Assembly (NCBI GenBank): GCA_963717935.1
Contig: CAVQXP010000002.1
Coordinates: 288,001-352,000, forward strand
Origin: Candidatus Eiseniibacteriota bacterium
GTDB lineage: Bacteria; Eisenbacteria; RBG-16-71-46
DNA: 64,000 bases
Reading direction: 5' to 3'
A program made the position numbers and the translations under genes. This document shows, piece by piece, positions 1-64,000 of the stretch (position 1 is its first letter; every line of letters begins with the position of its first letter). The notes under the pieces were generated by a model. It did no database searches and had not been told where the DNA came from. It saw only the letters and a program-made list of their open reading frames with translations.

Positions 1-1
1 T

Positions 2-562
2 GTCGCGGCGGCGAGCCTGGCCGCCATGCTGGCCGGGCTGTTCGCGCCCGAGGCACTGGCCATCGTGGTGCCGCCCGCCTACGCGGGGGCGGCCGGACCC
101 GCCGCGTTCCTGGCCTTTGCCGCGGTCGCGCAGGGTGCCTACTATGTCGTTTCCGTCGGCATCGGGCTCGCCCTCAAGACCCCGCTGCTGGGCTGGTCGG
201 CCGGCGGCGCCGCGGTGATGGCTGCCGTCGCGAACCTGCTGCTCGCCCCGCGCCTGGGACCGCTGGGGGCGGGGATCGCCACCACGCTGGGCTACGTGAC
301 GTCGGCGTTGCTGGCGTACGTCGTCGCGCAGCGCGTGCATCCCGTGCCGTTCCGCGGCCTGCGCCTGGCCCTGACGTTCGCGCTGGCGCTGGCGCTCACG
401 GTGGCGGGGCAGTGGCTGGCGCCGCCGGGCGGGAGCGGAGTCGTGGTGAAGCTGCTGATCGCGCTGGTCTTCGCGGTCACGGTGTGGCGGCTCGGATTGT
501 TGCGGGACCGCGGGGCGGTGGCGCGCGCGAAGGACGCGCGCGAAGTCCCGGCCGGGACCTGA
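2..562 (+). CDS. Polysaccharide flippase (Wzx/MATE-like), C-terminal part, truncated at window edge
   Basis: Frame open from the window start; multiple TM helices; motifs VVPPAY, NLLLAPRLGPLGAGIAT typical of Polysacc_synt_C; first gene of a glycan operon. Confidence 0.8.
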   Translation, partial: VAAASLAAMLAGLFAPEALAIVVPPAYAGAAGPAAFLAFAAVAQGAYYVVSVGIGLALKTPLLGWSAGGAAVMAAVANLLLAPRLGPLGAGIATTLGYVTSALLAYVVAQRVHPVPFRGLRLALTFALALALTVAGQWLAPPGGSGVVVKLLIALVFAVTVWRLGLLRDRGAVARAKDAREVPAGT

Positions 563-581
563 GTCGAAAGGACACGGGAGC

Positions 582-2682
582 ATGTGCGGGATCGCGGGAC
601 TCTGGGACCGGGACGGGCGCGCCGACCTCGGCCGGCTGCACCTGATGTCGGGGCTGATGCGCCACCGCGGTCCCGACGACGAGGGCACGGTGCTCCTCGA
701 TCCGGCGGGTGGCTTCGCCTGCCTCGGCGGGGCCGACACGCCGCGCGAGGTGTTCACGAGTGGCCTGCCCTTCGCGCCCGGTGCGAGGCGGCTCCACCCG
801 GGACGCCGCGAGCTTCACCGTCGGTCTGCTCCACCGCCGGCTCTCGATCGTGGACCTGAGCCCCTCCGGGCACCAGCCGATGTGCGACCCCGCAGGCCGG
901 CACTGGATCGTCTTCAACGGCGAGGTCTACAACTTCGTCGAGTTGCGCCACGAGCTCGAGGGCCTGGGCGAGACGTTCCACGGCACCAGCGACACCGAGG
1001 TGATCCTCGCCGCCTACCGGCGCTGGGGCCGCGAGTGCCTCGCGCGCTTCAACGGCATGTTCGCCCTGGCACTCTGGGACGGCGAGCGGCGCGAGCTGTT
1101 CTGCGCCCGCGACCGCTTCGGCGTGAAACCGTTCTACTTCCAGTGGGACGGGCGGCGCTTCGCCTTCGCCTCGGAGCCCGAGGCGCTGGCGCTCACGCAG
1201 GAGCGCCGCGTCGCGCCGCGGCTCGAGGCCATCCGGGACCTGCTGGCGCTCGACTGGGTGGACCACGATGCCCGCACGTTCTTCGAGGGGCTCATGAGCC
1301 TGCCGGCGGCGCACCACCTCGTGGTGGGGGAGCGTGGCCTTGCGGTCGAACGCTGGTGGTCGCTGAAGCCGGGGCGTGCGCCCGGAGACGGCGGGCAGCA
1401 GACGCGCGAGTTCGCGCGGCTCTTCACCGACGCCGTGCGCCTGCGGCTGCGCGCGGACGTCGAGGTGGGTTCGTGCCTCTCGGGCGGGCTCGATTCGAGC
1501 GCGGTCGTGACCACCGCCTCGCGGCTGCTGCCGCACCCGATGCACGCCTTCACCTGCGCCTACGACGAGGGCCCGGAGTTCGACGAGCGCGCCTGGATGC
1601 GCGCGACCGTCGAGGCGAGCGGCGCGCACTCGCACGTGGTCGTGCCGGACGGTGGGGATTTCTGGGCGACGTTCGACCGCCTCGGGGCGCGCCAGGGCGA
1701 GCCCACGGCCGGGCCGGGGCTCTTCTCGCAGTGGAAGGTGATGGAGCTGGCGCACGCGCACGGGCTCAAGGTGCTGCTCGACGGCCAGGGTGGCGACGAG
1801 ACGCTGGCGGGCTACTTCCGCTACCTGCCGGTGCGGCTGCACGACCTGGTCGCGCGTGGCGACCTGGCGGGCTTCCTGCGCCTGCTGCCGAAGGTGGCGC
1901 GCCGCCTCGGTCCGAGCACGACGCTCGCGCTGACGTTCGAGCCCTGGCTGCCCCCGGGGCTGATCGCTCCGCTGCGGCGCCGCTTCGGACAGGGCAAGGA
2001 CCGGGTGCTCACGCGCGCTCTCCGGGGGCTGCCCCGGCCGGATCTCCCGCGGCCGCCGCGCGGCTTCCCGAGCGCGCTCTCACGCCAGCTCGCCTTCGAC
2101 ACGCTGCAGCGGCTGCTGCCCTCGCTGCTGCGCTACGAGGACCGCGATTCGATGGCCTTCTCGATCGAGACGCGGCTGCCCTTCCTCGACTACCGGCTGG
2201 TCGAATTCGCCTTCTCGCTGCCCGACGCGATGCGACTCGATGGCGACGTGACCAAGGCCGTGCTGAGACGTGCGCTGGCCGACCGCATCCCTCCCGCGGT
2301 GCTGGCGCGGCGCGACAAGAAGGGCTTCGAGACCCCCGTCGACCTGTGGCTGCGCGGGCGCTACGCCGGCGAGGCGCGCCGCCGCCTGCTGACCCCCGGG
2401 CCGCTGCACGAGTGGCTGGACCGCGACGTGCTCGCCGCCGAGCTCGGAGACTTCCTCGCGGGACGCAGGGCCACCGGGCTGCAGGTCTGGCGCTGGCTCT
2501 CGCTCGAGGCCTGGGCGCGGCGCTGGGTGGCCGGCGACCCGCGGCTCGGTCTGCCGCCCGAGGTCGAGGTGCACGCGGGCGCGCACCGCTCCTACGTGGA
2601 GCGGGCCCGTGAGCTGCGGCCGGCCGTGCGCGGCCCGAGGCGCGGGAGCGCCGCCAGGGGCATGGGCCCGGGGGTGGCCTGA
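582..2682 (+). CDS. asnB: Asparagine synthase (glutamine-hydrolysing)-like amidotransferase, one frameshift near 785
   Basis: N-terminal MCGIAG and RHRGPDDEG in ORF 582; HRRLSIVDL, FNGEVYN, RDRFGVKP, LSGGLDSS, DGQGGDE, ETRLPFLD in ORF 709..2682. Confidence 0.9.
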
Positions 2683-3830
2683 TGGACCTGCTCGTCCTCT
2701 CCGAGGTGCGCTGGGGCTACTTCCGCACCCGGAAGCAGTTCCTGCTGTCGCGCTTCCCGGAGCGCTGGCGCGTGTTCTTCGCGCAGCCCCCGGCGGTCCG
2801 GGGCGATGACCCCTGGGAGCCGCGGCGGGAGGGGAACGTCACCTATTTCACCGTCCCGTTCCTCAAGCCGGGCACCACGAGCCCGCTCTACAACGGGGTG
2901 GCGTCCCTGGCGCCGGGGCGGGCGCTGATCGAGGCGGCGGCCGGCCGGTACCTGGGTCGCATGCTGCGGCGCCTCGGGGTCGAGCCCCGGCCGGTGGTGA
3001 TGACCTCGAACATCTACTGCGCCCGCATCCTTTCACGGCTCCCACGGAAGTTGCTATTCTACGACTTCAACGATTCTCCGTTTCAGTTCGCCGCAGCCCC
3101 GGCCTGGGCCCGCGGTTACTGGCAGCGCACCCTGGCCGAAGTGGACGCCCTCTTCGTGGTCTCCGAGTACTACCGGCGCGAGTTGAGCAGCCAGACGGAC
3201 CGGCCCCTGGTCCTGCTGGGGAACGGGGTCGAGCACGCCCGCTTCGCCGCGTCGCGCGAGGTGCCGCCCGAGCTGGCCGCCCTGCCGCGCCCGCGCATCG
3301 GCTACCTGGGGCTGCTCTCGCACTTCCTCGATTTCGAGCTGCTTGAGGCGCTGCGCCGCGCGCGACGCGGGGGCACGCTCGTGCTCGTCGGCCCGGGCGA
3401 CCCGGCGACCGACGCGCAGGTGCGCGCCCTCGCCGCGCGCGAGGGCGTGGCCCTGCTGGGACCCAGACCCTACGAAGACGTGCCGGCCTGGCTGCAGGGG
3501 CTCGATCTGGGCGTGATCCCCTTCCGCGCCGCACTGCCGCACGTGCAGGGCATCAACCCGAACAAGGTCTACCAGTACCTGGCGGCGGGACTGCCGGTCG
3601 TCACCACGCCGGTGCTCGACCTCGAGCCCGCGCCGCCGCGGTTGCAGTTCGCCGCCAGCGCCCCGGAGTGGGAGCAGGCGGTCGCGCGGGCGCTGGACGC
3701 GCCGCGCGACCCTGGCGCGAGCCGGCGGCTCGCGCTCCCGTTCGACTGGGACCGTCTGGCCGGCCGCATGGTCGATGAGATCGAACGGCGAGTGGCAAGC
3801 CCGGCCGGGGGCCGGGCCCCGCAGCCCTGA
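2682..3830 (+). CDS. Glycosyltransferase, GT4/TuaH-like
   Basis: LGNGVE, PRPRIGYLG, GINPNKVYQYLAAGLPVV; TGATG coupling to asnB. Confidence 0.85.
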   Translation: MDLLVLSEVRWGYFRTRKQFLLSRFPERWRVFFAQPPAVRGDDPWEPRREGNVTYFTVPFLKPGTTSPLYNGVASLAPGRALIEAAAGRYLGRMLRRLGVEPRPVVMTSNIYCARILSRLPRKLLFYDFNDSPFQFAAAPAWARGYWQRTLAEVDALFVVSEYYRRELSSQTDRPLVLLGNGVEHARFAASREVPPELAALPRPRIGYLGLLSHFLDFELLEALRRARRGGTLVLVGPGDPATDAQVRALAAREGVALLGPRPYEDVPAWLQGLDLGVIPFRAALPHVQGINPNKVYQYLAAGLPVVTTPVLDLEPAPPRLQFAASAPEWEQAVARALDAPRDPGASRRLALPFDWDRLAGRMVDEIERRVASPAGGRAPQP

Positions 3831-3864
3831 GGCGCTTTCGTCCACCACCATCCACGGGGAGAGC

Positions 3865-6357
3865 ATGACCGACCGCAAGTCCGCCCGCCGTGATGTCCAG
3901 AAATCCGCGCGTCCCGCGGCCCCCAGGGCCGGGCGCCCCTTCACCCTGACCGCCCGGTGGGCGGCCGTCATCCTGGGCCTGCTGACGGTCGTGTTCTTCC
4001 ACCAGTTGGTGCTCGACGGCAAGACGTTCGTCTCGCCCGATGCCATGAACCCGGTCGGCTTCGTGCGGATCGGCGAGCAGTCGCTCTACCAGGAACACGT
4101 CTACCCGCTCTGGAATCCCTACGTGTTCCTCGGCATGCCCTCGTTCGCAAGCGGCGCGTACAACCCGCTCATCTACCCGCCCGACTGGCCGCTGACACTC
4201 GTCCACAAGGTGGTGCCGCTGCCGGACATGACCTGGATGCTCCTCTACTACTTCCTGGGCGGCCTGTTCATGTTCTACCTGGCCCGCGAGCTGGGGGCCC
4301 GCGCCGAGGGGGCGCTGCTGGCCGCCGTGGCCTTCGTCTTCGCCCCCAATCTGGTGGCCGTGGGCTCCCACGGTCACGGCAGCCAGCTGGTGGACTCGGC
4401 CTACCTGCCGCTGATGCTGTGGCTGACCGTGCGCTGGCTGAGACGCGGCGGGTTGCATCACCTGGCCTGGCTCGCGCTGGCCGGCGGCTTCCAGCTGCTC
4501 CGGGCGCACGTGCAGATCTGCTTCTACACCTGGATCGCCATCGCGCTCTACCTCGTGGTCGAGTGGGTGGCGGCGCTCGTGAAGCGGCGCGGCGACCTGC
4601 TGCCACTCACGCTCCGCGCAGCCGGCATCGCCCTGGCCGCGGGGCTCGCCTTCGGCATCGCGGGTTTCTACAACCTGCCGCTGCAGGACTACGCGCGCTA
4701 CTCGATCCGCGGGGGCGGAGCAGGCGGCGGCGTCGGCATGGATTACGCGACGGCCTGGTCCATGGCGCCCTACGAGCTGCCCTCGCTCCTGGTGCCGGGC
4801 TGGGCGGGCTTCGGCGGCGCGACCTACTGGGGCGGGATGCCCTTCACCGATTACCCGAACATCTATCTCGGCGTCGTGGCCGTGCTGCTCGCCATCCCGG
4901 CGTTCCTCGCCGGTGGCGCGCCCCGCGTCTTCGCGCTGGTGCTGGCCGGGCTCTCGCTCGTCGTCGCCTTCGGGCGCTACTTCCCAGTCTACGGCTTCCT
5001 CTACGACCACCTGCCGCTCTTCAACAAGTTCCGCGTGCCGGTGATGGTCATCCTCCTGTTCCAGCTGGCGGTCGCGCTCGGCACGGCCTGGGGCTGGAGC
5101 GCGATCCTGCCGGGCGGTGACCCCGGGGTGGCCGAGCCGCGCGTGCGGGCGCGCCGCGTCGGGAACGTGCTCATCGTGCTCGCGAGCGTGCTGGCGCTGG
5201 CGCTGGTGGTGGGCGTGATGGGGCAGGGCCTGTGGCGCGAGGCGTACATCAAGATGGCGCTGGCCCTGAAGGGCGGCATGGTGATGGGCTCGTCCCGGGG
5301 ACCCACGAGCTTCTCGGCCCAGGACGCCGCGGTCGCCTGGCAGGGCTTCGTCTCGGGTCTCGGGCGCGCCTGCCTGCTGGGATTGCTCGCCGTCGGCGTG
5401 GCGTGGTTCGCGCGCCGGGGCCGGCTCCCGGCGCTGGTCGCCACGGGCGGAGTGCTCGTGCTGCTGCTCTTCGAGTTGTGGCCGGTGAGCGCGCGCGTGA
5501 TGGAGCCGACCATCGGGGAGGTGAGCCGGCGCACGCTGTACGGCAGGCGCGACGGCGTGATCGAGTTCCTGGAGAAGGTCGGGCCGCCGGGCACGTTCCG
5601 CATCCTGACGCCCGATGATCCGCTCGCCACCCGCTTCGCCGGCTACGGCATCTCGTCGATCGGCGGCATGCATGCGGCCAAGCCGCGGCTCTTCCAGGAC
5701 TTCGCCGACCTGGGCGCGCAGATGAACCTGGACTTCATGCGCCTGTTGAACGTGCGCTACCTGGTGACCGAGCGGGAGCTTCCGAACGCGCCGCGCTTCG
5801 TCCATCTCGTGTACGGGGAAGGCGGCATGTTCGTCTACGACAACACCTCGGCCCTGCCGCGCGCGACGCTGGTGGACCACTACGAGGTGATCCAGCCGGC
5901 GAAGGCCATCCTCGACTCGATCCGCTTCGGCACGCGCAACATGGCGGATTTCTCCTACCTCGAGCAGGACCCCGGCCTCGAGCTCGGGCCCACCGCGGGC
6001 GGGCAGGTACGGATCGCCTCGTACCGGCTGAACGACGTGACGGTGGAGGTGGAGACCCCCGGCCCCGCGCTGCTCCGGCTCGCGGATCTCTGGTACCCGG
6101 ACTGGACCGCGCGGGTGGACGGCAAGCTCACGCCGATCCTCAAGGCCGACTACCTGCTGCGCGCCGTGCACGTCCCGGCCGGGCGGCACCGCGTCGAGTT
6201 CCGCTTCGAGTCGCCGGCCATGATGCGGGGGCTGCTGCTGTCGCTCCTGAGCCTGCTGGTGGTGCTGGGCGGGCTCGCCTGGTCGTGGTGGAGGGGGCGG
6301 GGGCCGGGGGCCGCGGGCAGGGTGGCGCGGCCTGAGGCCCGCGAGGAGGTCGCGTAA
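3865..6357 (+). CDS. YfhO-family membrane protein (GT-C-like)
   Basis: YPLWNPYVFLGMP, many TM helices, C-terminal WYPDWTARVDG...VPAGRHRVEFRF typical of YfhO; ATG 3865 after GGGGAG. Confidence 0.85.
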   Translation: MTDRKSARRDVQKSARPAAPRAGRPFTLTARWAAVILGLLTVVFFHQLVLDGKTFVSPDAMNPVGFVRIGEQSLYQEHVYPLWNPYVFLGMPSFASGAYNPLIYPPDWPLTLVHKVVPLPDMTWMLLYYFLGGLFMFYLARELGARAEGALLAAVAFVFAPNLVAVGSHGHGSQLVDSAYLPLMLWLTVRWLRRGGLHHLAWLALAGGFQLLRAHVQICFYTWIAIALYLVVEWVAALVKRRGDLLPLTLRAAGIALAAGLAFGIAGFYNLPLQDYARYSIRGGGAGGGVGMDYATAWSMAPYELPSLLVPGWAGFGGATYWGGMPFTDYPNIYLGVVAVLLAIPAFLAGGAPRVFALVLAGLSLVVAFGRYFPVYGFLYDHLPLFNKFRVPVMVILLFQLAVALGTAWGWSAILPGGDPGVAEPRVRARRVGNVLIVLASVLALALVVGVMGQGLWREAYIKMALALKGGMVMGSSRGPTSFSAQDAAVAWQGFVSGLGRACLLGLLAVGVAWFARRGRLPALVATGGVLVLLLFELWPVSARVMEPTIGEVSRRTLYGRRDGVIEFLEKVGPPGTFRILTPDDPLATRFAGYGISSIGGMHAAKPRLFQDFADLGAQMNLDFMRLLNVRYLVTERELPNAPRFVHLVYGEGGMFVYDNTSALPRATLVDHYEVIQPAKAILDSIRFGTRNMADFSYLEQDPGLELGPTAGGQVRIASYRLNDVTVEVETPGPALLRLADLWYPDWTARVDGKLTPILKADYLLRAVHVPAGRHRVEFRFESPAMMRGLLLSLLSLLVVLGGLAWSWWRGRGPGAAGRVARPEAREEVA

Positions 6358-6358
6358 G

Positions 6359-7078
6359 GTGGAGAAGCTGGTCATCATCCCGACCTACAACGAGCGCGAG
6401 AACATCGGCGAGATGCTCGGGCGCCTGCTCGGGTTGTCGTGCGCGGTGGACGTGCTCGTGGTGGACGACGGTTCGCCCGATGGCACGGCCGACGTGGTCC
6501 GGGCGTGGATGGAGAACGAGCCGCGCATCCACCTGCTCGAGCGCCCGGGCAAGCTCGGCCTGGGCTCGGCCTACCGGGACGGCTTCCGCTACGCGCTCGA
6601 GCACGGGGCCGAGTTCATCTTCGAGATGGACGCCGATTTCTCGCACGACCCGGCCGTCATCCCGCGGTTCCTCGAGGCCGCCAGGGACGCGGACCTGGTC
6701 CTGGGCTCCCGCTACCTCGACGGCAAGGTCACGGTGGTGAACTGGCCGCTCGACCGCCTCATCCTCTCGTACCTGGCGAACCTCTACAGCCGGGTCATCA
6801 CCGGCCTGCCGGTGTACGACGCGACCGGCGGGTTCAAGTGCTTCCGCCGCAGGGCGCTCGAGGCCGTCAGGCTCGACAGGGTCGCCTCCGACGGCTACGC
6901 TTTCCAGATCGAGATGAGCTTCAAGTGCTGGAAGAAGGGGTTCCGCATCCGCGAGATCCCCATCATCTTCACGGATCGCCGCGCCGGCGTGTCCAAGATG
7001 AACCGGCGCATCATCTGGGAAGCCGTGGGCCTGGTGTGGCGCCTGCGCTTCTCGTCCATGCTCGGTCGCGTCGAATGA
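6359..7078 (+). CDS. Polyprenol monophosphomannose synthase (GT2, DPM1/Ppm1-like)
   Basis: IIPTYNEREN, VDDGSPDGT, EMDADFSHDP, DATGGFKCFR. Confidence 0.9.
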   Translation: MEKLVIIPTYNERENIGEMLGRLLGLSCAVDVLVVDDGSPDGTADVVRAWMENEPRIHLLERPGKLGLGSAYRDGFRYALEHGAEFIFEMDADFSHDPAVIPRFLEAARDADLVLGSRYLDGKVTVVNWPLDRLILSYLANLYSRVITGLPVYDATGGFKCFRRRALEAVRLDRVASDGYAFQIEMSFKCWKKGFRIREIPIIFTDRRAGVSKMNRRIIWEAVGLVWRLRFSSMLGRVE

Positions 7079-9345
7079 GGTCCATGCCCCCCGGCTCGAG
7101 GCCCGTCCTGCTCGGTTTCGCCCTCCTGCTGGCGGTCGTGTCGTTCCCGGCGGCCGCCGCAGCGGGCGCGTGGACGACCTACCTGCGAGCCCAGATCTAC
7201 AGCGATCTCGTGGCGCGGCACGACACCATCTGGTGCGCATCGCTCGATGGCGGCCTGCTGCGTTACGTGTCGGCGGCGGACCGGTTCGAGAGCATCGCCC
7301 GCGAGCCGGGCGGGCTCGCGAGCCAGGCGCTCACCGCCGTCGAGTTCGACCGCGCGGGCCGGCTCTGGGTGGGGACCCGCGATCAGGGCGTGAGCCTGCT
7401 GAGCGCGGACGGCGCGCGCTGGGACCTGATCAGCGAGCTCGATGGCCTGCCCCGCGGTGCGGTCCACGTGCTGCGCGCGGTGGGCGACACGATGCTCATC
7501 GGGACCGAGTACGGCGTGGCGCTGTGGAACGGCAGCGAGATCGCCGGGGCGGTCCCCGAGGGCGTGAACCCCTCGCCGTTCGCGAGCGACGCGATCAGCG
7601 GCGTGGTGCTGCGCGGCGACTCGCTCTGGGTCTCGACCGGGAAGGGCCTCTACGTGAGCCAGGTCTCCACCGGGCTCTCGTCCTGGGTCCTGGCCGACGA
7701 CGCGTTCGCGAACACGGCGCTGCTCGCGCTGGCCTGGGACGGCAGCACGTTGATGACCGTGGCGGGCGGCGTGCCACTGGTCTTCGACGCGGCGGGCGGG
7801 ACCTGGACCTCGAGGGATGACATCGGGATCGTGCTGGCTCTGTCCGACGACCGTGGCGTGATCCTCGCAAGCAGCGTCCAGGGCGTCTTCCGCTGGGATG
7901 GCGCGGACTGGGTCTCGATCCCGGGCGCCCCGACGTCGTCCTCCTGCCCGGTCGAACAGACCTCGAATTGCCGCGGCATCGTCGTGGCGACCACGGACGA
8001 GACCGGGCGGTGGTGGATCGCGGACCGCGCCGGGCTCGCGGATCGGGCGGGAGCGGTCTGGACACTCCATGTGCCCGACGCTCCGGTCGGCAACAACGTC
8101 CAGAACATCGTGCTGCAGGGCTCGCGTGTCTACATCGCGACCTTCTTCGAGGGCGTGGGCCGCTTCGACGGCACGCGCTGGAGGAACTGGTTCGTGACCG
8201 ATTGCGGCAGCGGCTGCGACACCACCTTCCTCTCTTCGGCGTACGCCTTCAGCCTGCTCGTGGACCAGCAGGGGAGGAAGTGGGTCGGCAACTGGAGCTC
8301 GGCCATGGAGTCGTTCGACGACGACGTGTCCCCGCCGCTGTTCACGCACTACCAGCCCGACGATTCACTGGGTCTGGAGAAACACACGTTCGGCTGGGCC
8401 GCGGACTTCGACGCGAGCGGCGGCCGGTGGTTCGGCATGAGCACCAACGAGCTCGGCGAGGACCCCACGCCGATCGGGATCGAGTACTACGACTCGTCTG
8501 GCGTCTACCGGGCCAACTACCGGCCGCAGAACACGCCCGCGATGCCCTCCAGCTACGTGCGCGCCCTGCTCGTGGACCGACGGCATGAGAAGCTCTGGGT
8601 CGGTTACCGGGGGAAGGGCGTGACGGTCTTCGACCTGCCGGATACGGCCGGCGGGGCGCTCGCGGTGCTGGGCAGCACGGGCCTGAGCGCAATCAACACG
8701 CTCGACATCTTCGGGATCGCCGCGCACAACGACTCGATCTGGGTGATGTCCACCGACGATCTGCGCCGGTTCCACGCCCCGACCCTGCTGCAGGTCGGCG
8801 CGGCCCTGCCGATCGTCGGGAGCCCGGCCCCGCGCGGGGCCTGCCACCCGCTGGACGTCGGCCCCGACGGCACGGTCTGGGTGGGGACCGACGCCGGTGT
8901 GCACGCGTACGTCCGCGACGGTGGCGTCGTCGAGTACAACGTGCTCAATTCACCGCTCGCCGGGGACGAGGTGCGCGCGATTCGCGTGGACCCGGTGACC
9001 GGCGTGGTCTGGATCGGCACGGCGACGGGGCTCAGCCGCTTCGATCCGGGCTATGTGCCCCCCGCGCCGCCCGAGTTGCCGACGCTCGAGGTCCGCGTGT
9101 ACCCGAACCCGGCGTGGTTGACGGGCGCGGGCCTCACGCTGCGCCTGGCCGGCAACGCCACCGCGTACCGGGGCGCCGTGTATGACGCGAGCGGCCGGAA
9201 GCTGCACGGCTTCGACGGGCGGAACGGGCAGGTGTTCTGGGACGGCCGTGACGCCTCGGGCCGTCTCGTGCATCCGGGCGTGTACTTCGTCCGTGTCGAG
9301 TCGAGCGGCCACGCGCGGACACTGCGCGTGGCGCTGCTGCGCTAG
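7075..9345 (+). CDS. PorZ-like secreted beta-propeller protein with T9SS/FlgD-type C-terminal domain
   Basis: Signal peptide; repeated W(V/I)GT propeller blades; NSPLAGDEVRAIRVDPVTGVVWIGT; C-terminal VYPNP...YDASGR...WDGRD..G..VHPGVYF...VALLR; 756 aa. Confidence 0.7.
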   Translation: MRSMPPGSRPVLLGFALLLAVVSFPAAAAAGAWTTYLRAQIYSDLVARHDTIWCASLDGGLLRYVSAADRFESIAREPGGLASQALTAVEFDRAGRLWVGTRDQGVSLLSADGARWDLISELDGLPRGAVHVLRAVGDTMLIGTEYGVALWNGSEIAGAVPEGVNPSPFASDAISGVVLRGDSLWVSTGKGLYVSQVSTGLSSWVLADDAFANTALLALAWDGSTLMTVAGGVPLVFDAAGGTWTSRDDIGIVLALSDDRGVILASSVQGVFRWDGADWVSIPGAPTSSSCPVEQTSNCRGIVVATTDETGRWWIADRAGLADRAGAVWTLHVPDAPVGNNVQNIVLQGSRVYIATFFEGVGRFDGTRWRNWFVTDCGSGCDTTFLSSAYAFSLLVDQQGRKWVGNWSSAMESFDDDVSPPLFTHYQPDDSLGLEKHTFGWAADFDASGGRWFGMSTNELGEDPTPIGIEYYDSSGVYRANYRPQNTPAMPSSYVRALLVDRRHEKLWVGYRGKGVTVFDLPDTAGGALAVLGSTGLSAINTLDIFGIAAHNDSIWVMSTDDLRRFHAPTLLQVGAALPIVGSPAPRGACHPLDVGPDGTVWVGTDAGVHAYVRDGGVVEYNVLNSPLAGDEVRAIRVDPVTGVVWIGTATGLSRFDPGYVPPAPPELPTLEVRVYPNPAWLTGAGLTLRLAGNATAYRGAVYDASGRKLHGFDGRNGQVFWDGRDASGRLVHPGVYFVRVESSGHARTLRVALLR

Positions 9346-9349
9346 GAAC

Positions 9350-10381
9350 GTGGAGGCCGCCCTCCGCATTCTCGACGGACCACCGGCGGGGTGGAGCGAC
9401 CTGCTCGTGACCGCCCCCGCCGCCACGCCCTCGCACCGTCCCGCGCTCTGGGCGGCCCTGGCCGCGGTGCTTCCGGGCCTGGACGTGCGTTGTCTCGCGA
9501 TCGAGGCCGACGGCGCGCTCGCCGGCGGCATGCCCGTGCTGGTCGAGCGGCGCGCCGGCTTCCACACCCTCCACGCCCTGCCCTTCCTGCTCTCGGGCGC
9601 CCCGCTGGCCCGGGCGGGCGCGCATGCCGCCGTGGACGCAGCCGCGGCCGCGGGCCTGCGAGCGCTCCAGTGCGAGTTGCGAGCGATGGGCGGCGAATGG
9701 GCGCTCTACCGGCCCGGGGAGCCGCCGGTGGCGCAGAGCGCGCTCGAAGCGGTGACGGGGCGGACGCGCTGGCTCGAGGCCGCGCTCGTGGCCCTCGCGG
9801 ACGGGCTCGAGGCCGCATGGGCGCGCGTGGACCGCAGGTCGCGCCAGGAGATCCGCCAGGCGGGCGAGCGGCTCGTCTGCGCGCAGGAGCCGGACGCGCT
9901 CGAAGAGGCCTACGCGCTGCACGTCGCGCAGTCGCGCGCCTGGCGCACGCACCGGCCGCTCCCGCTCGAGTTGTCGCGGCGGTTGCTCGCGGACGCCGGG
10001 GACGGCCTCGGCCCGGTGGCGCGGTTGTTCACCGCGCGGCATCGGGGGACTCTCGTGTGCGCGACCCTGGTGCTGGACCACCCGCGCGAGGCGATGCCCT
10101 GGTGGAGCGGGGCGGACCGGGAGGCCCGGCGCCTGCACGCGTTCCCGCGCCTGCTCTGGTCGGTGATCGAATGGGCGCACCGTGCGGGGCGCGCGCGCGT
10201 CAACCTCGGGGCGAGCGGGGACCTGGAATCGGTGTCGGCGTTCAAGGACTCGCTCGGCGCGCGGATGGAGCGCTACCCGGTGCGCTGGCTCGACGCGGCG
10301 GGCGCTTCCGCGGCCGGCCGCGCGATGGCGGCGCTCCAGCGGAGCGTGCGCACGGCCCGGTCGCGGGGAGAGGGCCCGTGA
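9350..10381 (+). CDS. GNAT-family (FemAB/CelD-like) acyltransferase
   Basis: RKxxRQ-like RRSRQEIRQA, LLWSVIEWA...VNLGAS...SAFKDSLGA; GTG start after AGGA. Confidence 0.75.
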   Translation: MEAALRILDGPPAGWSDLLVTAPAATPSHRPALWAALAAVLPGLDVRCLAIEADGALAGGMPVLVERRAGFHTLHALPFLLSGAPLARAGAHAAVDAAAAAGLRALQCELRAMGGEWALYRPGEPPVAQSALEAVTGRTRWLEAALVALADGLEAAWARVDRRSRQEIRQAGERLVCAQEPDALEEAYALHVAQSRAWRTHRPLPLELSRRLLADAGDGLGPVARLFTARHRGTLVCATLVLDHPREAMPWWSGADREARRLHAFPRLLWSVIEWAHRAGRARVNLGASGDLESVSAFKDSLGARMERYPVRWLDAAGASAAGRAMAALQRSVRTARSRGEGP

Positions 10382-11445
10382 GGATCGCGACACTCTCGGA
10401 CGCCAGCGTCGAGCACACGCGGCGCTGGGTCAGCTGGTTCCGGTCGCGCGGGCACGACGTGGCCGTGTGGTCGCTGGAGACGCCGCTTCCCGGACTCGTG
10501 GTCGAGCCCCTGCCGCGGGCGCCGCTGCCCGGCTTCCTGCGCTACCCGCTCGCGTTGCCGGCACTCGAGCGCGCACTCGAGCGCTTCGCGCCAGACCTGG
10601 TGGACGCGCACTACGTGCCCAACTACGGGCTGCTCGGCGCTCTCCAGGGGGCCCGCCCCCTCGCGGTGACCGCGTGGGGCTCGGATCTGCTCGTGCTGGG
10701 CCGGCGTGGCCCGCTGCAGCGCGCGCGCGCCCGCTTCGTCCTGCGGCGCGCAGATCTGGTGCTGGCGGACGCGACGAACCTCGCCGGAGCGGCGCGCACG
10801 CTGGGGGCCGCCCCGGCGAAGGTGCACATGATCCCCTGGGGCGTGGATCTCGCCCTCTTCCGGTGGCCGGCGGAGCACGAGCGGGGCCTGATCGTGAGCA
10901 CGCGGATGCACGAGCCGGTCTACGACCTCGAGACCATCCTGCAGGCGGCGAAGCCAGTGCTGGAGCGCGATCCGCGCGCGCATCTGGTCGTGGCCGGCGA
11001 TGGCAGCCTGCGGGCCGCGCTAGAGCGGCAGGCCGCGGCGCTGCTGCCGGCGGGACGGTGGCGGTTCGTCGGGCGCCTCGCGCCCGGTGAACTGGCCACG
11101 CTGCTGGCGCGTGCCGAGGTCTACCTGTCGGCCTCGCTCACGGATTCGACGTCGGTCTCGCTGCTCGAAGCCATGGCCGCGGGGGCCGTGCCGGTCGTGA
11201 GCGACATCGAGGGGAACCGGGAGTGGGTGACCGACGGCGACGGCGCGCGGCTGTTCCCGTGCGGCGACTCGGGCGCGCTCACGATCGCGCTCGAGCGCGT
11301 GCTCGGCGATGCGGAGTGGGCGGCGACGGCGCGGGCGCGCAATCGCCGCGTGGTGGAGGAGCGGGCGGACCGGGAGTTCAACCTCGGCCGCATCGAGAGG
11401 CTGTTCACGGCGCTCACCGGCGCCCGCCACGGGGGACCGGCGTGA
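10378..11445 (+). CDS. Glycosyltransferase family 4
   Basis: DAHYVPNYG, TAWGSD, IPWGVD, DSTSVSLLEAMAAG; GTGA overlap. Confidence 0.88.
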   Translation: MRIATLSDASVEHTRRWVSWFRSRGHDVAVWSLETPLPGLVVEPLPRAPLPGFLRYPLALPALERALERFAPDLVDAHYVPNYGLLGALQGARPLAVTAWGSDLLVLGRRGPLQRARARFVLRRADLVLADATNLAGAARTLGAAPAKVHMIPWGVDLALFRWPAEHERGLIVSTRMHEPVYDLETILQAAKPVLERDPRAHLVVAGDGSLRAALERQAAALLPAGRWRFVGRLAPGELATLLARAEVYLSASLTDSTSVSLLEAMAAGAVPVVSDIEGNREWVTDGDGARLFPCGDSGALTIALERVLGDAEWAATARARNRRVVEERADREFNLGRIERLFTALTGARHGGPA

Positions 11446-12776
11446 ATCGCCGCCTGCTGCTGCTGAGCTACTTCTACCCCCCGCTCGCGGGCGGCGGGGT
11501 GCATCGCGCGCTGGGCTTCACCCGCTGGCTGCCCGAGCACGGCTGGGACTGCACGGTCGTGTGCGCCGGGCCGGAAGACTACTGGGTGAGGGACGAGACG
11601 CTCGAGGGCCGGATCCCGCCGGCGACCGAGGTGATCCGTGTGCCGGGCGGCAGCGCTCTCTCCGCGTGGCTCGGACTCGCACGCGGGCTGGGCCGCGGGC
11701 GCCGCGAGCCGGCCGGCCGGCGCTCCGGCGCGGTCTTTGGCGGGCTGCGGGAGCTCTCGAGCTGGATGCTGCTTCCCGACTCCTATGTCGGTTGGGCGGC
11801 CCGCGCGCGCCGCGCGACGGCCAGCCGCCTGGAGCGCGGGGACGTGGCTGCCGTGCTCTCGACCTCGCCTCCGGACAGCGTGCATCTCGCGGCGGCCCCG
11901 CTGGCACGGCGCTTCCGACTGCCCTGGATCGCCGATTTCCGCGATCCCTGGGTGGGGCTTCACTATCGCCGGCCTCCGACGTCATGGCACGCGGCCCGGC
12001 AGCGCGAGCTCGAGCGCCGTGTCCTGCGCGGGGCGGATCTCGTGCTCTCGGTCACACGCACGCACGCGGACGATCTCGAGCGGGACGCGGCGACCCGTCC
12101 GGGGCGCGTCGTGCACCTGCCGAACGGCTACGAGCCGGATGTGTCCCCGCGCGAGCCGGTCCGGCGCGATCCCGAGCACTTCAAGCTCGTCTTCACCGGC
12201 ACGCTCTCGCTCATGCCCGACGCGGAGACGCTGTTCGAGGCGCTGCACCAGCTGTTCGCGCGCCGCCCCGAAGCGCGGCGACGCATCCGCGCGCGGCTTG
12301 CGGGCCCGTTCGAAGCGGAGTACGAGGACCGCGCGGTGGCGCTCGGCCTCAAGGGCATCGTCGAGCTGTCGGGGCCGGTCGCGCATGCCGAGGCGCGGGC
12401 GCTGCAGCGCGGCGCGGACCTGCTGATGCTGTGGACGCCGCGGGGCTACCGCAATTGCGTGCCGGGCAAGGTCTACGAGTACCTCGACTCCGGCCGGCCG
12501 TTGCTCGCGCTGCTCGAGCCGGGCGACGAACTCGCGGAGATGGTGTTGCGCGGGGGTGGGGTCCGTCTGGCGCCCGGGGATCGCGAGGGCCTGTCCGCCG
12601 AGATCGAGCGGCGCTATCTCGCGTGGAAGGAAGACCGTGGCGCGCTGGTGCACTCGCATCGCCCGGAATGGCTCGAAGAGCACACGCGCTCGAGTCTCTC
12701 GGCGCGGCTCGCCACGCTGCTCGATGGGCTCGTGGCGCGGGCCGCGACGGACGCCGGGGAGGAGGGCGTGCGATGA
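11442..12776 (+). CDS. Glycosyltransferase family 4
   Basis: SYFYPPLAGGGVHR, STSPPDSVH, ADFRDPW, PGKVYEYL. Confidence 0.85.
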   Translation: MNRRLLLLSYFYPPLAGGGVHRALGFTRWLPEHGWDCTVVCAGPEDYWVRDETLEGRIPPATEVIRVPGGSALSAWLGLARGLGRGRREPAGRRSGAVFGGLRELSSWMLLPDSYVGWAARARRATASRLERGDVAAVLSTSPPDSVHLAAAPLARRFRLPWIADFRDPWVGLHYRRPPTSWHAARQRELERRVLRGADLVLSVTRTHADDLERDAATRPGRVVHLPNGYEPDVSPREPVRRDPEHFKLVFTGTLSLMPDAETLFEALHQLFARRPEARRRIRARLAGPFEAEYEDRAVALGLKGIVELSGPVAHAEARALQRGADLLMLWTPRGYRNCVPGKVYEYLDSGRPLLALLEPGDELAEMVLRGGGVRLAPGDREGLSAEIERRYLAWKEDRGALVHSHRPEWLEEHTRSSLSARLATLLDGLVARAATDAGEEGVR

Positions 12777-14356
12777 CCTTCACGCTCCACGGGCCGCTGC
12801 GCCCCATGACGCGCGTCGAACGCGTGGGGCTCGCCGTCGCACTGCTCCTGGCCACGGCCCTGATGTGGCCGCTGCGCCAGTACCTCACCGACGACACGTT
12901 CATCCGCCTGCAGTACGCACGCAACCTCGCCAGCGGGCACGGCCTCGTCTTCAACCCGGGCGAGCGCGTCTACGGTTGTATCAGCCCCTTGTGGGCGGCG
13001 CTCATCGCCGATGGCATGGCGCTCGGCTTCAACGGGCTGCGCGTGGCGCGGGTGCTCGGCTTCCTCGCCACGCTCTGGTCGGTGGCGCTCTTCCTGCAGC
13101 TCATGCGCCGCAACCTGAAGACCCCGGCCCTCTGCGCGGCCGCCACGGTGGCGTGGGCGGGGCACGCTTGGATGCTGCGCTGGTCGCTCTCGGGGATGGA
13201 AACGCCGCTCGCGGTGGCCCTCGTGCTGGCCGGGTTCGTGGCCTTCACCGAAGGCCAGCAGTGGGGCGCCCGCCCGGTGCGTACCGGCGCGTTGTGGGCG
13301 CTGGCCGCGCTCACCCGGCCCGAGGCCGCGCTGCTGCTGGGGCTCTGGGGCGTGTTCCTGCTCGTGGACACCGACAGCCGCCCGGGGCTCCGCCGCCTCA
13401 TCTTCGGCTCGCTGCCGCCGCTCGCCATCTACGGTGTCTGGCTGCTGTTCGCGCGCTTCTACTTCGGCACCATCCTGCCGCAGACCTTCATGGTGAAGGG
13501 GGCCGGACCGGCGGGCCTCGGCGTGCAGCTGGAGAACCTGTGGCGGCAGATCAGGATCGTGGGGGCCACCGAGGGGCTGCTGGCCGGGCTGCTCGTCGCG
13601 GCGCTGCTGGCCGGCGGCCCGAGCGTGTGGACCTGGCGGCCGTTCACGCAGCGCGCGCAGCGCATGCTCCCGTGGGTGTGGCTGGCCCTGGTGCCGGCGC
13701 TCTACGTCGCGCGCGGTGTCCCGGTGCGGTCGCGCGACCTGCTCCCGCTGCTGCCCGTGCTGAGCTGGCTGGCGTGGCGCGCGGGGGAGTGCTGGAGCCT
13801 GGGGGCGTCCGCCACGCCGCGCACGGTGCGCACGGTGGTGCTCGGCAGCATACTCGCCGCGCTGGTGCTGGCGCAGAACCTCGGGGTCTTCCACGGCGCG
13901 GTGCTGCCCCAGGTGCGCGCGCTCAGCACGGGACTGCGCGGGAGTCTCGTGCCGTGGGGCCGCTGGCTGCGCGCGAACACGCCCGCGCGCAGCGTGGTCG
14001 CCACGCCCGAGATCGGCGCGCTCGGTTATTTCAGCCGGCACCGCGTCGTGGACCTCGCGGGGCTGGTGACGCCGCAGATGGTGCCGTACCTCGAGCGCGA
14101 GGTGCCCGCGGACGCGATCGCCAACTTCCGCTTCGCTGCGTTCGCGCGCCCCGAGTATCTCGTGGACCGCGGGCCGCGCCCCGACGACCTGCGGCAGCGA
14201 AGCCGCTACGCGCCCGCGCTCGCGCTGCTCGGCGTGGCCGGTGTCCTGAGCCCGGTCCCGGAACGGCCCACGCCCTTCTACTCCCTCTATCGAGTGGACT
14301 GGGCCGCGGCCGATTCCCTCGGCGCGCCAGCGCGGTCAAGCGGCCTGAATCGCTGA
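12773..14356 (+). CDS. GT-C-fold membrane glycosyltransferase-like protein
   Basis: DDTFI..YARNLASGHGLVFNPGERVYG, SGMETPL, LTRPE, IGALGYF...DLAGLV; multi-TM. Confidence 0.75.
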   Translation: MTFTLHGPLRPMTRVERVGLAVALLLATALMWPLRQYLTDDTFIRLQYARNLASGHGLVFNPGERVYGCISPLWAALIADGMALGFNGLRVARVLGFLATLWSVALFLQLMRRNLKTPALCAAATVAWAGHAWMLRWSLSGMETPLAVALVLAGFVAFTEGQQWGARPVRTGALWALAALTRPEAALLLGLWGVFLLVDTDSRPGLRRLIFGSLPPLAIYGVWLLFARFYFGTILPQTFMVKGAGPAGLGVQLENLWRQIRIVGATEGLLAGLLVAALLAGGPSVWTWRPFTQRAQRMLPWVWLALVPALYVARGVPVRSRDLLPLLPVLSWLAWRAGECWSLGASATPRTVRTVVLGSILAALVLAQNLGVFHGAVLPQVRALSTGLRGSLVPWGRWLRANTPARSVVATPEIGALGYFSRHRVVDLAGLVTPQMVPYLEREVPADAIANFRFAAFARPEYLVDRGPRPDDLRQRSRYAPALALLGVAGVLSPVPERPTPFYSLYRVDWAAADSLGAPARSSGLNR

Positions 14357-14415
14357 GGCTGCACGTCCGTGCAGTATCTGGCGAGGAAATACCTTCGTGG
14401 CGCGCACAAATTCTT

Positions 14416-14444
14416 TTGACATCAGCACAAGGCGCGTCTATGTT
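14416..14444 (+). promoter_or_regulatory. sigma70-type promoter of the dcw operon
   Basis: TTGACA (14416)-N17-TATGTT (14439) in an AT-richer island upstream of mraZ. Confidence 0.8.
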
Positions 14445-14453
14445 GCCTCGCGT

Positions 14454-14487
14454 GTGGGATGAAGTGGTGCAATGAGGCACGAAGTGG
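14454..14487 (+). promoter_or_regulatory. MraZ operator: four GTGG-like boxes at 10-bp period
   Basis: GTGG 14454, GTGG 14464, GAGG 14474, GTGG 14484, directly downstream of the promoter; GAAGTGGTGCA occurs twice. Confidence 0.75.
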
Positions 14488-14516
14488 TGCATCGCGAGTT
14501 CTAAGGGGACCGGGAG

Positions 14517-14966
14517 ATGGCAGCGTTCTACGGCACCGAGAAGGGCACGCTCGACCCGAAGCGCCGGTTGAGCGTTCCCGTCTCTTTGCGCCGCGACTCC
14601 TTCTCGAAGAAGACGCACGACCGCTTCTTCCTCAAGTACGGCTCCGAAGGCTGTCTGCAGCTCTACTCCGTCGAGGACTGGCGCACGATGGAGGAGAAGC
14701 TGAACCGGCTGTTGAAGGGCGACCGCGAGGACCGCGACTTCGTGTTCGCGTTCCTCGAGGACGCATGTTGGGTGACGGTGGACGCCCAGGGACGGATCAC
14801 GATCCCACCGGCACTGCAGGACCGCGCAGGTCTCGGCAAGGATGTCGTACTGCGCGGCATCATCGGCTACATCGCCATCTGGAGCGCGGAGAAGTACGGC
14901 CAGAAGAAGACCGTGCTTACCGACGACTCGCTCGCCCGGCTCGAGACGCTGAAGCTCAGGGACTGA
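14517..14966 (+). CDS. mraZ: Division/cell wall cluster transcriptional repressor MraZ
   Basis: FYG...LDPKRRLSVP, EGCLQLY, VDAQGRITIP; 149 aa; first gene of dcw. Confidence 0.93.
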   Translation: MAAFYGTEKGTLDPKRRLSVPVSLRRDSFSKKTHDRFFLKYGSEGCLQLYSVEDWRTMEEKLNRLLKGDREDRDFVFAFLEDACWVTVDAQGRITIPPALQDRAGLGKDVVLRGIIGYIAIWSAEKYGQKKTVLTDDSLARLETLKLRD

Positions 14967-15010
14967 GCCCCATGGTCGCCCGACCGCAGAGAGACGAGGA
15001 CCGCATCGCC

Positions 15011-15427
15011 ATGGCGCTCAACCTCGAGTTGAGCGGAGGGCGGCACGGTGCCTCGGCGCGCATCGAGCTGCGCGAGCGCCCGGCCGGCCGCGTCGTGCTC
15101 TTCGCCCTGCGGGGCTGGCTCGACCGCTCGGCCGTCCTGCGCCTCGGTCGCACGCTGGACGACCTGGGCGAGCGCGGCATCGAGCAATTGCTGCTCGACT
15201 GCGCTCAGGTTCGCCACATCGACTACCGCACGGTGCCCGCGCTGGTGGAGGCGCTCGCGCGCTTCGAGAGCCGCGCGGGCGGCTACGTGGTCTGCGGCCT
15301 CTCGTCCTACCTGCGGGACCTGTTCCGGCTGGCGGGATGTGAGGCACGGCTGCGTTGCTGGCCTTCGGCGGCCGACCTGCTGGCGGCTCCGGCCGGATAC
15401 GAGTCGGACCGTGAGTTCGCGTCATGA
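15011..15427 (+). CDS. STAS-domain protein (anti-sigma-factor-antagonist fold)
   Basis: FALRGWLD, QLLLDCAQVRHIDY, VVCGLSSYLRDLFRLAG pattern of SpoIIAA/RsbV; GAGG RBS. Confidence 0.75.
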   Translation: MALNLELSGGRHGASARIELRERPAGRVVLFALRGWLDRSAVLRLGRTLDDLGERGIEQLLLDCAQVRHIDYRTVPALVEALARFESRAGGYVVCGLSSYLRDLFRLAGCEARLRCWPSAADLLAAPAGYESDREFAS

Positions 15428-16340
15428 ACCGGTCCTGGTCGCCGAGGTGCTGGGTTTCCTGCGGAACGGCCCCGGGCTCTACCTGGACGCGACGCTCGGC
15501 GATGCCGGGCATGCCGAGGCGCTGCTCGAGGCCGAGCCTGGCGCGCGACTGCTGGGCTGCGACCGCGATCCAGCCGCGCTCGAGTATGCCGCCGGCAGGC
15601 TGAAGAGGTTCGGGACGCGCGTGCGCCTCGCCCACGCGACGTTCCGGGAAGTGCCGGCCGCGCTGACCGCGGCCGGAGGCGGGGGGTTGGTCGGAGCTCT
15701 ATTCGACCTTGGCCTGTCGTCAAGGCAGATCGACGACCCGGCGAGGGGGATGAGCTTCATGCAGGACGGGCCGCTCGATCTAAGGATGGATCCATCGCGC
15801 GGAAGGACCGGCGCGGAGCGGCTGGAGCAGACGGGAGAGGAGGAGTTGGGTGCCGTGCTGAGAGAGCACGGTGATGTGGCCGGGGCCCGATCACTCGCGC
15901 GGGCCCTGGTCGCGGAAGCCCGACAGGGCGGGCTGAGGACCACGCGGGCGCTGCGGGAGGCCATCGACCGCGCGCTCGGCGGACCGGCCCACCCGAGGCG
16001 GTACGCACAGGTGTTCCAGGCGTTGCGCATCTGGGTCAACGGAGAGGCCGAGGACCTGGGAGCGGCGCTGAAGTGGCTGCCGGAGGCGATGGACCCCGGT
16101 GGCAGGGTCGTCACGCTCGCCTACCACTCGGGCGAGGATCGGAAGATCAAGCAGGCGCTGCGCGGTCCGGCCGGCTCACGGTTCGCGCGACGGCTGCCGG
16201 AGATACCCGGGGTGCGGCCTCCCGAGAGGCCGTGGGAAGAACTCACACGGAGGGTGGTGACACCCTCGCCTGCCGAGCGGGAGCGGAATCCGCGGGCGCG
16301 CAGCGCCCGGCTCCGTGCCTTCCGGAGAACCCAAGGATGA
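15411..16340 (+). CDS. rsmH: 16S rRNA m4C1402 methyltransferase RsmH
   Basis: HEPVLVAEV, DATLGDAGHA, DLGLSSRQ, GPLDLRMD, FQALRIWVN, YHSGEDR, NPRARSARLR. Confidence 0.95.
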   Translation: MSSRHEPVLVAEVLGFLRNGPGLYLDATLGDAGHAEALLEAEPGARLLGCDRDPAALEYAAGRLKRFGTRVRLAHATFREVPAALTAAGGGGLVGALFDLGLSSRQIDDPARGMSFMQDGPLDLRMDPSRGRTGAERLEQTGEEELGAVLREHGDVAGARSLARALVAEARQGGLRTTRALREAIDRALGGPAHPRRYAQVFQALRIWVNGEAEDLGAALKWLPEAMDPGGRVVTLAYHSGEDRKIKQALRGPAGSRFARRLPEIPGVRPPERPWEELTRRVVTPSPAERERNPRARSARLRAFRRTQG

Positions 16341-16774
16341 ACAGGAACGTACGTCGGCCTCTTGCATCGTGGCGCACTCCGGATCGACGCGCGCTCCGGC
16401 CCGAGTTGTGGGTCGTCGCGCTGGTCGCGGTGGGGATGCTCCTGGTCGAAGTGTGGCAGAGCTCGCGCATGGCCGAGCTCTGCCTCGCCCTCGATCACAA
16501 CCGCGCGGCGGTCCAGCAGGCGCAGGCTCGACTCGAGCACCTGCACGCCCAGCTCGACCGCCGCACCACCCGGGCGGAACTCGCCCCGCAGGCTAGCCTG
16601 CTGGGACTGGTTCCGGTCGACGCCAGGCAGGTGGTCCAGCTGCCGCCGGAGTACCTGGCGGCGGCGGACAAGCGAACCGGGCAGGACTCGCGCCCGGCGC
16701 TGGCGTGGGCGGGAAGGGTCTCCCGCGTCCTGGTGCCGGAAGCCACGGCCCGCGGCCGCGACCACACGAACTGA
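16337..16774 (+). CDS. ftsL: Cell division protein FtsL-like
   Basis: Single TM helix plus coiled coil; position between rsmH and ftsI. Confidence 0.65.
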   Translation: MNRNVRRPLASWRTPDRRALRPELWVVALVAVGMLLVEVWQSSRMAELCLALDHNRAAVQQAQARLEHLHAQLDRRTTRAELAPQASLLGLVPVDARQVVQLPPEYLAAADKRTGQDSRPALAWAGRVSRVLVPEATARGRDHTN

Positions 16775-16885
16775 CGAACGGAAGAGTCATAGGCGCGTCC
16801 GGACGATTCGACCGGCCGCACCACCGCACCGCGCATGTGACGGCCCGGCGGTTTGCGTGAACCGCCGTTCCACGGAGGGAAGGAG

Positions 16886-19045
16886 TTGGCCCACAGGGAA
16901 TCGCGCAGGAGCCGGGTGCTGGTGGCTGCGGCCGGTCTGTTGCTTGGCCTGGTCGTCCTGTGGCTGCGCGTCGCGTGGCTGCAGGTCGTCCAGCACCCGT
17001 ATTATGCGGGGCGCGCCGAGCTGAACCAGGAGCAGCGCGTGCTGGTCCGCCCGGTGCGCGGCGAGCTGCTGGACCGGCGCGGGCGTCCGCTGGCGCGCGA
17101 CCTGCTGACCTGGTCGGTCTCGGCGGCCCCGCGCGAGATGGCGGACCCGGCCGCCGTGGCCCGCGGCCTGGCGACGCTGCTGCATCTGGACGCGCGCCGG
17201 CTGGCGAACGAGTTCCGCGCGCATCCCCGCTTCGTCTGGGTCGCGCGCCACCAGCCGCCCGAGGTGGGCGAGGCCGTGGCCGGCCGCAAGTGGCGCGGCG
17301 TCCACCTCTCGGTGGAGACGCGGCGGGACTACACGCTGGGCGCCGCCGCCAGCGAGATCCTCGGCCGCACCGACCTCGATGACAGCGGAGTGGACGGGCT
17401 CGAGCTGCAGCTGGATGGCGAACTGCGCGGGCGGCCGGGTTGGAGCACGCTCTTCCGCGTCGGGAGGAACCGCACCGTGGGGCTGCCTCGCGGCCTGAGG
17501 CGCGCGCCGACCGACGGCCACAGCGCGGTGTTGACCCTCGATTTCGACCTGCAGGGGATCGTCGAGCACCACCTGGCGCGCGCGGTGGACACGTTGCGCG
17601 CGGTGCGCGGCTTCGCGCTCTTCCTCGACCCCCGCACCGGCGAGATCCTGGCCTCGGTCTGCGTCCCGCACCTGCCCCCCGGCAAGGCGCGCAACTGGCC
17701 CTTCACCGACCAGTACGAACCCGGTTCCACCTTCAAGGTCGTGGCCGCGGGGACCGCGCTCGAGGAGAACCTGGCGCGCCCCGACCAGTATTTCGAGGCG
17801 GGCTACGGCCGCGTCCTGGTGGCGCCGGGCTGCCGGTTCCAGGACTCGCACGAGGCGCGCGGATTCACGTTCCGGGCCGCGGTCCAGTACTCGAGCAACA
17901 TCGTGATGAGCAAGCTCGGCATGCTCGCTGGACCCGAGCGCCTCTACCGCTACGCCACCTCCCTGGGCTTCGGCAGCCTCAGCGGCCTGGATTTCCCGGG
18001 CGAGGCCGGCGGCCGGCTGCACAGTCCCGCCCACTGGTCGGCGCGCTCGTGCCCCACCATCGCCATCGGGCACGAGGTCTCGGTGACCCCGCTGCAACTG
18101 GCGCTGGCCTACGCCGCCATCGCCAACGGTGGCGTGCTCATGGAGCCGATGCTGGTGCGCGAGGTGCGCGACGCCGAGGGCCGGGTGCTGCACCGCTACG
18201 GGCCGCGCGCCTCGCACCGCGTCTTCAGCGAGGCGACCACCGCCACGCTGCGCGAGATGCTGGTCGCGGTGGTGGACAGCGGCACCGCGCGATCGGCGCG
18301 CATCCCGGGCATCGCGCTCGCCGGCAAGACGGGCACCGCGCAGAAGTACGACCCCGCGATCCGCACCTACGCCCGGGACAAGTACCTGTCCTCGTTCGTG
18401 GGCTTCGCCCCCGCCGGCGGGCCCACGCTGGTGGGGGTGGTGGTGATCGACGAGCCCCGCACCGGGCACTACTACGGCGGGGAGATCGCCGCGCCGGTGT
18501 TCCGCGAAGTGATGCTGGACCTGCGCCGCCTGCCGGACGGCCCCTTCGGCACGGGCTCGACCGAGGTGGCGGCGAAGCCACCCGCGCCCGCCGCGGTGGT
18601 GGTGCCCGACCTCCGGCTGCTGCCACGGCTCGCTGTCGAGCGCCGGCTCGCCCAGCACGGCCTGCGCGCGCGCTTCGAGGGCCGGGGACCGCGCGCGCTG
18701 GCGCAGGTGCCCGCCGCGGGACAGGCCGCCGAGCGCGGCGCCAGCGTGGTCGTGTGGCTCGCCGCCCCCGTGGATTCGGCGGGGCTCCTGTTGCCCGACC
18801 TCGTGGGCCTGCCGCTGCGCGAAGCCCTGCGGCGGCTCACGCTGTGGCAGGTGCAGACGCGCATCATCGGCAGCGGGGTCGTGGTGCGGCAGACACCCGC
18901 GGCGGGCACGCCGTTGTTGCCCGGTTCCCGGTGCCGCCTGTGGTGCGATCCGGCTGCGGCCCCGGCCGCCTCACCGTCACCGGGTCCCGTGAGTGTCTTC
19001 CCCGCGGGCGCGGAGCGCGCGGCCGCCGTGCGGACCGGACCGTGA
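16886..19045 (+). CDS. ftsI: Peptidoglycan transpeptidase FtsI/PBP3 with C-terminal PASTA domains
   Basis: RGELLDRRG, EPGSTFK (SxxK), SSN, GKTGTAQK; two VPDL/LPDLVG PASTA repeats; TTG start after GGAGG. Confidence 0.93.
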   Translation: MAHRESRRSRVLVAAAGLLLGLVVLWLRVAWLQVVQHPYYAGRAELNQEQRVLVRPVRGELLDRRGRPLARDLLTWSVSAAPREMADPAAVARGLATLLHLDARRLANEFRAHPRFVWVARHQPPEVGEAVAGRKWRGVHLSVETRRDYTLGAAASEILGRTDLDDSGVDGLELQLDGELRGRPGWSTLFRVGRNRTVGLPRGLRRAPTDGHSAVLTLDFDLQGIVEHHLARAVDTLRAVRGFALFLDPRTGEILASVCVPHLPPGKARNWPFTDQYEPGSTFKVVAAGTALEENLARPDQYFEAGYGRVLVAPGCRFQDSHEARGFTFRAAVQYSSNIVMSKLGMLAGPERLYRYATSLGFGSLSGLDFPGEAGGRLHSPAHWSARSCPTIAIGHEVSVTPLQLALAYAAIANGGVLMEPMLVREVRDAEGRVLHRYGPRASHRVFSEATTATLREMLVAVVDSGTARSARIPGIALAGKTGTAQKYDPAIRTYARDKYLSSFVGFAPAGGPTLVGVVVIDEPRTGHYYGGEIAAPVFREVMLDLRRLPDGPFGTGSTEVAAKPPAPAAVVVPDLRLLPRLAVERRLAQHGLRARFEGRGPRALAQVPAAGQAAERGASVVVWLAAPVDSAGLLLPDLVGLPLREALRRLTLWQVQTRIIGSGVVVRQTPAAGTPLLPGSRCRLWCDPAAAPAASPSPGPVSVFPAGAERAAAVRTGP

Positions 19046-20523
19046 CCCTGCGTGCCCTGCTCCAGGCGATGGACGCTCCCCGCTTCGCAGGCGACGAGGG
19101 GGTGGAGGTGAGCGGTCTCGCCTCCGACTCGCGCCGGGTGCGGCCCGGCGACCTCTTCTTCGCCCTCGCGGGCCTGCGCCAGGACGGGCAGGCCTTCGTG
19201 CGTCAGGCCCTCGCCTCGGGCGCCGTGGCGGCCGTGGTGGACCACGACGCGCCGGCGGCGGAGGGGCCGCTCGTGCGCGTGGCCGAGCCGCGCCGGGCGC
19301 TGGCCGAGGCGGCGACGATGTTCCACGGCCAGCCCGCGCGTGCGCTGCGGGCCGTGGGCATCACGGGCACCAACGGCAAGACCACGACGACCTACCTGCT
19401 CGAGTCGGTCTTCCGCGCCGCCGGCTGGCGGCCGGGAGTGCTGGGCACGACCGGCGCCCGCCTCGACGGCGCCACGCGCCCGCTCGGCTACACCACGCCC
19501 GAGGCCAACGAGTTGCAGGCGCTCTTGCGCGAGATGGCGGACGCCGGCGTGCAGGCCGTGGCGCTCGAACTGAGCAGCCATGCCCTGGTGCAGCGCCGGG
19601 GCTACGGGCTCGACCTCGACGTGGCGGTGTTCACGAACCTGAGCCACGACCACCTCGACTACCACGGCACTCTCGAGGCCTACCTCGACGCCAAGCTCAT
19701 GCTGTTCGACGGCCGTAACGCCTCGCGCCCCGCCAAGTCCACGACCGCGGTGGTGAACGCCGACGACCCGGTGGCGGAGAGCGTCGTGGCTGCGGCCCGG
19801 CGCGGTGGCATGAAGGTGCTGCGCTTCGGCGCCTCGGCGGGGACGGACGTGCGCATCGCGCACGTCGAGGCCGCGGCCGACGGGCTCGTGGTCGAGTTCG
19901 TGGCCGGGACCGTGGCCGAGGTGCGGCTGCCGCTGCTGGGGCGCTACAACGCCTGGAACGCCGCCGGCGCGTTCGCTGCGGCGCTTGCGCTGGGCGTGGC
20001 GCCTGCACGCGCTGCGGCGGGCCTCGCGGCCGTCGAGGGTGTGCCCGGGCGGCTGGAGCGCGTCGCCACGGCCCGGCTCTTCGAGGTGGTCGTGGACTAT
20101 GCGCACACGCCGGACGCGCTGGAGCGCTCGCTGGCGGCCATGCGCGAGCACGCCCGTGGGCGGGTGCTCCTGGTCTTCGGCTGCGGCGGCGAGCGCGACC
20201 GGGCGAAGCGTCCGGTGATGGGCCGCGTCGCGCGTGCGGGCGCGGACGAGGTGTGGGTGACCAGCGACAACCCACGCGGCGAGGACCCGGCGGCGATCGC
20301 GGGTGAGATCCTGGCGGGGGCGGGTGGCGCCGGTGGCCCGGTGCACCTCGAACTCGATCGCCGGGCGGCCATCGCCCGGGCGCTCGCGGCCGCACGCCCC
20401 GGGGACGCGGTGCTGATCGCGGGCAAGGGACACGAGACCACGCAGACCCTTGGAGAGCGGGTGCTGCCGTTCGACGACCGCGAGGTGGCGCGTGGGCTGC
20501 TGCGCGAGGGAGACCGGGGATGA
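19042..20523 (+). CDS. murE: UDP-MurNAc-tripeptide synthetase MurE (meso-DAP type)
   Basis: GITGTNGKTTT, TTPEA, HDHLDYH, DYAHTPD, FGCGGERD, SDNPR, AGKGHE. Confidence 0.95.
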   Translation: MTLRALLQAMDAPRFAGDEGVEVSGLASDSRRVRPGDLFFALAGLRQDGQAFVRQALASGAVAAVVDHDAPAAEGPLVRVAEPRRALAEAATMFHGQPARALRAVGITGTNGKTTTTYLLESVFRAAGWRPGVLGTTGARLDGATRPLGYTTPEANELQALLREMADAGVQAVALELSSHALVQRRGYGLDLDVAVFTNLSHDHLDYHGTLEAYLDAKLMLFDGRNASRPAKSTTAVVNADDPVAESVVAAARRGGMKVLRFGASAGTDVRIAHVEAAADGLVVEFVAGTVAEVRLPLLGRYNAWNAAGAFAAALALGVAPARAAAGLAAVEGVPGRLERVATARLFEVVVDYAHTPDALERSLAAMREHARGRVLLVFGCGGERDRAKRPVMGRVARAGADEVWVTSDNPRGEDPAAIAGEILAGAGGAGGPVHLELDRRAAIARALAAARPGDAVLIAGKGHETTQTLGERVLPFDDREVARGLLREGDRG

Positions 20524-21944
20524 TCGCGACCGCCCCCGCCGCTCTCACGCTCACGCGGATCGCCCAGCTGGCGGGTGGCGACCTCGTGGTGCGCGAGGTG
20601 CCCGCCGGGCCGACCGCGCGCGAGGCCTTCCTTGCCACCGGTGTGGAGGGGGCGAGCCTGGACACGCGCACGCTCCGGCCCGGGATGCTCTTCGTGCCGT
20701 TGCCGGGCGGCCGCACCGACGGACACGACTTCCTCGAAGAGGCCTTCCGCCGCGGCGCCGCCGCGGCTCTCTGTGCGCGTGAGCGCCACGAGGTCTGGCG
20801 GGGCCGCGAGCCGGGGCCGCTCGTGGTGGTCGAGGACGTCACCGCGGGGCTCGCGCGCCTCGCGCACGGCCACCGCCTCGGCTGGCATGGTCTGCTGCTG
20901 TGCGTGACCGGCAGCGCGGGCAAGACCACGACGCGCGAGCTGGTGGCCGCGGCACTCACCGCGGCGGGCCCCGGGCTGCGCAGCGAAGGGAACTTCAACA
21001 ATCACTGGGGCGTGCCCCTCACGCTGCTGAGGCTCAGGCCGGAGCATCGCACGGCGGTGGTGGAGATCGGCTCGAACCACCCGGGGGAGATCGCCGCCCT
21101 GGCGGCTCTCGCGGCGCCCGGCGCGGGGATCATCACGAACGCGGGCAGCGCCCATCTGGAGGGCTTCGGCACGCTCGACGCCGTGGCGCGCGAGAAGGCG
21201 AGCCTGGGCTTTGCGCTCGAGGCCGGCCAACCCCTGTTCGCGGGCGCGGACTCGCCCCGGCTGCTGCGCGCGCTGGCGGGCGTGAAGGCGCGGGTGATCC
21301 GCTATGGACTGGCCCGGTCGGCCGCCGTGCGCCCCGAGCGCGTGACGGACCTGGGGCCCGACGGGAGCCGCATCGAGGTCGCGGGCTTCCCGCCGCTCCA
21401 CTTGCGGCTCGTGGGCGGGCACCAGGTGCCGAACGCGCTCGCCGCGCTGGCCGTGGCGCGCGAGTCGAGGCTCGATCCCGCGACGGTGGTCGCCGCGCTC
21501 GAACAGGTCCGCGGGACGAAGGGGCGGATGGAGCTGCGGCGGGTGAAGGGCGCCGTGCTGCTGGTGGACTGCTACAACGCGAACCCCGACTCGACGCGCG
21601 CCGCGCTCGCGACGCTCGCCGGGTGGCCGGGGGCGCGTCGGCGCATCGCGGTGCTCGGCGACATGCTCGAACTGGGCCCACGCGCCGCGGCGCTCCACCG
21701 GGAGACCGGCACGCGCGTGCGCGACGCCGAGTTGTGGGTGGTCGGGGCGCACGCGGCCGACTACGCGGCCGGGGCGCGCCGGGCCGGCGCGTGCGTGCGG
21801 TGCTTCGACGGGAAGCCCGCTCTGGGCGCGGCCCTGGACGCGGTCCTGGACGCGGGCGTGGTCGTGCTGCTCAAGGCCTCGCGCGGGGCGGCGCTCGAAG
21901 AGGTCCTGGAGGGCCTGGGAGCGGGCCCGGGGGAGGAAGGCTGA
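20520..21944 (+). CDS. murF: UDP-MurNAc-pentapeptide synthetase MurF
   Basis: VTGSAGKTTT, NFNNHWGVPLTL, DCYNANPDS, VLGDMLELG, LKASRG. Confidence 0.95.
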   Translation: MIATAPAALTLTRIAQLAGGDLVVREVPAGPTAREAFLATGVEGASLDTRTLRPGMLFVPLPGGRTDGHDFLEEAFRRGAAAALCARERHEVWRGREPGPLVVVEDVTAGLARLAHGHRLGWHGLLLCVTGSAGKTTTRELVAAALTAAGPGLRSEGNFNNHWGVPLTLLRLRPEHRTAVVEIGSNHPGEIAALAALAAPGAGIITNAGSAHLEGFGTLDAVAREKASLGFALEAGQPLFAGADSPRLLRALAGVKARVIRYGLARSAAVRPERVTDLGPDGSRIEVAGFPPLHLRLVGGHQVPNALAALAVARESRLDPATVVAALEQVRGTKGRMELRRVKGAVLLVDCYNANPDSTRAALATLAGWPGARRRIAVLGDMLELGPRAAALHRETGTRVRDAELWVVGAHAADYAAGARRAGACVRCFDGKPALGAALDAVLDAGVVVLLKASRGAALEEVLEGLGAGPGEEG

Positions 21945-23035
21945 TGTTCTACGAATGGATCTACCCCCTTCACAGCGTTCCCGGGCTCTCGATCCTGAAC
22001 GTCTTCCGGTACATCACCCTGCGCAGTGCCTACGCGGCGGTCACGGCGCTGCTCCTGTGCTACCTGCTCGGCCCGGTCATGATCACCTGGTTGCGGCGCG
22101 TGAAGCTGGGGCAGAGGATCCGCGCCGAGGGACCGCAGGCGCATCTGGCAAAGGCCGGCACGCCCACCATGGGTGGCCTGCTCATCGTCACCTCCATCGT
22201 GGTGCCCACGCTGTTGTGGGGGAACTTCCACTCGCGCCCGCTGTGGCTGGCCCTGCTCGCCACGGTGTGGCTGGGCGCGCTGGGCTTCCTCGACGACTAC
22301 CTGCGGGTGGTGAAGGGCTATCCCAAGGGCCTGCTCGGCCGCTACAAGCTCGCGGGCCAGATCCTGCTCGGCGCTCTCGTCGGCATCGCGCTCGTCGTGT
22401 GGCCCGAGCCGGGGCTCTCGTCGACGACCATCCACATCCCGTTCCTCAAGTACCGATACCTGGACTTCGGGCTGCTCTTCATCCCCTTCGTCATCCTGGT
22501 CATCACCGCCTCCTCGAACGCCGTGAACCTGACCGACGGCCTCGACGGCCTCGCCACGGGCCTGGTGGCCATCGCCGCACTGACGTTCGCCGGCATGTGC
22601 TACATCAGTGGTCACGCGAAGATCAGCGCCTACCTCAACCTCACGACTCTGCCGTACAGTGGGGAACTGACGGTCTTCTGCGCTGCGGTGCTGGGGGCGG
22701 CCCTGGGCTTCCTCTGGTACAACTGCCATCCGGCCGACGTGTTCATGGGCGACACCGGGTCGCTCGCCCTCGGCGGAGCGCTCGGGGTCGTGGCCGTGCT
22801 CATCAAGCGCGAGTTCTGGCTGGTGCTGGTGGGAGGGGTGTTCGTGATGGAGGCGCTCTCGGTGATGATCCAGGTGGCCTCATTCAAGTTCCTGGGGAGG
22901 CGCGTGTTCCGCATGGCGCCGCTCCACCACCATTTCGAGCTCATGGGCTGGCCCGAGTCCCGCGTGGTGCTGCGCTTCTACATCGTGGGCGTGCTCCTGG
23001 CCCTGCTCTCGCTCTCGACCTTCAAGCTGCAATGA
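21944..23035 (+). CDS. mraY: Phospho-MurNAc-pentapeptide transferase MraY
   Basis: KAGTPTMGG, GFLDDY, NAVNLTDGLDGL, FMGDTGS, MAPLHHHFE. Confidence 0.96.
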   Translation: MFYEWIYPLHSVPGLSILNVFRYITLRSAYAAVTALLLCYLLGPVMITWLRRVKLGQRIRAEGPQAHLAKAGTPTMGGLLIVTSIVVPTLLWGNFHSRPLWLALLATVWLGALGFLDDYLRVVKGYPKGLLGRYKLAGQILLGALVGIALVVWPEPGLSSTTIHIPFLKYRYLDFGLLFIPFVILVITASSNAVNLTDGLDGLATGLVAIAALTFAGMCYISGHAKISAYLNLTTLPYSGELTVFCAAVLGAALGFLWYNCHPADVFMGDTGSLALGGALGVVAVLIKREFWLVLVGGVFVMEALSVMIQVASFKFLGRRVFRMAPLHHHFELMGWPESRVVLRFYIVGVLLALLSLSTFKLQ

Positions 23036-24426
23036 CCATCGACGCCCGCCATCCGCTTCCCGGCCTGCGGCCCCTGGTGATGGGGGCGGCTCGCTCGGGT
23101 CTCGCCGCCGCCCGGCTGCTCGCGCGGCACGGGCTCGACGTGCGCCTGGCCGACGCGAGACTGGCCGGTTCCGACGGCGGGCAGCACGGACGCGAGCTCT
23201 CGCGCCAGGGCGTGTGCGCCAGCTGGGACGCGGACGATCCACGCGCCCTCGACGGGCGCGATTTCGTGGTCTGGAGCCCGGGTATCCCGATCACCCACCC
23301 GGTGGCCACGGCGGCGCGTGCGGCGGGCCTGCCGCTGCTCTCCGAACTCGAGCTCGGCTACCTGGCGGCCCATGCGCCGTTCCTGTGCGTGACCGGCACC
23401 AACGGCAAGAGCACCACCACGCACCTGGCGGGCGCGCTGCTGCGCGGAGCCGGCCGGCACGTGGAGGTGTGCGGGAACATCGGCCGTGCGCTGTGCGAGG
23501 TCGCCGAGAGCGTGCCGCCCACGGGGCTGCTCGTGGTCGAGGTCTCCTCCTTCCAGCTCGAGACCGTGGACCGCCTCAAGCCCTTCGTCGCCACGTGGCT
23601 CAACCTGACCCCGGACCATCTCGACCGGCACGGGGACTTCGATGCCTACGGGGCGGCGAAGCAACGCCTGTTCGCGCGCCAGGACGAGGCCGACTACGCC
23701 GTCTGGAACGCCGACGACCCCGAAGTGGTGAGGCGCCGCTCGGGTGACGCCACCTGGCTCGAGTTCTCCGCCAGGCGCGCGGTGGAGGACGGGGCCGCGG
23801 TCGTGGACGGGCGCATCCGGCTCGGCTGGCGCGGCGGGGTCGAGGACGTGATGGAGACGCGCGAGATCGGGCTGCGCGGGGCGCACAACGTGCTGAACGC
23901 GCTGGCCGCGGTCACCACGGTGATGCCGCTCGAGCCGGCGCCCGACGCCCTGCGCGCCGTGCTGCGCGAATACGGTGGCCTCGAGCACCGGCTCGAGCCG
24001 GTGGCGACGGTGGCGGGCGTGGCCTTCGTGAACGACTCCAAGGCCACCAACGTGAACTCGCTCGAGGTCGCGCTCCTGAGCTTCGAGAGCCCGATCGTGC
24101 TGATCGCCGGTGGCCGCGACAAGGGACAGGACTTTGCGCCGCTGGACGCGCTGGTGCGCGAGCGCACGCTGGCCGTGGTGCTGATCGGCGAGGGCGCGGA
24201 CCGCATGGCCGCTCACTGGGCCGACGCGCGTCTGCTCCGCGCGGACTCGCTCACCGCGGCCGTGGACCTGGCCTACGTGACCGCGCGGAGCGCCCCGGGC
24301 GGCCCCGCGCCCGTGCTGTTCTCGCCGGGTTGCGCCTCCTTCGACATGTTCGCCGACTTCGAGGACCGCGGACGCCGTTTCAAGGCCGAGGTGTCGCGCC
24401 TGGCGGTGCGGGAGGGGGGCGCGTGA
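23032..24426 (+). CDS. murD: MurD ligase
   Basis: SPGIP, VTGTNGKSTT, EVSSFQL, PDHLDRH, NDSKATN, SPGCASFD. Confidence 0.95.
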   Translation: MTIDARHPLPGLRPLVMGAARSGLAAARLLARHGLDVRLADARLAGSDGGQHGRELSRQGVCASWDADDPRALDGRDFVVWSPGIPITHPVATAARAAGLPLLSELELGYLAAHAPFLCVTGTNGKSTTTHLAGALLRGAGRHVEVCGNIGRALCEVAESVPPTGLLVVEVSSFQLETVDRLKPFVATWLNLTPDHLDRHGDFDAYGAAKQRLFARQDEADYAVWNADDPEVVRRRSGDATWLEFSARRAVEDGAAVVDGRIRLGWRGGVEDVMETREIGLRGAHNVLNALAAVTTVMPLEPAPDALRAVLREYGGLEHRLEPVATVAGVAFVNDSKATNVNSLEVALLSFESPIVLIAGGRDKGQDFAPLDALVRERTLAVVLIGEGADRMAAHWADARLLRADSLTAAVDLAYVTARSAPGGPAPVLFSPGCASFDMFADFEDRGRRFKAEVSRLAVREGGA

Positions 24427-25562
24427 ACCGCGGAGATCGCTGGCTGATCGTGCTCCCGCTGCTGCTCACGGCGCTGGGCGTCATCATGGTCTACTCCTCG
24501 AGCGCGATCCTGGGCATCACGCGCTACCAGGATCCGAATCACTTCTTCGCGCGGCAGGCACTGCGCGCCGGGCTGGGCGTGCTCGTGCTGCTGCTGTGCG
24601 CCACGCAGGTGGATCTGAAGAGGCTCGAGCGCGCCGTGCCGGTGCTGTTCGGCGCGGGGCTCGCCCTGCTGCTCGCCGTGTTCGTGATGGGCCACGTCTC
24701 GAACGGCGCAACGCGCTGGCTGCGCTACGGCTTCCTGAGCGTCCAGCCCACCGACGTGGGGCGCCTCGCGACCGTGATGTTCCTGGCCTGGTGGCTCAAG
24801 CGGAACCCGCCCGCGGAGCGCGGCTTCGTGCGCGGCCTGCTGCCGCCGCTCGGCTTCGTGGGCGCGGCCGCCGGACTCGTCCTGCTGCAGCCGAACCTGA
24901 GCAGCGCGGGACTCCTGGGTGTCACCGGCTTCCTCATGCTCTTCCTGGCGGACGCGCCGCTCCTGCACCTGGCCGTGCCGGTCACGGCGGGCCTGGTGAC
25001 CGGTGTGGCGATGATCAAGACGCATCCATACCAGATGCAGCGCGTCGCCACGTTCGTACATTTCGTCTTCACCGGGGCCCTCGATCAGCGCGGGTCGGGC
25101 TGGCAGCTCGACCAGTCGCTCATCGCGATCGGTTCCGGAGGCTGGTTCGGCCGTGGCCTGGGCGGGGGGTTGCAGAAGTACCTCTTCCTGCCCGAGGCCC
25201 ATACCGACTTCATCTTCTCCATCCTGGCGGAGGAACTGGGGTTCATCGGCACGAGCGCGCTGTTCGTGTTGCTGGCGCTGCTGCTGTGGCGCTGCATGCG
25301 CGTCGTGGCGCGCGCCGCCGACCCGTTCCACTTCCTGCTGGCCGGAGGACTCACCTTGCAGATCGGACTCTACGCACTCGCGAATCTGGCCGTGGCCACG
25401 GGCCTCGCGCCCACCACCGGATTGCCGCTGCCGTTCGTCTCCTACGGTGGCACGGCTCTGCTGGCCAACCTGGCGGCGGCCGGGCTGCTGTACCGCATCA
25501 GTGCCGTCAACGCCTCCACCGACGCTCTCGTGCGCCAGCGCTGGTCGGGAGGCCGCCCATGA
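24423..25562 (+). CDS. ftsW: Peptidoglycan polymerase FtsW
   Basis: MVYSSS, GATRW, LLQPNL, FLPEAHTDFIF, PTTGLPLPFVSYGG. Confidence 0.94.
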   Translation: MNRGDRWLIVLPLLLTALGVIMVYSSSAILGITRYQDPNHFFARQALRAGLGVLVLLLCATQVDLKRLERAVPVLFGAGLALLLAVFVMGHVSNGATRWLRYGFLSVQPTDVGRLATVMFLAWWLKRNPPAERGFVRGLLPPLGFVGAAAGLVLLQPNLSSAGLLGVTGFLMLFLADAPLLHLAVPVTAGLVTGVAMIKTHPYQMQRVATFVHFVFTGALDQRGSGWQLDQSLIAIGSGGWFGRGLGGGLQKYLFLPEAHTDFIFSILAEELGFIGTSALFVLLALLLWRCMRVVARAADPFHFLLAGGLTLQIGLYALANLAVATGLAPTTGLPLPFVSYGGTALLANLAAAGLLYRISAVNASTDALVRQRWSGGRP

Positions 25563-26698
25563 AGGTGCTCATCGCCGGCGGTGGCACGGGCGGGCACGTG
25601 TACCCGGGCATTGCGGTGGCCGAGGAACTCGTCCGCACCCGCAAGGACGCGCAGGTGGTGTTCGTGGGCACGCGGCGCGGCATCGAGTCGCAGGCGGTGC
25701 CCGAAGCTGGCTTCCGCATCCGCTTCACCTGGAGCCGGGGGTTGCCGCGGCGCGCCTGGTGGCGCTGGCCCGCGTCGGTGTTCAGCAACCTGGTGGGTTT
25801 CTGCCAGGCGACCTGGATCGTGTTGCAGGAGAAGCCCGACGTGGTGCTGGGCACGGGCGGCTACGTGAGCGGGCCGGTGACGCTGGCCGCGTGGTTGCTG
25901 AGGCGGCCCATCGTGCTGCAGGAGCAGAACAGCATCCCCGGGCTCGCCAACCGCTGGCTCGCGCAGATCGCCGACGAGGTCCACCTCTCGTTCGTGGAGG
26001 CGCGCTCGTACTTCCGGCGCCGCGACCACCTGAAGGTCACCGGCAATCCGATCCGCAACCACATCCTGAGTGGCGACCGGGGCACCGCGCTGCAGGAGTT
26101 CGGCCTCACGGTGGGTCCCCCGACCGTGTTCGTGTTCGGCGGCAGCCGCGGGGCGCACCGCATCAACGAGGCGGCCCTCGAGGCCATGCGCCGTCTGAAG
26201 GGCCGCGTGAACGTGCAGTTCATCCTGCAGACCGGACGCGAGGACTTCGACTGGGCGCGGGACGTGGTCGAGGCAGAACAGCTGCCGGCCAAGGTCGTGC
26301 CCTACCTGCGCCGCATCCACCAGGCCTACGCGGCAGCCGACCTGGTGGTGTGCCGCTCGGGGGCCATGACGCTGGCCGAGATCGCGGCCTGCGGCACGCC
26401 ATCCATCCTGGTGCCCTACCCGCACGCGGCGCACGACCACCAGGCGGTCAATGCGGGCAACCTGGTGGACCGCGGGGCCGCGGCCATGATTCCCGACCGC
26501 GAGCTCACCGGCGAGCGCCTGGCCCAGGAGATCGCCCACTGGCTCGCCGACCGCCAGGCGCTCTCGCGCATGTCGGCCAACGCGCGCACCTTCGCCCGCC
26601 CCGATGCGGCCGAGCGCATCGTGAGGAGCCTCGAACGCTGGTCCCGGGGCCGTGCCGTCGCGCGGGATCCCGCTCCGTTCGAAGAGCGGGGGGATTGA
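25559..26698 (+). CDS. murG: Lipid II GlcNAc transferase MurG
   Basis: GGGTGGHVYP, GTGGYVS, EQNSIPG, GGSRGA, RSGAMT. Confidence 0.95.
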   Translation: MKVLIAGGGTGGHVYPGIAVAEELVRTRKDAQVVFVGTRRGIESQAVPEAGFRIRFTWSRGLPRRAWWRWPASVFSNLVGFCQATWIVLQEKPDVVLGTGGYVSGPVTLAAWLLRRPIVLQEQNSIPGLANRWLAQIADEVHLSFVEARSYFRRRDHLKVTGNPIRNHILSGDRGTALQEFGLTVGPPTVFVFGGSRGAHRINEAALEAMRRLKGRVNVQFILQTGREDFDWARDVVEAEQLPAKVVPYLRRIHQAYAAADLVVCRSGAMTLAEIAACGTPSILVPYPHAAHDHQAVNAGNLVDRGAAAMIPDRELTGERLAQEIAHWLADRQALSRMSANARTFARPDAAERIVRSLERWSRGRAVARDPAPFEERGD

Positions 26699-28080
26699 TG
26701 TACGGGCGCACGCACCGTATCCACTTCGTGGGTGTCGGCGGGGTCGGGATGTGCGGTATTGCCGAGGTGCTGCTGAATCTCGGCTACCAGGTCTCGGGCA
26801 GCGACCTGCGCTCCGGCGAAGCCACGGAGCGACTCGCCGGACTGGGAGGACGCATCTTCCAGGGGCACGCGGCTGTGAACGTCGAGGGCGCGCAGGTGGT
26901 CGTCTACTCGACCGCGGTCAGACCCGACAACCCCGAGGTGATGGCCGCGCACGCGCAGGGCATCCCGGTCATCCCACGCGCCGACATGCTGGCCGAGCTC
27001 ATGCGCATGAAGTACGGCATCGCGGTGGCGGGTTCGCACGGCAAGACCACCACGACCTCGCTCGTCGCCGCGGTGCTGGCGCGCGGCGGACTCGACCCGA
27101 CCATCGTGGTGGGCGGGCGGCTGCAGTCCACCGGCTCGAACGCCCGGCTGGGCCACGGGCAGTTCCTGGTGGCGGAGGCCGACGAGAGCGATGGCTCCTT
27201 CCTGCGGCTCTCGCCGGCGGTCTCGGTGGTCACCAACATCGACCGCGAGCACCTCGACCACTACGGCTCGCTCGAGGAGCTGCGGCAGGCCTTCATCTAC
27301 TTCGCGAACCGGGTGCCCTTCTACGGCGTGAGCATCCTGTGCGCCGACGACCCGCAGGTGCGCGGCATCCTGCCGCAGGTCGCCAAGCGCCATCTGCTCT
27401 ATGGCACCGCGCCCGATGCGGCGCTGCGCGCGGAGGACGTGCGTCTGGACGCTCAGGGCGCGAGCTTCCGCGTGATCTCGGACGGCCAGGAGCTGGGCAC
27501 GGTGCGCCTGGCGCTGCCGGGGCTCCACAACGTGTTGAACGCGCTCGCAGCGGTGGCCGTGGGGCTCGAACTCGAGGTGGCCTTCAGCCACATCGCCGAG
27601 GCGCTCGGGACCTTCCACGGTGTGGGCCGCCGCTTCGAGACCCGCGGCGAGGTGCGTGGCGTGAAGGTCGTGGACGACTACGGCCACCATCCCACCGAGA
27701 TCGCGGCCACGCTGGCGGCCGCGCGCACGCTGGGCCGGCGTGTGCTGGTGCTGTTCCAGCCGCACCGCTACACGCGCACCGCGCTCCTGCACCGCGAGTT
27801 CGGGGCCTGCTTCGGTGACGCCGACAAGGTCTGGGTGCTGGATATCTACCCGGCGGGGGAGAGTTCGGTGCCGGGGGTGACGGCCCGCACCATCGTCCAG
27901 AGTGCCGAAGCGGTGGGGCAGAAGCAGCTGGTCCACATCGGTGACGCCCGCGCGGCGGTCGAAGCCGTGGCGCGCGAGGCGCGCCCGGGCGACCTGGTGC
28001 TCACGCTCGGTGCGGGCGACGTGGGGAAGCTCGGCGACCAGCTGCTGGCGAAGCTGCGTGGCATGCAGGGGGGGCGCTGA
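26698..28080 (+). CDS. murC: MurC ligase
   Basis: HFVGVGGVGM, AGSHGKTTT, EADESDGSF, DDYGHHPTE, FQPHRYTRT. Confidence 0.96.
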   Translation: MYGRTHRIHFVGVGGVGMCGIAEVLLNLGYQVSGSDLRSGEATERLAGLGGRIFQGHAAVNVEGAQVVVYSTAVRPDNPEVMAAHAQGIPVIPRADMLAELMRMKYGIAVAGSHGKTTTTSLVAAVLARGGLDPTIVVGGRLQSTGSNARLGHGQFLVAEADESDGSFLRLSPAVSVVTNIDREHLDHYGSLEELRQAFIYFANRVPFYGVSILCADDPQVRGILPQVAKRHLLYGTAPDAALRAEDVRLDAQGASFRVISDGQELGTVRLALPGLHNVLNALAAVAVGLELEVAFSHIAEALGTFHGVGRRFETRGEVRGVKVVDDYGHHPTEIAATLAAARTLGRRVLVLFQPHRYTRTALLHREFGACFGDADKVWVLDIYPAGESSVPGVTARTIVQSAEAVGQKQLVHIGDARAAVEAVAREARPGDLVLTLGAGDVGKLGDQLLAKLRGMQGGR

Positions 28081-29015
28081 TGGGCCTGTACCAGGGACGC
28101 GCGCTGGAGCGCGGGTCACGGTCGGACGTCGGTCCGGGCGTCCGGCGCGGCGTCCGACGCATGCCGGGCTACCGCTGGAACCAGCGGCCGCGGGTGCTGC
28201 GGCCCGTGCGCCTCGCGCTCGCGTTCGCCGGGATCGTGGTCCTCGCGCTGGTGGCCGCGCGCCTGCCCTGGCGCCAGTTGCGCGAGCGCTTGGCCGTGGT
28301 GCAGGAAGTGCGGATCGAGGGTGCGCTCTACCTGGATGCCGCGCACGTGGGGGAGGTCGCCGGCCTGCACGCGGGCGACGACCTCATCGCCCTCGACCTC
28401 GAGCGCGCGCGCCAGGCTCTGCTGCTCGACCCGCGCATCTCCCGGGCCGAGGTGACGCGGGCCTGGCTTCGTGACGTGCGCGTGCGAATCGTGGAGCGCG
28501 AGCCCGTGCTGCTGGTGACGCACGGCGTGCCGTGGGAGGTGGACTCGGCCGGCGTGCTGCTGCAGCCGCTGGTGCGGGGCGTGACCGCCGACGTGCCGCT
28601 CCTCACGGGGCCGGACTTCTCCCGGCTGCGGGCGGGCACGCAGGTGCTCACGCCCGAGGTGCGGCGCGGGCTGGCGTGGGTGCGGGCGCTCGCGGTGCGC
28701 GACCTGCAACTGGCGGGCGAGGTGTCCGAGCTGGACGTGTCCGATCCGCTCGCCACGGGCGTCCTGCTCGAGAACGGCACGCGCGTGCTGGCACCCGCCT
28801 GGCCGCCGGGCGCTCGCGCGCTGTCGGCCCTGCGGGTGGTGCTGGCGGACCTGCAGCGTCGTGGTGTGCTGGCGGGCGAGGTGGACCTGCGCTTTGAGAA
28901 CCAGGTGGTGGTGAGACGGGTGGGCGCGCCCGGATCCGCGCCGGGGCGCCTGCTCGACCAGGCAGGTGCCGGAGCCGCAGGCGCGGACCCGGACGGGGAC
29001 CACCGCAGCGGATAG
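28080..29015 (+). CDS. ftsQ: Cell division protein FtsQ/DivIB
   Basis: TM + POTRA (VRIEGA...VRIVEREP), C-terminal VDLRFENQVVV; precedes ftsA. Confidence 0.85.
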   Translation: MGLYQGRALERGSRSDVGPGVRRGVRRMPGYRWNQRPRVLRPVRLALAFAGIVVLALVAARLPWRQLRERLAVVQEVRIEGALYLDAAHVGEVAGLHAGDDLIALDLERARQALLLDPRISRAEVTRAWLRDVRVRIVEREPVLLVTHGVPWEVDSAGVLLQPLVRGVTADVPLLTGPDFSRLRAGTQVLTPEVRRGLAWVRALAVRDLQLAGEVSELDVSDPLATGVLLENGTRVLAPAWPPGARALSALRVVLADLQRRGVLAGEVDLRFENQVVVRRVGAPGSAPGRLLDQAGAGAAGADPDGDHRSG

Positions 29016-29052
29016 CGGATCGCGGTACTCCAAGGAGGGGGTGAGCGGCACC

Positions 29053-30300
29053 ATGGGACAGGTGGCAAGGACGTACGTGGGCCTCGACATCGGCACCACG
29101 AAGATCTCCTGCATCATCGCGGACACCGGCGGCAACGGGACCGAGGAGTTGCGCGTGGTGGGGGTGGGCACCGCGCCCAGCGAGGGGTTGCGCCGGGGCG
29201 TGGTCGTGGACCTCGAGAAGACGGTGGCCAGCATCCAGCGCGCGGTGGACGAAGCCGAGCGCATGGCGGGGATACCGGCGAAGGGGGTCTACGCGGGCAT
29301 CGCCGGCGACCACATCCGCAGCATCAACAGCCGCGGCGTGATCGCGGTCTCGCGGCGGGACAACGAGATCGGCAGGGCGGACGTGGACCGGGTGATCGAG
29401 GCTGCCAAGGCCATCGCGATCCCCCTGGACCGCGAGATCATCCACGTCATCCCGCAAGAGTACATCGTGGATGACCAGGACGGGATCAAGGACCCGGTCG
29501 GCATGAGCGGCGTACGGCTCGAGGCCGAGATCCACATCATCACCGGGGCCGTGACCTCTGCCAAGAACATCTGCCGCTCGATCCAGCGGGCCCACCTCAA
29601 GGTATTCGACCTGGTCCTCGAGCCGTTGGCCTCGAGCCACGCAGTGCTGGACGACGACGAGCGCGACCTGGGCGTGGTCCTGCTCGACATCGGCGGTGGC
29701 ACGACCGACGTCGCGGTGTTCTACGAGGGCTCCATCCGCCACACGGCGATCGTGCCCTTCGGCGGCGCGAACGTGACCAATGACATCGCCATCGGCCTGC
29801 GCACGCCCATCGACAAGGCCGAGGCCATCAAGATCCAGCATGGCTGCGCGCTGGCCTCCCTCGTCCCGAGCACGGAGTCGATCTCCGTCTCGGGCGTGGG
29901 CGGCCGCGCCGACCGGGAGATCGCCCGGCACGTGCTGGCTTCGATGATCGAGCCCCGCATGGAGGAGATCTTCCAGTTGGCCAACAAGGAGGTGAAGAAG
30001 AACCACTTCGCGGAGTTGCTCGGTGGCGGGGTCGTCCTTACGGGCGGTACCTCGCTCATGCCGGGCGTGACCGAGCTGGCCGAACAGGTGTTCGAGATGC
30101 CCGTGCGGCTGGGGGCTCCCCAGGGACTGGGAGGGCTTTCGGCCAACGTCGCCGACCCGCGCTTCTCGACCGGGGTGGGGCTCGTGCTCCATGCCCTGCA
30201 TGCCGAGAGCGGCGAGGACGGCAACCGCGAGCGGCGGGGCGGGGAATCGCGTCCGTCGTTCGATCCGCGTCGCTGGTTCAAAGGCCTTTTCTACTCGTGA
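29053..30300 (+). CDS. ftsA: Cell division protein FtsA
   Basis: GLDIGTTK, DIGGGTTD, GGANVTNDI, VVLTGG. Confidence 0.96.
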   Translation: MGQVARTYVGLDIGTTKISCIIADTGGNGTEELRVVGVGTAPSEGLRRGVVVDLEKTVASIQRAVDEAERMAGIPAKGVYAGIAGDHIRSINSRGVIAVSRRDNEIGRADVDRVIEAAKAIAIPLDREIIHVIPQEYIVDDQDGIKDPVGMSGVRLEAEIHIITGAVTSAKNICRSIQRAHLKVFDLVLEPLASSHAVLDDDERDLGVVLLDIGGGTTDVAVFYEGSIRHTAIVPFGGANVTNDIAIGLRTPIDKAEAIKIQHGCALASLVPSTESISVSGVGGRADREIARHVLASMIEPRMEEIFQLANKEVKKNHFAELLGGGVVLTGGTSLMPGVTELAEQVFEMPVRLGAPQGLGGLSANVADPRFSTGVGLVLHALHAESGEDGNRERRGGESRPSFDPRRWFKGLFYS

Positions 30301-30417
30301 GCGTGATGCATGTCCGTCCAACCATCACCGCCTGATCCCCATGGAGGAAGCCCGGGACGACGCCGTCGTGGACGGAGTCGCCGGGTCCGGCAAGGGAAGG
30401 CACAGGGAGTCGTGCCC

Positions 30418-31545
30418 ATGTTCGAACTCGAGATCGACAGCACCGCCTCAGCCAAGCTCAAGGTCATGGGAGTGGGGGGGGCCGGTGGCAACGCCGTGAA
30501 CCGCATGATCGGGTCTGGGCTGCGCGGCGTGGAGTTCATCGTCGCGAACACCGACGTGCAGGCCCTGAACCAGTCGCTGGCACCCCACCGCATCCAGATC
30601 GGCAAGGCCACGACGCGCGGCCTGGGCTCGGGCGGGGATCCCGGCCGGGGACGCCTCGCCGCCGACGAGGACGAGCAGACCATCGCCGACGCGCTCAGCG
30701 GCAGCGACATGGTCTTCATCACCGCCGGGATGGGCGGTGGCACGGGCACCGGCGCGGCGCCGGTGGTGGCGCGGCTGGCCAAGCAGAGCGGAGCGCTCAC
30801 GGTAGCCGTGGTCACCAGGCCCTTCACCTTCGAGGGCCGGCGCCGTCTGCGGCAGGCCGACGACGGCCTCGCGGAGCTGCGCTCCGAGGTGGACACGCTC
30901 ATCATCATCCCGAACGAGCGGCTGCTCGCGGTGGTCGAGAAGGGCACCACGCTCACGGACGCCTTCGGCGTGGCCGACGAGGTGCTGCTCAAGGCCACCA
31001 AGGGCATCTCGGACCTGGTGACGGTGCCGGGGCTCGTGAACCTGGACTTCGCCGACGTCAAGGCGGTCATGTCGAACCGGGGCAACGCGCTCATGGGCAC
31101 GGGGCGCGCCTCGGGGCCGGGCCGGGCGCTGGAGGCGGCGCAGTCGGCCGTCGCGAGCCCGCTGCTCGAGGACGTCTCGATCAGCGGCGCCGAGGGTGTG
31201 CTCGTGAACATCACGGGCGGTCGCGACCTGACGTTGCACGAGGTGAACGAGGCGGCGAGCGTGGTGGTGAGCGCGGCTGGCGAGGACGCCAACGTCATCT
31301 TCGGCGCGGTCATCGACCCGAACATGGATGGCGAGATGATGATCACCGTCATCGCCACGGGCTTCGGTCACGAGGCTCCGCGGGCGCGCGCCGACAAGAG
31401 CCGCGGAGCGGAGACCGAAGGGCACCGGCATTCGCAGCCGTGGAAGGAGGAGGTGGGCGTGGGGACCCGCGACCGCTGGGGGAACGGCGGCCGCAATGGC
31501 GATTCCCTCGAGGTGCCCGCCTTCCTGCGCAGGCAGATGGACTAG
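30418..31545 (+). CDS. ftsZ: Cell division protein FtsZ
   Basis: [25 protein letters not shown]-terminal [12 protein letters not shown]. Confidence 0.97.
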
Positions 31546-31557
31546 AGTGGCAGTCGC

Positions 31558-31583
31558 GGGGGCGCGGCTCGAGCCGCGCCCCC
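31558..31583. other. 26-bp perfect palindrome/hairpin after ftsZ (no U tract)
   Basis: GGGGGCGCGGCTCGAGCCGCGCCCCC. Confidence 0.6.
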
Positions 31584-31620
31584 CGAACCCACCGCGACGC
31601 GAAAGGAACGGATTCCGGCC

Positions 31621-33276
31621 GTGTTCACGAACCTCCTCAAGTGGGGCCACAACCGCCACTACAACCGCGGTATGGTGCATTTCAACCGCGGCGAGTACGG
31701 ACAGGCGGTCGCCGAGTTCGAAGCCGTGCTGGGCGAGGTGCGCGATCCAAGCAACCCCGACCACAGCCTGGCGCTGTGCTATGCCGCCGAGGCGCGGGCG
31801 AATCTCGGGCTCGCGTTCTTCCACGCCGGGCAGTACGCCAGGGCGGAGGAGCAGTTCTCCAGGGCGCTGGAGGAGAACCCGACCTTCCCCGACCTGCGCT
31901 ACTACCGGGCGCGCATCTTCCAGCGCTCGGGCCGCCTGAAGGAGGCGGTCGCCGATCTCGAACGGGCCCTGGCCGAGCACCCGCGCTACGTCGAGGCGCT
32001 GCTGCTGCTGGCCGTGTGCCGCTCGCAGCTCGACGAACGCGAAGGCTCGGTCCAGGCACTGACCCAGGCGCTGGCGCTGGGTGTCGAGTTGCCCGCAGGG
32101 TTGGTGGCCTCTCGCGCTTCGGAGTGGGCGGCCACGGACTGGCAGGGACTGCTGACGGTGCCGGCGGGCGGCGCAGCGCCTTCGGCCGCGCACCTGGACC
32201 GGGCGCTCGAGCGCTACCATGCGGGCGATCTCCCCGGCTCCATCGCCGAGCTCGAGCGGGGGGTGGCCGAGAATCCCGGCTACGCCGATCTGCGCTGCCG
32301 GCTGGGCGGCCTGCTGCTCGAGGCCGGGCAGATCGAGGAGGCGCTCGGGCAATTGGATCACGCGCTGCGCGTCAACCCGCGTTACCTCGAGGCCCGCTTG
32401 CTGGCCGCACGCGCGCGGCTCGAGCTGGGCGGAGCGCGCGAGGCGATCGTGCATCTCGAGGCCGCGCTCGAAGCCTTCCCCGACTACCCGGACCTGCACT
32501 TCTGGCTCGGGCTGGCCCGCTTCCGCGCGGGCGAGCTCGAGGCGGCCGTGGCCCCGCTCGAGCGCGCGGTGAAGCTCAACCGGCAATTCGCGCGGGCGCA
32601 GCGGCTGCTGGGGCTGATCTACCACGCGCTCGGCCGGCACGAGGATGCGCTGCGCTCGGTGCGGCGCGGACTGGTGCGCGACCGCGAGATCCCGCAGGGC
32701 GTCCTGGACCAGGTCTCGCTCGCCCTTGCCGTGAACGACGTGACCGGGATGGAGGAGGAGATCCAGCGCGCTCTCGCGGTCCAGCCCGACTACCCGGACC
32801 TGCAGCTCGCTCTGGCCCGCGCCCGGCGCGCGCAGGGCCGCCTCGAGGGCTCGCGCGAATCCTACCGCAAGGCGCTGGCGCTGCGGCCCGGGTACGACCC
32901 TGCGGCGCTCGAGCTGGCGGCCGTGGAGCTCGCGCTCGGGCGCACGGCCGCGGCCGAGGAGTTGCTCGGGGGCCTGGTCGCGAGGCACCCCGGCTGGCCC
33001 GATGCGCAGGCCCAGCTGGGGCGTGTGCGCCTGCTGCGCGGGGACGCAGCCGGGGCCGAGGGGCCGCTGCGGGCGGCCATCGCCGCCAACCCGCTGTACG
33101 CGGTCGCGCGCGCCGATCTGGGCTGGGCGCTGCTCGCACAGGCGCGCACCCGCGAGGCCGACGAGGAGTTCGCGCAGGCGCTGGAGTTGGACCCCCTGCA
33201 CGCCCTGCCGCGCCAACAACTGAAGTGGCGCGAGTTCCTGGCCGTGAGCCGCCAGGAGCCCTCCGGCCGGCCATGA
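31621..33276 (+). CDS. Tetratricopeptide-repeat protein
   Basis: Many repeats of A..L.P.Y.D/EA...LG (NPTFPDL, HPRYVEA, NPGYADL, QPDYPDL). Confidence 0.9.
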   Translation: MFTNLLKWGHNRHYNRGMVHFNRGEYGQAVAEFEAVLGEVRDPSNPDHSLALCYAAEARANLGLAFFHAGQYARAEEQFSRALEENPTFPDLRYYRARIFQRSGRLKEAVADLERALAEHPRYVEALLLLAVCRSQLDEREGSVQALTQALALGVELPAGLVASRASEWAATDWQGLLTVPAGGAAPSAAHLDRALERYHAGDLPGSIAELERGVAENPGYADLRCRLGGLLLEAGQIEEALGQLDHALRVNPRYLEARLLAARARLELGGAREAIVHLEAALEAFPDYPDLHFWLGLARFRAGELEAAVAPLERAVKLNRQFARAQRLLGLIYHALGRHEDALRSVRRGLVRDREIPQGVLDQVSLALAVNDVTGMEEEIQRALAVQPDYPDLQLALARARRAQGRLEGSRESYRKALALRPGYDPAALELAAVELALGRTAAAEELLGGLVARHPGWPDAQAQLGRVRLLRGDAAGAEGPLRAAIAANPLYAVARADLGWALLAQARTREADEEFAQALELDPLHALPRQQLKWREFLAVSRQEPSGRP

Positions 33277-33279
33277 AGA

Positions 33280-33312
33280 GGCCCCGCCGCCGGGAAGAGG
33301 CGACGGGGCTTC
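33280..33312. terminator. Probable hairpin terminator between convergent TPR gene and rpmB
   Basis: GCCCCGCCGCC...GGCGACGGGGC stem between converging stops. Confidence 0.45.
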
Positions 33313-33327
33313 GGCGTGGGAAGGCGG

Positions 33328-33546
33328 TTACGCCGTGGCCGGCTTGCGGACGTTGCGCACTGCCTTCGTCACCTTGCCGCTGCGGATGCACCGGGTGCAG
33401 ACGTCCAGGTTCTTGACCCGGCCGTCCACCAGCGCTCGCACGCGCTGCAGGTTGGGATTCCAGATCCGCTTGGTCAGGTTGTGAGCGTGGCTCACGTTGT
33501 GGCCTGCCATCGTGCCCTTCCCACAGATATCACATCGCTGAGCCAA
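33328..33546 (-). CDS. rpmB: 50S ribosomal protein L28 (zinc-binding CxxC form)
   Basis: MAQRCDICGKG...GHNVSHAHNLTKRIWNPNLQ...VCTRCIRSGKV; TTG start after AGGAGG. Confidence 0.95.
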   Translation of the reverse strand: MAQRCDICGKGTMAGHNVSHAHNLTKRIWNPNLQRVRALVDGRVKNLDVCTRCIRSGKVTKAVRNVRKPATA

Positions 33547-33599
33547 GGAAAGACCTCCTACCATCGAATCACGGTCCATCGGAGCCGAACAAGCACCGG

Positions 33600-33628
33600 A
33601 CTCTATCAGGGCGGCCCGGGGCTGTAAA
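33600..33628 (-). promoter_or_regulatory. sigma70-type promoter of rpmB
   Basis: Minus strand TTTACA-N17-TAGAGT with TGn extension. Confidence 0.6.
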
Positions 33629-33795
33629 GCGGCTCGCGGGGCTCTCGATTCCCGGGCAAGAAGCGGCCGCGGGACGAGAAGACATCCTGCCGGCCGCTGC
33701 GCTGGTCGCACGGGCGCCGCGACGCGGCCACGCAGGCCCATGACGTCGGAAGGGAACGGGCCGGGGGTTCCAGCACCCGCCCCGGATGTGCGAGA

Positions 33796-35931
33796 GTGGC
33801 GGCCACCATGACGGCTCCTCCAGCCTCGTCTCGCCGCCCCTCCCCGGGGAAGCCGCCGCTCGAGCCCGCATCGCGGTTGCAGTTCCTGCCGGGGGTGGGC
33901 CCCCAGCGCGCCGAGGCCTTCGCGCGCCTCGGCCTGTCCACGCTCGAGCACCTGATGCGCCACTACCCGCGCACCTGGCTCGATGCGCGCCGCTTCGTGC
34001 GCATCGCCGAACTGCGGCCCAACGAGTTGCTGACCGTCGAGGGCATCGTGCACAGCGCCGTGGCCATCCGCACGCGGGCCGGGCGCACCGACTTCCAGGT
34101 CGCGCTCGACGACGGCAGCGGCGCCTGTCTCCGGCTCTACTTCTTCGGCCAGCCCTTCCTCGCGCGCACGCTCCAGCGCGGCGTGCGCGTGGTGGTGAGC
34201 GGTGAGCTGGACCCGCTCGAGCGGCGCATGCTCAACCCGCTCTTCGAGGTGGTCGAGGGCGAGATGGAGGCCCTGCTGCACGTCGGTCGGCTGGTGCCCG
34301 TGCACGCCCTGACCCGCGGGATCACCGCGCGCGGGATGCGGGCCGCGGTGCGGCACGCCCTCGACGCGGCAGCCGCGACCGTGAAGGACCCCGTTCCCGC
34401 CGCGGTGGCGGAAGCGCGCGGGCTCGTGCCGCTCGCCGAGGCGCTCCCCCAGATCCACTTCCCCGAGGACGAGGCCCGCCTCGCCGCGGCGCGGCGCAAG
34501 CTCGCCTTCGAAGAGCTCTTCCTGCTGCAGGCGGTGCTCGAGTTGCGCCGGCAGGCGCTGGCCCAGGAGGGGCGCGGGAGGAGCACCGCAGGCAAGGGGC
34601 GGCTCGCCGCGCGGGCGCGGGCAGCCCTGCCCTACACGCTCACGGGGGACCAGGATCGCGCGCTCGAGGAGATCGTCGCCGACCTGAAGCGCGGAACACC
34701 CATGCACCGCATGCTTCAGGGCGACGTGGGCAGCGGCAAGACCGTCGTCGCCTTCCTGGCCGCGCTCCACGCGCTCGAAGCCGGTCATCAGGTGGCCTTC
34801 ATGGTGCCGACCGAGATCCTGGCGCGCCAGCATGGCGCGACGCTGGCCGCCCTCGCCGCGCCGGTGGGCGCGACGGTGGCGGTATTCACCGGCGCCACGC
34901 CCGCCGCCGCGCGTCGCGCGCTCGCCGCGCGGCTCGAGACCGGCGAGCCCCTGCTCGTGGTCGGCACGCACGCGCTGCTCGAGGAGAAGGTCAGGCTGCC
35001 CGACCTCGCGCTGGCCATCGTGGACGAGCAGCACCGCTTCGGTGTCCGCCAGCGTGCCACCCTGGCGCAGAAGGGCGTCATCCCCGACGTGCTCGTGCTC
35101 ACCGCCACGCCCATCCCGCGCACGCTCATGCTCGCCTGTTACGGAGACCTGGCGGTGAGCACGCTCAGGGCTCGCCCGGCCGGGCGCGGACGGCTCGTGA
35201 CCCGCGTGACCGGGGAGGAGAGGTTCCCGCAGGTGGTCGAGTTCATGGCGCGCGAGCTGGCCGCCGGCCGCCAGGCCTTCGTCGTGGTCCCGCTCATCGA
35301 GGAGGCCGGCCGTGCCGACGTGCGCGCCGCCGAGGCCGAGTTCGAGCGGCTCGCGAGCCAGCCGCTGCTCCGCTCCTGGAAGATCGGGCTCCTGCACGGC
35401 CGGCTCAAGGCCGACGCCAGGCAGTCCGTGATGGAGGCTTTCGCCCGTGGCGAGGTGCAGGTGCTGGTCACCACCACCGTGGTCGAGGTCGGAGTGGACG
35501 TGCCCAATGCCACCGTCATGGTGGTCGAGAACGCGGAGCGCTTCGGCCTGACCCAGCTGCACCAGCTGCGCGGTCGCGTCGGACGTGGCGCCCACCGCTC
35601 GGTCTGCGTGCTGGTGGCCGGGCCAGCCGCCAGCGCAACGGCGCGCGAGCGGCTCGGGCTCCTGACCACGACCACCGACGGCTTCGCGCTCGCCGAGGCC
35701 GACCTGCGCCTGCGCGGCCCTGGCGAGATGTGGGGCACGCGCCAGAGCGGGCTGCCGCGCTTCAAGCTCGTGGACCTGGCCCGGGACGAGGACCTGCTGC
35801 AGGAGACCCGCGAGGTCGCACGTGCGCTGGTGGGGGAAGACCCCCAGCTCGCGCTCTCCGAGCACGCCGCGCTGCGCGAGACCTTGCTCGCGCACTACCG
35901 CGAGCCGCTCGAGGTGGCGCTCATCGGGTGA
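33796..35931 (+). CDS. recG: ATP-dependent DNA helicase RecG
   Basis: LPGVGP, QGDVGSGKT, VDEQHRFG, TATPIPRTL, EVGVDVPNA, LHQLRGRVGRG; start may be ATG 33808. Confidence 0.95.
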   Translation: MAATMTAPPASSRRPSPGKPPLEPASRLQFLPGVGPQRAEAFARLGLSTLEHLMRHYPRTWLDARRFVRIAELRPNELLTVEGIVHSAVAIRTRAGRTDFQVALDDGSGACLRLYFFGQPFLARTLQRGVRVVVSGELDPLERRMLNPLFEVVEGEMEALLHVGRLVPVHALTRGITARGMRAAVRHALDAAAATVKDPVPAAVAEARGLVPLAEALPQIHFPEDEARLAAARRKLAFEELFLLQAVLELRRQALAQEGRGRSTAGKGRLAARARAALPYTLTGDQDRALEEIVADLKRGTPMHRMLQGDVGSGKTVVAFLAALHALEAGHQVAFMVPTEILARQHGATLAALAAPVGATVAVFTGATPAAARRALAARLETGEPLLVVGTHALLEEKVRLPDLALAIVDEQHRFGVRQRATLAQKGVIPDVLVLTATPIPRTLMLACYGDLAVSTLRARPAGRGRLVTRVTGEERFPQVVEFMARELAAGRQAFVVVPLIEEAGRADVRAAEAEFERLASQPLLRSWKIGLLHGRLKADARQSVMEAFARGEVQVLVTTTVVEVGVDVPNATVMVVENAERFGLTQLHQLRGRVGRGAHRSVCVLVAGPAASATARERLGLLTTTTDGFALAEADLRLRGPGEMWGTRQSGLPRFKLVDLARDEDLLQETREVARALVGEDPQLALSEHAALRETLLAHYREPLEVALIG

Positions 35932-36058
35932 GGGGCGCGCCGGGCCGGCACCCGGGGGGCTTGGACCGGGCCTGCTCCGGCCCCGTACGGCCCCCCGGCT
36001 GGCCTGGGTTCCCCTGCGGGGCGAATTGGGGCACAATGATGGCTCTGGAGGTCTGGCC

Positions 36059-36652
36059 GTGATCATCGCCTGTCCGAACTGCTCGACCGGCTACATGCTC
36101 CCCGAGCACCTCGTGGGCCCGGGGGGCGCGCGGGTGCGCTGTCCGCGTTGCCAGCACCTGTTCGCCGTCGATGCGGATGGATCGCCCGCGGCGCCTGCGG
36201 CACCTGCGCCCGGGGCTGCGCCGTCCGAGCGCCCGCCCGAGGCGGTGGCGGAAGCTCCTGCCGCCGCGGCTCCTGCTGTCGCCGCCGAGCCTCCTGCTGT
36301 TGCCGAGCCTCCTGCTGCTGCCGAGCCTGCCGCTGTTGCCGAGCCTCCTGCCGCTGCCGAGCCTCCTCCCGCCACGGCAGTGGAGCCCGAGGCCGAGGCG
36401 AAGTCCGGAGCCGAAGGGCACCTGGTGGTCGCGCGAGCCGTGCTCGAGCAGCTGGCCGTGCACGAGGGCGAGGCGATCGAGCGGGCACAGGCCGAGCACC
36501 GGTTCTTCACCGAGTTCGGCCCGGCGCTGATGGTGGCCTACGAGACCTACCGCCGCCGCGTCGGAGATGACGCCGACCCGAGCGCGTTTCGTACGGCCCT
36601 GCGCGAGCGCTGGGGCGTCGAGCTGGTTCCGCTCACGACGCGCGAGGGGTAG
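36059..36652 (+). CDS. MJ0042-family zinc-ribbon protein with Ala/Pro linker and helical C-terminal domain
   Basis: IACPNCSTGY...VRCPRCQHLF; GTG start after GGAGG. Confidence 0.8.
   Translation: MIIACPNCSTGYMLPEHLVGPGGARVRCPRCQHLFAVDADGSPAAPAAPAPGAAPSERPPEAVAEAPAAAAPAVAAEPPAVAEPPAAAEPAAVAEPPAAAEPPPATAVEPEAEAKSGAEGHLVVARAVLEQLAVHEGEAIERAQAEHRFFTEFGPALMVAYETYRRRVGDDADPSAFRTALRERWGVELVPLTTREG
36284..36373 (+). repeat. 18-bp coding tandem repeat, 5 copies (AEPPAV/AEPPAA)
   Basis: GCCGAGCCTCCTGCTGTT-like units starting 36284, 36302, 36320, 36338, 36356. Confidence 0.9.
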
Positions 36653-36724
36653 GCATCCCGCGGCTGCAGGGCCCCACTCCACACGTCGAGCGAAGGCGCG
36701 GCGCCCGCCCACCGGGTGGCACGC

Positions 36725-39523
36725 TCAGCGCCGGTCGAGCGCCCGGCGGACCAGTCTCGAGAGTTCCGCCATCGCGACCGGCTTCATCGCGAACTCGTCG
36801 ATCCCCTGCGCCCGGGCCGTCTCCGCCGTGATCCTCTCGCTGTAGCCGGTGCACAGGATGACGGGAAGGTCCGGTCGGAGGTTCTTGAGACGTTGCGCCA
36901 GCACGTCCCCCGTCATGCCCGGCATCGTCATGTCGGTGACCACGAGGTCGATCGCGCGCGGGTCTGCGGCGAACGTTTCCAGGGCCTCGGGCGCGTTCGC
37001 GCAGGCGGTGGCTCGATAGCCCAGCTCGTTCAGCTGGGCCACGACCATGGCGGCCACCTGGGGTTCGTCATCGACCACGAGGATGCGCCCGGTGCCCGTG
37101 AGGAGCGGTTCCGGCGCCGGGTTGCCGGCCGGCGCCTCCCGCTCGACCAGGGGCAGGAAGACCTCGAAGGTCGTCCCCTTGCCCGCCTCGCTCTCCACGG
37201 TGATGGTCCCCTGGCACCGCGTCACGATGCCGTGTACCACGGCGAGCCCCAGGCCCGTGCCCTTCCCGCACTCCCGGGTCGTGAAGAAGGGCTCGAAGAT
37301 GCGCGCCTGGACCTCGCGGGTCATCCCGTGCCCCGTGTCGCGCACCGTGAGCCGGACGAACCGCCCGGGAGACACGCCCGCGTGCCTCGAGGCGAACGAC
37401 GTGTCCAGGTCGACATCCGCGAGCTCCAGGCTCAGCAGGCCGCCGTGGTCCCGCATGGCGAACGCGCCGTTCGTGCAGAGGTTGACCACGACCCGGTGGA
37501 TGTCGGTCGGCTCGGCCAGGACGACCGCATCCGACCGGATGTCCGTCCGGATCTCCACCGTGGCGGGGATGCTGGCCCGCAGGAATTTCGCCGCCTCCTT
37601 CACGATCAGACTGACCTGGACGGGTTGCTCCTCGCGCTGCGCGTGACGGCTGAAGGTCAGGATCTGCTTGACCAGGGCGGCGGCCCGCCGGGAACCCAGC
37701 AGGATGGCCTGCAGGTCCCGGTGGATCGCCGAATCCTCGGGGCACTTGCGCAGAGCCATCTGCGTGTACCCGAGGATGGCGCTCAGGATGTTGTTGAAGT
37801 CGTGGGCGATGCCGCCCGCCATGGTCCCGATGGCCTCGAGCTTGTCGGCCTGCGCGGCGTGTCCCTCCAGCTCCAGCTGCCGGGTGACGTCACGTCGCGC
37901 CGAGACCTGCCCGACGATGTGCCCGTCGGCGTCCTGGATCGGGGAGATGCTCGCGTCCTGCAGGATCGTGCGGCCGTCCCTGGTGCGGTTGCTGAAGCGG
38001 CCATGCCAGGTCTGCCCGCTCGCGATCGTGGTGTCGATCAGGTCGTAGAAGCCTCTGTCGTGATCGCCGCTGTCGAGGAACCTGGGGGAGCGGCCCAGCG
38101 CCTCGTCGCGCGAGTATCCCGTCGTCCGCTCGAAGGCGGAGTTCACGTAGGTGATGATGCCTGCGGCGTCGGTCAGCATGATGTCGTCCGCCGCCTGCTC
38201 GACGGCCGTGGCGAGGATCGCGAGGTGCTGCGCGGCCCGTTTGCGCTCGGTGAGGTCGCGGATGAACGAGAAGTTGTAGATCTCGCCGCCGAACTCCAGA
38301 TAGCCGGCCGTGATCTCCACCGGCACGAGATTCCCGGCCTTCGTGCGGAACTCCGCCTCGAAGGTGTACGACTGCTGCTGCCGGAGCCGGTCCCAGTGCG
38401 CGGCCCAGTTCTCCGGGGTGCGCCCGTGGTTGACGTCGAAGGCGGTCAACCGGAGGAGCTCCTCGCGGGGATAGCCGAGCAGGCGGCACGCCGCGGCGTT
38501 CGCATAGCAGATGGAGGCATCCGGCCGGAGCCAGAAGACCGCGTCCGCGGCGATGTCCACGGAGTGCTGCGCCAGGCGCAGCGACTGCTCCGTCCTCCTG
38601 CGCTCGGTGATGTCGCGGAAGCTCATGACGATCGAGGGTGGACCTGACGGTGCCGCCAGGCACTTGCCGACCACTTCGAACGTGCGCCACGAGCCGTCCT
38701 TGTGACGGGCCCGCAGCTCGATCACCGGGCTCGTGGCGCCGGGATCCTGCACCAACCGGGCGAGGTCCTGCGAGACGCGCGCCAGGTCGTCGGGGTGCAG
38801 GAGGTCGAAGGCATTCCGGCCCACCAGCTCCTCGCGTCCGTAGCCGAACACGCGCTCGACCGACGGGCTCTCGAAGCGGATGGTGCCGTCGGCATCCATC
38901 AGCGTGACGACATCGGAGACGTTCTCGATCACGGAGCGGAAGTGGCTCTCGCTCGCCCGCAATTCCTCCTCGGCCTGCTTCTGCTCCGTGAGGTCGCGCT
39001 GCGTGCCCCAGCCGCCCACCAGGCCGCCGTTCTCCACGAGGCCGACCACGTGGTTGCGGACGAAGAACGGTCGGCCGGCCCGGTCGTGGTCCGTGGTCTC
39101 CAGGCCGGAGAGCCGGAAGCCCGACCGGACGAACTCCAGGGCGGTCCCGAGCTGCTCGTCGTGGGAGCCGGGCATCAGGTCGGTGAGGTGGCGACCGACC
39201 AGCTCGCCGGGCCGCTCGAAGCCGTGGCGGCGGGCGCAGGCCCGGTTGCACTCGGCGAGGCGGCCGCGCTCGAGGATCGCCGCAGCCAATTCGTCTTCGG
39301 GCAGGTCGAGGGGCACCGGCGGGTCGAGTTCGAAGCGCCAGATGCCGTCGGCGGCGGTGGCCACGAACCAGCGGTAGCGCTGCTCGGTCATCCACGACGA
39401 TGCCGCGGACGGTGCGGCTCCGGAAGGTTCCCGTCCCCCTTCGTCCCGAATCGGGTCCACTCGCCGGAGTGTCCCCTCCACCTCCCCGGACGATTCCTCG
39501 GGGTGGCATGCCCATTCGTTCAT
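36725..39523 (-). CDS. Soluble multi-PAS hybrid sensor histidine kinase (PASx4-HisKA-HATPase-REC)
   Basis: Repeated RDLTE/RDITE/RDVTR PAS ends, AGGIAHDFNNIL, VVNLCTN, FEPFFTT, GTGLGL, ILVVDDE...TDMTMP...KP; ATG 39523 after GGAG. Confidence 0.9.
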   Translation of the reverse strand: MNEWACHPEESSGEVEGTLRRVDPIRDEGGREPSGAAPSAASSWMTEQRYRWFVATAADGIWRFELDPPVPLDLPEDELAAAILERGRLAECNRACARRHGFERPGELVGRHLTDLMPGSHDEQLGTALEFVRSGFRLSGLETTDHDRAGRPFFVRNHVVGLVENGGLVGGWGTQRDLTEQKQAEEELRASESHFRSVIENVSDVVTLMDADGTIRFESPSVERVFGYGREELVGRNAFDLLHPDDLARVSQDLARLVQDPGATSPVIELRARHKDGSWRTFEVVGKCLAAPSGPPSIVMSFRDITERRRTEQSLRLAQHSVDIAADAVFWLRPDASICYANAAACRLLGYPREELLRLTAFDVNHGRTPENWAAHWDRLRQQQSYTFEAEFRTKAGNLVPVEITAGYLEFGGEIYNFSFIRDLTERKRAAQHLAILATAVEQAADDIMLTDAAGIITYVNSAFERTTGYSRDEALGRSPRFLDSGDHDRGFYDLIDTTIASGQTWHGRFSNRTRDGRTILQDASISPIQDADGHIVGQVSARRDVTRQLELEGHAAQADKLEAIGTMAGGIAHDFNNILSAILGYTQMALRKCPEDSAIHRDLQAILLGSRRAAALVKQILTFSRHAQREEQPVQVSLIVKEAAKFLRASIPATVEIRTDIRSDAVVLAEPTDIHRVVVNLCTNGAFAMRDHGGLLSLELADVDLDTSFASRHAGVSPGRFVRLTVRDTGHGMTREVQARIFEPFFTTRECGKGTGLGLAVVHGIVTRCQGTITVESEAGKGTTFEVFLPLVEREAPAGNPAPEPLLTGTGRILVVDDEPQVAAMVVAQLNELGYRATACANAPEALETFAADPRAIDLVVTDMTMPGMTGDVLAQRLKNLRPDLPVILCTGYSERITAETARAQGIDEFAMKPVAMAELSRLVRRALDRR

Positions 39524-39609
39524 GCGGTGCTCCGCCCGTGGAGGAGGGGCCGACCGTGCTCGGGGAGACACAGGGTGGGGTGGCGTATCCGCAAGCCTGC
39601 TACCCGGGG

Positions 39610-39637
39610 TTTTCGGCAGCCAGGGCGGGTGGCTTGA
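39610..39637 (-). promoter_or_regulatory. sigma28 (FliA)-type promoter upstream of the PAS hybrid kinase
   Basis: Minus strand TCAAG-N15-GCCGAAAA, about 85 nt before the start codon. Confidence 0.6.
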
Positions 39638-39657
39638 GTCCGGACCGCGTCCCGCAA

Positions 39658-40933
39658 CTAGTCGCGTGCGGTGGCCACCCGTGGCGCGGACATCCGTCTG
39701 CCCAGCACGAACGCCAGCACACCCACGGACGCGATCATCCCGGCGGCCACGAGCAGCGTCGCAGCGGTGCCGATCAGGGGCGTGGCGATGCCGGCCACGC
39801 TCTGCCCGCCGAGCAGCACCAGGCGCATCAGGAAGTCGCGCGCGCCGAAGACGCGCCCGCGCTGGCGGGGCTCGGTGCCCTCCTGCAGCATGGTCTCGGG
39901 CAGCACGAAGACCGGGGCCGCGCCCAGGCCCACGAGCAGCGCGGCGCCGGCGAACACGGCGAAGCGGGTCGAGACGGCGAAGCACACGAGTCCCGGCGGC
40001 GGCCAGCACGAGGCCGACCCCCAGGATCAGGTGGCGCGGGTGTGCCCGTCCGCGCGTGTTCACCCACCAGGTGCCGAAGGCGCTGCCGATGCCGACGGTC
40101 GCCATGAGCACGGCCAGGCGTTCCATGCCCGCCATGCGCCCCGGCGGCCCGCTGGATGTGCTGGTTGCCCGCCACGTGCAGGAACCCGCCGCCCGCCCAC
40201 ACCGCGGCGAGCGCGGTGAGCGCCAGCACCAGGACCGGGGTGGAGCGCACCAGCCGCCAGCCCTCGGCGACCTCGTGCAGGTAGTTGCGCATCGAGACCG
40301 GCGCGAGCGTGGCGTGGCGGGTGGCCGGGCGGTAGCGGATGAGCAGCAGCGAGACCACCGAGACCAGGTAGGTGACGCCATTGATGTAGAGCGCCGGCCC
40401 CCAGCCCCAGTGGTCCACGACCCAGCCACCGAGGACGACGACCGCGGTCCCGGCGATGCCGGCGCCGGCCAGCAGCGCGTTGGCGAGCAGGAGCTGCCGG
40501 TCGGGAACGATCTCGGGCGTGACGGCGCTCTTGGCCGGCAGGAAGAAGACGTTGCAGGTGAAGAGCGCGAAGACCAGCAGGTTGACGGGCCAGACGCTGC
40601 GGGTGGCGAGGTAGGCAGACCGGGATGAGCACGACCAGCAGGGCGCGCAGCGTGTCGGAGATGACCATCACGCGCTTGAGGTTCCAGCGGTCCACCCAGG
40701 CGCCGACGAAGGGCGAGAACAGCAGCACGGGCAGCAGTTGGGCGATGCCCAGCAGCCAGAGCAGGAGGGAGGACTCGCGCGGCGCCCGAGAAGTGGCTGG
40801 TGTGCTGGAGCAGGAGCCCGTAGAGCGCGACCACGGTCAGGCGCTCGCCCGAGATGGAGACGAGCTGGCCGCCGATCAGCGCGAGGAAGTTACGCTGCCG
40901 CAGCAGCGGGCGCGGCGGTGCTTCCTCGGCCAT
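39658..40933 (-). CDS. MFS transporter, split by several frameshifts
   Basis: RNFLALIGGQLVS, GAWVDRWNLKRVMVISDTLR, NGVTYLVS, LQEGTEPRQRGRVFG distributed over successive frames. Confidence 0.8.
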
Positions 40934-40938
40934 GACGC

Positions 40939-42084
40939 CTAGGCCGCGCTGTGGACCGCTCCGCGGCGCGCGAGCACGTCGCGGTAGACCGCCTCGATGC
41001 GGTCGGTGATGTGCGGCCAGGCGAACTCGAGCGCGCGTACCCGGCCGCGCCGGGCGAGGGCCGCCCGCCGTTCCGGGTCCTCGACCAGTGCGACGATCGC
41101 CTCCGCCAGCGCGGGCACGTCACCGGGGGGCGAGACCACGCCGTTCACTCCGGGCTGGACGACGCTGCGATAGCCGGGGATGTCCGAGGCCACCACCGCG
41201 CGCTCCGCTGGCCATGGCCTCGACCAGCACGATGCCGAAGCTCTCGTGGCCGAGCGCGGGGGAGACGAAGATGTCGCCGGTCGCGTACCAGCGCGGCAGA
41301 CTCGTGGCTCGGGACGTGTCCGACGAAGTGCACGTGCGCCCGCACCGCGGGGGCGACGGAGGCCTCGAACCGCCCCCTGCAGATAGGAGTCGCCCACGAC
41401 CAGCAGGCGCGCCCTCCCGTGCGTGCGCGCGATCACCTCGGGCAGGGCGTCCAGGAGCACCTGCACGCCCTTGCGGGGGTCGAGGCGGCCGACGAACAGC
41501 ACGTTCACCCGCCCGGGGTCGCGCCACTCGGGGAACGGCTCGACCGACGGATGGAAGCGCTCGGTGTCCACCCCGTTCGGGATGACGAGGTACTCGCCGG
41601 GGAAGTACTGTGCCACGAAATCGCGCGCGGTCTCGGAGACCGCGATCCGGGCGTCGAGGCGCTTCATTCGCGCGGCGAGCGGGCGGAGGAAGGCCTTGAT
41701 CAGGCGGCTCGGGCCGCTGGTGGTGTGGAAGGTCCCCACCTGAGGGCATTCGGCGGTCTCGACCGCGATCAGCGGCAGCGTGGGCACGAGCGGCGCGTGG
41801 GTGTGCAGGATGTCGAAATCGTGCCGCTTGAGCAGGCCGCGCAACTGGCTCCGGAGCCGAATGCCCACCGCCAGGTCCACGAAGGCCCCGTTGAAGGGGA
41901 TGAGCAGGTTGTAGCCGATGCGCTCGACCTCGGGGTCCGAGGGCGCCTCGCCGCGGCGGAAGTGGCTGGTGATGATGGTGACCTGGTGCCCGCGCCGGCG
42001 CAGTTCGATCGCGGTGTGGTGGACGTGCTCGGTGACGCCGCCGTAGCGGGGGTAGTACGACTGCGAGACGATCCCGATCCTCAC
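40939..42084 (-). CDS. PimA-like GT4 glycosyltransferase, internal frameshifts around 41200-41380
   Basis: RIGIVSQSYYPRYGGVTEH, IPFNG, VGTFH, RIAVS..A, IPNGVD, FVGRLDPRKG; GHESFGIVLVEAMA in the adjacent frame. Confidence 0.8.
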   Translation of the reverse strand: MRIGIVSQSYYPRYGGVTEHVHHTAIELRRRGHQVTIITSHFRRGEAPSDPEVERIGYNLLIPFNGAFVDLAVGIRLRSQLRGLLKRHDFDILHTHAPLVPTLPLIAVETAECPQVGTFHTTSGPSRLIKAFLRPLAARMKRLDARIAVSETARDFVAQYFPGEYLVIPNGVDTERFHPSVEPFPEWRDPGRVNVLFVGRLDPRKGVQVLLDALPEVIARTHGRARLLVVGDSYLQGAVRGLRRPRGAGARALRRTRPEPRVCRAGTRPATSSSPPRSATRASASCWSRPWPAERAVVASDIPGYRSVVQPGVNGVVSPPGDVPALAEAIVALVEDPERRAALARRGRVRALEFAWPHITDRIEAVYRDVLARRGAVHSAA

Positions 42085-42974
42085 GCCTCGACGCTCCGCG
42101 CCGCTCCGGCCGCTTCGGTCTGCGCGGCGGGGGAGCCTTCCCACAGGGGCCGGAAGATGCACCACTGGTCGAGGTGCTCCCGGATGTGCCGCTCGGAGAT
42201 GGCGGCCACCTCGGCGTTCAGAGCCGCGGTGTGGGGGAAGCGCGCGGGATCGAGTGCCGGCTCCATCACGATGCGGAACCGACCGGGGCCGAGGCGCTCG
42301 CAGTAGCCGCAGATGATGAGTGCTCCAGTGCGCTGGGCGAGCACGCCGGGACCGGCGGGAAAGCGGGTCTCGCGCCCGAAGAACTCGACCGGCACGCCGT
42401 GGCTGTAGATGTCGCCATCCACCATGAGTGCCACCAGGTCGTTGTGCTCGAGCGCGCGGAGCAGCTTGCGGAAGCCGTCCTCGGGGGAGACCGTGTGAAT
42501 GGCCAGCTCCGACTTGGTCTCGCGCACGGCCGGAGCCAGCCAGCGGCCGAGCTGCACGCCGGCCACCGCGTGCATCGTGTAGCCCCAGTGGGCGAGCACC
42601 ACGGCGGCCAGCTCCCAGTTGCCGATGTGCGTGCAGGTCAGGATCACGCCGCGTTCCCGGGAAACCGCCTGCTCGAGGTGCTCGCGCCCCACCACCTGGA
42701 CCGAGCGCAGCAGGCCCTCCCGGCTCAGGTGGGGCAGCCGGAAGAACTCGAACATCATGCGGTTGTAGCTGCGCATCATGCGGCGCACGACCTGCAGGCG
42801 CTCGCGTCGCGAGGCGCGGGGCATGGCGGCCGTCAGGTTGGCCAGCGCGGCGTGACGGCGGGCGGGGAAGAAGCGGAAGTGGACCTCGGTGAGGAGGTCG
42901 GCCAGGGCATAGCCCAGCCCCAGGGGCATGCCCGCGACGAGCGCGGTGAGCCAGCCGTAGACGAGTCGAGACAT
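42081..42974 (-). CDS. Lysophospholipid/PatA-like acyltransferase (Lip_A_acyltrans family)
   Basis: GVILTCTHIGNWE, ALMVD, VEFFG...GP..LA, I.....DQW.IF..LW. Confidence 0.85.
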   Translation of the reverse strand: MSRLVYGWLTALVAGMPLGLGYALADLLTEVHFRFFPARRHAALANLTAAMPRASRRERLQVVRRMMRSYNRMMFEFFRLPHLSREGLLRSVQVVGREHLEQAVSRERGVILTCTHIGNWELAAVVLAHWGYTMHAVAGVQLGRWLAPAVRETKSELAIHTVSPEDGFRKLLRALEHNDLVALMVDGDIYSHGVPVEFFGRETRFPAGPGVLAQRTGALIICGYCERLGPGRFRIVMEPALDPARFPHTAALNAEVAAISERHIREHLDQWCIFRPLWEGSPAAQTEAAGAARSVEA

Positions 42975-43030
42975 CCCGTTCCCCACTCCCTGCTCGCTGA
43001 CGGCGCGCGACAGGCCGGCCGAGCAGGCCG

Positions 43031-43060
43031 AAACTACTTTCCGGCCGGAAGGGATGTCAA
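43031..43060 (-). promoter_or_regulatory. sigma70-type promoter of the acyltransferase-GT-MFS operon with palindrome in spacer
   Basis: Minus strand TTGACA-N18-TAGTTT; TTCCGGCCGGAA at 43039-43050. Confidence 0.55.
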
Positions 43061-43150
43061 GCATCAGCCCGCCGCGTCCTGCGGCTCCGGGGCTCCTCAG
43101 TGCGCGACGGGGCATGCACTTGCGCGCCCAAGACCTCACGCTCAGAACCG

Positions 43151-43179
43151 TTGACCGGGCACGGCGGGCGGAATAGGAT
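43151..43179 (+). promoter_or_regulatory. sigma70-type promoter
   Basis: TTGACC-N17-TAGGAT upstream of ATG 43236. Confidence 0.55.
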
Positions 43180-43235
43180 GCCCTCTGGCGTCCGAGATGC
43201 CGGAGGTCCGCCCCGACCTGCGGGAGGGTTGCATC

Positions 43236-43659
43236 ATGGGCAGTCAGAAGATCATGCGTTGCGAGATCCGGCGCGTCGGCAGCACCGGGCCGATGACGCG
43301 AGCGGTTCGTGCCCCTCGAGATCTTCGGCCTGTGGGAGTACCTGATGACCCACAAGCACGACTTCGAGGTGCTGAACGCGCGGGCCTCGCTCTGGCTCGA
43401 CATGGAGGATTCCCCCGACTCGGCCTACGGAGAGACCCAGTTCGAGCGGGTCACCGAGGTCACGGCCTTCGTCTACTCCGAGCGCGACGGGATGTTCACG
43501 CGGGCGCGGCGCTACTTCGCCAGCGACCGCTGCGAGGAGCTCAAGCGCATCTTCCTGAGCCACTACGAGAGCGCGGGCGGCCGCCTGCAGCCCCACCTGC
43601 GCGAGCGCCCCGGCATCTTCCTGCACCGGGAGAGCGCCCTGGTGGAGGTCGACCCCTGA
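43236..43659 (+). CDS. Hypothetical protein (about 140 aa), one frameshift near 43300
   Basis: GGGAGG RBS + MGSQKIMRCEIRR... joins ORF 43309..43659 (VPLEIFGLWEYLM...), which has host-like codon use. Confidence 0.65.
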
Positions 43660-43838
43660 CCGGGAGGCCGCGGCCACCGCGCGCCCCGCCGCGAGGCCGG
43701 CGGTCGCCGCTGGCGGGGGCCCGCCGCGGCTCCTCACGGCCGCGCCCCGGCGGCCTGGACCCGCCCCGGACCGTCCCGGGCCCGTCGCCGGGCCGGCGGC
43801 CCGCGCCGGCCCCGCGCGGCGCCGCCCCTCCTTTTCGC

Positions 43839-43867
43839 TAAGGGAACGCCCGCCGCCGCGCCGATAA
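43839..43867 (+). promoter_or_regulatory. Possible sigma28-type promoter upstream of mglA
   Basis: Perfect -10 GCCGATAA at 43860; TAAG at 43839, but spacer is 17 rather than 15. Confidence 0.4.
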
Positions 43868-44142
43868 GTCCCTCTGACAGGGTGGCGCTCCGCATCGTGA
43901 CGTTCACCTGTCCGGCCGCCTCGAGCGATCAGGACAGGGCTCCGGGCGGGCGATGCAGAGCGCTCCCAACCAGCGTGGCGACCCCATCCGGCGGGTCCGG
44001 CCGTCCCGATCACGGGCCTTCGTGCCCTGCGATCACCAGGACGGATCGTCCGCCCTCAAGGTCCCTGTGGAGAAAGGGCGGCAAGGGGCTCCATGGGATC
44101 CGGCTTTGTGACAGGGTGGGGTCGCACCAGGAGGGACGCGCC

Positions 44143-45191
44143 GTGGTTGTCGTGAGCTACTCGGGCAAGGAGATCAACGCGAAGCTCGTCTACTACGGGG
44201 CGGGCTTGAGCGGCAAGACGACGAACCTCGAGGCCATCTACGAGGCGGTGCCCGATACCAGCCGTGGCAAGATGGTCAGCATGAAGACGCAGTCCGACCG
44301 GACGCTCTTCTTCGATCTGCTGCCGCTCGACCTTGGCGAGATCATGGGGTTCAAGACCCGCTTCCTGCTCTACACGGTGCCGGGCCAGGTGTTCTACAAC
44401 GCCACCCGCAAGCTCGTGCTCAAGGGAGCGGACGCCATCGTCTTCGTCGCCGACAGCGAAGTCGGCAAGATGGAGGAGAACAAGGAGAGTCTCGCCAACC
44501 TGAAGACGAACCTGGCCGAGTACGGCCTGAGCCTCGACGAGATCCCGTGGGTGATCCAGTACAACAAGCGCGACCTGCCCAACGTCTACTCGGTCGAGGA
44601 GCTCGACGCCGAACTGAACGACGGCGGCAAGGTGCCGAGCTTCGAGGCGGTGGCCACGACGGGCAAGGGCGTGTTCGAGACCTTCCGCGGCGTGTCGCAT
44701 CTGCTCATGGAGAAGGTGACGAAGGACCTGCGCCGCACGCCGTTCGCGAGCGCGGCCTCGCGCCCGGTTCCGGGCGGTGTGGAGGCTCAGGCGAAGTCCG
44801 AGCCATCCCGCACTCAGGCTGCGTCGCCCCTGGCGCCGCCAGTGGTCCATCGCGCGCGAGGCCCAGGAGACCGTCGCCCGCGAGATCGGCAGCGCGGCGG
44901 GCGTCGACTACGGGCGCGAGATCGACTCTTCCGGACGAGACCGCGCCGCGGCTGAAGGCCGTGGCCGCCGCCGCCGGTGTCCCCGCCGCTCCCTGTCGTG
45001 CGACGGCCCCGGCACCCGTTGCCGTCGCGCCGGCAACGGCGCCCGCCTCCATCCTTGCGGCTCCGCAGGCCGCGGTCGTCACCGCAGACGCCCGGCAGGC
45101 CGAATCCGACGAGCTCGTCGTGCCGGTCACGGTCACCCGTGGCTCCGCACGGGAGATCGTCCTGCGCATCGTGCTCAAGGTGGAAGGCTGA
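44143..45191 (+). CDS. mglA: MglA/SofG-family small GTPase with long C-terminal extension (frameshifts near 44850 and 44940)
   Basis: KEINAKLVYYGAGLSGKTTN, DRTLFFD, YTVPGQ, YNKRDL, GKGVFET; AGGAGG RBS; tail ends ELVVPVTV...IVLRIVLKVEG. Confidence 0.85.
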
Positions 45192-45266
45192 CAGGACCTT
45201 GACGATTGCAGACGGGACCCGCCGGCCGTGCCGAGCGGGTCGCGATCGCCGCGGGCCACAACCTGG

Positions 45267-45295
45267 TTGACACCCGGCCCCCGGGTTCTTAACGT
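45267..45295 (+). promoter_or_regulatory. sigma70-type promoter, probably leaderless transcript
   Basis: TTGACA-N17-TAACGT ending 7 nt before ATG 45302. Confidence 0.55.
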
Positions 45296-45301
45296 CGAGC
45301 C

Positions 45302-45767
45302 ATGAACCCACTCCGGATCGCAGTGCCCGCCCTGGTGATCGCGCTTCTCGCCGCCCTCCTCAGCGGCCCCGCGGCCGCGGGTGCCATCGGCGGCTCGCCG
45401 CTCTTCAGCCCGCGCGTCCCGGTCAGCGCATTCGGCCTGGCCCGCAACTGGTTCGACCCTTCGCGTCTGCACGTCTCGTCCATGGTGAGCGTGGGCTCGT
45501 CGAGCTGGGGTTCGCGGGGCACGAGCGCGCTGCAGGTGACGACGCTGAGCTACAGCTTCAAGGCTCCGGTCGCGATGAGCGTGAGCCTGGGCAACGCGTG
45601 GGGAGCCAACACCGCGCGCAGCGCGGCAGTCGTTGTACCTCCAGGGCTTCAGCCTCGCGTACCGGCCGAGCCACGCGACGCAGTTCCAGATCCAGTACCA
45701 GGATCTGCGCTCGCCGCTGCAGTACCAGCAGCCCGGTTTCGGCGCTCCGGGGCGTTGGGGTTACTGA
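45302..45767 (+). CDS. Secreted beta-strand-rich hypothetical protein, frameshift near 45625
   Basis: Signal peptide (...PAAA); amphipathic strands; continues as QSLYLQGFSLAYRPSHATQFQIQYQDLRSPLQY...GRWGY-stop. Confidence 0.6.
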
Positions 45768-46040
45768 GGCTCCCGGGGCCGCGTCCACGGCCCGGGCCCG
45801 CGGCCCGCGCCGCATCGCTCCACTGCCTGCCCCGTTCGCGCGGGCGTCGGCCCGCGCCCGGTCGTGGCTTCCGCGCAGCGGGGGCCGGACCCCTAATCCC
45901 ATGGCGCGCAGGGGAATCGGTGGGGGCAGACGAGAAGAGGTCCCGCGAGCGCCGGGGTCGGCCGACCCCGGGTGCGTGGGCCGGGGCTCGAAGAGCTTCT
46001 CCCTGACGGCGGTTCCGGCGCTGCCCGCGCAAACGGGACT

Positions 46041-46069
46041 TTGAGTGCCCGGCCGATTGTGGCTATTCT
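46041..46069 (+). promoter_or_regulatory. sigma70-type promoter upstream of csrA
   Basis: TTGAGT-N17-TATTCT. Confidence 0.5.
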
Positions 46070-46074
46070 CGCGT

Positions 46075-46101
46075 TAAGTCGTCTGCAGTCCAAGCCGATA
46101 C
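46075..46101 (+). promoter_or_regulatory. sigma28 (FliA)-type promoter upstream of csrA-flgM
   Basis: TAAG-N15-GCCGATAC, near-consensus with canonical spacing. Confidence 0.75.
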
Positions 46102-46156
46102 GCTAGGTGATGAAGGGGTGACGGCTGCCCCGTAGAGGCGCGGAGGTAGCTCCAAG

Positions 46157-46406
46157 ATGCTGGTCCTAACACGGAAGTTAGGCGAGAACATCCGGATCGG
46201 GGACTCGGTCAAGATCACCGTGCTGGAGGTGCGCTCGGGCCAGGTGAAGCTCGGCATCGAGGCGCCGCCCGATGTGAAGGTCCACCGCGAAGAGATCTAT
46301 GCCCGCATCCAGGAAGAGAACCGTCGCGCGCAGCGTGGGAAGCCAGGCGAGCCGGAACCGCCGAAAGCCACGGGACGATCCGGGCGGGGCGAGCGGCTCC
46401 CGCTGA
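46157..46406 (+). CDS. csrA: Carbon storage regulator CsrA (probable true stop at 46406 after a +1 indel; as read the ORF runs to 46627)
   Basis: [25 protein letters not shown]...[28 protein letters not shown]. Confidence 0.93.
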
Positions 46407-46480
46407 TTCGCGCGCCGGCACGGCGGACGCCGGGAAGGCGTCCGGGGCCGGTTCCTGCGGCGGGCGCGGCAGGAGGAGTC

Positions 46481-46679
46481 ATGGACCAGCGGTTCGCAGA
46501 GCCGCGGGCACATCCGGCTGGTGACCGTCACGGACGGGAAGCGCTCCCGTGGCGAGGCGGGTGTGCGCTGGTCACGGGTGAAGGCCGCGCGCGCGCGGAT
46601 CGCCGCCGGCTTCTACGACCGCGCTGACGTGCGCGAGAAACTGCTGGACGCCATCCTGGACGAGTTGACGGACTCCTAG
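46481..46679 (+). CDS. flgM: Short FlgM-like anti-sigma28 factor (about 65 aa; extra base just after ATG, or GTG 46521 start)
   Basis: AGGAGGAG RBS; frame ending at TAG 46679 reads [35 protein letters not shown], matching the FlgM C-terminal pattern; behind a sigma28 promoter; not in the ORF track. Confidence 0.6.
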
Positions 46680-46699
46680 GCGCCTCCTCAGGCGCAGAT

Positions 46700-46729
46700 G
46701 CCCGCCGTGACCCGGCGGGCTTTTCGTTT
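46700..46729 (+). terminator. Rho-independent terminator after csrA-flgM
   Basis: GCCCGCCG-tgacc-CGGCGGGC followed by TTTTCGTTT. Confidence 0.85.
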
Positions 46730-46770
46730 GTGGTCCTCCTCTGCGATACTGCGCGCACGATGGAGCGTCC

Positions 46771-47997
46771 ATGCCGGTGAAGCGCGCGGCCCGCGCACGC
46801 GTCGAGGGAACGGCACCCGTGGAGGCCGCCGGTCGGCTGCTCATGGCCGACGTCGAGCACGGCGTGCTGCTGCTCGACCCGCGGGGCCGCGTGACGGCCG
46901 CGAATCCTGCGGCGCTGCGCCTGCTCGGGCTGCGGGCGGAGCACGGTCCGCGGGCGTGCCGCCTCCGGGCTCGTGCGCAGCGTGGTGCTCGGGGACGATC
47001 CGGTCGCCGAGACCTTCGGGGCCGCCACGACCGAGCGCGAGGTCCTGCTCGCGCCGCGCGGCGGGTGGCGAGGTGCCGGTGCTCCTGCGCGGCTTCCGCT
47101 TCGGGCGCCCGGCGCGCGTCCTGCTCGTGCTGCGCGATCTCACGCAGCCGCGCCGGATGCAGCAGGAACTGCGGCGCAACGAGCGGCTCGCGACCCTGGG
47201 CCAGCTCTCGGCGGGGGTGGCACACGAGATCCGCAACCCTCTGGCCGGCATCGGCGTCAGCGCGCAGGTGCTGCTGGGGCGCTTCGAGCCCCGCGACGCG
47301 CGCGCGCGCTTCGTGAGCGTCATCCTCGAGGAGGTGGCGCGACTCGACCGGCTGGTCACGAACCTGCTCCAGTACGCGCGCCCGCGGAGTCCGGAGCTCA
47401 GCCCCGGTCAGCTCGTGGACTGCGTGCGACGCGTGGTCGAGCTCTCGGCCGACTCGTTCGCCCGGGCCGGCGTGCGCGCGGAGGTCGAGGCGAAGCCGGG
47501 ACTCCGGTCGCTCTGGATCGACACGGACCTGGTGACGCAGGTCGTTGCTCAACGTGACGCTGAACGCGGTGCAGGCCATGCCGCAGGGCGGCACGCTGCG
47601 CTACGAGGTGCGCCTCACGCGCCGCCGCCGCGCGCCGCGCGGGCCGGGCCGGCGGGCCAGCGACGTGCACGAGCGGAGGGCCGCCGTGCCCGCCGCGCGC
47701 GGCGGGAGAGTGGATCGCCATCCAGCAGATTCGCGTGACCGACAGCGGCGTGGGCATCCCGCGCGGCGTGCTCGGTAAGCTCTTCGACCCCTTCTTCTCG
47801 ACCAAGGCCGAGGGGCAGCGGGCTGGGGCTTTCCATCTGCCAGACCATCATGCAGGAGCACGGTGGCTCGATCGAGGTCGCGAGCCGTGAAGGCGAGCGG
47901 CACCACCGTGCTCCTGGATTTCCCCGTGGAGAAGCGACATGGCGAAAGACGAGGCACCGCCGCGGACGCAGGCCCCGCACACGCTGCTCATCGTTGA
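46771..47997 (+). CDS. PAS sensor histidine kinase (NtrB/FleS/FlgS-like), multiple frameshifts
   Basis: GVLLLD..GRV..ANPAA; ERLATLGQLSAGVAHEIRNPL; LNVTLNAVQAM; DSGVGI...LFDPFFSTK; GLGLSICQ.I..EHGG in successive frames. Confidence 0.85.
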
Positions 47998-49369
47998 CGA
48001 CGAGCGCTCGCTGCGCTTCAGCATCGGCGAGTGGGCGCGCGACGCGGGCTACCGTCCGCTCGAGGCCGAGGATGGCGGCGCGGCGCTCGAGCGCGTGCGC
48101 GAGCAGTCGGTGGACGCGGTCCTGCTCGACCTGCGGCTCGGGACCGAGGACGGGCTCGAGGTGCTCCGGCGGCTGCGTGCCGAGGAGCCGTGGCTGCCGG
48201 TCATCATGCTGACCGGGCATGGCTCGATCGAGCACGCGGTACAGGCCACCCGGCTGGGGGCCTTCGATTTCATCCTCAAGCCGCCGGACCTCGACCACCT
48301 GGGCATCGTGCTGGAGCGTGCGCTCGAGCGTGGGCGCCTGCGCCGCGAGGTCGAAGATGCCCGTCGCGAGAAGTTCCCGCCCATCATCGGCGCCAGCCCG
48401 GGGCTGCGCACCGCGCTCCAGCGCCTCGAGAAGGCCGGCAAGAGCGGTACCGCGACCATCATGGTGCGTGGCGAGACCGGCTCGGGCAAGGGGCTGCTGG
48501 CGCGCTACCTGCACGCGCACAGCGCGCGCGCCGACGGACCGTTCGTGGAGCTCAACTGCAGCGCCATCCCCGAGCAGCTGCTCGAGAGCGAGCTCTACGG
48601 GCACGAGAAGGGCGCCTTCACCGACGCCAAGCGCTTCAAGAAGGGGCTCTTCGAGCTGGCCGACGGCGGGGCGCTCTTCCTCGACGAGATCGGCGAGATG
48701 ACGCCGGGCCTGCAGGCCAAGCTGCTCCACGTGCTCGAGACCCGCACCTTCCGCCGCGTGGGCGGCGGGAGCGACATCACGGTGGACGTGCGCGTGATCG
48801 CCGCCACGCACCGCGACCTGCCGAAGGCGGTGGCCGAGGGCCGCTTCCGCGAGGACCTCTACTTCCGCCTCAACGTGGTGCCCATCGTGGTGCCACCGCT
48901 GCGCGAGCGCCGCGAGGACGTGGCGCTCATGGCCGAGCACTTCATCGCCCAGTTCTGCCGCGAGCTGGGCCGGCCGACGGCGCGGTTGCACCCCGACGCC
49001 CTGCGCGTGATGCTCGACTACGCTTGGCCGGGCAACGTGCGCGAGTTGCGGAACCTGATGGAGCGCGTCGTGCTGCTCGAGGCCGAAGACGAGATCCGGG
49101 TCGAGCACCTGCCGCCCGAAGTGACGGGCGCGCGGGGGGACGCACGCGCACCTGCTTCGGCGGCGAGCGTGTTCCCGCCGGGCGTGGTGCGTCCGCTGGT
49201 CGAGGTCGAGAAGCTGGCGATCGAGCACGCGCTGTCGGTGTGCGGAGGCAACAAGACGCTCGCCGCGAAACAGCTGGGCATCTCGCGGCAGACGCTGCGC
49301 ACCAAGCTCAAGGAGTACGCGCTCGGTGACGACTCGGACGAGGCGGCCGAAGGGCCTCTGAGCGACTGA
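47939..49369 (+). CDS. sigma54-dependent NtrC-family response regulator (REC-AAA+-Fis HTH)
   Basis: LIVDDE, LLDLRL, GETGSGKG, ESELYGHEKGAFTDA, LFLDEIGE, FREDLYFRL, WPGNVREL, GNKTLAAKQLGISRQTL. Confidence 0.95.
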   Translation: MAKDEAPPRTQAPHTLLIVDDERSLRFSIGEWARDAGYRPLEAEDGGAALERVREQSVDAVLLDLRLGTEDGLEVLRRLRAEEPWLPVIMLTGHGSIEHAVQATRLGAFDFILKPPDLDHLGIVLERALERGRLRREVEDARREKFPPIIGASPGLRTALQRLEKAGKSGTATIMVRGETGSGKGLLARYLHAHSARADGPFVELNCSAIPEQLLESELYGHEKGAFTDAKRFKKGLFELADGGALFLDEIGEMTPGLQAKLLHVLETRTFRRVGGGSDITVDVRVIAATHRDLPKAVAEGRFREDLYFRLNVVPIVVPPLRERREDVALMAEHFIAQFCRELGRPTARLHPDALRVMLDYAWPGNVRELRNLMERVVLLEAEDEIRVEHLPPEVTGARGDARAPASAASVFPPGVVRPLVEVEKLAIEHALSVCGGNKTLAAKQLGISRQTLRTKLKEYALGDDSDEAAEGPLSD

Positions 49370-49607
49370 GAGGCTTCCGCCCGGGCGTCCCCTCGCCCGG
49401 AGTCCGGAGTGGCGGGTCCCCGTGTGCCGGGCCGGCCGCTCCACGCGCTCGGCGCTCGCCTCCCCGCACGCCCGGACCCGCCCCCGGCGACACGCCACGA
49501 CCGCGCGCTCGCCAGGTCCGCCCCGGCGGGCGGTCAGGAAGCGGTCGCGCTCCGAGCCCGGGCGGAACGAGGTTGGGCGGGCATCCTGCATGGCCGGCCC
49601 TGCCCGA

Positions 49608-49627
49608 TGCGACGTGACGGAGTCGCA
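49608..49627. promoter_or_regulatory. Candidate upstream activator sequence (inverted repeat)
   Basis: TGCGAC-N8-GTCGCA about 150 bp upstream of the sigma54 promoter. Confidence 0.35.
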
Positions 49628-49776
49628 GACCCGGCCGTGAGGGGCCGGTCCCGCGCGCCAGCCCCGGCCCCGGCAGGCTTAATCCCGCGCCCCTGAACGA
49701 GGTGGCGGGCCTGCCGCCGGTGGTTCCGGCCCCCCTCCGGCCCGCGCGACCCACGGTTGTTGCGCCGGGAGCCCTG

Positions 49777-49794
49777 CTGGCACGCAGGGTGCAA
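49777..49794 (+). promoter_or_regulatory. sigma54 (-24/-12) promoter of the REC...fleN-fliA operon
   Basis: CTGGCACGCAGGGTGCA: GG-N10-GC exact, TGGCACG intact; about 35 nt before ATG 49830. Confidence 0.75.
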
Positions 49795-49829
49795 ATCGAG
49801 GCATCCGTCCCCAACGGAGACCCACGCTC

Positions 49830-50231
49830 ATGCCCCACATCCTGATCATCGAAGACGAGCCGAGCACCGCCTGGGCGTTGGCCGAGGGGCTCTCGGACGA
49901 CGGCTTCAGCATCGACACCTTCTCGACCGCGGAGGAGGCCTGGGTCTGGCTCCAGCACGGCCAGTGCGATCTCGTGATCTCCGACCTGCGCTTGCCGGGC
50001 ATGAGCGGTCTCGATTTCGCACGCAAGCTGGCACGCAGCCGCCAGACCCTGCCCGTCATCATCCTGACCGCCTACGGAAGTCCCGAGACCCTGCGTGCGC
50101 TCGCCGCCGCCGGTGTCTTCGAGTGCTTCCCCAAGCCCTTTGCCATGGACGCGCTCCGCCACGCGGTGCGCCGCTCCCTCCAGCGCGCGGTCGACCGCCG
50201 CGATGTGCGGCCGCGCCGCAAGGCCGCCTGA
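49830..50231 (+). CDS. Single-domain response regulator
   Basis: ILIIEDE, VISDLRLPGMSG, IILTAY, FPKPF: phosphoacceptor Asp, Thr and Lys intact. Confidence 0.9.
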   Translation: MPHILIIEDEPSTAWALAEGLSDDGFSIDTFSTAEEAWVWLQHGQCDLVISDLRLPGMSGLDFARKLARSRQTLPVIILTAYGSPETLRALAAAGVFECFPKPFAMDALRHAVRRSLQRAVDRRDVRPRRKAA

Positions 50232-50539
50232 TGCGTCCCCGCGTCGTTGCCCTGCCCTCACGCCGCTCCGTCGCGGTGCCCCGGCACGACCGGCGCGAGG
50301 CCGTGGCACGCGCCCTCAGCGGCTGCGCCGCGCGTGAGCGCGTGCTGCTGGCCCTGCTCCTCTTCGAGCGTCTTACACCCGCCGAAGCCGCGAGCGTGCT
50401 CGGCGTCCCGACTGCGCGCATCGAGCGTGCCTACGCCGCGCTGCTCGCCCAGCTGCGCGAGTTGCTCGGCGGCCGCGCCCCGCGGGCGAGCGTGCCGCGC
50501 TTTGCCACTCCGACCGCGCGCCTGAGGCGGGCGTCATGA
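50231..50539 (+). CDS. Stand-alone sigma70 region-4-like protein resembling the FliA C-terminus
   Basis: RERVLLALLLFERLTPAEAASVLGV aligns without gaps to FliA QERLVVALYYYEHLTLKEIGRTLGI; TGATG-coupled to the REC gene. Confidence 0.7.
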   Translation: MRPRVVALPSRRSVAVPRHDRREAVARALSGCAARERVLLALLLFERLTPAEAASVLGVPTARIERAYAALLAQLRELLGGRAPRASVPRFATPTARLRRAS

Positions 50540-50793
50540 ACCGCCACGCCGCCTTCACGTCCAGTTCGGACCTGCGCCGCGCGATGCCGCCCACGACCGG
50601 GCTGCGGCTCGATCAGGCGCACGCCGCGCTGGCCTCGTTGCGCGAGGAGGCGCGGCGCCTGGAGCGGCTGGGTCTCAAGGAGGCGCTCTGCCGCTGCCGT
50701 GAGCAGCTGCGGTACTGGGAGTTCCTCTCGGCGCTCTTCGCGCTGCCGGCCGCGCCTCGGTCCCGCGTTCACCGGACGCACGGGAGCCACTGA
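50536..50793 (+). CDS. Small helical hypothetical protein (85 aa)
   Basis: ATGA and TGATG coupling on both sides; amphipathic helices (LASLREEARRLERLG...LRYWEFLSALF). Confidence 0.65.
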   Translation: MNRHAAFTSSSDLRRAMPPTTGLRLDQAHAALASLREEARRLERLGLKEALCRCREQLRYWEFLSALFALPAAPRSRVHRTHGSH

Positions 50794-51740
50794 TGGCCTC
50801 CGAGCGCTCCTCCGGCAGATCCCGCCGCGGCCCGTCCCCGGCGGTGCCGCTGCGCGTCATGCCCGGCATCGCACCGAGTGGCGAGCTCGCCGACCATCCC
50901 GCGAACTGGGAGCGTCTGCGGACCCGCATGCTGGTGGTCGCGAGCGGCAAGGGCGGCGTGGGCAAGAGCAACCTGTGCGCGAACCTGGCGGTGGCCATGG
51001 GTCAGCGCGGTGCGCGCGTGCTGTTGCTCGACGCCGACTTCTCGCAGGCCAACCTGGACCTGCTGCTGGGGGTGCACCCGCGCTACGACCTGCAACATGT
51101 GCTCGCGGGCGAACGCACGCTCGAGGAGATCCTGGTGGAGGGGCCGGGTGACGTGCGACTCATCCCCGCGGCCTCGGACGTGCCCGAGCTGGCCGAGCTG
51201 GACGACTACCGGCGCGAGTGTCTGCTGCGCGGCATCGGCACGCTCGACAGCAAGGCCGACCTCATCATCACGGACACGGCTTCGGGCGTGACGCGCGACG
51301 CGCTCGCGCTGTGCCTGGCCGCGGATGACGTGATCGTGATGACGACGCCGGAGATGCCGGCCTTCGCCGACGCCTACGGCCTCATCAAGGTCCTGAACGC
51401 CCAGGGCATCCGGCAGGCGCCGTACCTGCTCGTGAGCCAGGCGGCCAGCACCGAGGAAGCCGAGGAGACCGCACACCGGATCCGGCTCGTGGCCCGCCGC
51501 TTCCTGCACCTCGAGATCCAGTCGCTGGGCGCGATCCCCGAGGACCCGGCCATCCCGCGCGCCGTGCGGCGCCAGGAGCCGGTGGTGACCGCCTTCCCGC
51601 AGTCGCCCGCCGCCGTGGCCTACCGCGCCCTGGCTGCGCGGTTGTGGGCGCCTTCACCCCCCGATCCCCCGGCCGAAGAGAGCCACCCCGAGCGCCTGCT
51701 GGCGGGTGCACGTCGCGAACGCCAGCGGCTCGGAGCCTGA
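50793..51740 (+). CDS. fleN: MinD-like ATPase FleN/FlhG
   Basis: VASGKGGVGKSN, LLDAD...NLDLLLG, DTASG, TTPE..AFADAYGLIK, AVRRQEP; directly upstream of fliA. Confidence 0.85.
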   Translation: MASERSSGRSRRGPSPAVPLRVMPGIAPSGELADHPANWERLRTRMLVVASGKGGVGKSNLCANLAVAMGQRGARVLLLDADFSQANLDLLLGVHPRYDLQHVLAGERTLEEILVEGPGDVRLIPAASDVPELAELDDYRRECLLRGIGTLDSKADLIITDTASGVTRDALALCLAADDVIVMTTPEMPAFADAYGLIKVLNAQGIRQAPYLLVSQAASTEEAEETAHRIRLVARRFLHLEIQSLGAIPEDPAIPRAVRRQEPVVTAFPQSPAAVAYRALAARLWAPSPPDPPAEESHPERLLAGARRERQRLGA

Positions 51741-51750
51741 GGAGAACCCC

Positions 51751-52638
51751 ATGGCCCGCCCTACCGCCACCGCCCGCATGCGAGCTCGCCCCGCGAAGCC
51801 CGCTCCATCCGCTCGCACCAGGCGTCCGGTTCCGCGCCAGGCCGTGCCCGCTCCCCGGGCGACCGCCGCGGCGGCCGCCGCCTTGCGCATGGTGCCCGCG
51901 CCCCAGCCCGTGACCTACTCGAAGGAGGATCTGCTGCGCCGCTTCGCGCCGCTGGTGAGGCACGTGGTCGAACGCGTGGCCACCACCCTGCCGCGCAACG
52001 TGGATCACGAGGATCTGTACTCGGCGGGAGTCCTGGGCCTGCTGGACGCGCACGCCAAGTTCGACACGCGCAAGGGAGTGAAGTTCGAGACCTACGCGGT
52101 GTGGCGCATCAAGGGCGCCGTGCTGGACCAGTTGCGCGCGCTCGACTGGGTGTCGCGCTCGATGCGGCGCAAGGCGCGCACTCTGGACGGCGTGACCCGC
52201 GCGCTCGACCAGAAGCTGGGTCGCGCGGCCTCCGAGGATGAATTGGCGCGCGAGCTCAAGATGAATCGCGGCGAGTTCTACCGGTTGCTCGACCACGTCC
52301 GCGGAGCGGTGCTCGTGTCGCTGGACGAGGCCCGCTCGAGCGAGGACCAGGAGTCCACGACGCTGGGCGAGCACCTGTCGGACCCGCACGCCGTGGACCT
52401 GGACGCGCGGCTCGAGGAGGAGCAGACCCGCCTCGTGCTGCTGCGCACTCTCGACCTGCTGCCCGAGCAGGAGCGGCTCGTGGTGGCGCTCTACTACTAC
52501 GAACACCTCACGCTGAAGGAGATCGGTCGCACGCTCGGCATCTCCGAGTCGCGGGTCTCGCAGGTCCACACGCGTGCCATGTCCCGGCTGCGTCTGCGCC
52601 TGCAGAAGGCGCTCGTCGGCGAGGAGCTGGCGGCGTGA
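51751..52638 (+). CDS. fliA: RNA polymerase sigma28 (FliA/WhiG family)
   Basis: DLYSAGVLGL, KFETYAVWRIKGAVLDQLRALDWVSRS, LYYYEHLTLKEIG..LGISESRVSQ. Confidence 0.93.
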   Translation: MARPTATARMRARPAKPAPSARTRRPVPRQAVPAPRATAAAAAALRMVPAPQPVTYSKEDLLRRFAPLVRHVVERVATTLPRNVDHEDLYSAGVLGLLDAHAKFDTRKGVKFETYAVWRIKGAVLDQLRALDWVSRSMRRKARTLDGVTRALDQKLGRAASEDELARELKMNRGEFYRLLDHVRGAVLVSLDEARSSEDQESTTLGEHLSDPHAVDLDARLEEEQTRLVLLRTLDLLPEQERLVVALYYYEHLTLKEIGRTLGISESRVSQVHTRAMSRLRLRLQKALVGEELAA

Positions 52639-53051
52639 TCTCCGCCGCGACGGACGGGAACCTGCCCGGAGCGCCGCACGCGGCGCTGCGCGCGGCCGTG
52701 CTGGACGTGGCCCGGCGGCTGGAGGCCACCGGCCAGGTCGAGGCCTCGAGCAAGCTGTGCGCCGCGCTGGAGAGCTGGTGGCGGGAGCAACTGGACTGGA
52801 CGGGCGAGCTGGCGCAGCAGCTTCGCGTGTACCACGACATCAACAATGCCCTCGTGGGAGTGCGCGGCAATGCGCAGCTCCTGCTCATGGGGCCCGCCGG
52901 CGAGGTCCCGGGGGCCAAGGATCGACTGGAGGTCGTGCTGCGTGAGTCCGACCGGATCCGCGAAGCCGCGCACCGGCTCAACGTTCTCAAGTCCGCCCTC
53001 GCGGCGCTGGCCCGTGAAAGCGAACCGGGTCCCGCGTCCCGTGCGGCCTGA
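52635..53051 (+). CDS. HisKA/DHp-only protein (H-box, no ATPase domain)
   Basis: YHDINNALVGVRGNAQLL...RLEVVLRESDRI; GTGA overlap with fliA. Confidence 0.65.
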   Translation: MISAATDGNLPGAPHAALRAAVLDVARRLEATGQVEASSKLCAALESWWREQLDWTGELAQQLRVYHDINNALVGVRGNAQLLLMGPAGEVPGAKDRLEVVLRESDRIREAAHRLNVLKSALAALARESEPGPASRAA

Positions 53052-54031
53052 GCCGGGCGTGCGTCCCGGCTCCGCCCGCGTGGGCCCGCCCCGCCCGGGC
53101 GCGCCGCCGGCGACGGAGCCGACGGCAGTGCGCGCCTCCGATCCGCGCGGGTCGGGGGGCGAGCGCCGCCGTGCCTCGCGCTCGCTGTGGCAGGCGTGCG
53201 AGGCCCTGCTCTCGGCCGCGGTCGATCGGAAGGCGCTCGAGCGGGCGCTCGCCGACCTGCGCACGGCCTTCGACTGCGACGCCGTGGTCCTGCGGGCCCG
53301 TGGTCCCTCCGGCGCCCTCGAGCCCTGGCAGGCCTGCGGGGACTGGGGGATCCGGCCGGGCGATCTGCGCGACTGCCTCACCGTCCCGCTGCTGCGCGGC
53401 AGCGAGCGCGTGGGGACGCTCGACCTGCTCGCGCGACGTGGCCAGCACTGGCTGCCCGCGCAACTCGGTCTCGTGCGCGCCGCCTCCGGCGCGCTCGGGT
53501 CCGCCCTGGGCGCACGTTTCGAGCTCGAGCAGTTGCGCCGCCAGCCGGGGCGCGATCCCGCGACCGGACTGCCCGACGCGCACGCCTTCCAGGAGCGGCT
53601 TGGCGAGGAGCTGGCGCGCGTGCGCATGCACGGGGCGCCGCTGGCGGTGGCCGTGATCGAGCTGGACCGCTTCCCGGCACTGGCGAAGCGCTACGGTGCC
53701 GGCGTGGCCCGCGCCGTGCTGAGCGAGGCCGCGCTCGTCCTGCGGCTCGCGCTGCGGGAGACGGACGTGCTGGCACGCCTGCCCGGCGCCCGCTTCGCGG
53801 TGCTGCTGCCGGAGACCGAACCGGCCGCCGCGCTGCGCGTTGCCGAGCGTCTGCGCCGCACCGCGGAGGACCACCGCTTCGCGCGCGTCGGACGGCTGGG
53901 CGTGAGCGCCGGCCTGTCGGCGAGCCCGCGCGACGGGGTCGAGAGCGTCGAGATCATGGACCGCGCCGAGCGTGCCCTGACGCTGGCCGTCAAGGCCGGC
54001 CGCCGCCGGGCGGTCGCGACGGAGGCCGCCC

Positions 54032-54042
<11 letters not shown>
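53014..54042 (+). CDS. GAF + degenerate GGDEF-domain protein (start uncertain)
   Basis: VPLLRGSERVGTL (GAF); DPATGLP, ELDRF..L..RYG, RETDVLARLPGARFAVLLPET, VSAG. Confidence 0.8.
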
Positions 54043-55858
<1,816 letters not shown>

Positions 55859-55942
55859 CCGTCCCGTGCCCGGCGACTAACTTCCCTTCCCAGCGGCCCG
55901 TGACGGCCGCCTTCTCGAGGTAAGGAGCCCGCAGTCCACCCG

Positions 55943-57895
55943 ATGAGCGCCAGGGAAGACGCCACCAACCCCGCGAACGCCCCGCGCCCGCCGCGGCGCC
56001 GGGCGACGCGCGCTCGGCGTGCTCCTGGCGGGTGCCCTCCTGGGCGTCGGGCTCTGCCGGGCGTGCTCGTCCCGAACGCTTCGTCCCCGACGGCATGCCC
56101 GCTCTACGAGGCCCGGGTCCACTGGCAGGGCGGACCGCCCGCCGCCGGGCGAGTGGCCGCGGCCCAGCGTGCCGGCGAGCAGGCCGTCCCCGTCGAGGAC
56201 GGAGGCCGCACGCTGCTCGCCGTGCGCTCGTTCACGGCTGCCGGCACCGAGGCCCTCGCTCGTGATCTGCAGCGCCGGCGCCTGAGCGGCGTGGACGCGT
56301 CGTCCGCGCGACGCACGCGCGGCACGCGCACGATGGCGCGCCGGACTGGCGCCGGACGGGCCGGCGACGCTTGCCGCCCGCGGGCCAGTGCGCCGCGCTC
56401 GTCCGGGCGCGGCTGCTCCTGGCCGCGCTGGTGGACCCGCAGGCGGTCCCGGAGGCCCCCGCGGAGTCGCCGGGCAGCGCGGTCCAGGGCGCACGGCTTG
56501 CGCAGGCCGAGGCCGAGGTCGTGCGCCTGGCGTTGGCCGCCCGGCCGGATTCGCTCGCCTCCGCGCTCACCGTCTGTGCATCCGCCGAGGGGGAGTGGCT
56601 GCGCGCCCTGGCGGTGGAGCCGACACCCGACCCGGGCGCCCGGATCGAGGCGGCGTGGAGGTGGCACGAGCGGTCGCGTGCCACGACGCTCGACGACGTG
56701 GAGCGCGCCCTCGATGGCGACGTTGTCGGAGTCCCAGAGCGATGCGGCGGCGACCGCGGCCTTCGCGCAGGCCCTCTCGCTCGAGCGCATGGCGCCGGAC
56801 CCCTCTGCCGCGCTCTATGTGCACGGCGCCTGGGGGCCGGTGCCCGGGGCGTTCCCCATCGTGGGAACCTGGATCGCGCTCCTCGCCGCCGGCGCGCTTG
56901 CAGGAGCCGCGCTCGGGCTCGTCCTGTGCGTGACGTGGCCATGGCGACGCTCCCGGCCGCGCGCCGCGCACGTGGTGCGCGGCGTCCCGGCGGCGCTGAG
57001 CCCGCACCTCTCCGGCGAGCGTTTCGCGCAGCTGCCCCGTGACGCGCGCCGGGCCTGGGATGCGGAGTTGGGCTGGCTGCACCTCGTGAGCGGGCCGGAC
57101 CCCGCGCGGATCGCGCACGCGGTCGGCACACTTGCCGGCGGGTTCGTCGAGCGGGGCGACCGCGTCCTGCTGGTGGACGCCGGCGAGCGGCTCAGGCTGC
57201 ACGAGCGCTACGGGGGGGACGTGCGCTGGGGGCTCGGCGAGTGTCTGGCGGGGGAGGTCCCGCTGCTCGGGGCGGTGCAGGTCGCAGGACGCGCGGGTTT
57301 CTTCTTCCTCGCCCACGGCGCGCCCGGGCGTGCGGGACGCTGGGAGGAGTTGAGCAGGCTGCTCGAGGACGCGCGCACGCACTTCGACCGGGTGCTTCTC
57401 GCCCTGGACCGGGGGGCCCCGAGAGCGGCAGCGCTGCCGCTTGGTGGGCGGGTCCTCGAGGCGTGGTGGGCGGAGCCCGGTCCGGGCCTTTCGAGGAGCG
57501 CGGTCGCGCTCTCCGAGCGGCTTGGCATCCCATTCTCCTGCTTCGAGTTGAACTGGTTGATGGAGGCGATGATCGAAGCCGAGTCGGCCGCTCGGATGCA
57601 GGCTCCCGATCCGCCACCATCCGGGGACGGGGCCGACGCCGCTCGGCCCGTGGGCCTCGCGGGCGCAGAGGCCCTCGCGCTCGCGGACGCGGGATCCGGT
57701 GAGGAAGTGTTCGAACGGATCGAGGGTGTGGTGGGGTCAGCCGATGCCATCGAAGCGGTCGCCCGCTCCGGTGGCGAAGCGGTGGTGCTAGGCTGCGACC
57801 TCGAGGTGCGGGAGCGCCTGCGTTTCCTGGTCTGGATGCGGCGCGTGCAGGCCGAGCGCCAGGCCGCGGCATTCGAGGCCGGCGCGCGGCACTGA
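55943..57895 (+). CDS. Wzc/BY-kinase-like membrane protein with degenerate kinase domain; N-terminal half frameshifted
   Basis: TM1 (VLLAGALLGVGL), PLYEA, TM2 (WIALLAAGALAGAALGLVL), then GDRVLLVDA..R..LH..YG....GL.ECLAG; Walker A replaced by SGPDPARIA. Confidence 0.55.
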   Translation: MSAREDATNPANAPRPPRRRATRARRAPGGCPPGRRALPGVLVPNASSPTACPLYEARVHWQGGPPAAGRVAAAQRAGEQAVPVEDGGRTLLAVRSFTAAGTEALARDLQRRRLSGVDASSARRTRGTRTMARRTGAGRAGDACRPRASAPRSSGRGCSWPRWWTRRRSRRPPRSRRAARSRAHGLRRPRPRSCAWRWPPGRIRSPPRSPSVHPPRGSGCAPWRWSRHPTRAPGSRRRGGGTSGRVPRRSTTWSAPSMATLSESQSDAAATAAFAQALSLERMAPDPSAALYVHGAWGPVPGAFPIVGTWIALLAAGALAGAALGLVLCVTWPWRRSRPRAAHVVRGVPAALSPHLSGERFAQLPRDARRAWDAELGWLHLVSGPDPARIAHAVGTLAGGFVERGDRVLLVDAGERLRLHERYGGDVRWGLGECLAGEVPLLGAVQVAGRAGFFFLAHGAPGRAGRWEELSRLLEDARTHFDRVLLALDRGAPRAAALPLGGRVLEAWWAEPGPGLSRSAVALSERLGIPFSCFELNWLMEAMIEAESAARMQAPDPPPSGDGADAARPVGLAGAEALALADAGSGEEVFERIEGVVGSADAIEAVARSGGEAVVLGCDLEVRERLRFLVWMRRVQAERQAAAFEAGARH

Positions 57896-57924
57896 GCCGC
57901 GCTGGCCAATCGACGGAGGACCGC

Positions 57925-58863
57925 ATGCGCATCCTGGTGACCGGCGGCGCGGGCTTCATCGGCTCGCACGTCGTCGACCGCTTCATCGAGCGCGGGCACG
58001 AAGTGGCCGTGCTGGACAACCTCTCCAGCGGGTTCCGCGGACTGGTGAACCCCGCCGCCCGTTTTCACGAGGCGGACCTCACCGACGCGGCCGCGGTCGA
58101 GCGCTGCTTCGCCGGATTCCGGCCCGAGGTCGTGGACCACCACGCGGCGCAGATCGACGTGCGCCGCTCGGTGGACGACCCGGTGTTCGACGCGGGCACC
58201 AACATCGTCGGTGCCCTGGGGCTGCTCCAGGCCTGCACGCGCCACGGCGTGCGCAAGTTCGTCTACGCCTCGACCGGAGGGGCGCTCTACGGCGAGGGCC
58301 GGCAGTTGCCGGCGACCGAGGAACACCCGGTCAACCCCGAGTCGCCCTACGGCGTGAGCAAGCACACGCTCGAGCACTACCTCTACCTCTGGAAGCTCCT
58401 GCACGGCCTCGACTACACGGTGCTGCGCTACCCGAACGTCTACGGTCCGCGCCAGAATCCGCACGGCGAGGCGGGCGTGAACGCCATCTTCATCCTGCTC
58501 ATGCTGCAGGGGAAGCGTCCGCGCATCTTCGGCACGGGCGAGCAGGTGCGCGACTACCTCTACGTCATGGACGTGGTGGAGGCGAACGAGCGGGCGCTCG
58601 CGCTGGGCAGCGGAGAGATGGTGAACCTCGGCACCGGGATCGGCACCTCGGTGAACGACATCTTCCGCGAGCTGAAGGCGATCGTGGGGTTCACGGGCGA
58701 GCCCCATTACGAAGCGGCGCGGCCGGGCGAGGTGCAGCGCATCTACCTCGACGCCACGCGGGCGAAGCAGGTGCTGGGCTGGACGCCGCGCATGAGCTTC
58801 CGTGACGGGTTGGCACAGACGGTGGAGTGGTCGCGCCGCACGGGCGGCGAGCCGCTGCGCTAG
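57925..58863 (+). CDS. NAD-dependent epimerase/dehydratase (UDP-glucose 4-epimerase-like)
   Basis: VTGGAGFIGSH, YGVSK, RYPNVYGPRQ, RDYLYV. Confidence 0.92.
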   Translation: MRILVTGGAGFIGSHVVDRFIERGHEVAVLDNLSSGFRGLVNPAARFHEADLTDAAAVERCFAGFRPEVVDHHAAQIDVRRSVDDPVFDAGTNIVGALGLLQACTRHGVRKFVYASTGGALYGEGRQLPATEEHPVNPESPYGVSKHTLEHYLYLWKLLHGLDYTVLRYPNVYGPRQNPHGEAGVNAIFILLMLQGKRPRIFGTGEQVRDYLYVMDVVEANERALALGSGEMVNLGTGIGTSVNDIFRELKAIVGFTGEPHYEAARPGEVQRIYLDATRAKQVLGWTPRMSFRDGLAQTVEWSRRTGGEPLR

Positions 58864-58864
58864 C

Positions 58865-60513
58865 TCAGCGCACCGGGGACTCCAGCCGCGGCCCCCACAC
58901 CAGCGAGCCCTGTGCCCAGCGTGGATAGCGCGCTTCGAAGCGCGGGCGGTTCCCCGGGCCGAGCAGGAAGTTCAGCGTGCCGTCGGCGTCGTCGATGACC
59001 ACGTCCACGTTCCGGTCGAGGTATTCGAGGTAGCGCCCGGCCCGCCACGCCTCCACCGACGGGTTGTTCACGAGCCCGTCCAGGTTCACCACGGTGAAGG
59101 GCCCGATCTCGGGGGCGAAGTAACCGGCCGCGCCGGCGTTGAAGACCCCGACCGTCCGCGTGCCCGGAGCCTGCCTGGCGATCCTCGTCAGGATCGGCCG
59201 CACCACCAGTTCCTCGCCGCGCGGCACGATCCTGGTGGCGCTGAAGTACTGCGCGAAGATCGCGATCCCCGCCGCCGCCGCCACGACCGCCAGCGCCGCG
59301 CGCCACGCGGCCCGCAGGCGCCCGAGCAGCTCGTCCGCGGCCACCCCGCCCGCGAGGAACACGAGGATGAAGGTGGGCACGGTCGCGTACCAGACGACGT
59401 AGGTGCGCAGGACCAGCGCGTAGACCACGGCGTGCGCTGTGAGGTAGCCGAAGAGCCCCAGCGCCAGCGGGCGCAGGACCGTGGCGCGGGAACGCAGGAG
59501 GGAGAGGATCAGGAAGGGCAGGAGCGCGGCCAGGGCCAGCCACCCGGTCCAGGCGAAGAGGGTGAACGCCGCGCGATGCCTCATGCTCTCGCCGGCGGCG
59601 AAGAAGACCGGCGCCCAGACGAAGGCGACGAGGTAGCGCAGACGATGGCCCAGCGCCGCCGGCACGTGGCCGAAGATCTGCGGGTTCGCGAGTTTCGCCG
59701 CCCCGCTCACCTGCCAGGGCGTGCCGAAGGTGGTGAGATTCCAGATGAGCCAGGGCAGCGCCATCGCTGTGGCCGTCACGCCGGCCACGACGAAGAACCC
59801 GAGCGAGCGGCGCGGTGCGCGTCCGGGTGGCGAGCCACGAGCCCAGCGTGATCAGCGCGAGCGTGAAGCCCAGCAGCGGGCCGTTGTCGGTGCGGGCGAG
59901 GAACGCCAGCCCCGTGACGATGCCGACGAGCGCCCCGCGGCGCGCGTCTGGCGCACCGTCCTCGAAGGCCCACGCGACGACCCACAGCCACAGCGCGAAC
60001 AGGGTCACGGTGAGCGCGCTCTCCAACCCGCGCAGGGAGAGCAGCACGGTGACGGGCGAGAGGAACCACACGGCTGCGGCCCAGTGCGCGCCGCGCGGGG
60101 TGACCGAGCCGTCGCAGCAGCCGCCACAGCAGCACGCCGCTCGCGACGTCGAGCAGGGCGCACAGGCTGAGGGCGAGGTGCACGCCCACCCAGGAGCCCG
60201 CCCGCAGCGCGCCGGTGAGCGCGAAGACGGGGGTGAGCAGCAGCAGCCAGAGCGGGTGGAAGCCGTTGGTGGGGGCGAGGCCGTCGAAGGTGGCTCCGTG
60301 GCCCGCGGCGAGATGACGCGCGATGGTGAAGTAGTAGAAGGCGTCGTCCGCGACCACGCGGTTGTCGCACCAGCCCGCCCAGATGAACCCGAGACGCAGT
60401 GCGGCGCCGAGCAACGCGAGCGTCAGCAGGCCGCGGCGCCCGGCGGACCCGGGAGGGGACGGCGGCTTCGCGGTGGCCAGGTCCTGCGGCATCGCTGTGA
60501 GGGACGGTGTCAT
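58865..60513 (-). CDS. GT-C-fold membrane protein, two frameshifts (near 60080 and 59790)
   Basis: DDAFYYFTIARH..G.G.TFDG..PTNGFHPLW; GLES; LARTD; FNAGAAGYF...VVNLDGLVN. Confidence 0.75.
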
Positions 60514-60527
60514 GGGCCCTCTGTGCC

Positions 60528-62148
60528 TCAGCGGACGAGGTGCGCTTCGAGGGTGAGGCGCGCGTGTCCGCTGCGCCGGCCCGTCACGTGCGCCTCGTTC
60601 TCGGTCCAGCGGTAGCCGGCGAGCGCGCGCAGGTCCACGCCGCTCGCCGGCCACCAGCGCAGCCCCGCCTCGACCTCGCGCGTCTGCTCCACCACGCCCT
60701 CGAACGTGCCGACCTCGACGCGTGGCGAACCCGGCACGTAGGGCTCGTCGAGCCCGTTCTCGCCCTGGTCGGTGCGGGCCGCGCGAGCGAGCAGCTGCCA
60801 GTCCGGCCCGAGGTCCAGGGCGCCGCGCAGGGCGATGCGCCGCGAGTCCGGGCCCGTGGGGAACCCCAGCGGCGCACCCTGTGCCTGGTAGGAGCGCCCG
60901 AAGAACGAGGTGTAGACGTAGCGGGACAGCCGCGTGTACTCGCCGCCCCAGCTCAGGCGCGCGGCGCCGAGCGTGCCCACGCCCTCCCAGCCCAGTTGCC
61001 AGCCGTACTTGTCGGGGTTGTCCGCGGTGCGCGCGTGCAGGTCGTCGAGCAGGAGCTCACCGTAGACCCGCGTGCCCGGGGCGATGCGCCAGGCCGCGTC
61101 CAGCCCCAGCATGATGTTGTTGCGCAGTGCGCCGGAGGAGTCGGGCTCGTCCTGCACGAGCAGCCGCTGGACCAGGACGTAGGGGATCGCGCCGATGGCA
61201 TAGAGCGGCTGCCAGTTCGAGGCCCGGTAACGCGCGGTCTCGGTGAGCCCGAGGCGCAGCGCGTCGCGCGGCTGCCACTCGATGCGGTGCGCGGCGAGTT
61301 GTTCGCCCGCCGCCTGCTGGAGCGTGGCCGACAGTGCCGAGACATCGAGGTGGAGTGCCGCCAGGTGCACCTGATAGGAGAGGCCGGTGATCGGCGCCGA
61401 GGTCCTGGAGATCAGCAGTGAGGCCTCCTCGCCCGGGCCCCAGTGCCAGCGGCCACGCCCGAACTGCATGCCCCAGTCCCCGCCGGGACCGGAGTAGGCG
61501 AGGTAGGTCTCGTCGGTGTAGGCGATGAAGTCGGTGTTCGGGACGATGGGGTCGGCGAAGGAGCGCGCCCGGTCCACGCGTCCGACCAGCAGGTTGGTGA
61601 AGAGCAGCCACCGGTCCACCTGGACACCCAGCCGCGCGCGCAGCCCCGAGCCCGACGTGAAGCGCGCGTTGCCCGTGTCGGCGACGGCCATGCCCTCGGC
61701 CGCCGCGGAGAGCTCGAAGCGCTGGTCGCCGGGCGCGGTGGCCTCGAACAGGCGCGGCGTCGAGACGCCAGCGCGGATGAGGGGCGAACCAGGGCGCGGC
61801 GTCGCGCCCCAGGGCGCGCTCGAGGCGCGCATGGGAGATGGCGCGAGCTGCATCGGGCGAGTCCGGTGGGGTGGCGCGGCCCTGCAGTTCGAAGCGCTGC
61901 AGCGGCCGCAGGCCGAGGTGGGGGCGGAGGATCCGCCCGTCCGGGGCCCCGGAGCCGAGGATGTCGAGCAGGCGCAACTCCGACTCGAGCGGGTCGCCCA
62001 CGGGGATGAACTCGCGCGACGAGGCGCGGGCCGGTGTCGGTGCCGACAGGGCCAGCGCCACGAGCGCGGTCAGCGCGGCGCGGGACACCGTGCGCGCGCG
62101 CGGCGTGTCCGGGGTGTGGCGGTGGAGGGGACGGTCGGTGCAGCGCAT
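60528..62148 (-). CDS. wzi: Capsule assembly Wzi-family outer-membrane protein, frameshift near 61770
   Basis: Signal peptide ...PARA; FGRGRWHWGPG...SLLIS; AAHRIEW; LGLTET; YGELLLDD; PLGFPTGPD. Confidence 0.7.
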
Positions 62149-62250
62149 CACGGGCGATGCTAGCAGGCGGACCGGTGCGCGGCCAGCGTGGGCTCCGGCC
62201 GCGTGCGGCCCGACCCGCCCGGTGCGGCCCGGCGCCTGCGTCCCGCGGGT

Positions 62251-62280
62251 TTGAGGCGCTTTCGACCCGTGTGCTAGCCT
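62251..62280 (+). promoter_or_regulatory. sigma70-type promoter of valS
   Basis: TTGAGG-N18-TAGCCT with TGn extension. Confidence 0.4.
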
Positions 62281-62349
62281 CGGCTCCTCCGTCCCACTCC
62301 ACGGGGGCTCCGCTCCGGAGTCTCTCGCACCGTCCCTGACCGGCGAGGC

Positions 62350-64000
62350 ATGTCCTTGGAACGCGGCGATCCCGAGGCCCTCCAGCAGCCCTACGACCCC
62401 GGACGCATCGAGCAGCGCTGGTACGCCTTCTGGGTGGAGCGGGGCGTGTTCCGGCCGCGCGCGGAGAGCCGCTCCGGCGAGCGGCCGCCCGGGAAGCCGT
62501 TCGTCGTCTCGATCCCGCCGCCGAACGTCACCGGCTCGCTCACCATGGGCCACCTGCTGGGCGAGTCGGTGCGCGACGTGGTGCTGCGCTGGCAGCGCAT
62601 GGAGGGTCGGGAGACCCTCTACGTGCCGGGCATGGACCACGCCGGCATCGCCACGCAGAACGTGGTGGAGAAGAAGCTGCGCGAGGACAAGCGCAGCCGC
62701 CACGACCTGGGGCGCGAGGCCTTCCTGCGCGAGGTCTGGGCCTGGAAGGAGCAGTACGGCGGCCTGATCCTGCAGCAGCTCCGCCGCTTCGGCATCTCGG
62801 CCGACTGGGCCCGCGAGCGCTTCACGCTCGACGAGGGCTACTCGCGCGCGGTGCTGCACGCCTTCAAGCTCCTCCACGACAAGGGGCTCATCTACCGCGG
62901 GCGCTACATCGTCAACTGGTGCCCGCGCTGCCACACGGCGCTCTCCGACGAGGAGGTCGAGCACGTCGAGACCGTCGGCAGCCTCTGGTACCTGAAGTAC
63001 CCGGTGAAGGACACCCGGCAGCACGTGGTGGTGGCCACCACGCGGCCCGAGACCATGCTGGGCGACACCGCGGTCGCGGTGCACCCGAAGGACCGGCGCT
63101 ACGCGAAGCTGATCGGCAAGATGGCCGTGCTGCCGCTCGTGCGGCGCGAGATCCCCATCGTGGCCGACGAGATGGTGGACCCGAAGTTCGGCACGGGCGC
63201 GGTGAAGGTGACGCCCGCGCACGACTCGAACGACTTCCTCACCTCGCAGCGCCACGGCCTGCCCGAGATGGTCGTGATGGACGAGGCCGGCGTGATGAAC
63301 GACAACGCCGGCGACTTCCGTGGTCTCGACCGTTTCGAGGCGCGCCGGCGCGTGGTCGCGGCGCTGACCGACGCCGGCTACCTGGAGAAGACCGAGGCCT
63401 ACACCGTGCCGGTCGGCCACTGCCACCGCTGCCAGACCGTGATCGAGCCCTACCTCTCGTGGCAGTGGTTCGTGAAGATGGGGCCGCTCGCCGCGCCCGG
63501 CCATCGAGGCGGCGAAGAAGGGCCAGGTCAAGTTCTACCCGGCGCGCTACAAGAAGGTCTATCTCCACTGGCTCGAGAACATCCGTGACTGGTGCATCTC
63601 GCGGCAGCTGTGGTGGGGGCACCGCATCCCGGTCTGGTACCGCGGCGAGGAGATGGTGGTGTCGCTCGAGCAGCCCGCGGGCGAAGGCTGGACGCAGGAC
63701 GAGGACGTGCTCGACACCTGGTTCTCGTCCTGGCTGTGGCCCTTCGCCATCCTCGGCTGGCCCGAGGAGACCGAGGACCTCGAACGCTTCCACCCGAACT
63801 CGCTCATGGTCACCGGGGCCGACATCATCTTCTTCTGGGTCGCGCGCATGGTCATGGCCGGGATCGAGTTCCGCGGCGAGGTGCCGTTCCAGCACGTCTA
63901 CTTCACCAGCATCGTGCGCGACGCGCAGGGCCGGAAGATGTCGAAGACGCTGGGCAACTCGCCCGACCCGATCAAGATCATGGACCACTACGGCGCCGAC
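62350..64000 (+). CDS. valS: Valine--tRNA ligase, frameshift near 63497, runs off window end
   Basis: [37 protein letters not shown]; next frame [32 protein letters not shown]. Confidence 0.96.

Follow-up and report, generated by a model that had tools for sequence, protein, structure and literature searches.

What is a lone sigma domain 4 for, when it is encoded between a receiver and the sigma-28 factor that it most resembles? The window analysed here, 64,000 nucleotides of a Candidatus Eiseniibacteriota genome, is 72% G+C with many spurious open reading frames, and one of its small genes, R4, raises this question. An earlier note had proposed that R4 and the receiver gene coupled to it form a split PhyR-like sigma mimic, which titrates a FlgM-like protein and activates FliA in a cell without flagellar export. 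All features described below lie on the + strand, with positions counted within the window.

Operon structure and promoter

The region begins with csrA and ends with fliA. Its middle part is preceded by the gene of an NtrC-type sigma-54 activator composed of a receiver, an AAA+ domain and a Fis-type HTH (47939..49369; Sigma54_activat 220.5 bits, Response_reg 95.2, HTH_8 55.2). A sigma-54-type promoter, TGGCAC-N5-GTGCA (49778..49793), was read from the sequence 51 nt before the ATG of the receiver gene REC, and the motif GGCAC-N5/6-(C/G)TGCA was found 48-69 nt 5' of the REC start in all 20 related loci. REC (49830..50231, 133 amino acids) is a single-domain receiver and is intact, as had been claimed, with Response_reg matching at 95.1 bits across the entire domain (residues 4-114). 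Its orthologs are 57-91% identical and stand directly 5' of R4 in 20/20 loci.

R4 (50231..50539) encodes 102 amino acids; both frames lie where the earlier note had placed them, and its TGATG coupling (50229-50233) was confirmed, with the A that ends the stop codon of REC also opening the start codon of R4. The R4 stop is overlapped by the ATGA start of X85 (50536..50793), which encodes an 85-residue two-helix hairpin of no known family. The X85 stop is overlapped by the start (TGATG) of a MinD/FlhG-like P-loop ATPase gene (50793..51740), so that start-on-stop overlaps occur at REC/R4, R4/X85 and X85/FlhG. The ATPase has ParA, CbiA and AAA_31 matches and scores 152 bits with minD_arch, below the cut-off; its FlhG label comes from its position before fliA. 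The last gene (51751..52638) encodes a FliA/WhiG-family sigma factor (TIGR02479 243.6 bits, cut-off 189.6). Its frame is open from a GTG at 51706, and the start in a congener agrees with the ATG at 51751. The order NtrC-REC-R4-X85-FlhG-FliA is the same in 20/20 loci where the contig allows. REC, R4, X85, the FlhG-like gene and fliA make up a single operon with coupling by overlap and a sigma-54 promoter in front, a unit that the earlier note had not described.

Identity of R4

R4 is a real gene for a stand-alone domain 4 of the sigma-70 family, as seen from its homologs, profile and fold, and its nearest kin by profile, fold and pairwise comparison is FliA/WhiG. It is derived from, or most like, the domain 4 of these factors. 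The 17 identities over 60 ungapped positions that had been counted by hand were obtained again exactly (R4 20-79 against FliA 240-299), but this number is weak on its own, since 13 of 100 shuffles of R4 also reach 17. BLASTP against the neighbouring FliA gave 13 identities in 42 positions with E=3e-6. For a profile of 22 R4 homologs, the top solved chains included WhiG 6pfj (E=3e-9), Aquifex sigma-28 1rp3 (2.6e-4) and Pseudomonas sigma-28 9wsf (8e-4).

The family models agree on which part of a sigma factor is present. NCBIfam matches of R4 cover only the last ~64 model positions (sigma70-ECF superfamily 7e-7, FliA_WhiG 4e-6), and TIGR02479 is matched with 26.7 bits against the cut-off of 189.6, at positions 160-223 of 224 only. 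With 102 amino acids and neither domain 2 nor domain 3, R4 is not a full-length group-3 sigma factor; the earlier statement that regions 2-3 are missing thus holds. As a single sequence, R4 stays below the Pfam gathering scores, with 17.7 bits for Sigma70_r4 PF04545 (24.1) and 16.5 bits for Sigma70_r4_2 PF08281 (25.7), and a precomputed PF08281 match exists for one of 82 homologs.

The AlphaFold model of R4 (pLDDT 74.5) has four helices, at residues 18-30, 34-45, 50-57 and 61-80, in the four-helix fold with a helix-turn-helix that is expected of a sigma-4 domain. It superimposes on sigma-4 of WhiG (7lq4) with an rmsd of 1.1 Å over 62 columns and on sigma-28 (1rp3) with 1.6 Å over 66. Foldseek returned a probability of 1.00 for sigma-4 of WhiG, sigma-28, SigK, SigL, SigF and others, with rmsd values of 1.1-1.8 Å over 57-69 columns. 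A single VraR chain at rank 42 of the fold list is expected for related folds, and no GerE/LuxR family was found among the matches (Pfam to E=0.1, NCBIfam to E=1). No STAS family occurs among the Pfam and NCBIfam matches either; R4 is a sigma-4 helical domain and not an anti-anti-sigma factor of the STAS type. When the genome was searched with the R4 family HMM, an ECF sigma factor (46.3 bits) scored about equal to FliA (44.2), and FliA was the best sigma match for four of five R4-like proteins. The R4 frame has a GC3 of 0.85.

Conservation of R4 and correspondence with sigma-28

Conservation of R4 and of FliA was compared across the same 23 genomes. R4 evolves much faster than the adjoining FliA, and its least conserved structured part is the recognition helix: over the first 10 residues of this helix, mean pairwise identity is 0.33 in R4 versus 0.97 in FliA. 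Helices 2 and 3 of R4 reach 0.55 and 0.61, respectively, and L40, E46, R47, L48, E52 and A54 are invariant.

To relate these positions to function, R4 residues were mapped to Pseudomonas sigma-28 through the 9wsf alignment. The alignment bears out the replacement of SESRVSQ in the recognition helix of FliA by PTARIER in R4. In Pseudomonas sigma-28, S224 and Q228 are reported to read the -35 element (PMC12784957); in R4, both are replaced, by A62 and R66. Column 62 is variable (R9, A6, T3, G3, P1) and column 66 is Arg in 21/23 genomes, whereas in FliA both S and Q are retained in 23/23 of these genomes.

The same study describes L187, I191, L200, A203, L204 and L210 as contacting FlgM (PMC12784957). 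Their counterparts in R4 are V25, L29, V38, A41, L42 and L48, all six hydrophobic, with Leu at column 42 in 21/23 genomes and at column 48 in 23/23. L42 corresponds to L204, whose change to Arg raised the Kd for FlgM from 2.2 to 422 nM, a ~190-fold weaker binding; neither L187 nor L204 is reported to contact DNA or RNAP (PMC12784957). Y206 and E209 are not kept in R4 (L44, R47). The hydrophobic conservation is not specific to FlgM, because the same positions form the sigma-4 core and the groove for the RNAP beta-flap. The net charge of the R4 domain core ranges from -3 to +9 and is mostly positive, and that of the recognition helix from 0 to +4. Given the conserved Arg at column 66 and the mostly positive core, R4 might bind DNA with a different specificity.

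The C-terminal tails RLRRAS of R4 and RRKAA of REC were considered as docking motifs and dropped; the codons for them also make up the ribosome-binding region and the overlapped start of the next gene, and the tails are therefore not read as protein motifs.

Candidate partners of R4

Two small proteins encoded nearby were considered as partners. The first belongs to the csrA locus. A sigma-28-type promoter, TTAAGT-N14-GCCGATAC (46074..46101), was read from the sequence 5' of csrA (46157..46366; Pfam CsrA 89.1 bits, residues 1-53), and the motif recurs 49-60 nt 5' of the csrA start in 31/32 family loci. Genome-wide, AAG ends 15 nt 5' of GCCGATA at 16 of 107 sites, with 0-4 at other offsets. The FlgM-like gene (46481..46679) follows csrA, and by position both lie behind the sigma-28 promoter in 31/32 loci. 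Placing flgM under a sigma-28 promoter is the usual feedback wiring of FlgM.

The FlgM-like protein of the earlier note is encoded by a conserved small gene. This gene was found in 84 of the 89 genomes of the family and lies 5' of the module on the same contig, at a distance of about 3.5-3.8 kb, but its match to FlgM is sub-threshold only. No match to FlgM (PF04316, TIGR03824) was found in this genome at E<=1. An ortholog from a congener scored 14.7 bits with PF04316 (E=0.035, cut-off 25) and 14.6 bits with TIGR03824 (E=0.043, cut-off 40.75). Six of 29 members of the FlgM-like family matched FlgM at E<=1, the best at 0.0058, and a search of solved structures with the FlgM-like profile found no FlgM chain. 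In a flagellated relative, an above-cut-off FlgM (27 bits) lies 5' of the kinase, NtrC and R4-like genes on the same contig, a positional observation only.

The assembly carries apparent single-base insertions in this part of the window. The csrA coding signal departs from the frame near 46370 and contigs of relatives are without one base at 46371, which leaves the true 3' end of csrA uncertain because the window has insertions there. In the FlgM-like gene, the frame of the ATG at 46481 is shifted by one base relative to that of the conserved C-terminal part (GTG 46521-46679), and relatives are without one base at 46490. An NtrB-like histidine kinase (46771..47900; HisKA match) is spread over several frames, with frame changes in the GC3 profile; a congener has a single intact ORF of 426 aa, and relatives are without single bases at 46937, 47066, 47544, 47695, 47810 and 47898.

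The second protein is X85, which the earlier note overlooked. It is co-translated with R4 and is a candidate partner at least as good as the FlgM-like protein. X85 was found in 19 of 20 loci, the remaining locus being cut by the contig end. Its model (pLDDT 82.4) consists of helices 21-45 and 48-69, and P18, R24, D26, C54, R59, Y60, W61 and F63 are invariant. X85 had no Pfam or NCBIfam match, and its profile found nothing below E=1 among solved chains. Fold searches (Foldseek against PDB; VIA-align wide) gave nothing beyond generic helical hairpins, among them ROP, ferritin helices and designed bundles, with a best VIA-align Z of 8.4; protein atlas scores reached 0.83, every match being an unnamed cluster. 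Kinship of X85 with the FlgM-like protein was rejected, as hhalign gave a probability of 0.2 between the two profiles. The c-di-GMP motif of the RsiG type is E-x3-S-x2-R-x3-Q-x3-D; inspection of the X85 consensus by eye did not find it. In an exploratory mirror-tree comparison of 15 genomes with FlhG controlled, partial correlations were 0.50 for R4-X85, 0.27 for R4-FlgM-like and 0.20 for R4-REC, figures that derive from non-independent pairs of fast-evolving proteins.

Distribution of the R4 family and flagellar status

A set of 5.8 billion proteins contained 82 R4 homologs at 56-92% identity. At E<=1e-10, the family comprises 141 diverse representatives, mostly of 80-130 aa, and 137 of the best 150 representatives are no longer than 161 aa. 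A search among longer proteins yielded no close relative that is fused or full-length, a result of little weight as evidence; one longer relative of 205 aa, on a contig of 851 bases, is probably a mis-call. The R4 frame is open at the same place in 20/20 loci from at least 13 genera. Beyond Eisenbacteria, the alignment search mostly picked up region 4 of sigma genes from actinobacteria. Contigs from two metatranscriptome libraries span the REC/R4 and R4/X85 junctions in relatives, which is a hint only, because such libraries can contain DNA. Sequencing runs contained at most 0.21 of the sampled words; they represent relatives, so no conclusion on habitat or strain is drawn.

The genome has neither FlhA nor flagellin, in line with the proposed lack of an export apparatus, and an 80.6-kb flagellar island of a congener is missing here, with a clean junction inside a contig. 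The suggested tie between the module and the loss of flagellar export did not stand, as at least 11 family genomes have both the module and FlhA. Flagellated congeners possess this module too, together with a second FliA next to FlhA, and the module is therefore not an adaptation to losing export.

In distant flagellated relatives, R4-like genes lie in flagellar regulatory loci, in one case in the order kinase, sigma-54 regulator, R4-like gene, TPR protein. These distant genes are without X85, and two of three are without an adjacent stand-alone REC; neither X85 nor REC is thus a universal partner of R4. A kinase/NtrC-type activator pair precedes the R4-like gene in all loci, distant ones included.

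Proposed mechanism and alternatives

Having only domain 4, without domains 2 and 3, R4 cannot act as a sigma factor or recruit RNAP to a promoter. The best supported reading, which we put forward tentatively, is that R4 is an anti-anti-sigma decoy that regulates FliA. R4 has lost the residues by which sigma-28 reads the -35 element and keeps the hydrophobic groove in which FlgM helices lie on sigma-28. It may then vie with FliA domain 4 for the binding of a small anti-sigma-28 protein, and this competition would set the level of free FliA. Two proteins are candidates for this anti-sigma factor: the FlgM-like protein, encoded after csrA behind the sigma-28 promoter, and the co-translated hairpin X85, singly or together. 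The coupled single-domain receiver could make the decoy phosphorylation-dependent. The data show that the gene is real, along with its fold and pattern of conservation, the structure of the operon, the two promoter motifs and the loss of the DNA-reading residues; we infer that R4 binds one or the other candidate, in which direction FliA is affected, and that REC gates the decoy. The decoy interpretation of the earlier note is supported in part, by the presence of domain 4 alone, the degenerate recognition helix, the hydrophobic FlgM positions and the absence of FlhA and flagellin; its tie to export loss is not supported.

In a fuller form, which is doubtful, the system would constitute a three-part switch like PhyR/NepR that evolved independently for sigma-28, with a phosphorylatable REC gating R4, which captures X85 as a new two-helix anti-sigma factor and/or FlgM. 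In flagellum-less lineages, it would drive a sigma-54 -> sigma-28 cascade re-used for a non-flagellar regulon made up of signalling kinases, genes of polysaccharide export, a PilB-like ATPase and csrA.

R4 might instead be a small DNA-binding HTH regulator, forming with the coupled REC a split response regulator whose sigma-4/LuxR-like output acts in trans, repressing or activating genes, for instance at sigma-28 promoters or in the operon that encodes it. The intact HTH fold of the model fits this idea, as do R66, conserved in the recognition helix in 21/23 genomes, the mostly net positive core, and the REC gene directly 5' and overlap-coupled in 20/20 loci. Against it stand the low identity of the recognition helix, 0.33 compared with 0.97 for FliA of the same genomes, and its charge, which ranges from 0 to +4. 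Those residues with which sigma-28 reads the -35 element have been exchanged, the Pfam and NCBIfam matches include no LuxR/GerE family, and an adjacent REC is often absent beside distant R4-like genes. We consider a DNA-binding R4 unlikely.

R4 could also bind the beta-flap tip of RNAP and compete with the domain 4 of the resident sigma factors, acting as a global or sigma-28 brake or as a sigma appropriator. Helices 2-3 of sigma-4 form the flap-binding groove in sigma-70 family factors, and the best conserved segment of R4 (ERxxLALxLxERL...E.A..L) is just these helices. V25 and L42 of R4, on the other hand, correspond to L187 and L204, which are reported to lie at the FlgM interface without RNAP contact (PMC12784957). 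A blanket competitor of RNAP would moreover be less economical, because the same operon also encodes FliA and the competitor would be co-made with its target. Competition for the flap is quite improbable.

More improbable again is that R4, with or without X85, serves as a feedback adaptor on the neighbouring sigma-54 activator or FlhG-like ATPase rather than on a pair of sigma-28 and anti-sigma factor. Such logic has precedents in FleN acting on FleQ and FliX on FlbD, the R4-like gene follows the kinase/NtrC-type activator pair in all loci, and, judged by the promoter motif, the operon depends on sigma-54. Yet no feature of sequence or structure suggests contact with the activator or ATPase, and R4 is a copy of sigma-4, whose known partners are anti-sigma factors, the beta-flap, DNA and those activators that sit at the -35 region.

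That R4 is a decaying 3' duplicate of fliA or a chance frame, as the abundance of spurious ORFs in a window of 72% G+C and the non-significant identity count against FliA alone might suggest, is extremely improbable given 82 close homologs, 141 representative clusters at E<=1e-10, a frame open at the same place in 20/20 loci of at least 13 genera, a GC3 of 0.85, a confident sigma-4 model, invariant residues and, as a hint only, metatranscriptome contigs over the REC/R4 and R4/X85 junctions; the non-conserved decaying duplicate named in the earlier note as its refuting case is contradicted by this conservation.

Comparison with known systems and significance

With regard to the decoy reading, one of the closest known systems is PhyR/NepR/sigma-EcfG of Alphaproteobacteria. 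It likewise places a sigma-like module that is not a sigma factor together with a receiver, beside a small two-helix protein and a real sigma factor, and the mimic titrates the anti-sigma factor, as proposed for R4. PhyR is one polypeptide that mimics an ECF sigma factor, with a sigma-2 and sigma-4-like domain N-terminal to REC. R4, in contrast, is domain 4 only, encoded by a separate gene 3' of REC, resembles group-3 sigma-28 and comes from another phylum. PhyR chains are weaker matches of the R4 profile (3n0r 0.013, 3t0y 0.017, 2lfw 0.037), and the cut-off of the NCBIfam PhyR model (NF006623), 240 bits, is missed by far by R4 (16.3 bits) and REC (47.1 bits). R4 and REC are encoded separately, REC preceding R4, and lack anything like sigma-2; they are not members of the PhyR family that the earlier note had invoked, and X85, which would take the slot of NepR, is without detectable likeness to any solved protein.

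To our knowledge, FlgM is relieved either by export through the flagellum or by the STAS protein HsbA. In the HptB-HsbR-HsbA system of Pseudomonas aeruginosa, HsbA is reported to sequester FlgM in the cell and to free sigma-28 independently of export and under phosphorelay control (PMC5085249). This switch is a precedent for the role proposed for R4, that is, sequestration of FlgM without export. HsbA is a STAS-domain protein under serine phosphorylation, whereas R4 has the sigma-4 fold and would mimic sigma itself. The nearest sequences and folds to R4 are the domain 4 of FliA/WhiG with FlgM or RsiG (1rp3, 9wsf, 6pfj, 7lq4); there, domain 4 is part of a full-length sigma factor with invariant -35-reading residues, and R4 stands alone with S224 and Q228 replaced. 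A literature search, which covered few subscription journals, returned no paper on a decoy that consists of sigma-28 domain 4 by itself.

To date, we know sigma-factor mimicry from one system, PhyR of Alphaproteobacteria. If the decoy reading is true, the R4 family, widespread and composed of sigma-28 domain 4 in free form, would represent a second, independent invention of such mimicry. The case can be tested with three small soluble proteins and FliA, with the sigma-28 promoter of csrA as a reporter. If true, the R4 family would also provide the sigma-54 -> sigma-28 cascade with an export-independent control point for sigma-28. The sigma-28 module persists here without flagellar genes, with a candidate regulon of ~20 promoters, and it bears on the role of sigma-28 beyond motility.

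Identity of the R4 protein

At 72% G+C, the window yields many spurious frames in its ORF lists. The receiver gene REC (49830-50231) and the 102-aa ORF R4 (50231-50539), paired in the earlier note, are both genuine: REC matches Response_reg with 95.1 bits over the full receiver domain, and R4 has a third-position G+C of 0.85, as in a coding frame. Their TGATG coupling was confirmed: one base belongs both to the REC stop codon and to the start codon of R4.

The hand count of 17 ungapped identities in 60 positions between R4 and the neighboring sigma factor FliA (51751-52638) was exactly reproduced. Taken alone, it is weak proof of kinship, because 17 was also reached by 13 of 100 shuffles of the Ala/Arg/Leu-rich composition. 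BLASTP related the two proteins at E=3e-6, and an R4 profile (22 homologs) searched against solved chains returned Streptomyces WhiG (E=3e-9), Aquifex sigma-28, and Pseudomonas sigma-28 at the top, with PhyR chains ranked lower. NCBIfam sigma models match R4 through their last ~64 positions only, and the AlphaFold model of R4 is a four-helix sigma domain 4 that lies within 1.1-1.6 Å of domain 4 of WhiG and sigma-28. As a single sequence R4 falls under the Pfam cut-off for Sigma70_r4, and within the genome under study the R4 family HMM scored one ECF sigma factor at 46.3 bits versus 44.2 bits for FliA. For four of five R4-like proteins from different genera, the best sigma match in pairwise BLASTP was a FliA, and a distant flagellated relative has an R4-like protein that retains the FliA-type LVMALYYYEELT stretch. 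Weighing these tests with their qualifications, we therefore accept R4 as a sigma-28-like domain 4 and, with moderate confidence, its origin from sigma-28.

Conservation of R4 relative to FliA

Alignments of R4 and FliA were drawn from the same 23 genomes. FliA domain 4 was almost invariant, with a mean pairwise identity of 0.97 over the first ten residues of the recognition helix, whereas the recognition-helix stretch of R4 reached 0.33, the lowest conservation of any structured part of the protein. Conservation of R4 was highest in helix 2 (0.55) and helix 3 (0.61), and the invariant residues were L40, E46, R47, L48, E52, and A54.

According to a 2026 structural paper (PMC12784957), domain 4 of Pseudomonas sigma-28 contacts FlgM through L187, I191, L200, A203, L204, and L210, together with Y206 and E209; the L204R substitution raises the Kd from 2.2 to 422 nM, L187 and L204 are described there as touching neither DNA nor RNAP, and the -35 element is read by S224 and Q228. 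These residues were mapped to R4 via an alignment with chain 9wsf_A, in which 8/8 FlgM contacts landed on the expected residue at one fixed offset. At the positions of the six hydrophobic contacts, R4 has V25, L29, V38, A41, L42, and L48, all hydrophobic; L42 is leucine in 21 of the 23 genomes and L48 in all 23. The equivalents of the reported -35 readers S224 and Q228 are A62, in a variable column, and R66. At the sequence level, this is the pattern expected of, and not proof of, a domain that lacks sigma-28 promoter reading but retains its protein-binding groove; the hydrophobic groove positions also help to build the fold.

Operon structure and predicted promoters

The order NtrC-type activator (47939-49369 in the window), REC, R4 was found in 20 of 20 related loci, and wherever the contig continues, an 85-aa ORF (X85, 50536-50793), a MinD/FlhG-like ATPase gene (50793-51740), and FliA come next. 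The REC-R4 pair of the earlier note stood, and this larger conserved unit had been seen there only in part. Judging from the start-on-stop overlaps at REC/R4, R4/X85 (ATGA), and X85/FlhG-like (TGATG), REC-R4-X85-FlhG-like-FliA reads as one translationally coupled operon. Conserved C-terminal tails were seen in R4 (RLRRAS, 50520-50539) and REC (RRKAA, 50215-50231); their codons fall where the purine-rich ribosome-binding region and the overlapped start of the following gene lie, and the conservation may lie at the RNA rather than the protein level.

A predicted sigma-54-type promoter, TGGCAC-N5-GTGCA, lies 51 nt 5' of the REC start, and the motif occurs 48-69 nt upstream of REC in 20/20 loci. 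The csrA gene and the small FlgM-like gene after it (46481-46679) stand behind a predicted sigma-28-type promoter, T(T/C/A)AAGT-N14/15-GCCGATAC, in 31 of 32 family loci, the motif sitting 49-60 nt before the csrA start. Of 89 family genomes, 84 have the FlgM-like gene, as a rule on the contig that carries R4 and 3.5-3.8 kb upstream of it. The predicted motifs suggest a sigma-54 to sigma-28 wiring, in which the NtrB-like kinase (46771-47900) and NtrC would act through the sigma-54 promoter on REC-R4-X85-FlhG-like-FliA, and FliA in turn on sigma-28 promoters including that of csrA and the FlgM-like gene. Metatranscriptome contigs of relatives span the REC/R4 (49905-50362) and R4/X85 (50270-50723) junctions with at least 88% likeness; they come from two libraries of different studies, of a kind that can contain DNA, and hint that relatives transcribe the operon.

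At 11 places (46132, 46371, 46472, 46490, 46937, 47066, 47544, 47695, 47810, 47898, and 49408), contigs of close relatives, taken from one DNA run and one RNA-library run, are without single bases of the window. These differences coincide with an over-long frame at the csrA tail, with a break in frame that separates ATG 46481 from the conserved part of the FlgM-like gene, and with several changes of frame in the kinase gene, a single intact ORF in a congener. The frame breaks probably stem from single-base insertions made during assembly, real frameshifts being the lesser possibility, and gene calls at 46132-47898 and 49408 need care. The frames of REC, R4, X85, FlhG-like, and FliA are intact. 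A 138-aa ORF (52635-53051) with a weak HisKA (dimerization/phosphoacceptor) match overlaps the fliA stop with its start (52635-52638) and a long GGDEF-type ORF (52846-54042) by about 200 bases; either the true start of the GGDEF-type protein is more internal, or this is one more frame problem.

Candidate partners of R4

No FlgM match was found in the genome under study at E≤1. The congener ortholog of the FlgM-like protein scored 14.7 bits versus a FlgM cut-off of 25, FlgM was matched at E≤1 in 6 of 29 FlgM-like members, and the FlgM-like profile found no FlgM chain among solved chains. By sequence, the protein is a weak FlgM match, and its C-terminal helices (31 letters) and predicted sigma-28 promoter are compatible with flgM. 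In a flagellated relative, an above-cut-off FlgM lies upstream of kinase-NtrC-R4-like genes on the same contig.

For X85, no family was found in Pfam or NCBIfam. It is predicted with confidence (pLDDT 82.4) as a two-helix hairpin, all 20 orthologs share its invariant RC and RYW.F motifs, and profile comparison showed it to be unrelated to the FlgM-like protein. X85 brings NepR to mind by its size, its fold, and its place between a sigma-like module and a sigma gene; fold and profile searches of solved structures gave no tie between the two by sequence or fold. X85 is a candidate for a new anti-sigma factor or adaptor. Exploratory mirror-tree partial correlations, with FlhG controlled, were 0.50 for R4-X85, 0.27 for R4-FlgM-like, and 0.20 for R4-REC, a preference that we take as a lead only.

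X85 is limited to the family of the genome under study. Three more distant genomes have R4-like genes after the kinase-NtrC pair, all without X85 and two of them without an adjacent stand-alone REC. Chemotaxis-type genes or a long TPR protein take the place of REC and X85 as neighbors: CheR-like and CheY-like genes lie upstream at L022:7475-9451 (genome G076), a CheB-like gene downstream at L025:7837-9214 (G016), and a long TPR protein downstream at L024:8990-12710 (G001). Since X85 is family-limited and REC is not always adjacent, the R4 family more likely had a universal protein as its oldest partner, for example FlgM, FliA, RNAP, or the activator.

Flagella and the sigma-28 regulon

Neither FlhA nor flagellin was found in the genome under study (G000), which agrees with the premise that it has no export apparatus. 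The complete genome of a congener carries an 80.6-kb island (G139:C1:1660925-1741572) on which FlhA lies together with two flagellin genes and a second FlhG-FliA pair. The island is missing in G000 between adjacent bases inside an assembled contig (C2:44906/44909, outside the window), so its absence at that site is true and not an assembly gap. The FlhA reading of G139 is spread over three frames, and the junction in G000 is occupied by a sigma-28-type promoter and a hybrid kinase.

The R4 module did not evolve as a replacement for export once the island was lost, as the locus co-occurs with FlhA in flagellated relatives. FlhA and a conserved-position R4 gene are found together in at least 11 family genomes; three FlhA-bearing congeners have the same REC-R4-X85-FlhG-FliA locus and a second above-cut-off FliA adjoining FlhA (G135:C76:40148-40819, G139:C1:1687953-1688624, and G140:C15:3409-4077); and R4-like genes lie within flagellar regulatory neighborhoods of flagellated relatives from other families. 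The FlhA-adjacent FliA of the congeners is ~40% identical to that of the R4 locus, versus 57% for the single FliA, adjoining FlhA, of the more distant flagellated G076. Because of these identities, the flagellar island of the genus may be a separate acquisition.

An AAG end 15 nt upstream of GCCGATA was found at 16 of 107 sites in G000, versus 0-4 at other offsets. This genome without flagellar genes has about 20 further predicted sigma-28-type promoters (YYAAG-N15-GCCGATAA; for example C4:1875714-1877573, C4:1512829-1515192, and C4:62498-64129), which front hybrid and GAF histidine kinases, a Wza-like exporter, TPR and HEAT proteins, a PilB-like ATPase with an MshEN domain, a glycosyltransferase, and Rho; no flagellar protein was found among the first ORFs downstream. 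At 43860-44955, a sigma-28-like CTAAG-N17-GCCGATAA of non-standard spacing precedes an MglA-like small GTPase gene.

Discussion

We tentatively propose that R4 mimics sigma-4, competing with FliA for a candidate anti-sigma-28, the FlgM-like protein and/or X85; by capturing it, R4 would tune the amount of free FliA, possibly under the control of the coupled receiver. HsbA of Pseudomonas, an anti-anti-sigma factor reported to sequester FlgM inside the cell (PMC5085249), offers a precedent for such sequestration, and PhyR offers one for sigma-factor mimicry. It seems unlikely that R4 acts by binding DNA, as a small regulator or as part of a split response regulator, with the conserved Arg66 and mostly positive charge of R4 leaving room for some DNA contact. 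We consider it improbable that R4 is a free domain 4 occupying the RNAP beta-flap, and slightly more so that it modulates the sigma-54 activator or the FlhG-like ATPase. Decay of a fliA duplicate, considered in the earlier note, is contradicted by the conservation of R4 in 20/20 loci and 82 homologs and is extremely improbable.

Those 82 homologs, from a set of 5.8 billion proteins, are 56-92% identical to R4, and searching 1.84 billion representatives with an R4 profile gave 141 clusters at E≤1e-10. Among the best 150 profile matches, 137 were no longer than 161 aa and mostly matched end to end; a search among longer proteins turned up no close relative in fused or full-length form, which is weak evidence. 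Membership tests placed R4 outside the PhyR, FliA, STAS, and NarL-type families, and the literature searched, with most subscription journals outside its coverage, contained no description of a stand-alone sigma-28 domain-4 decoy. R4 belongs to an undescribed family of free-standing sigma-28-like domain-4 proteins, and records of relatives carry the name Candidatus Eisenbacteria.
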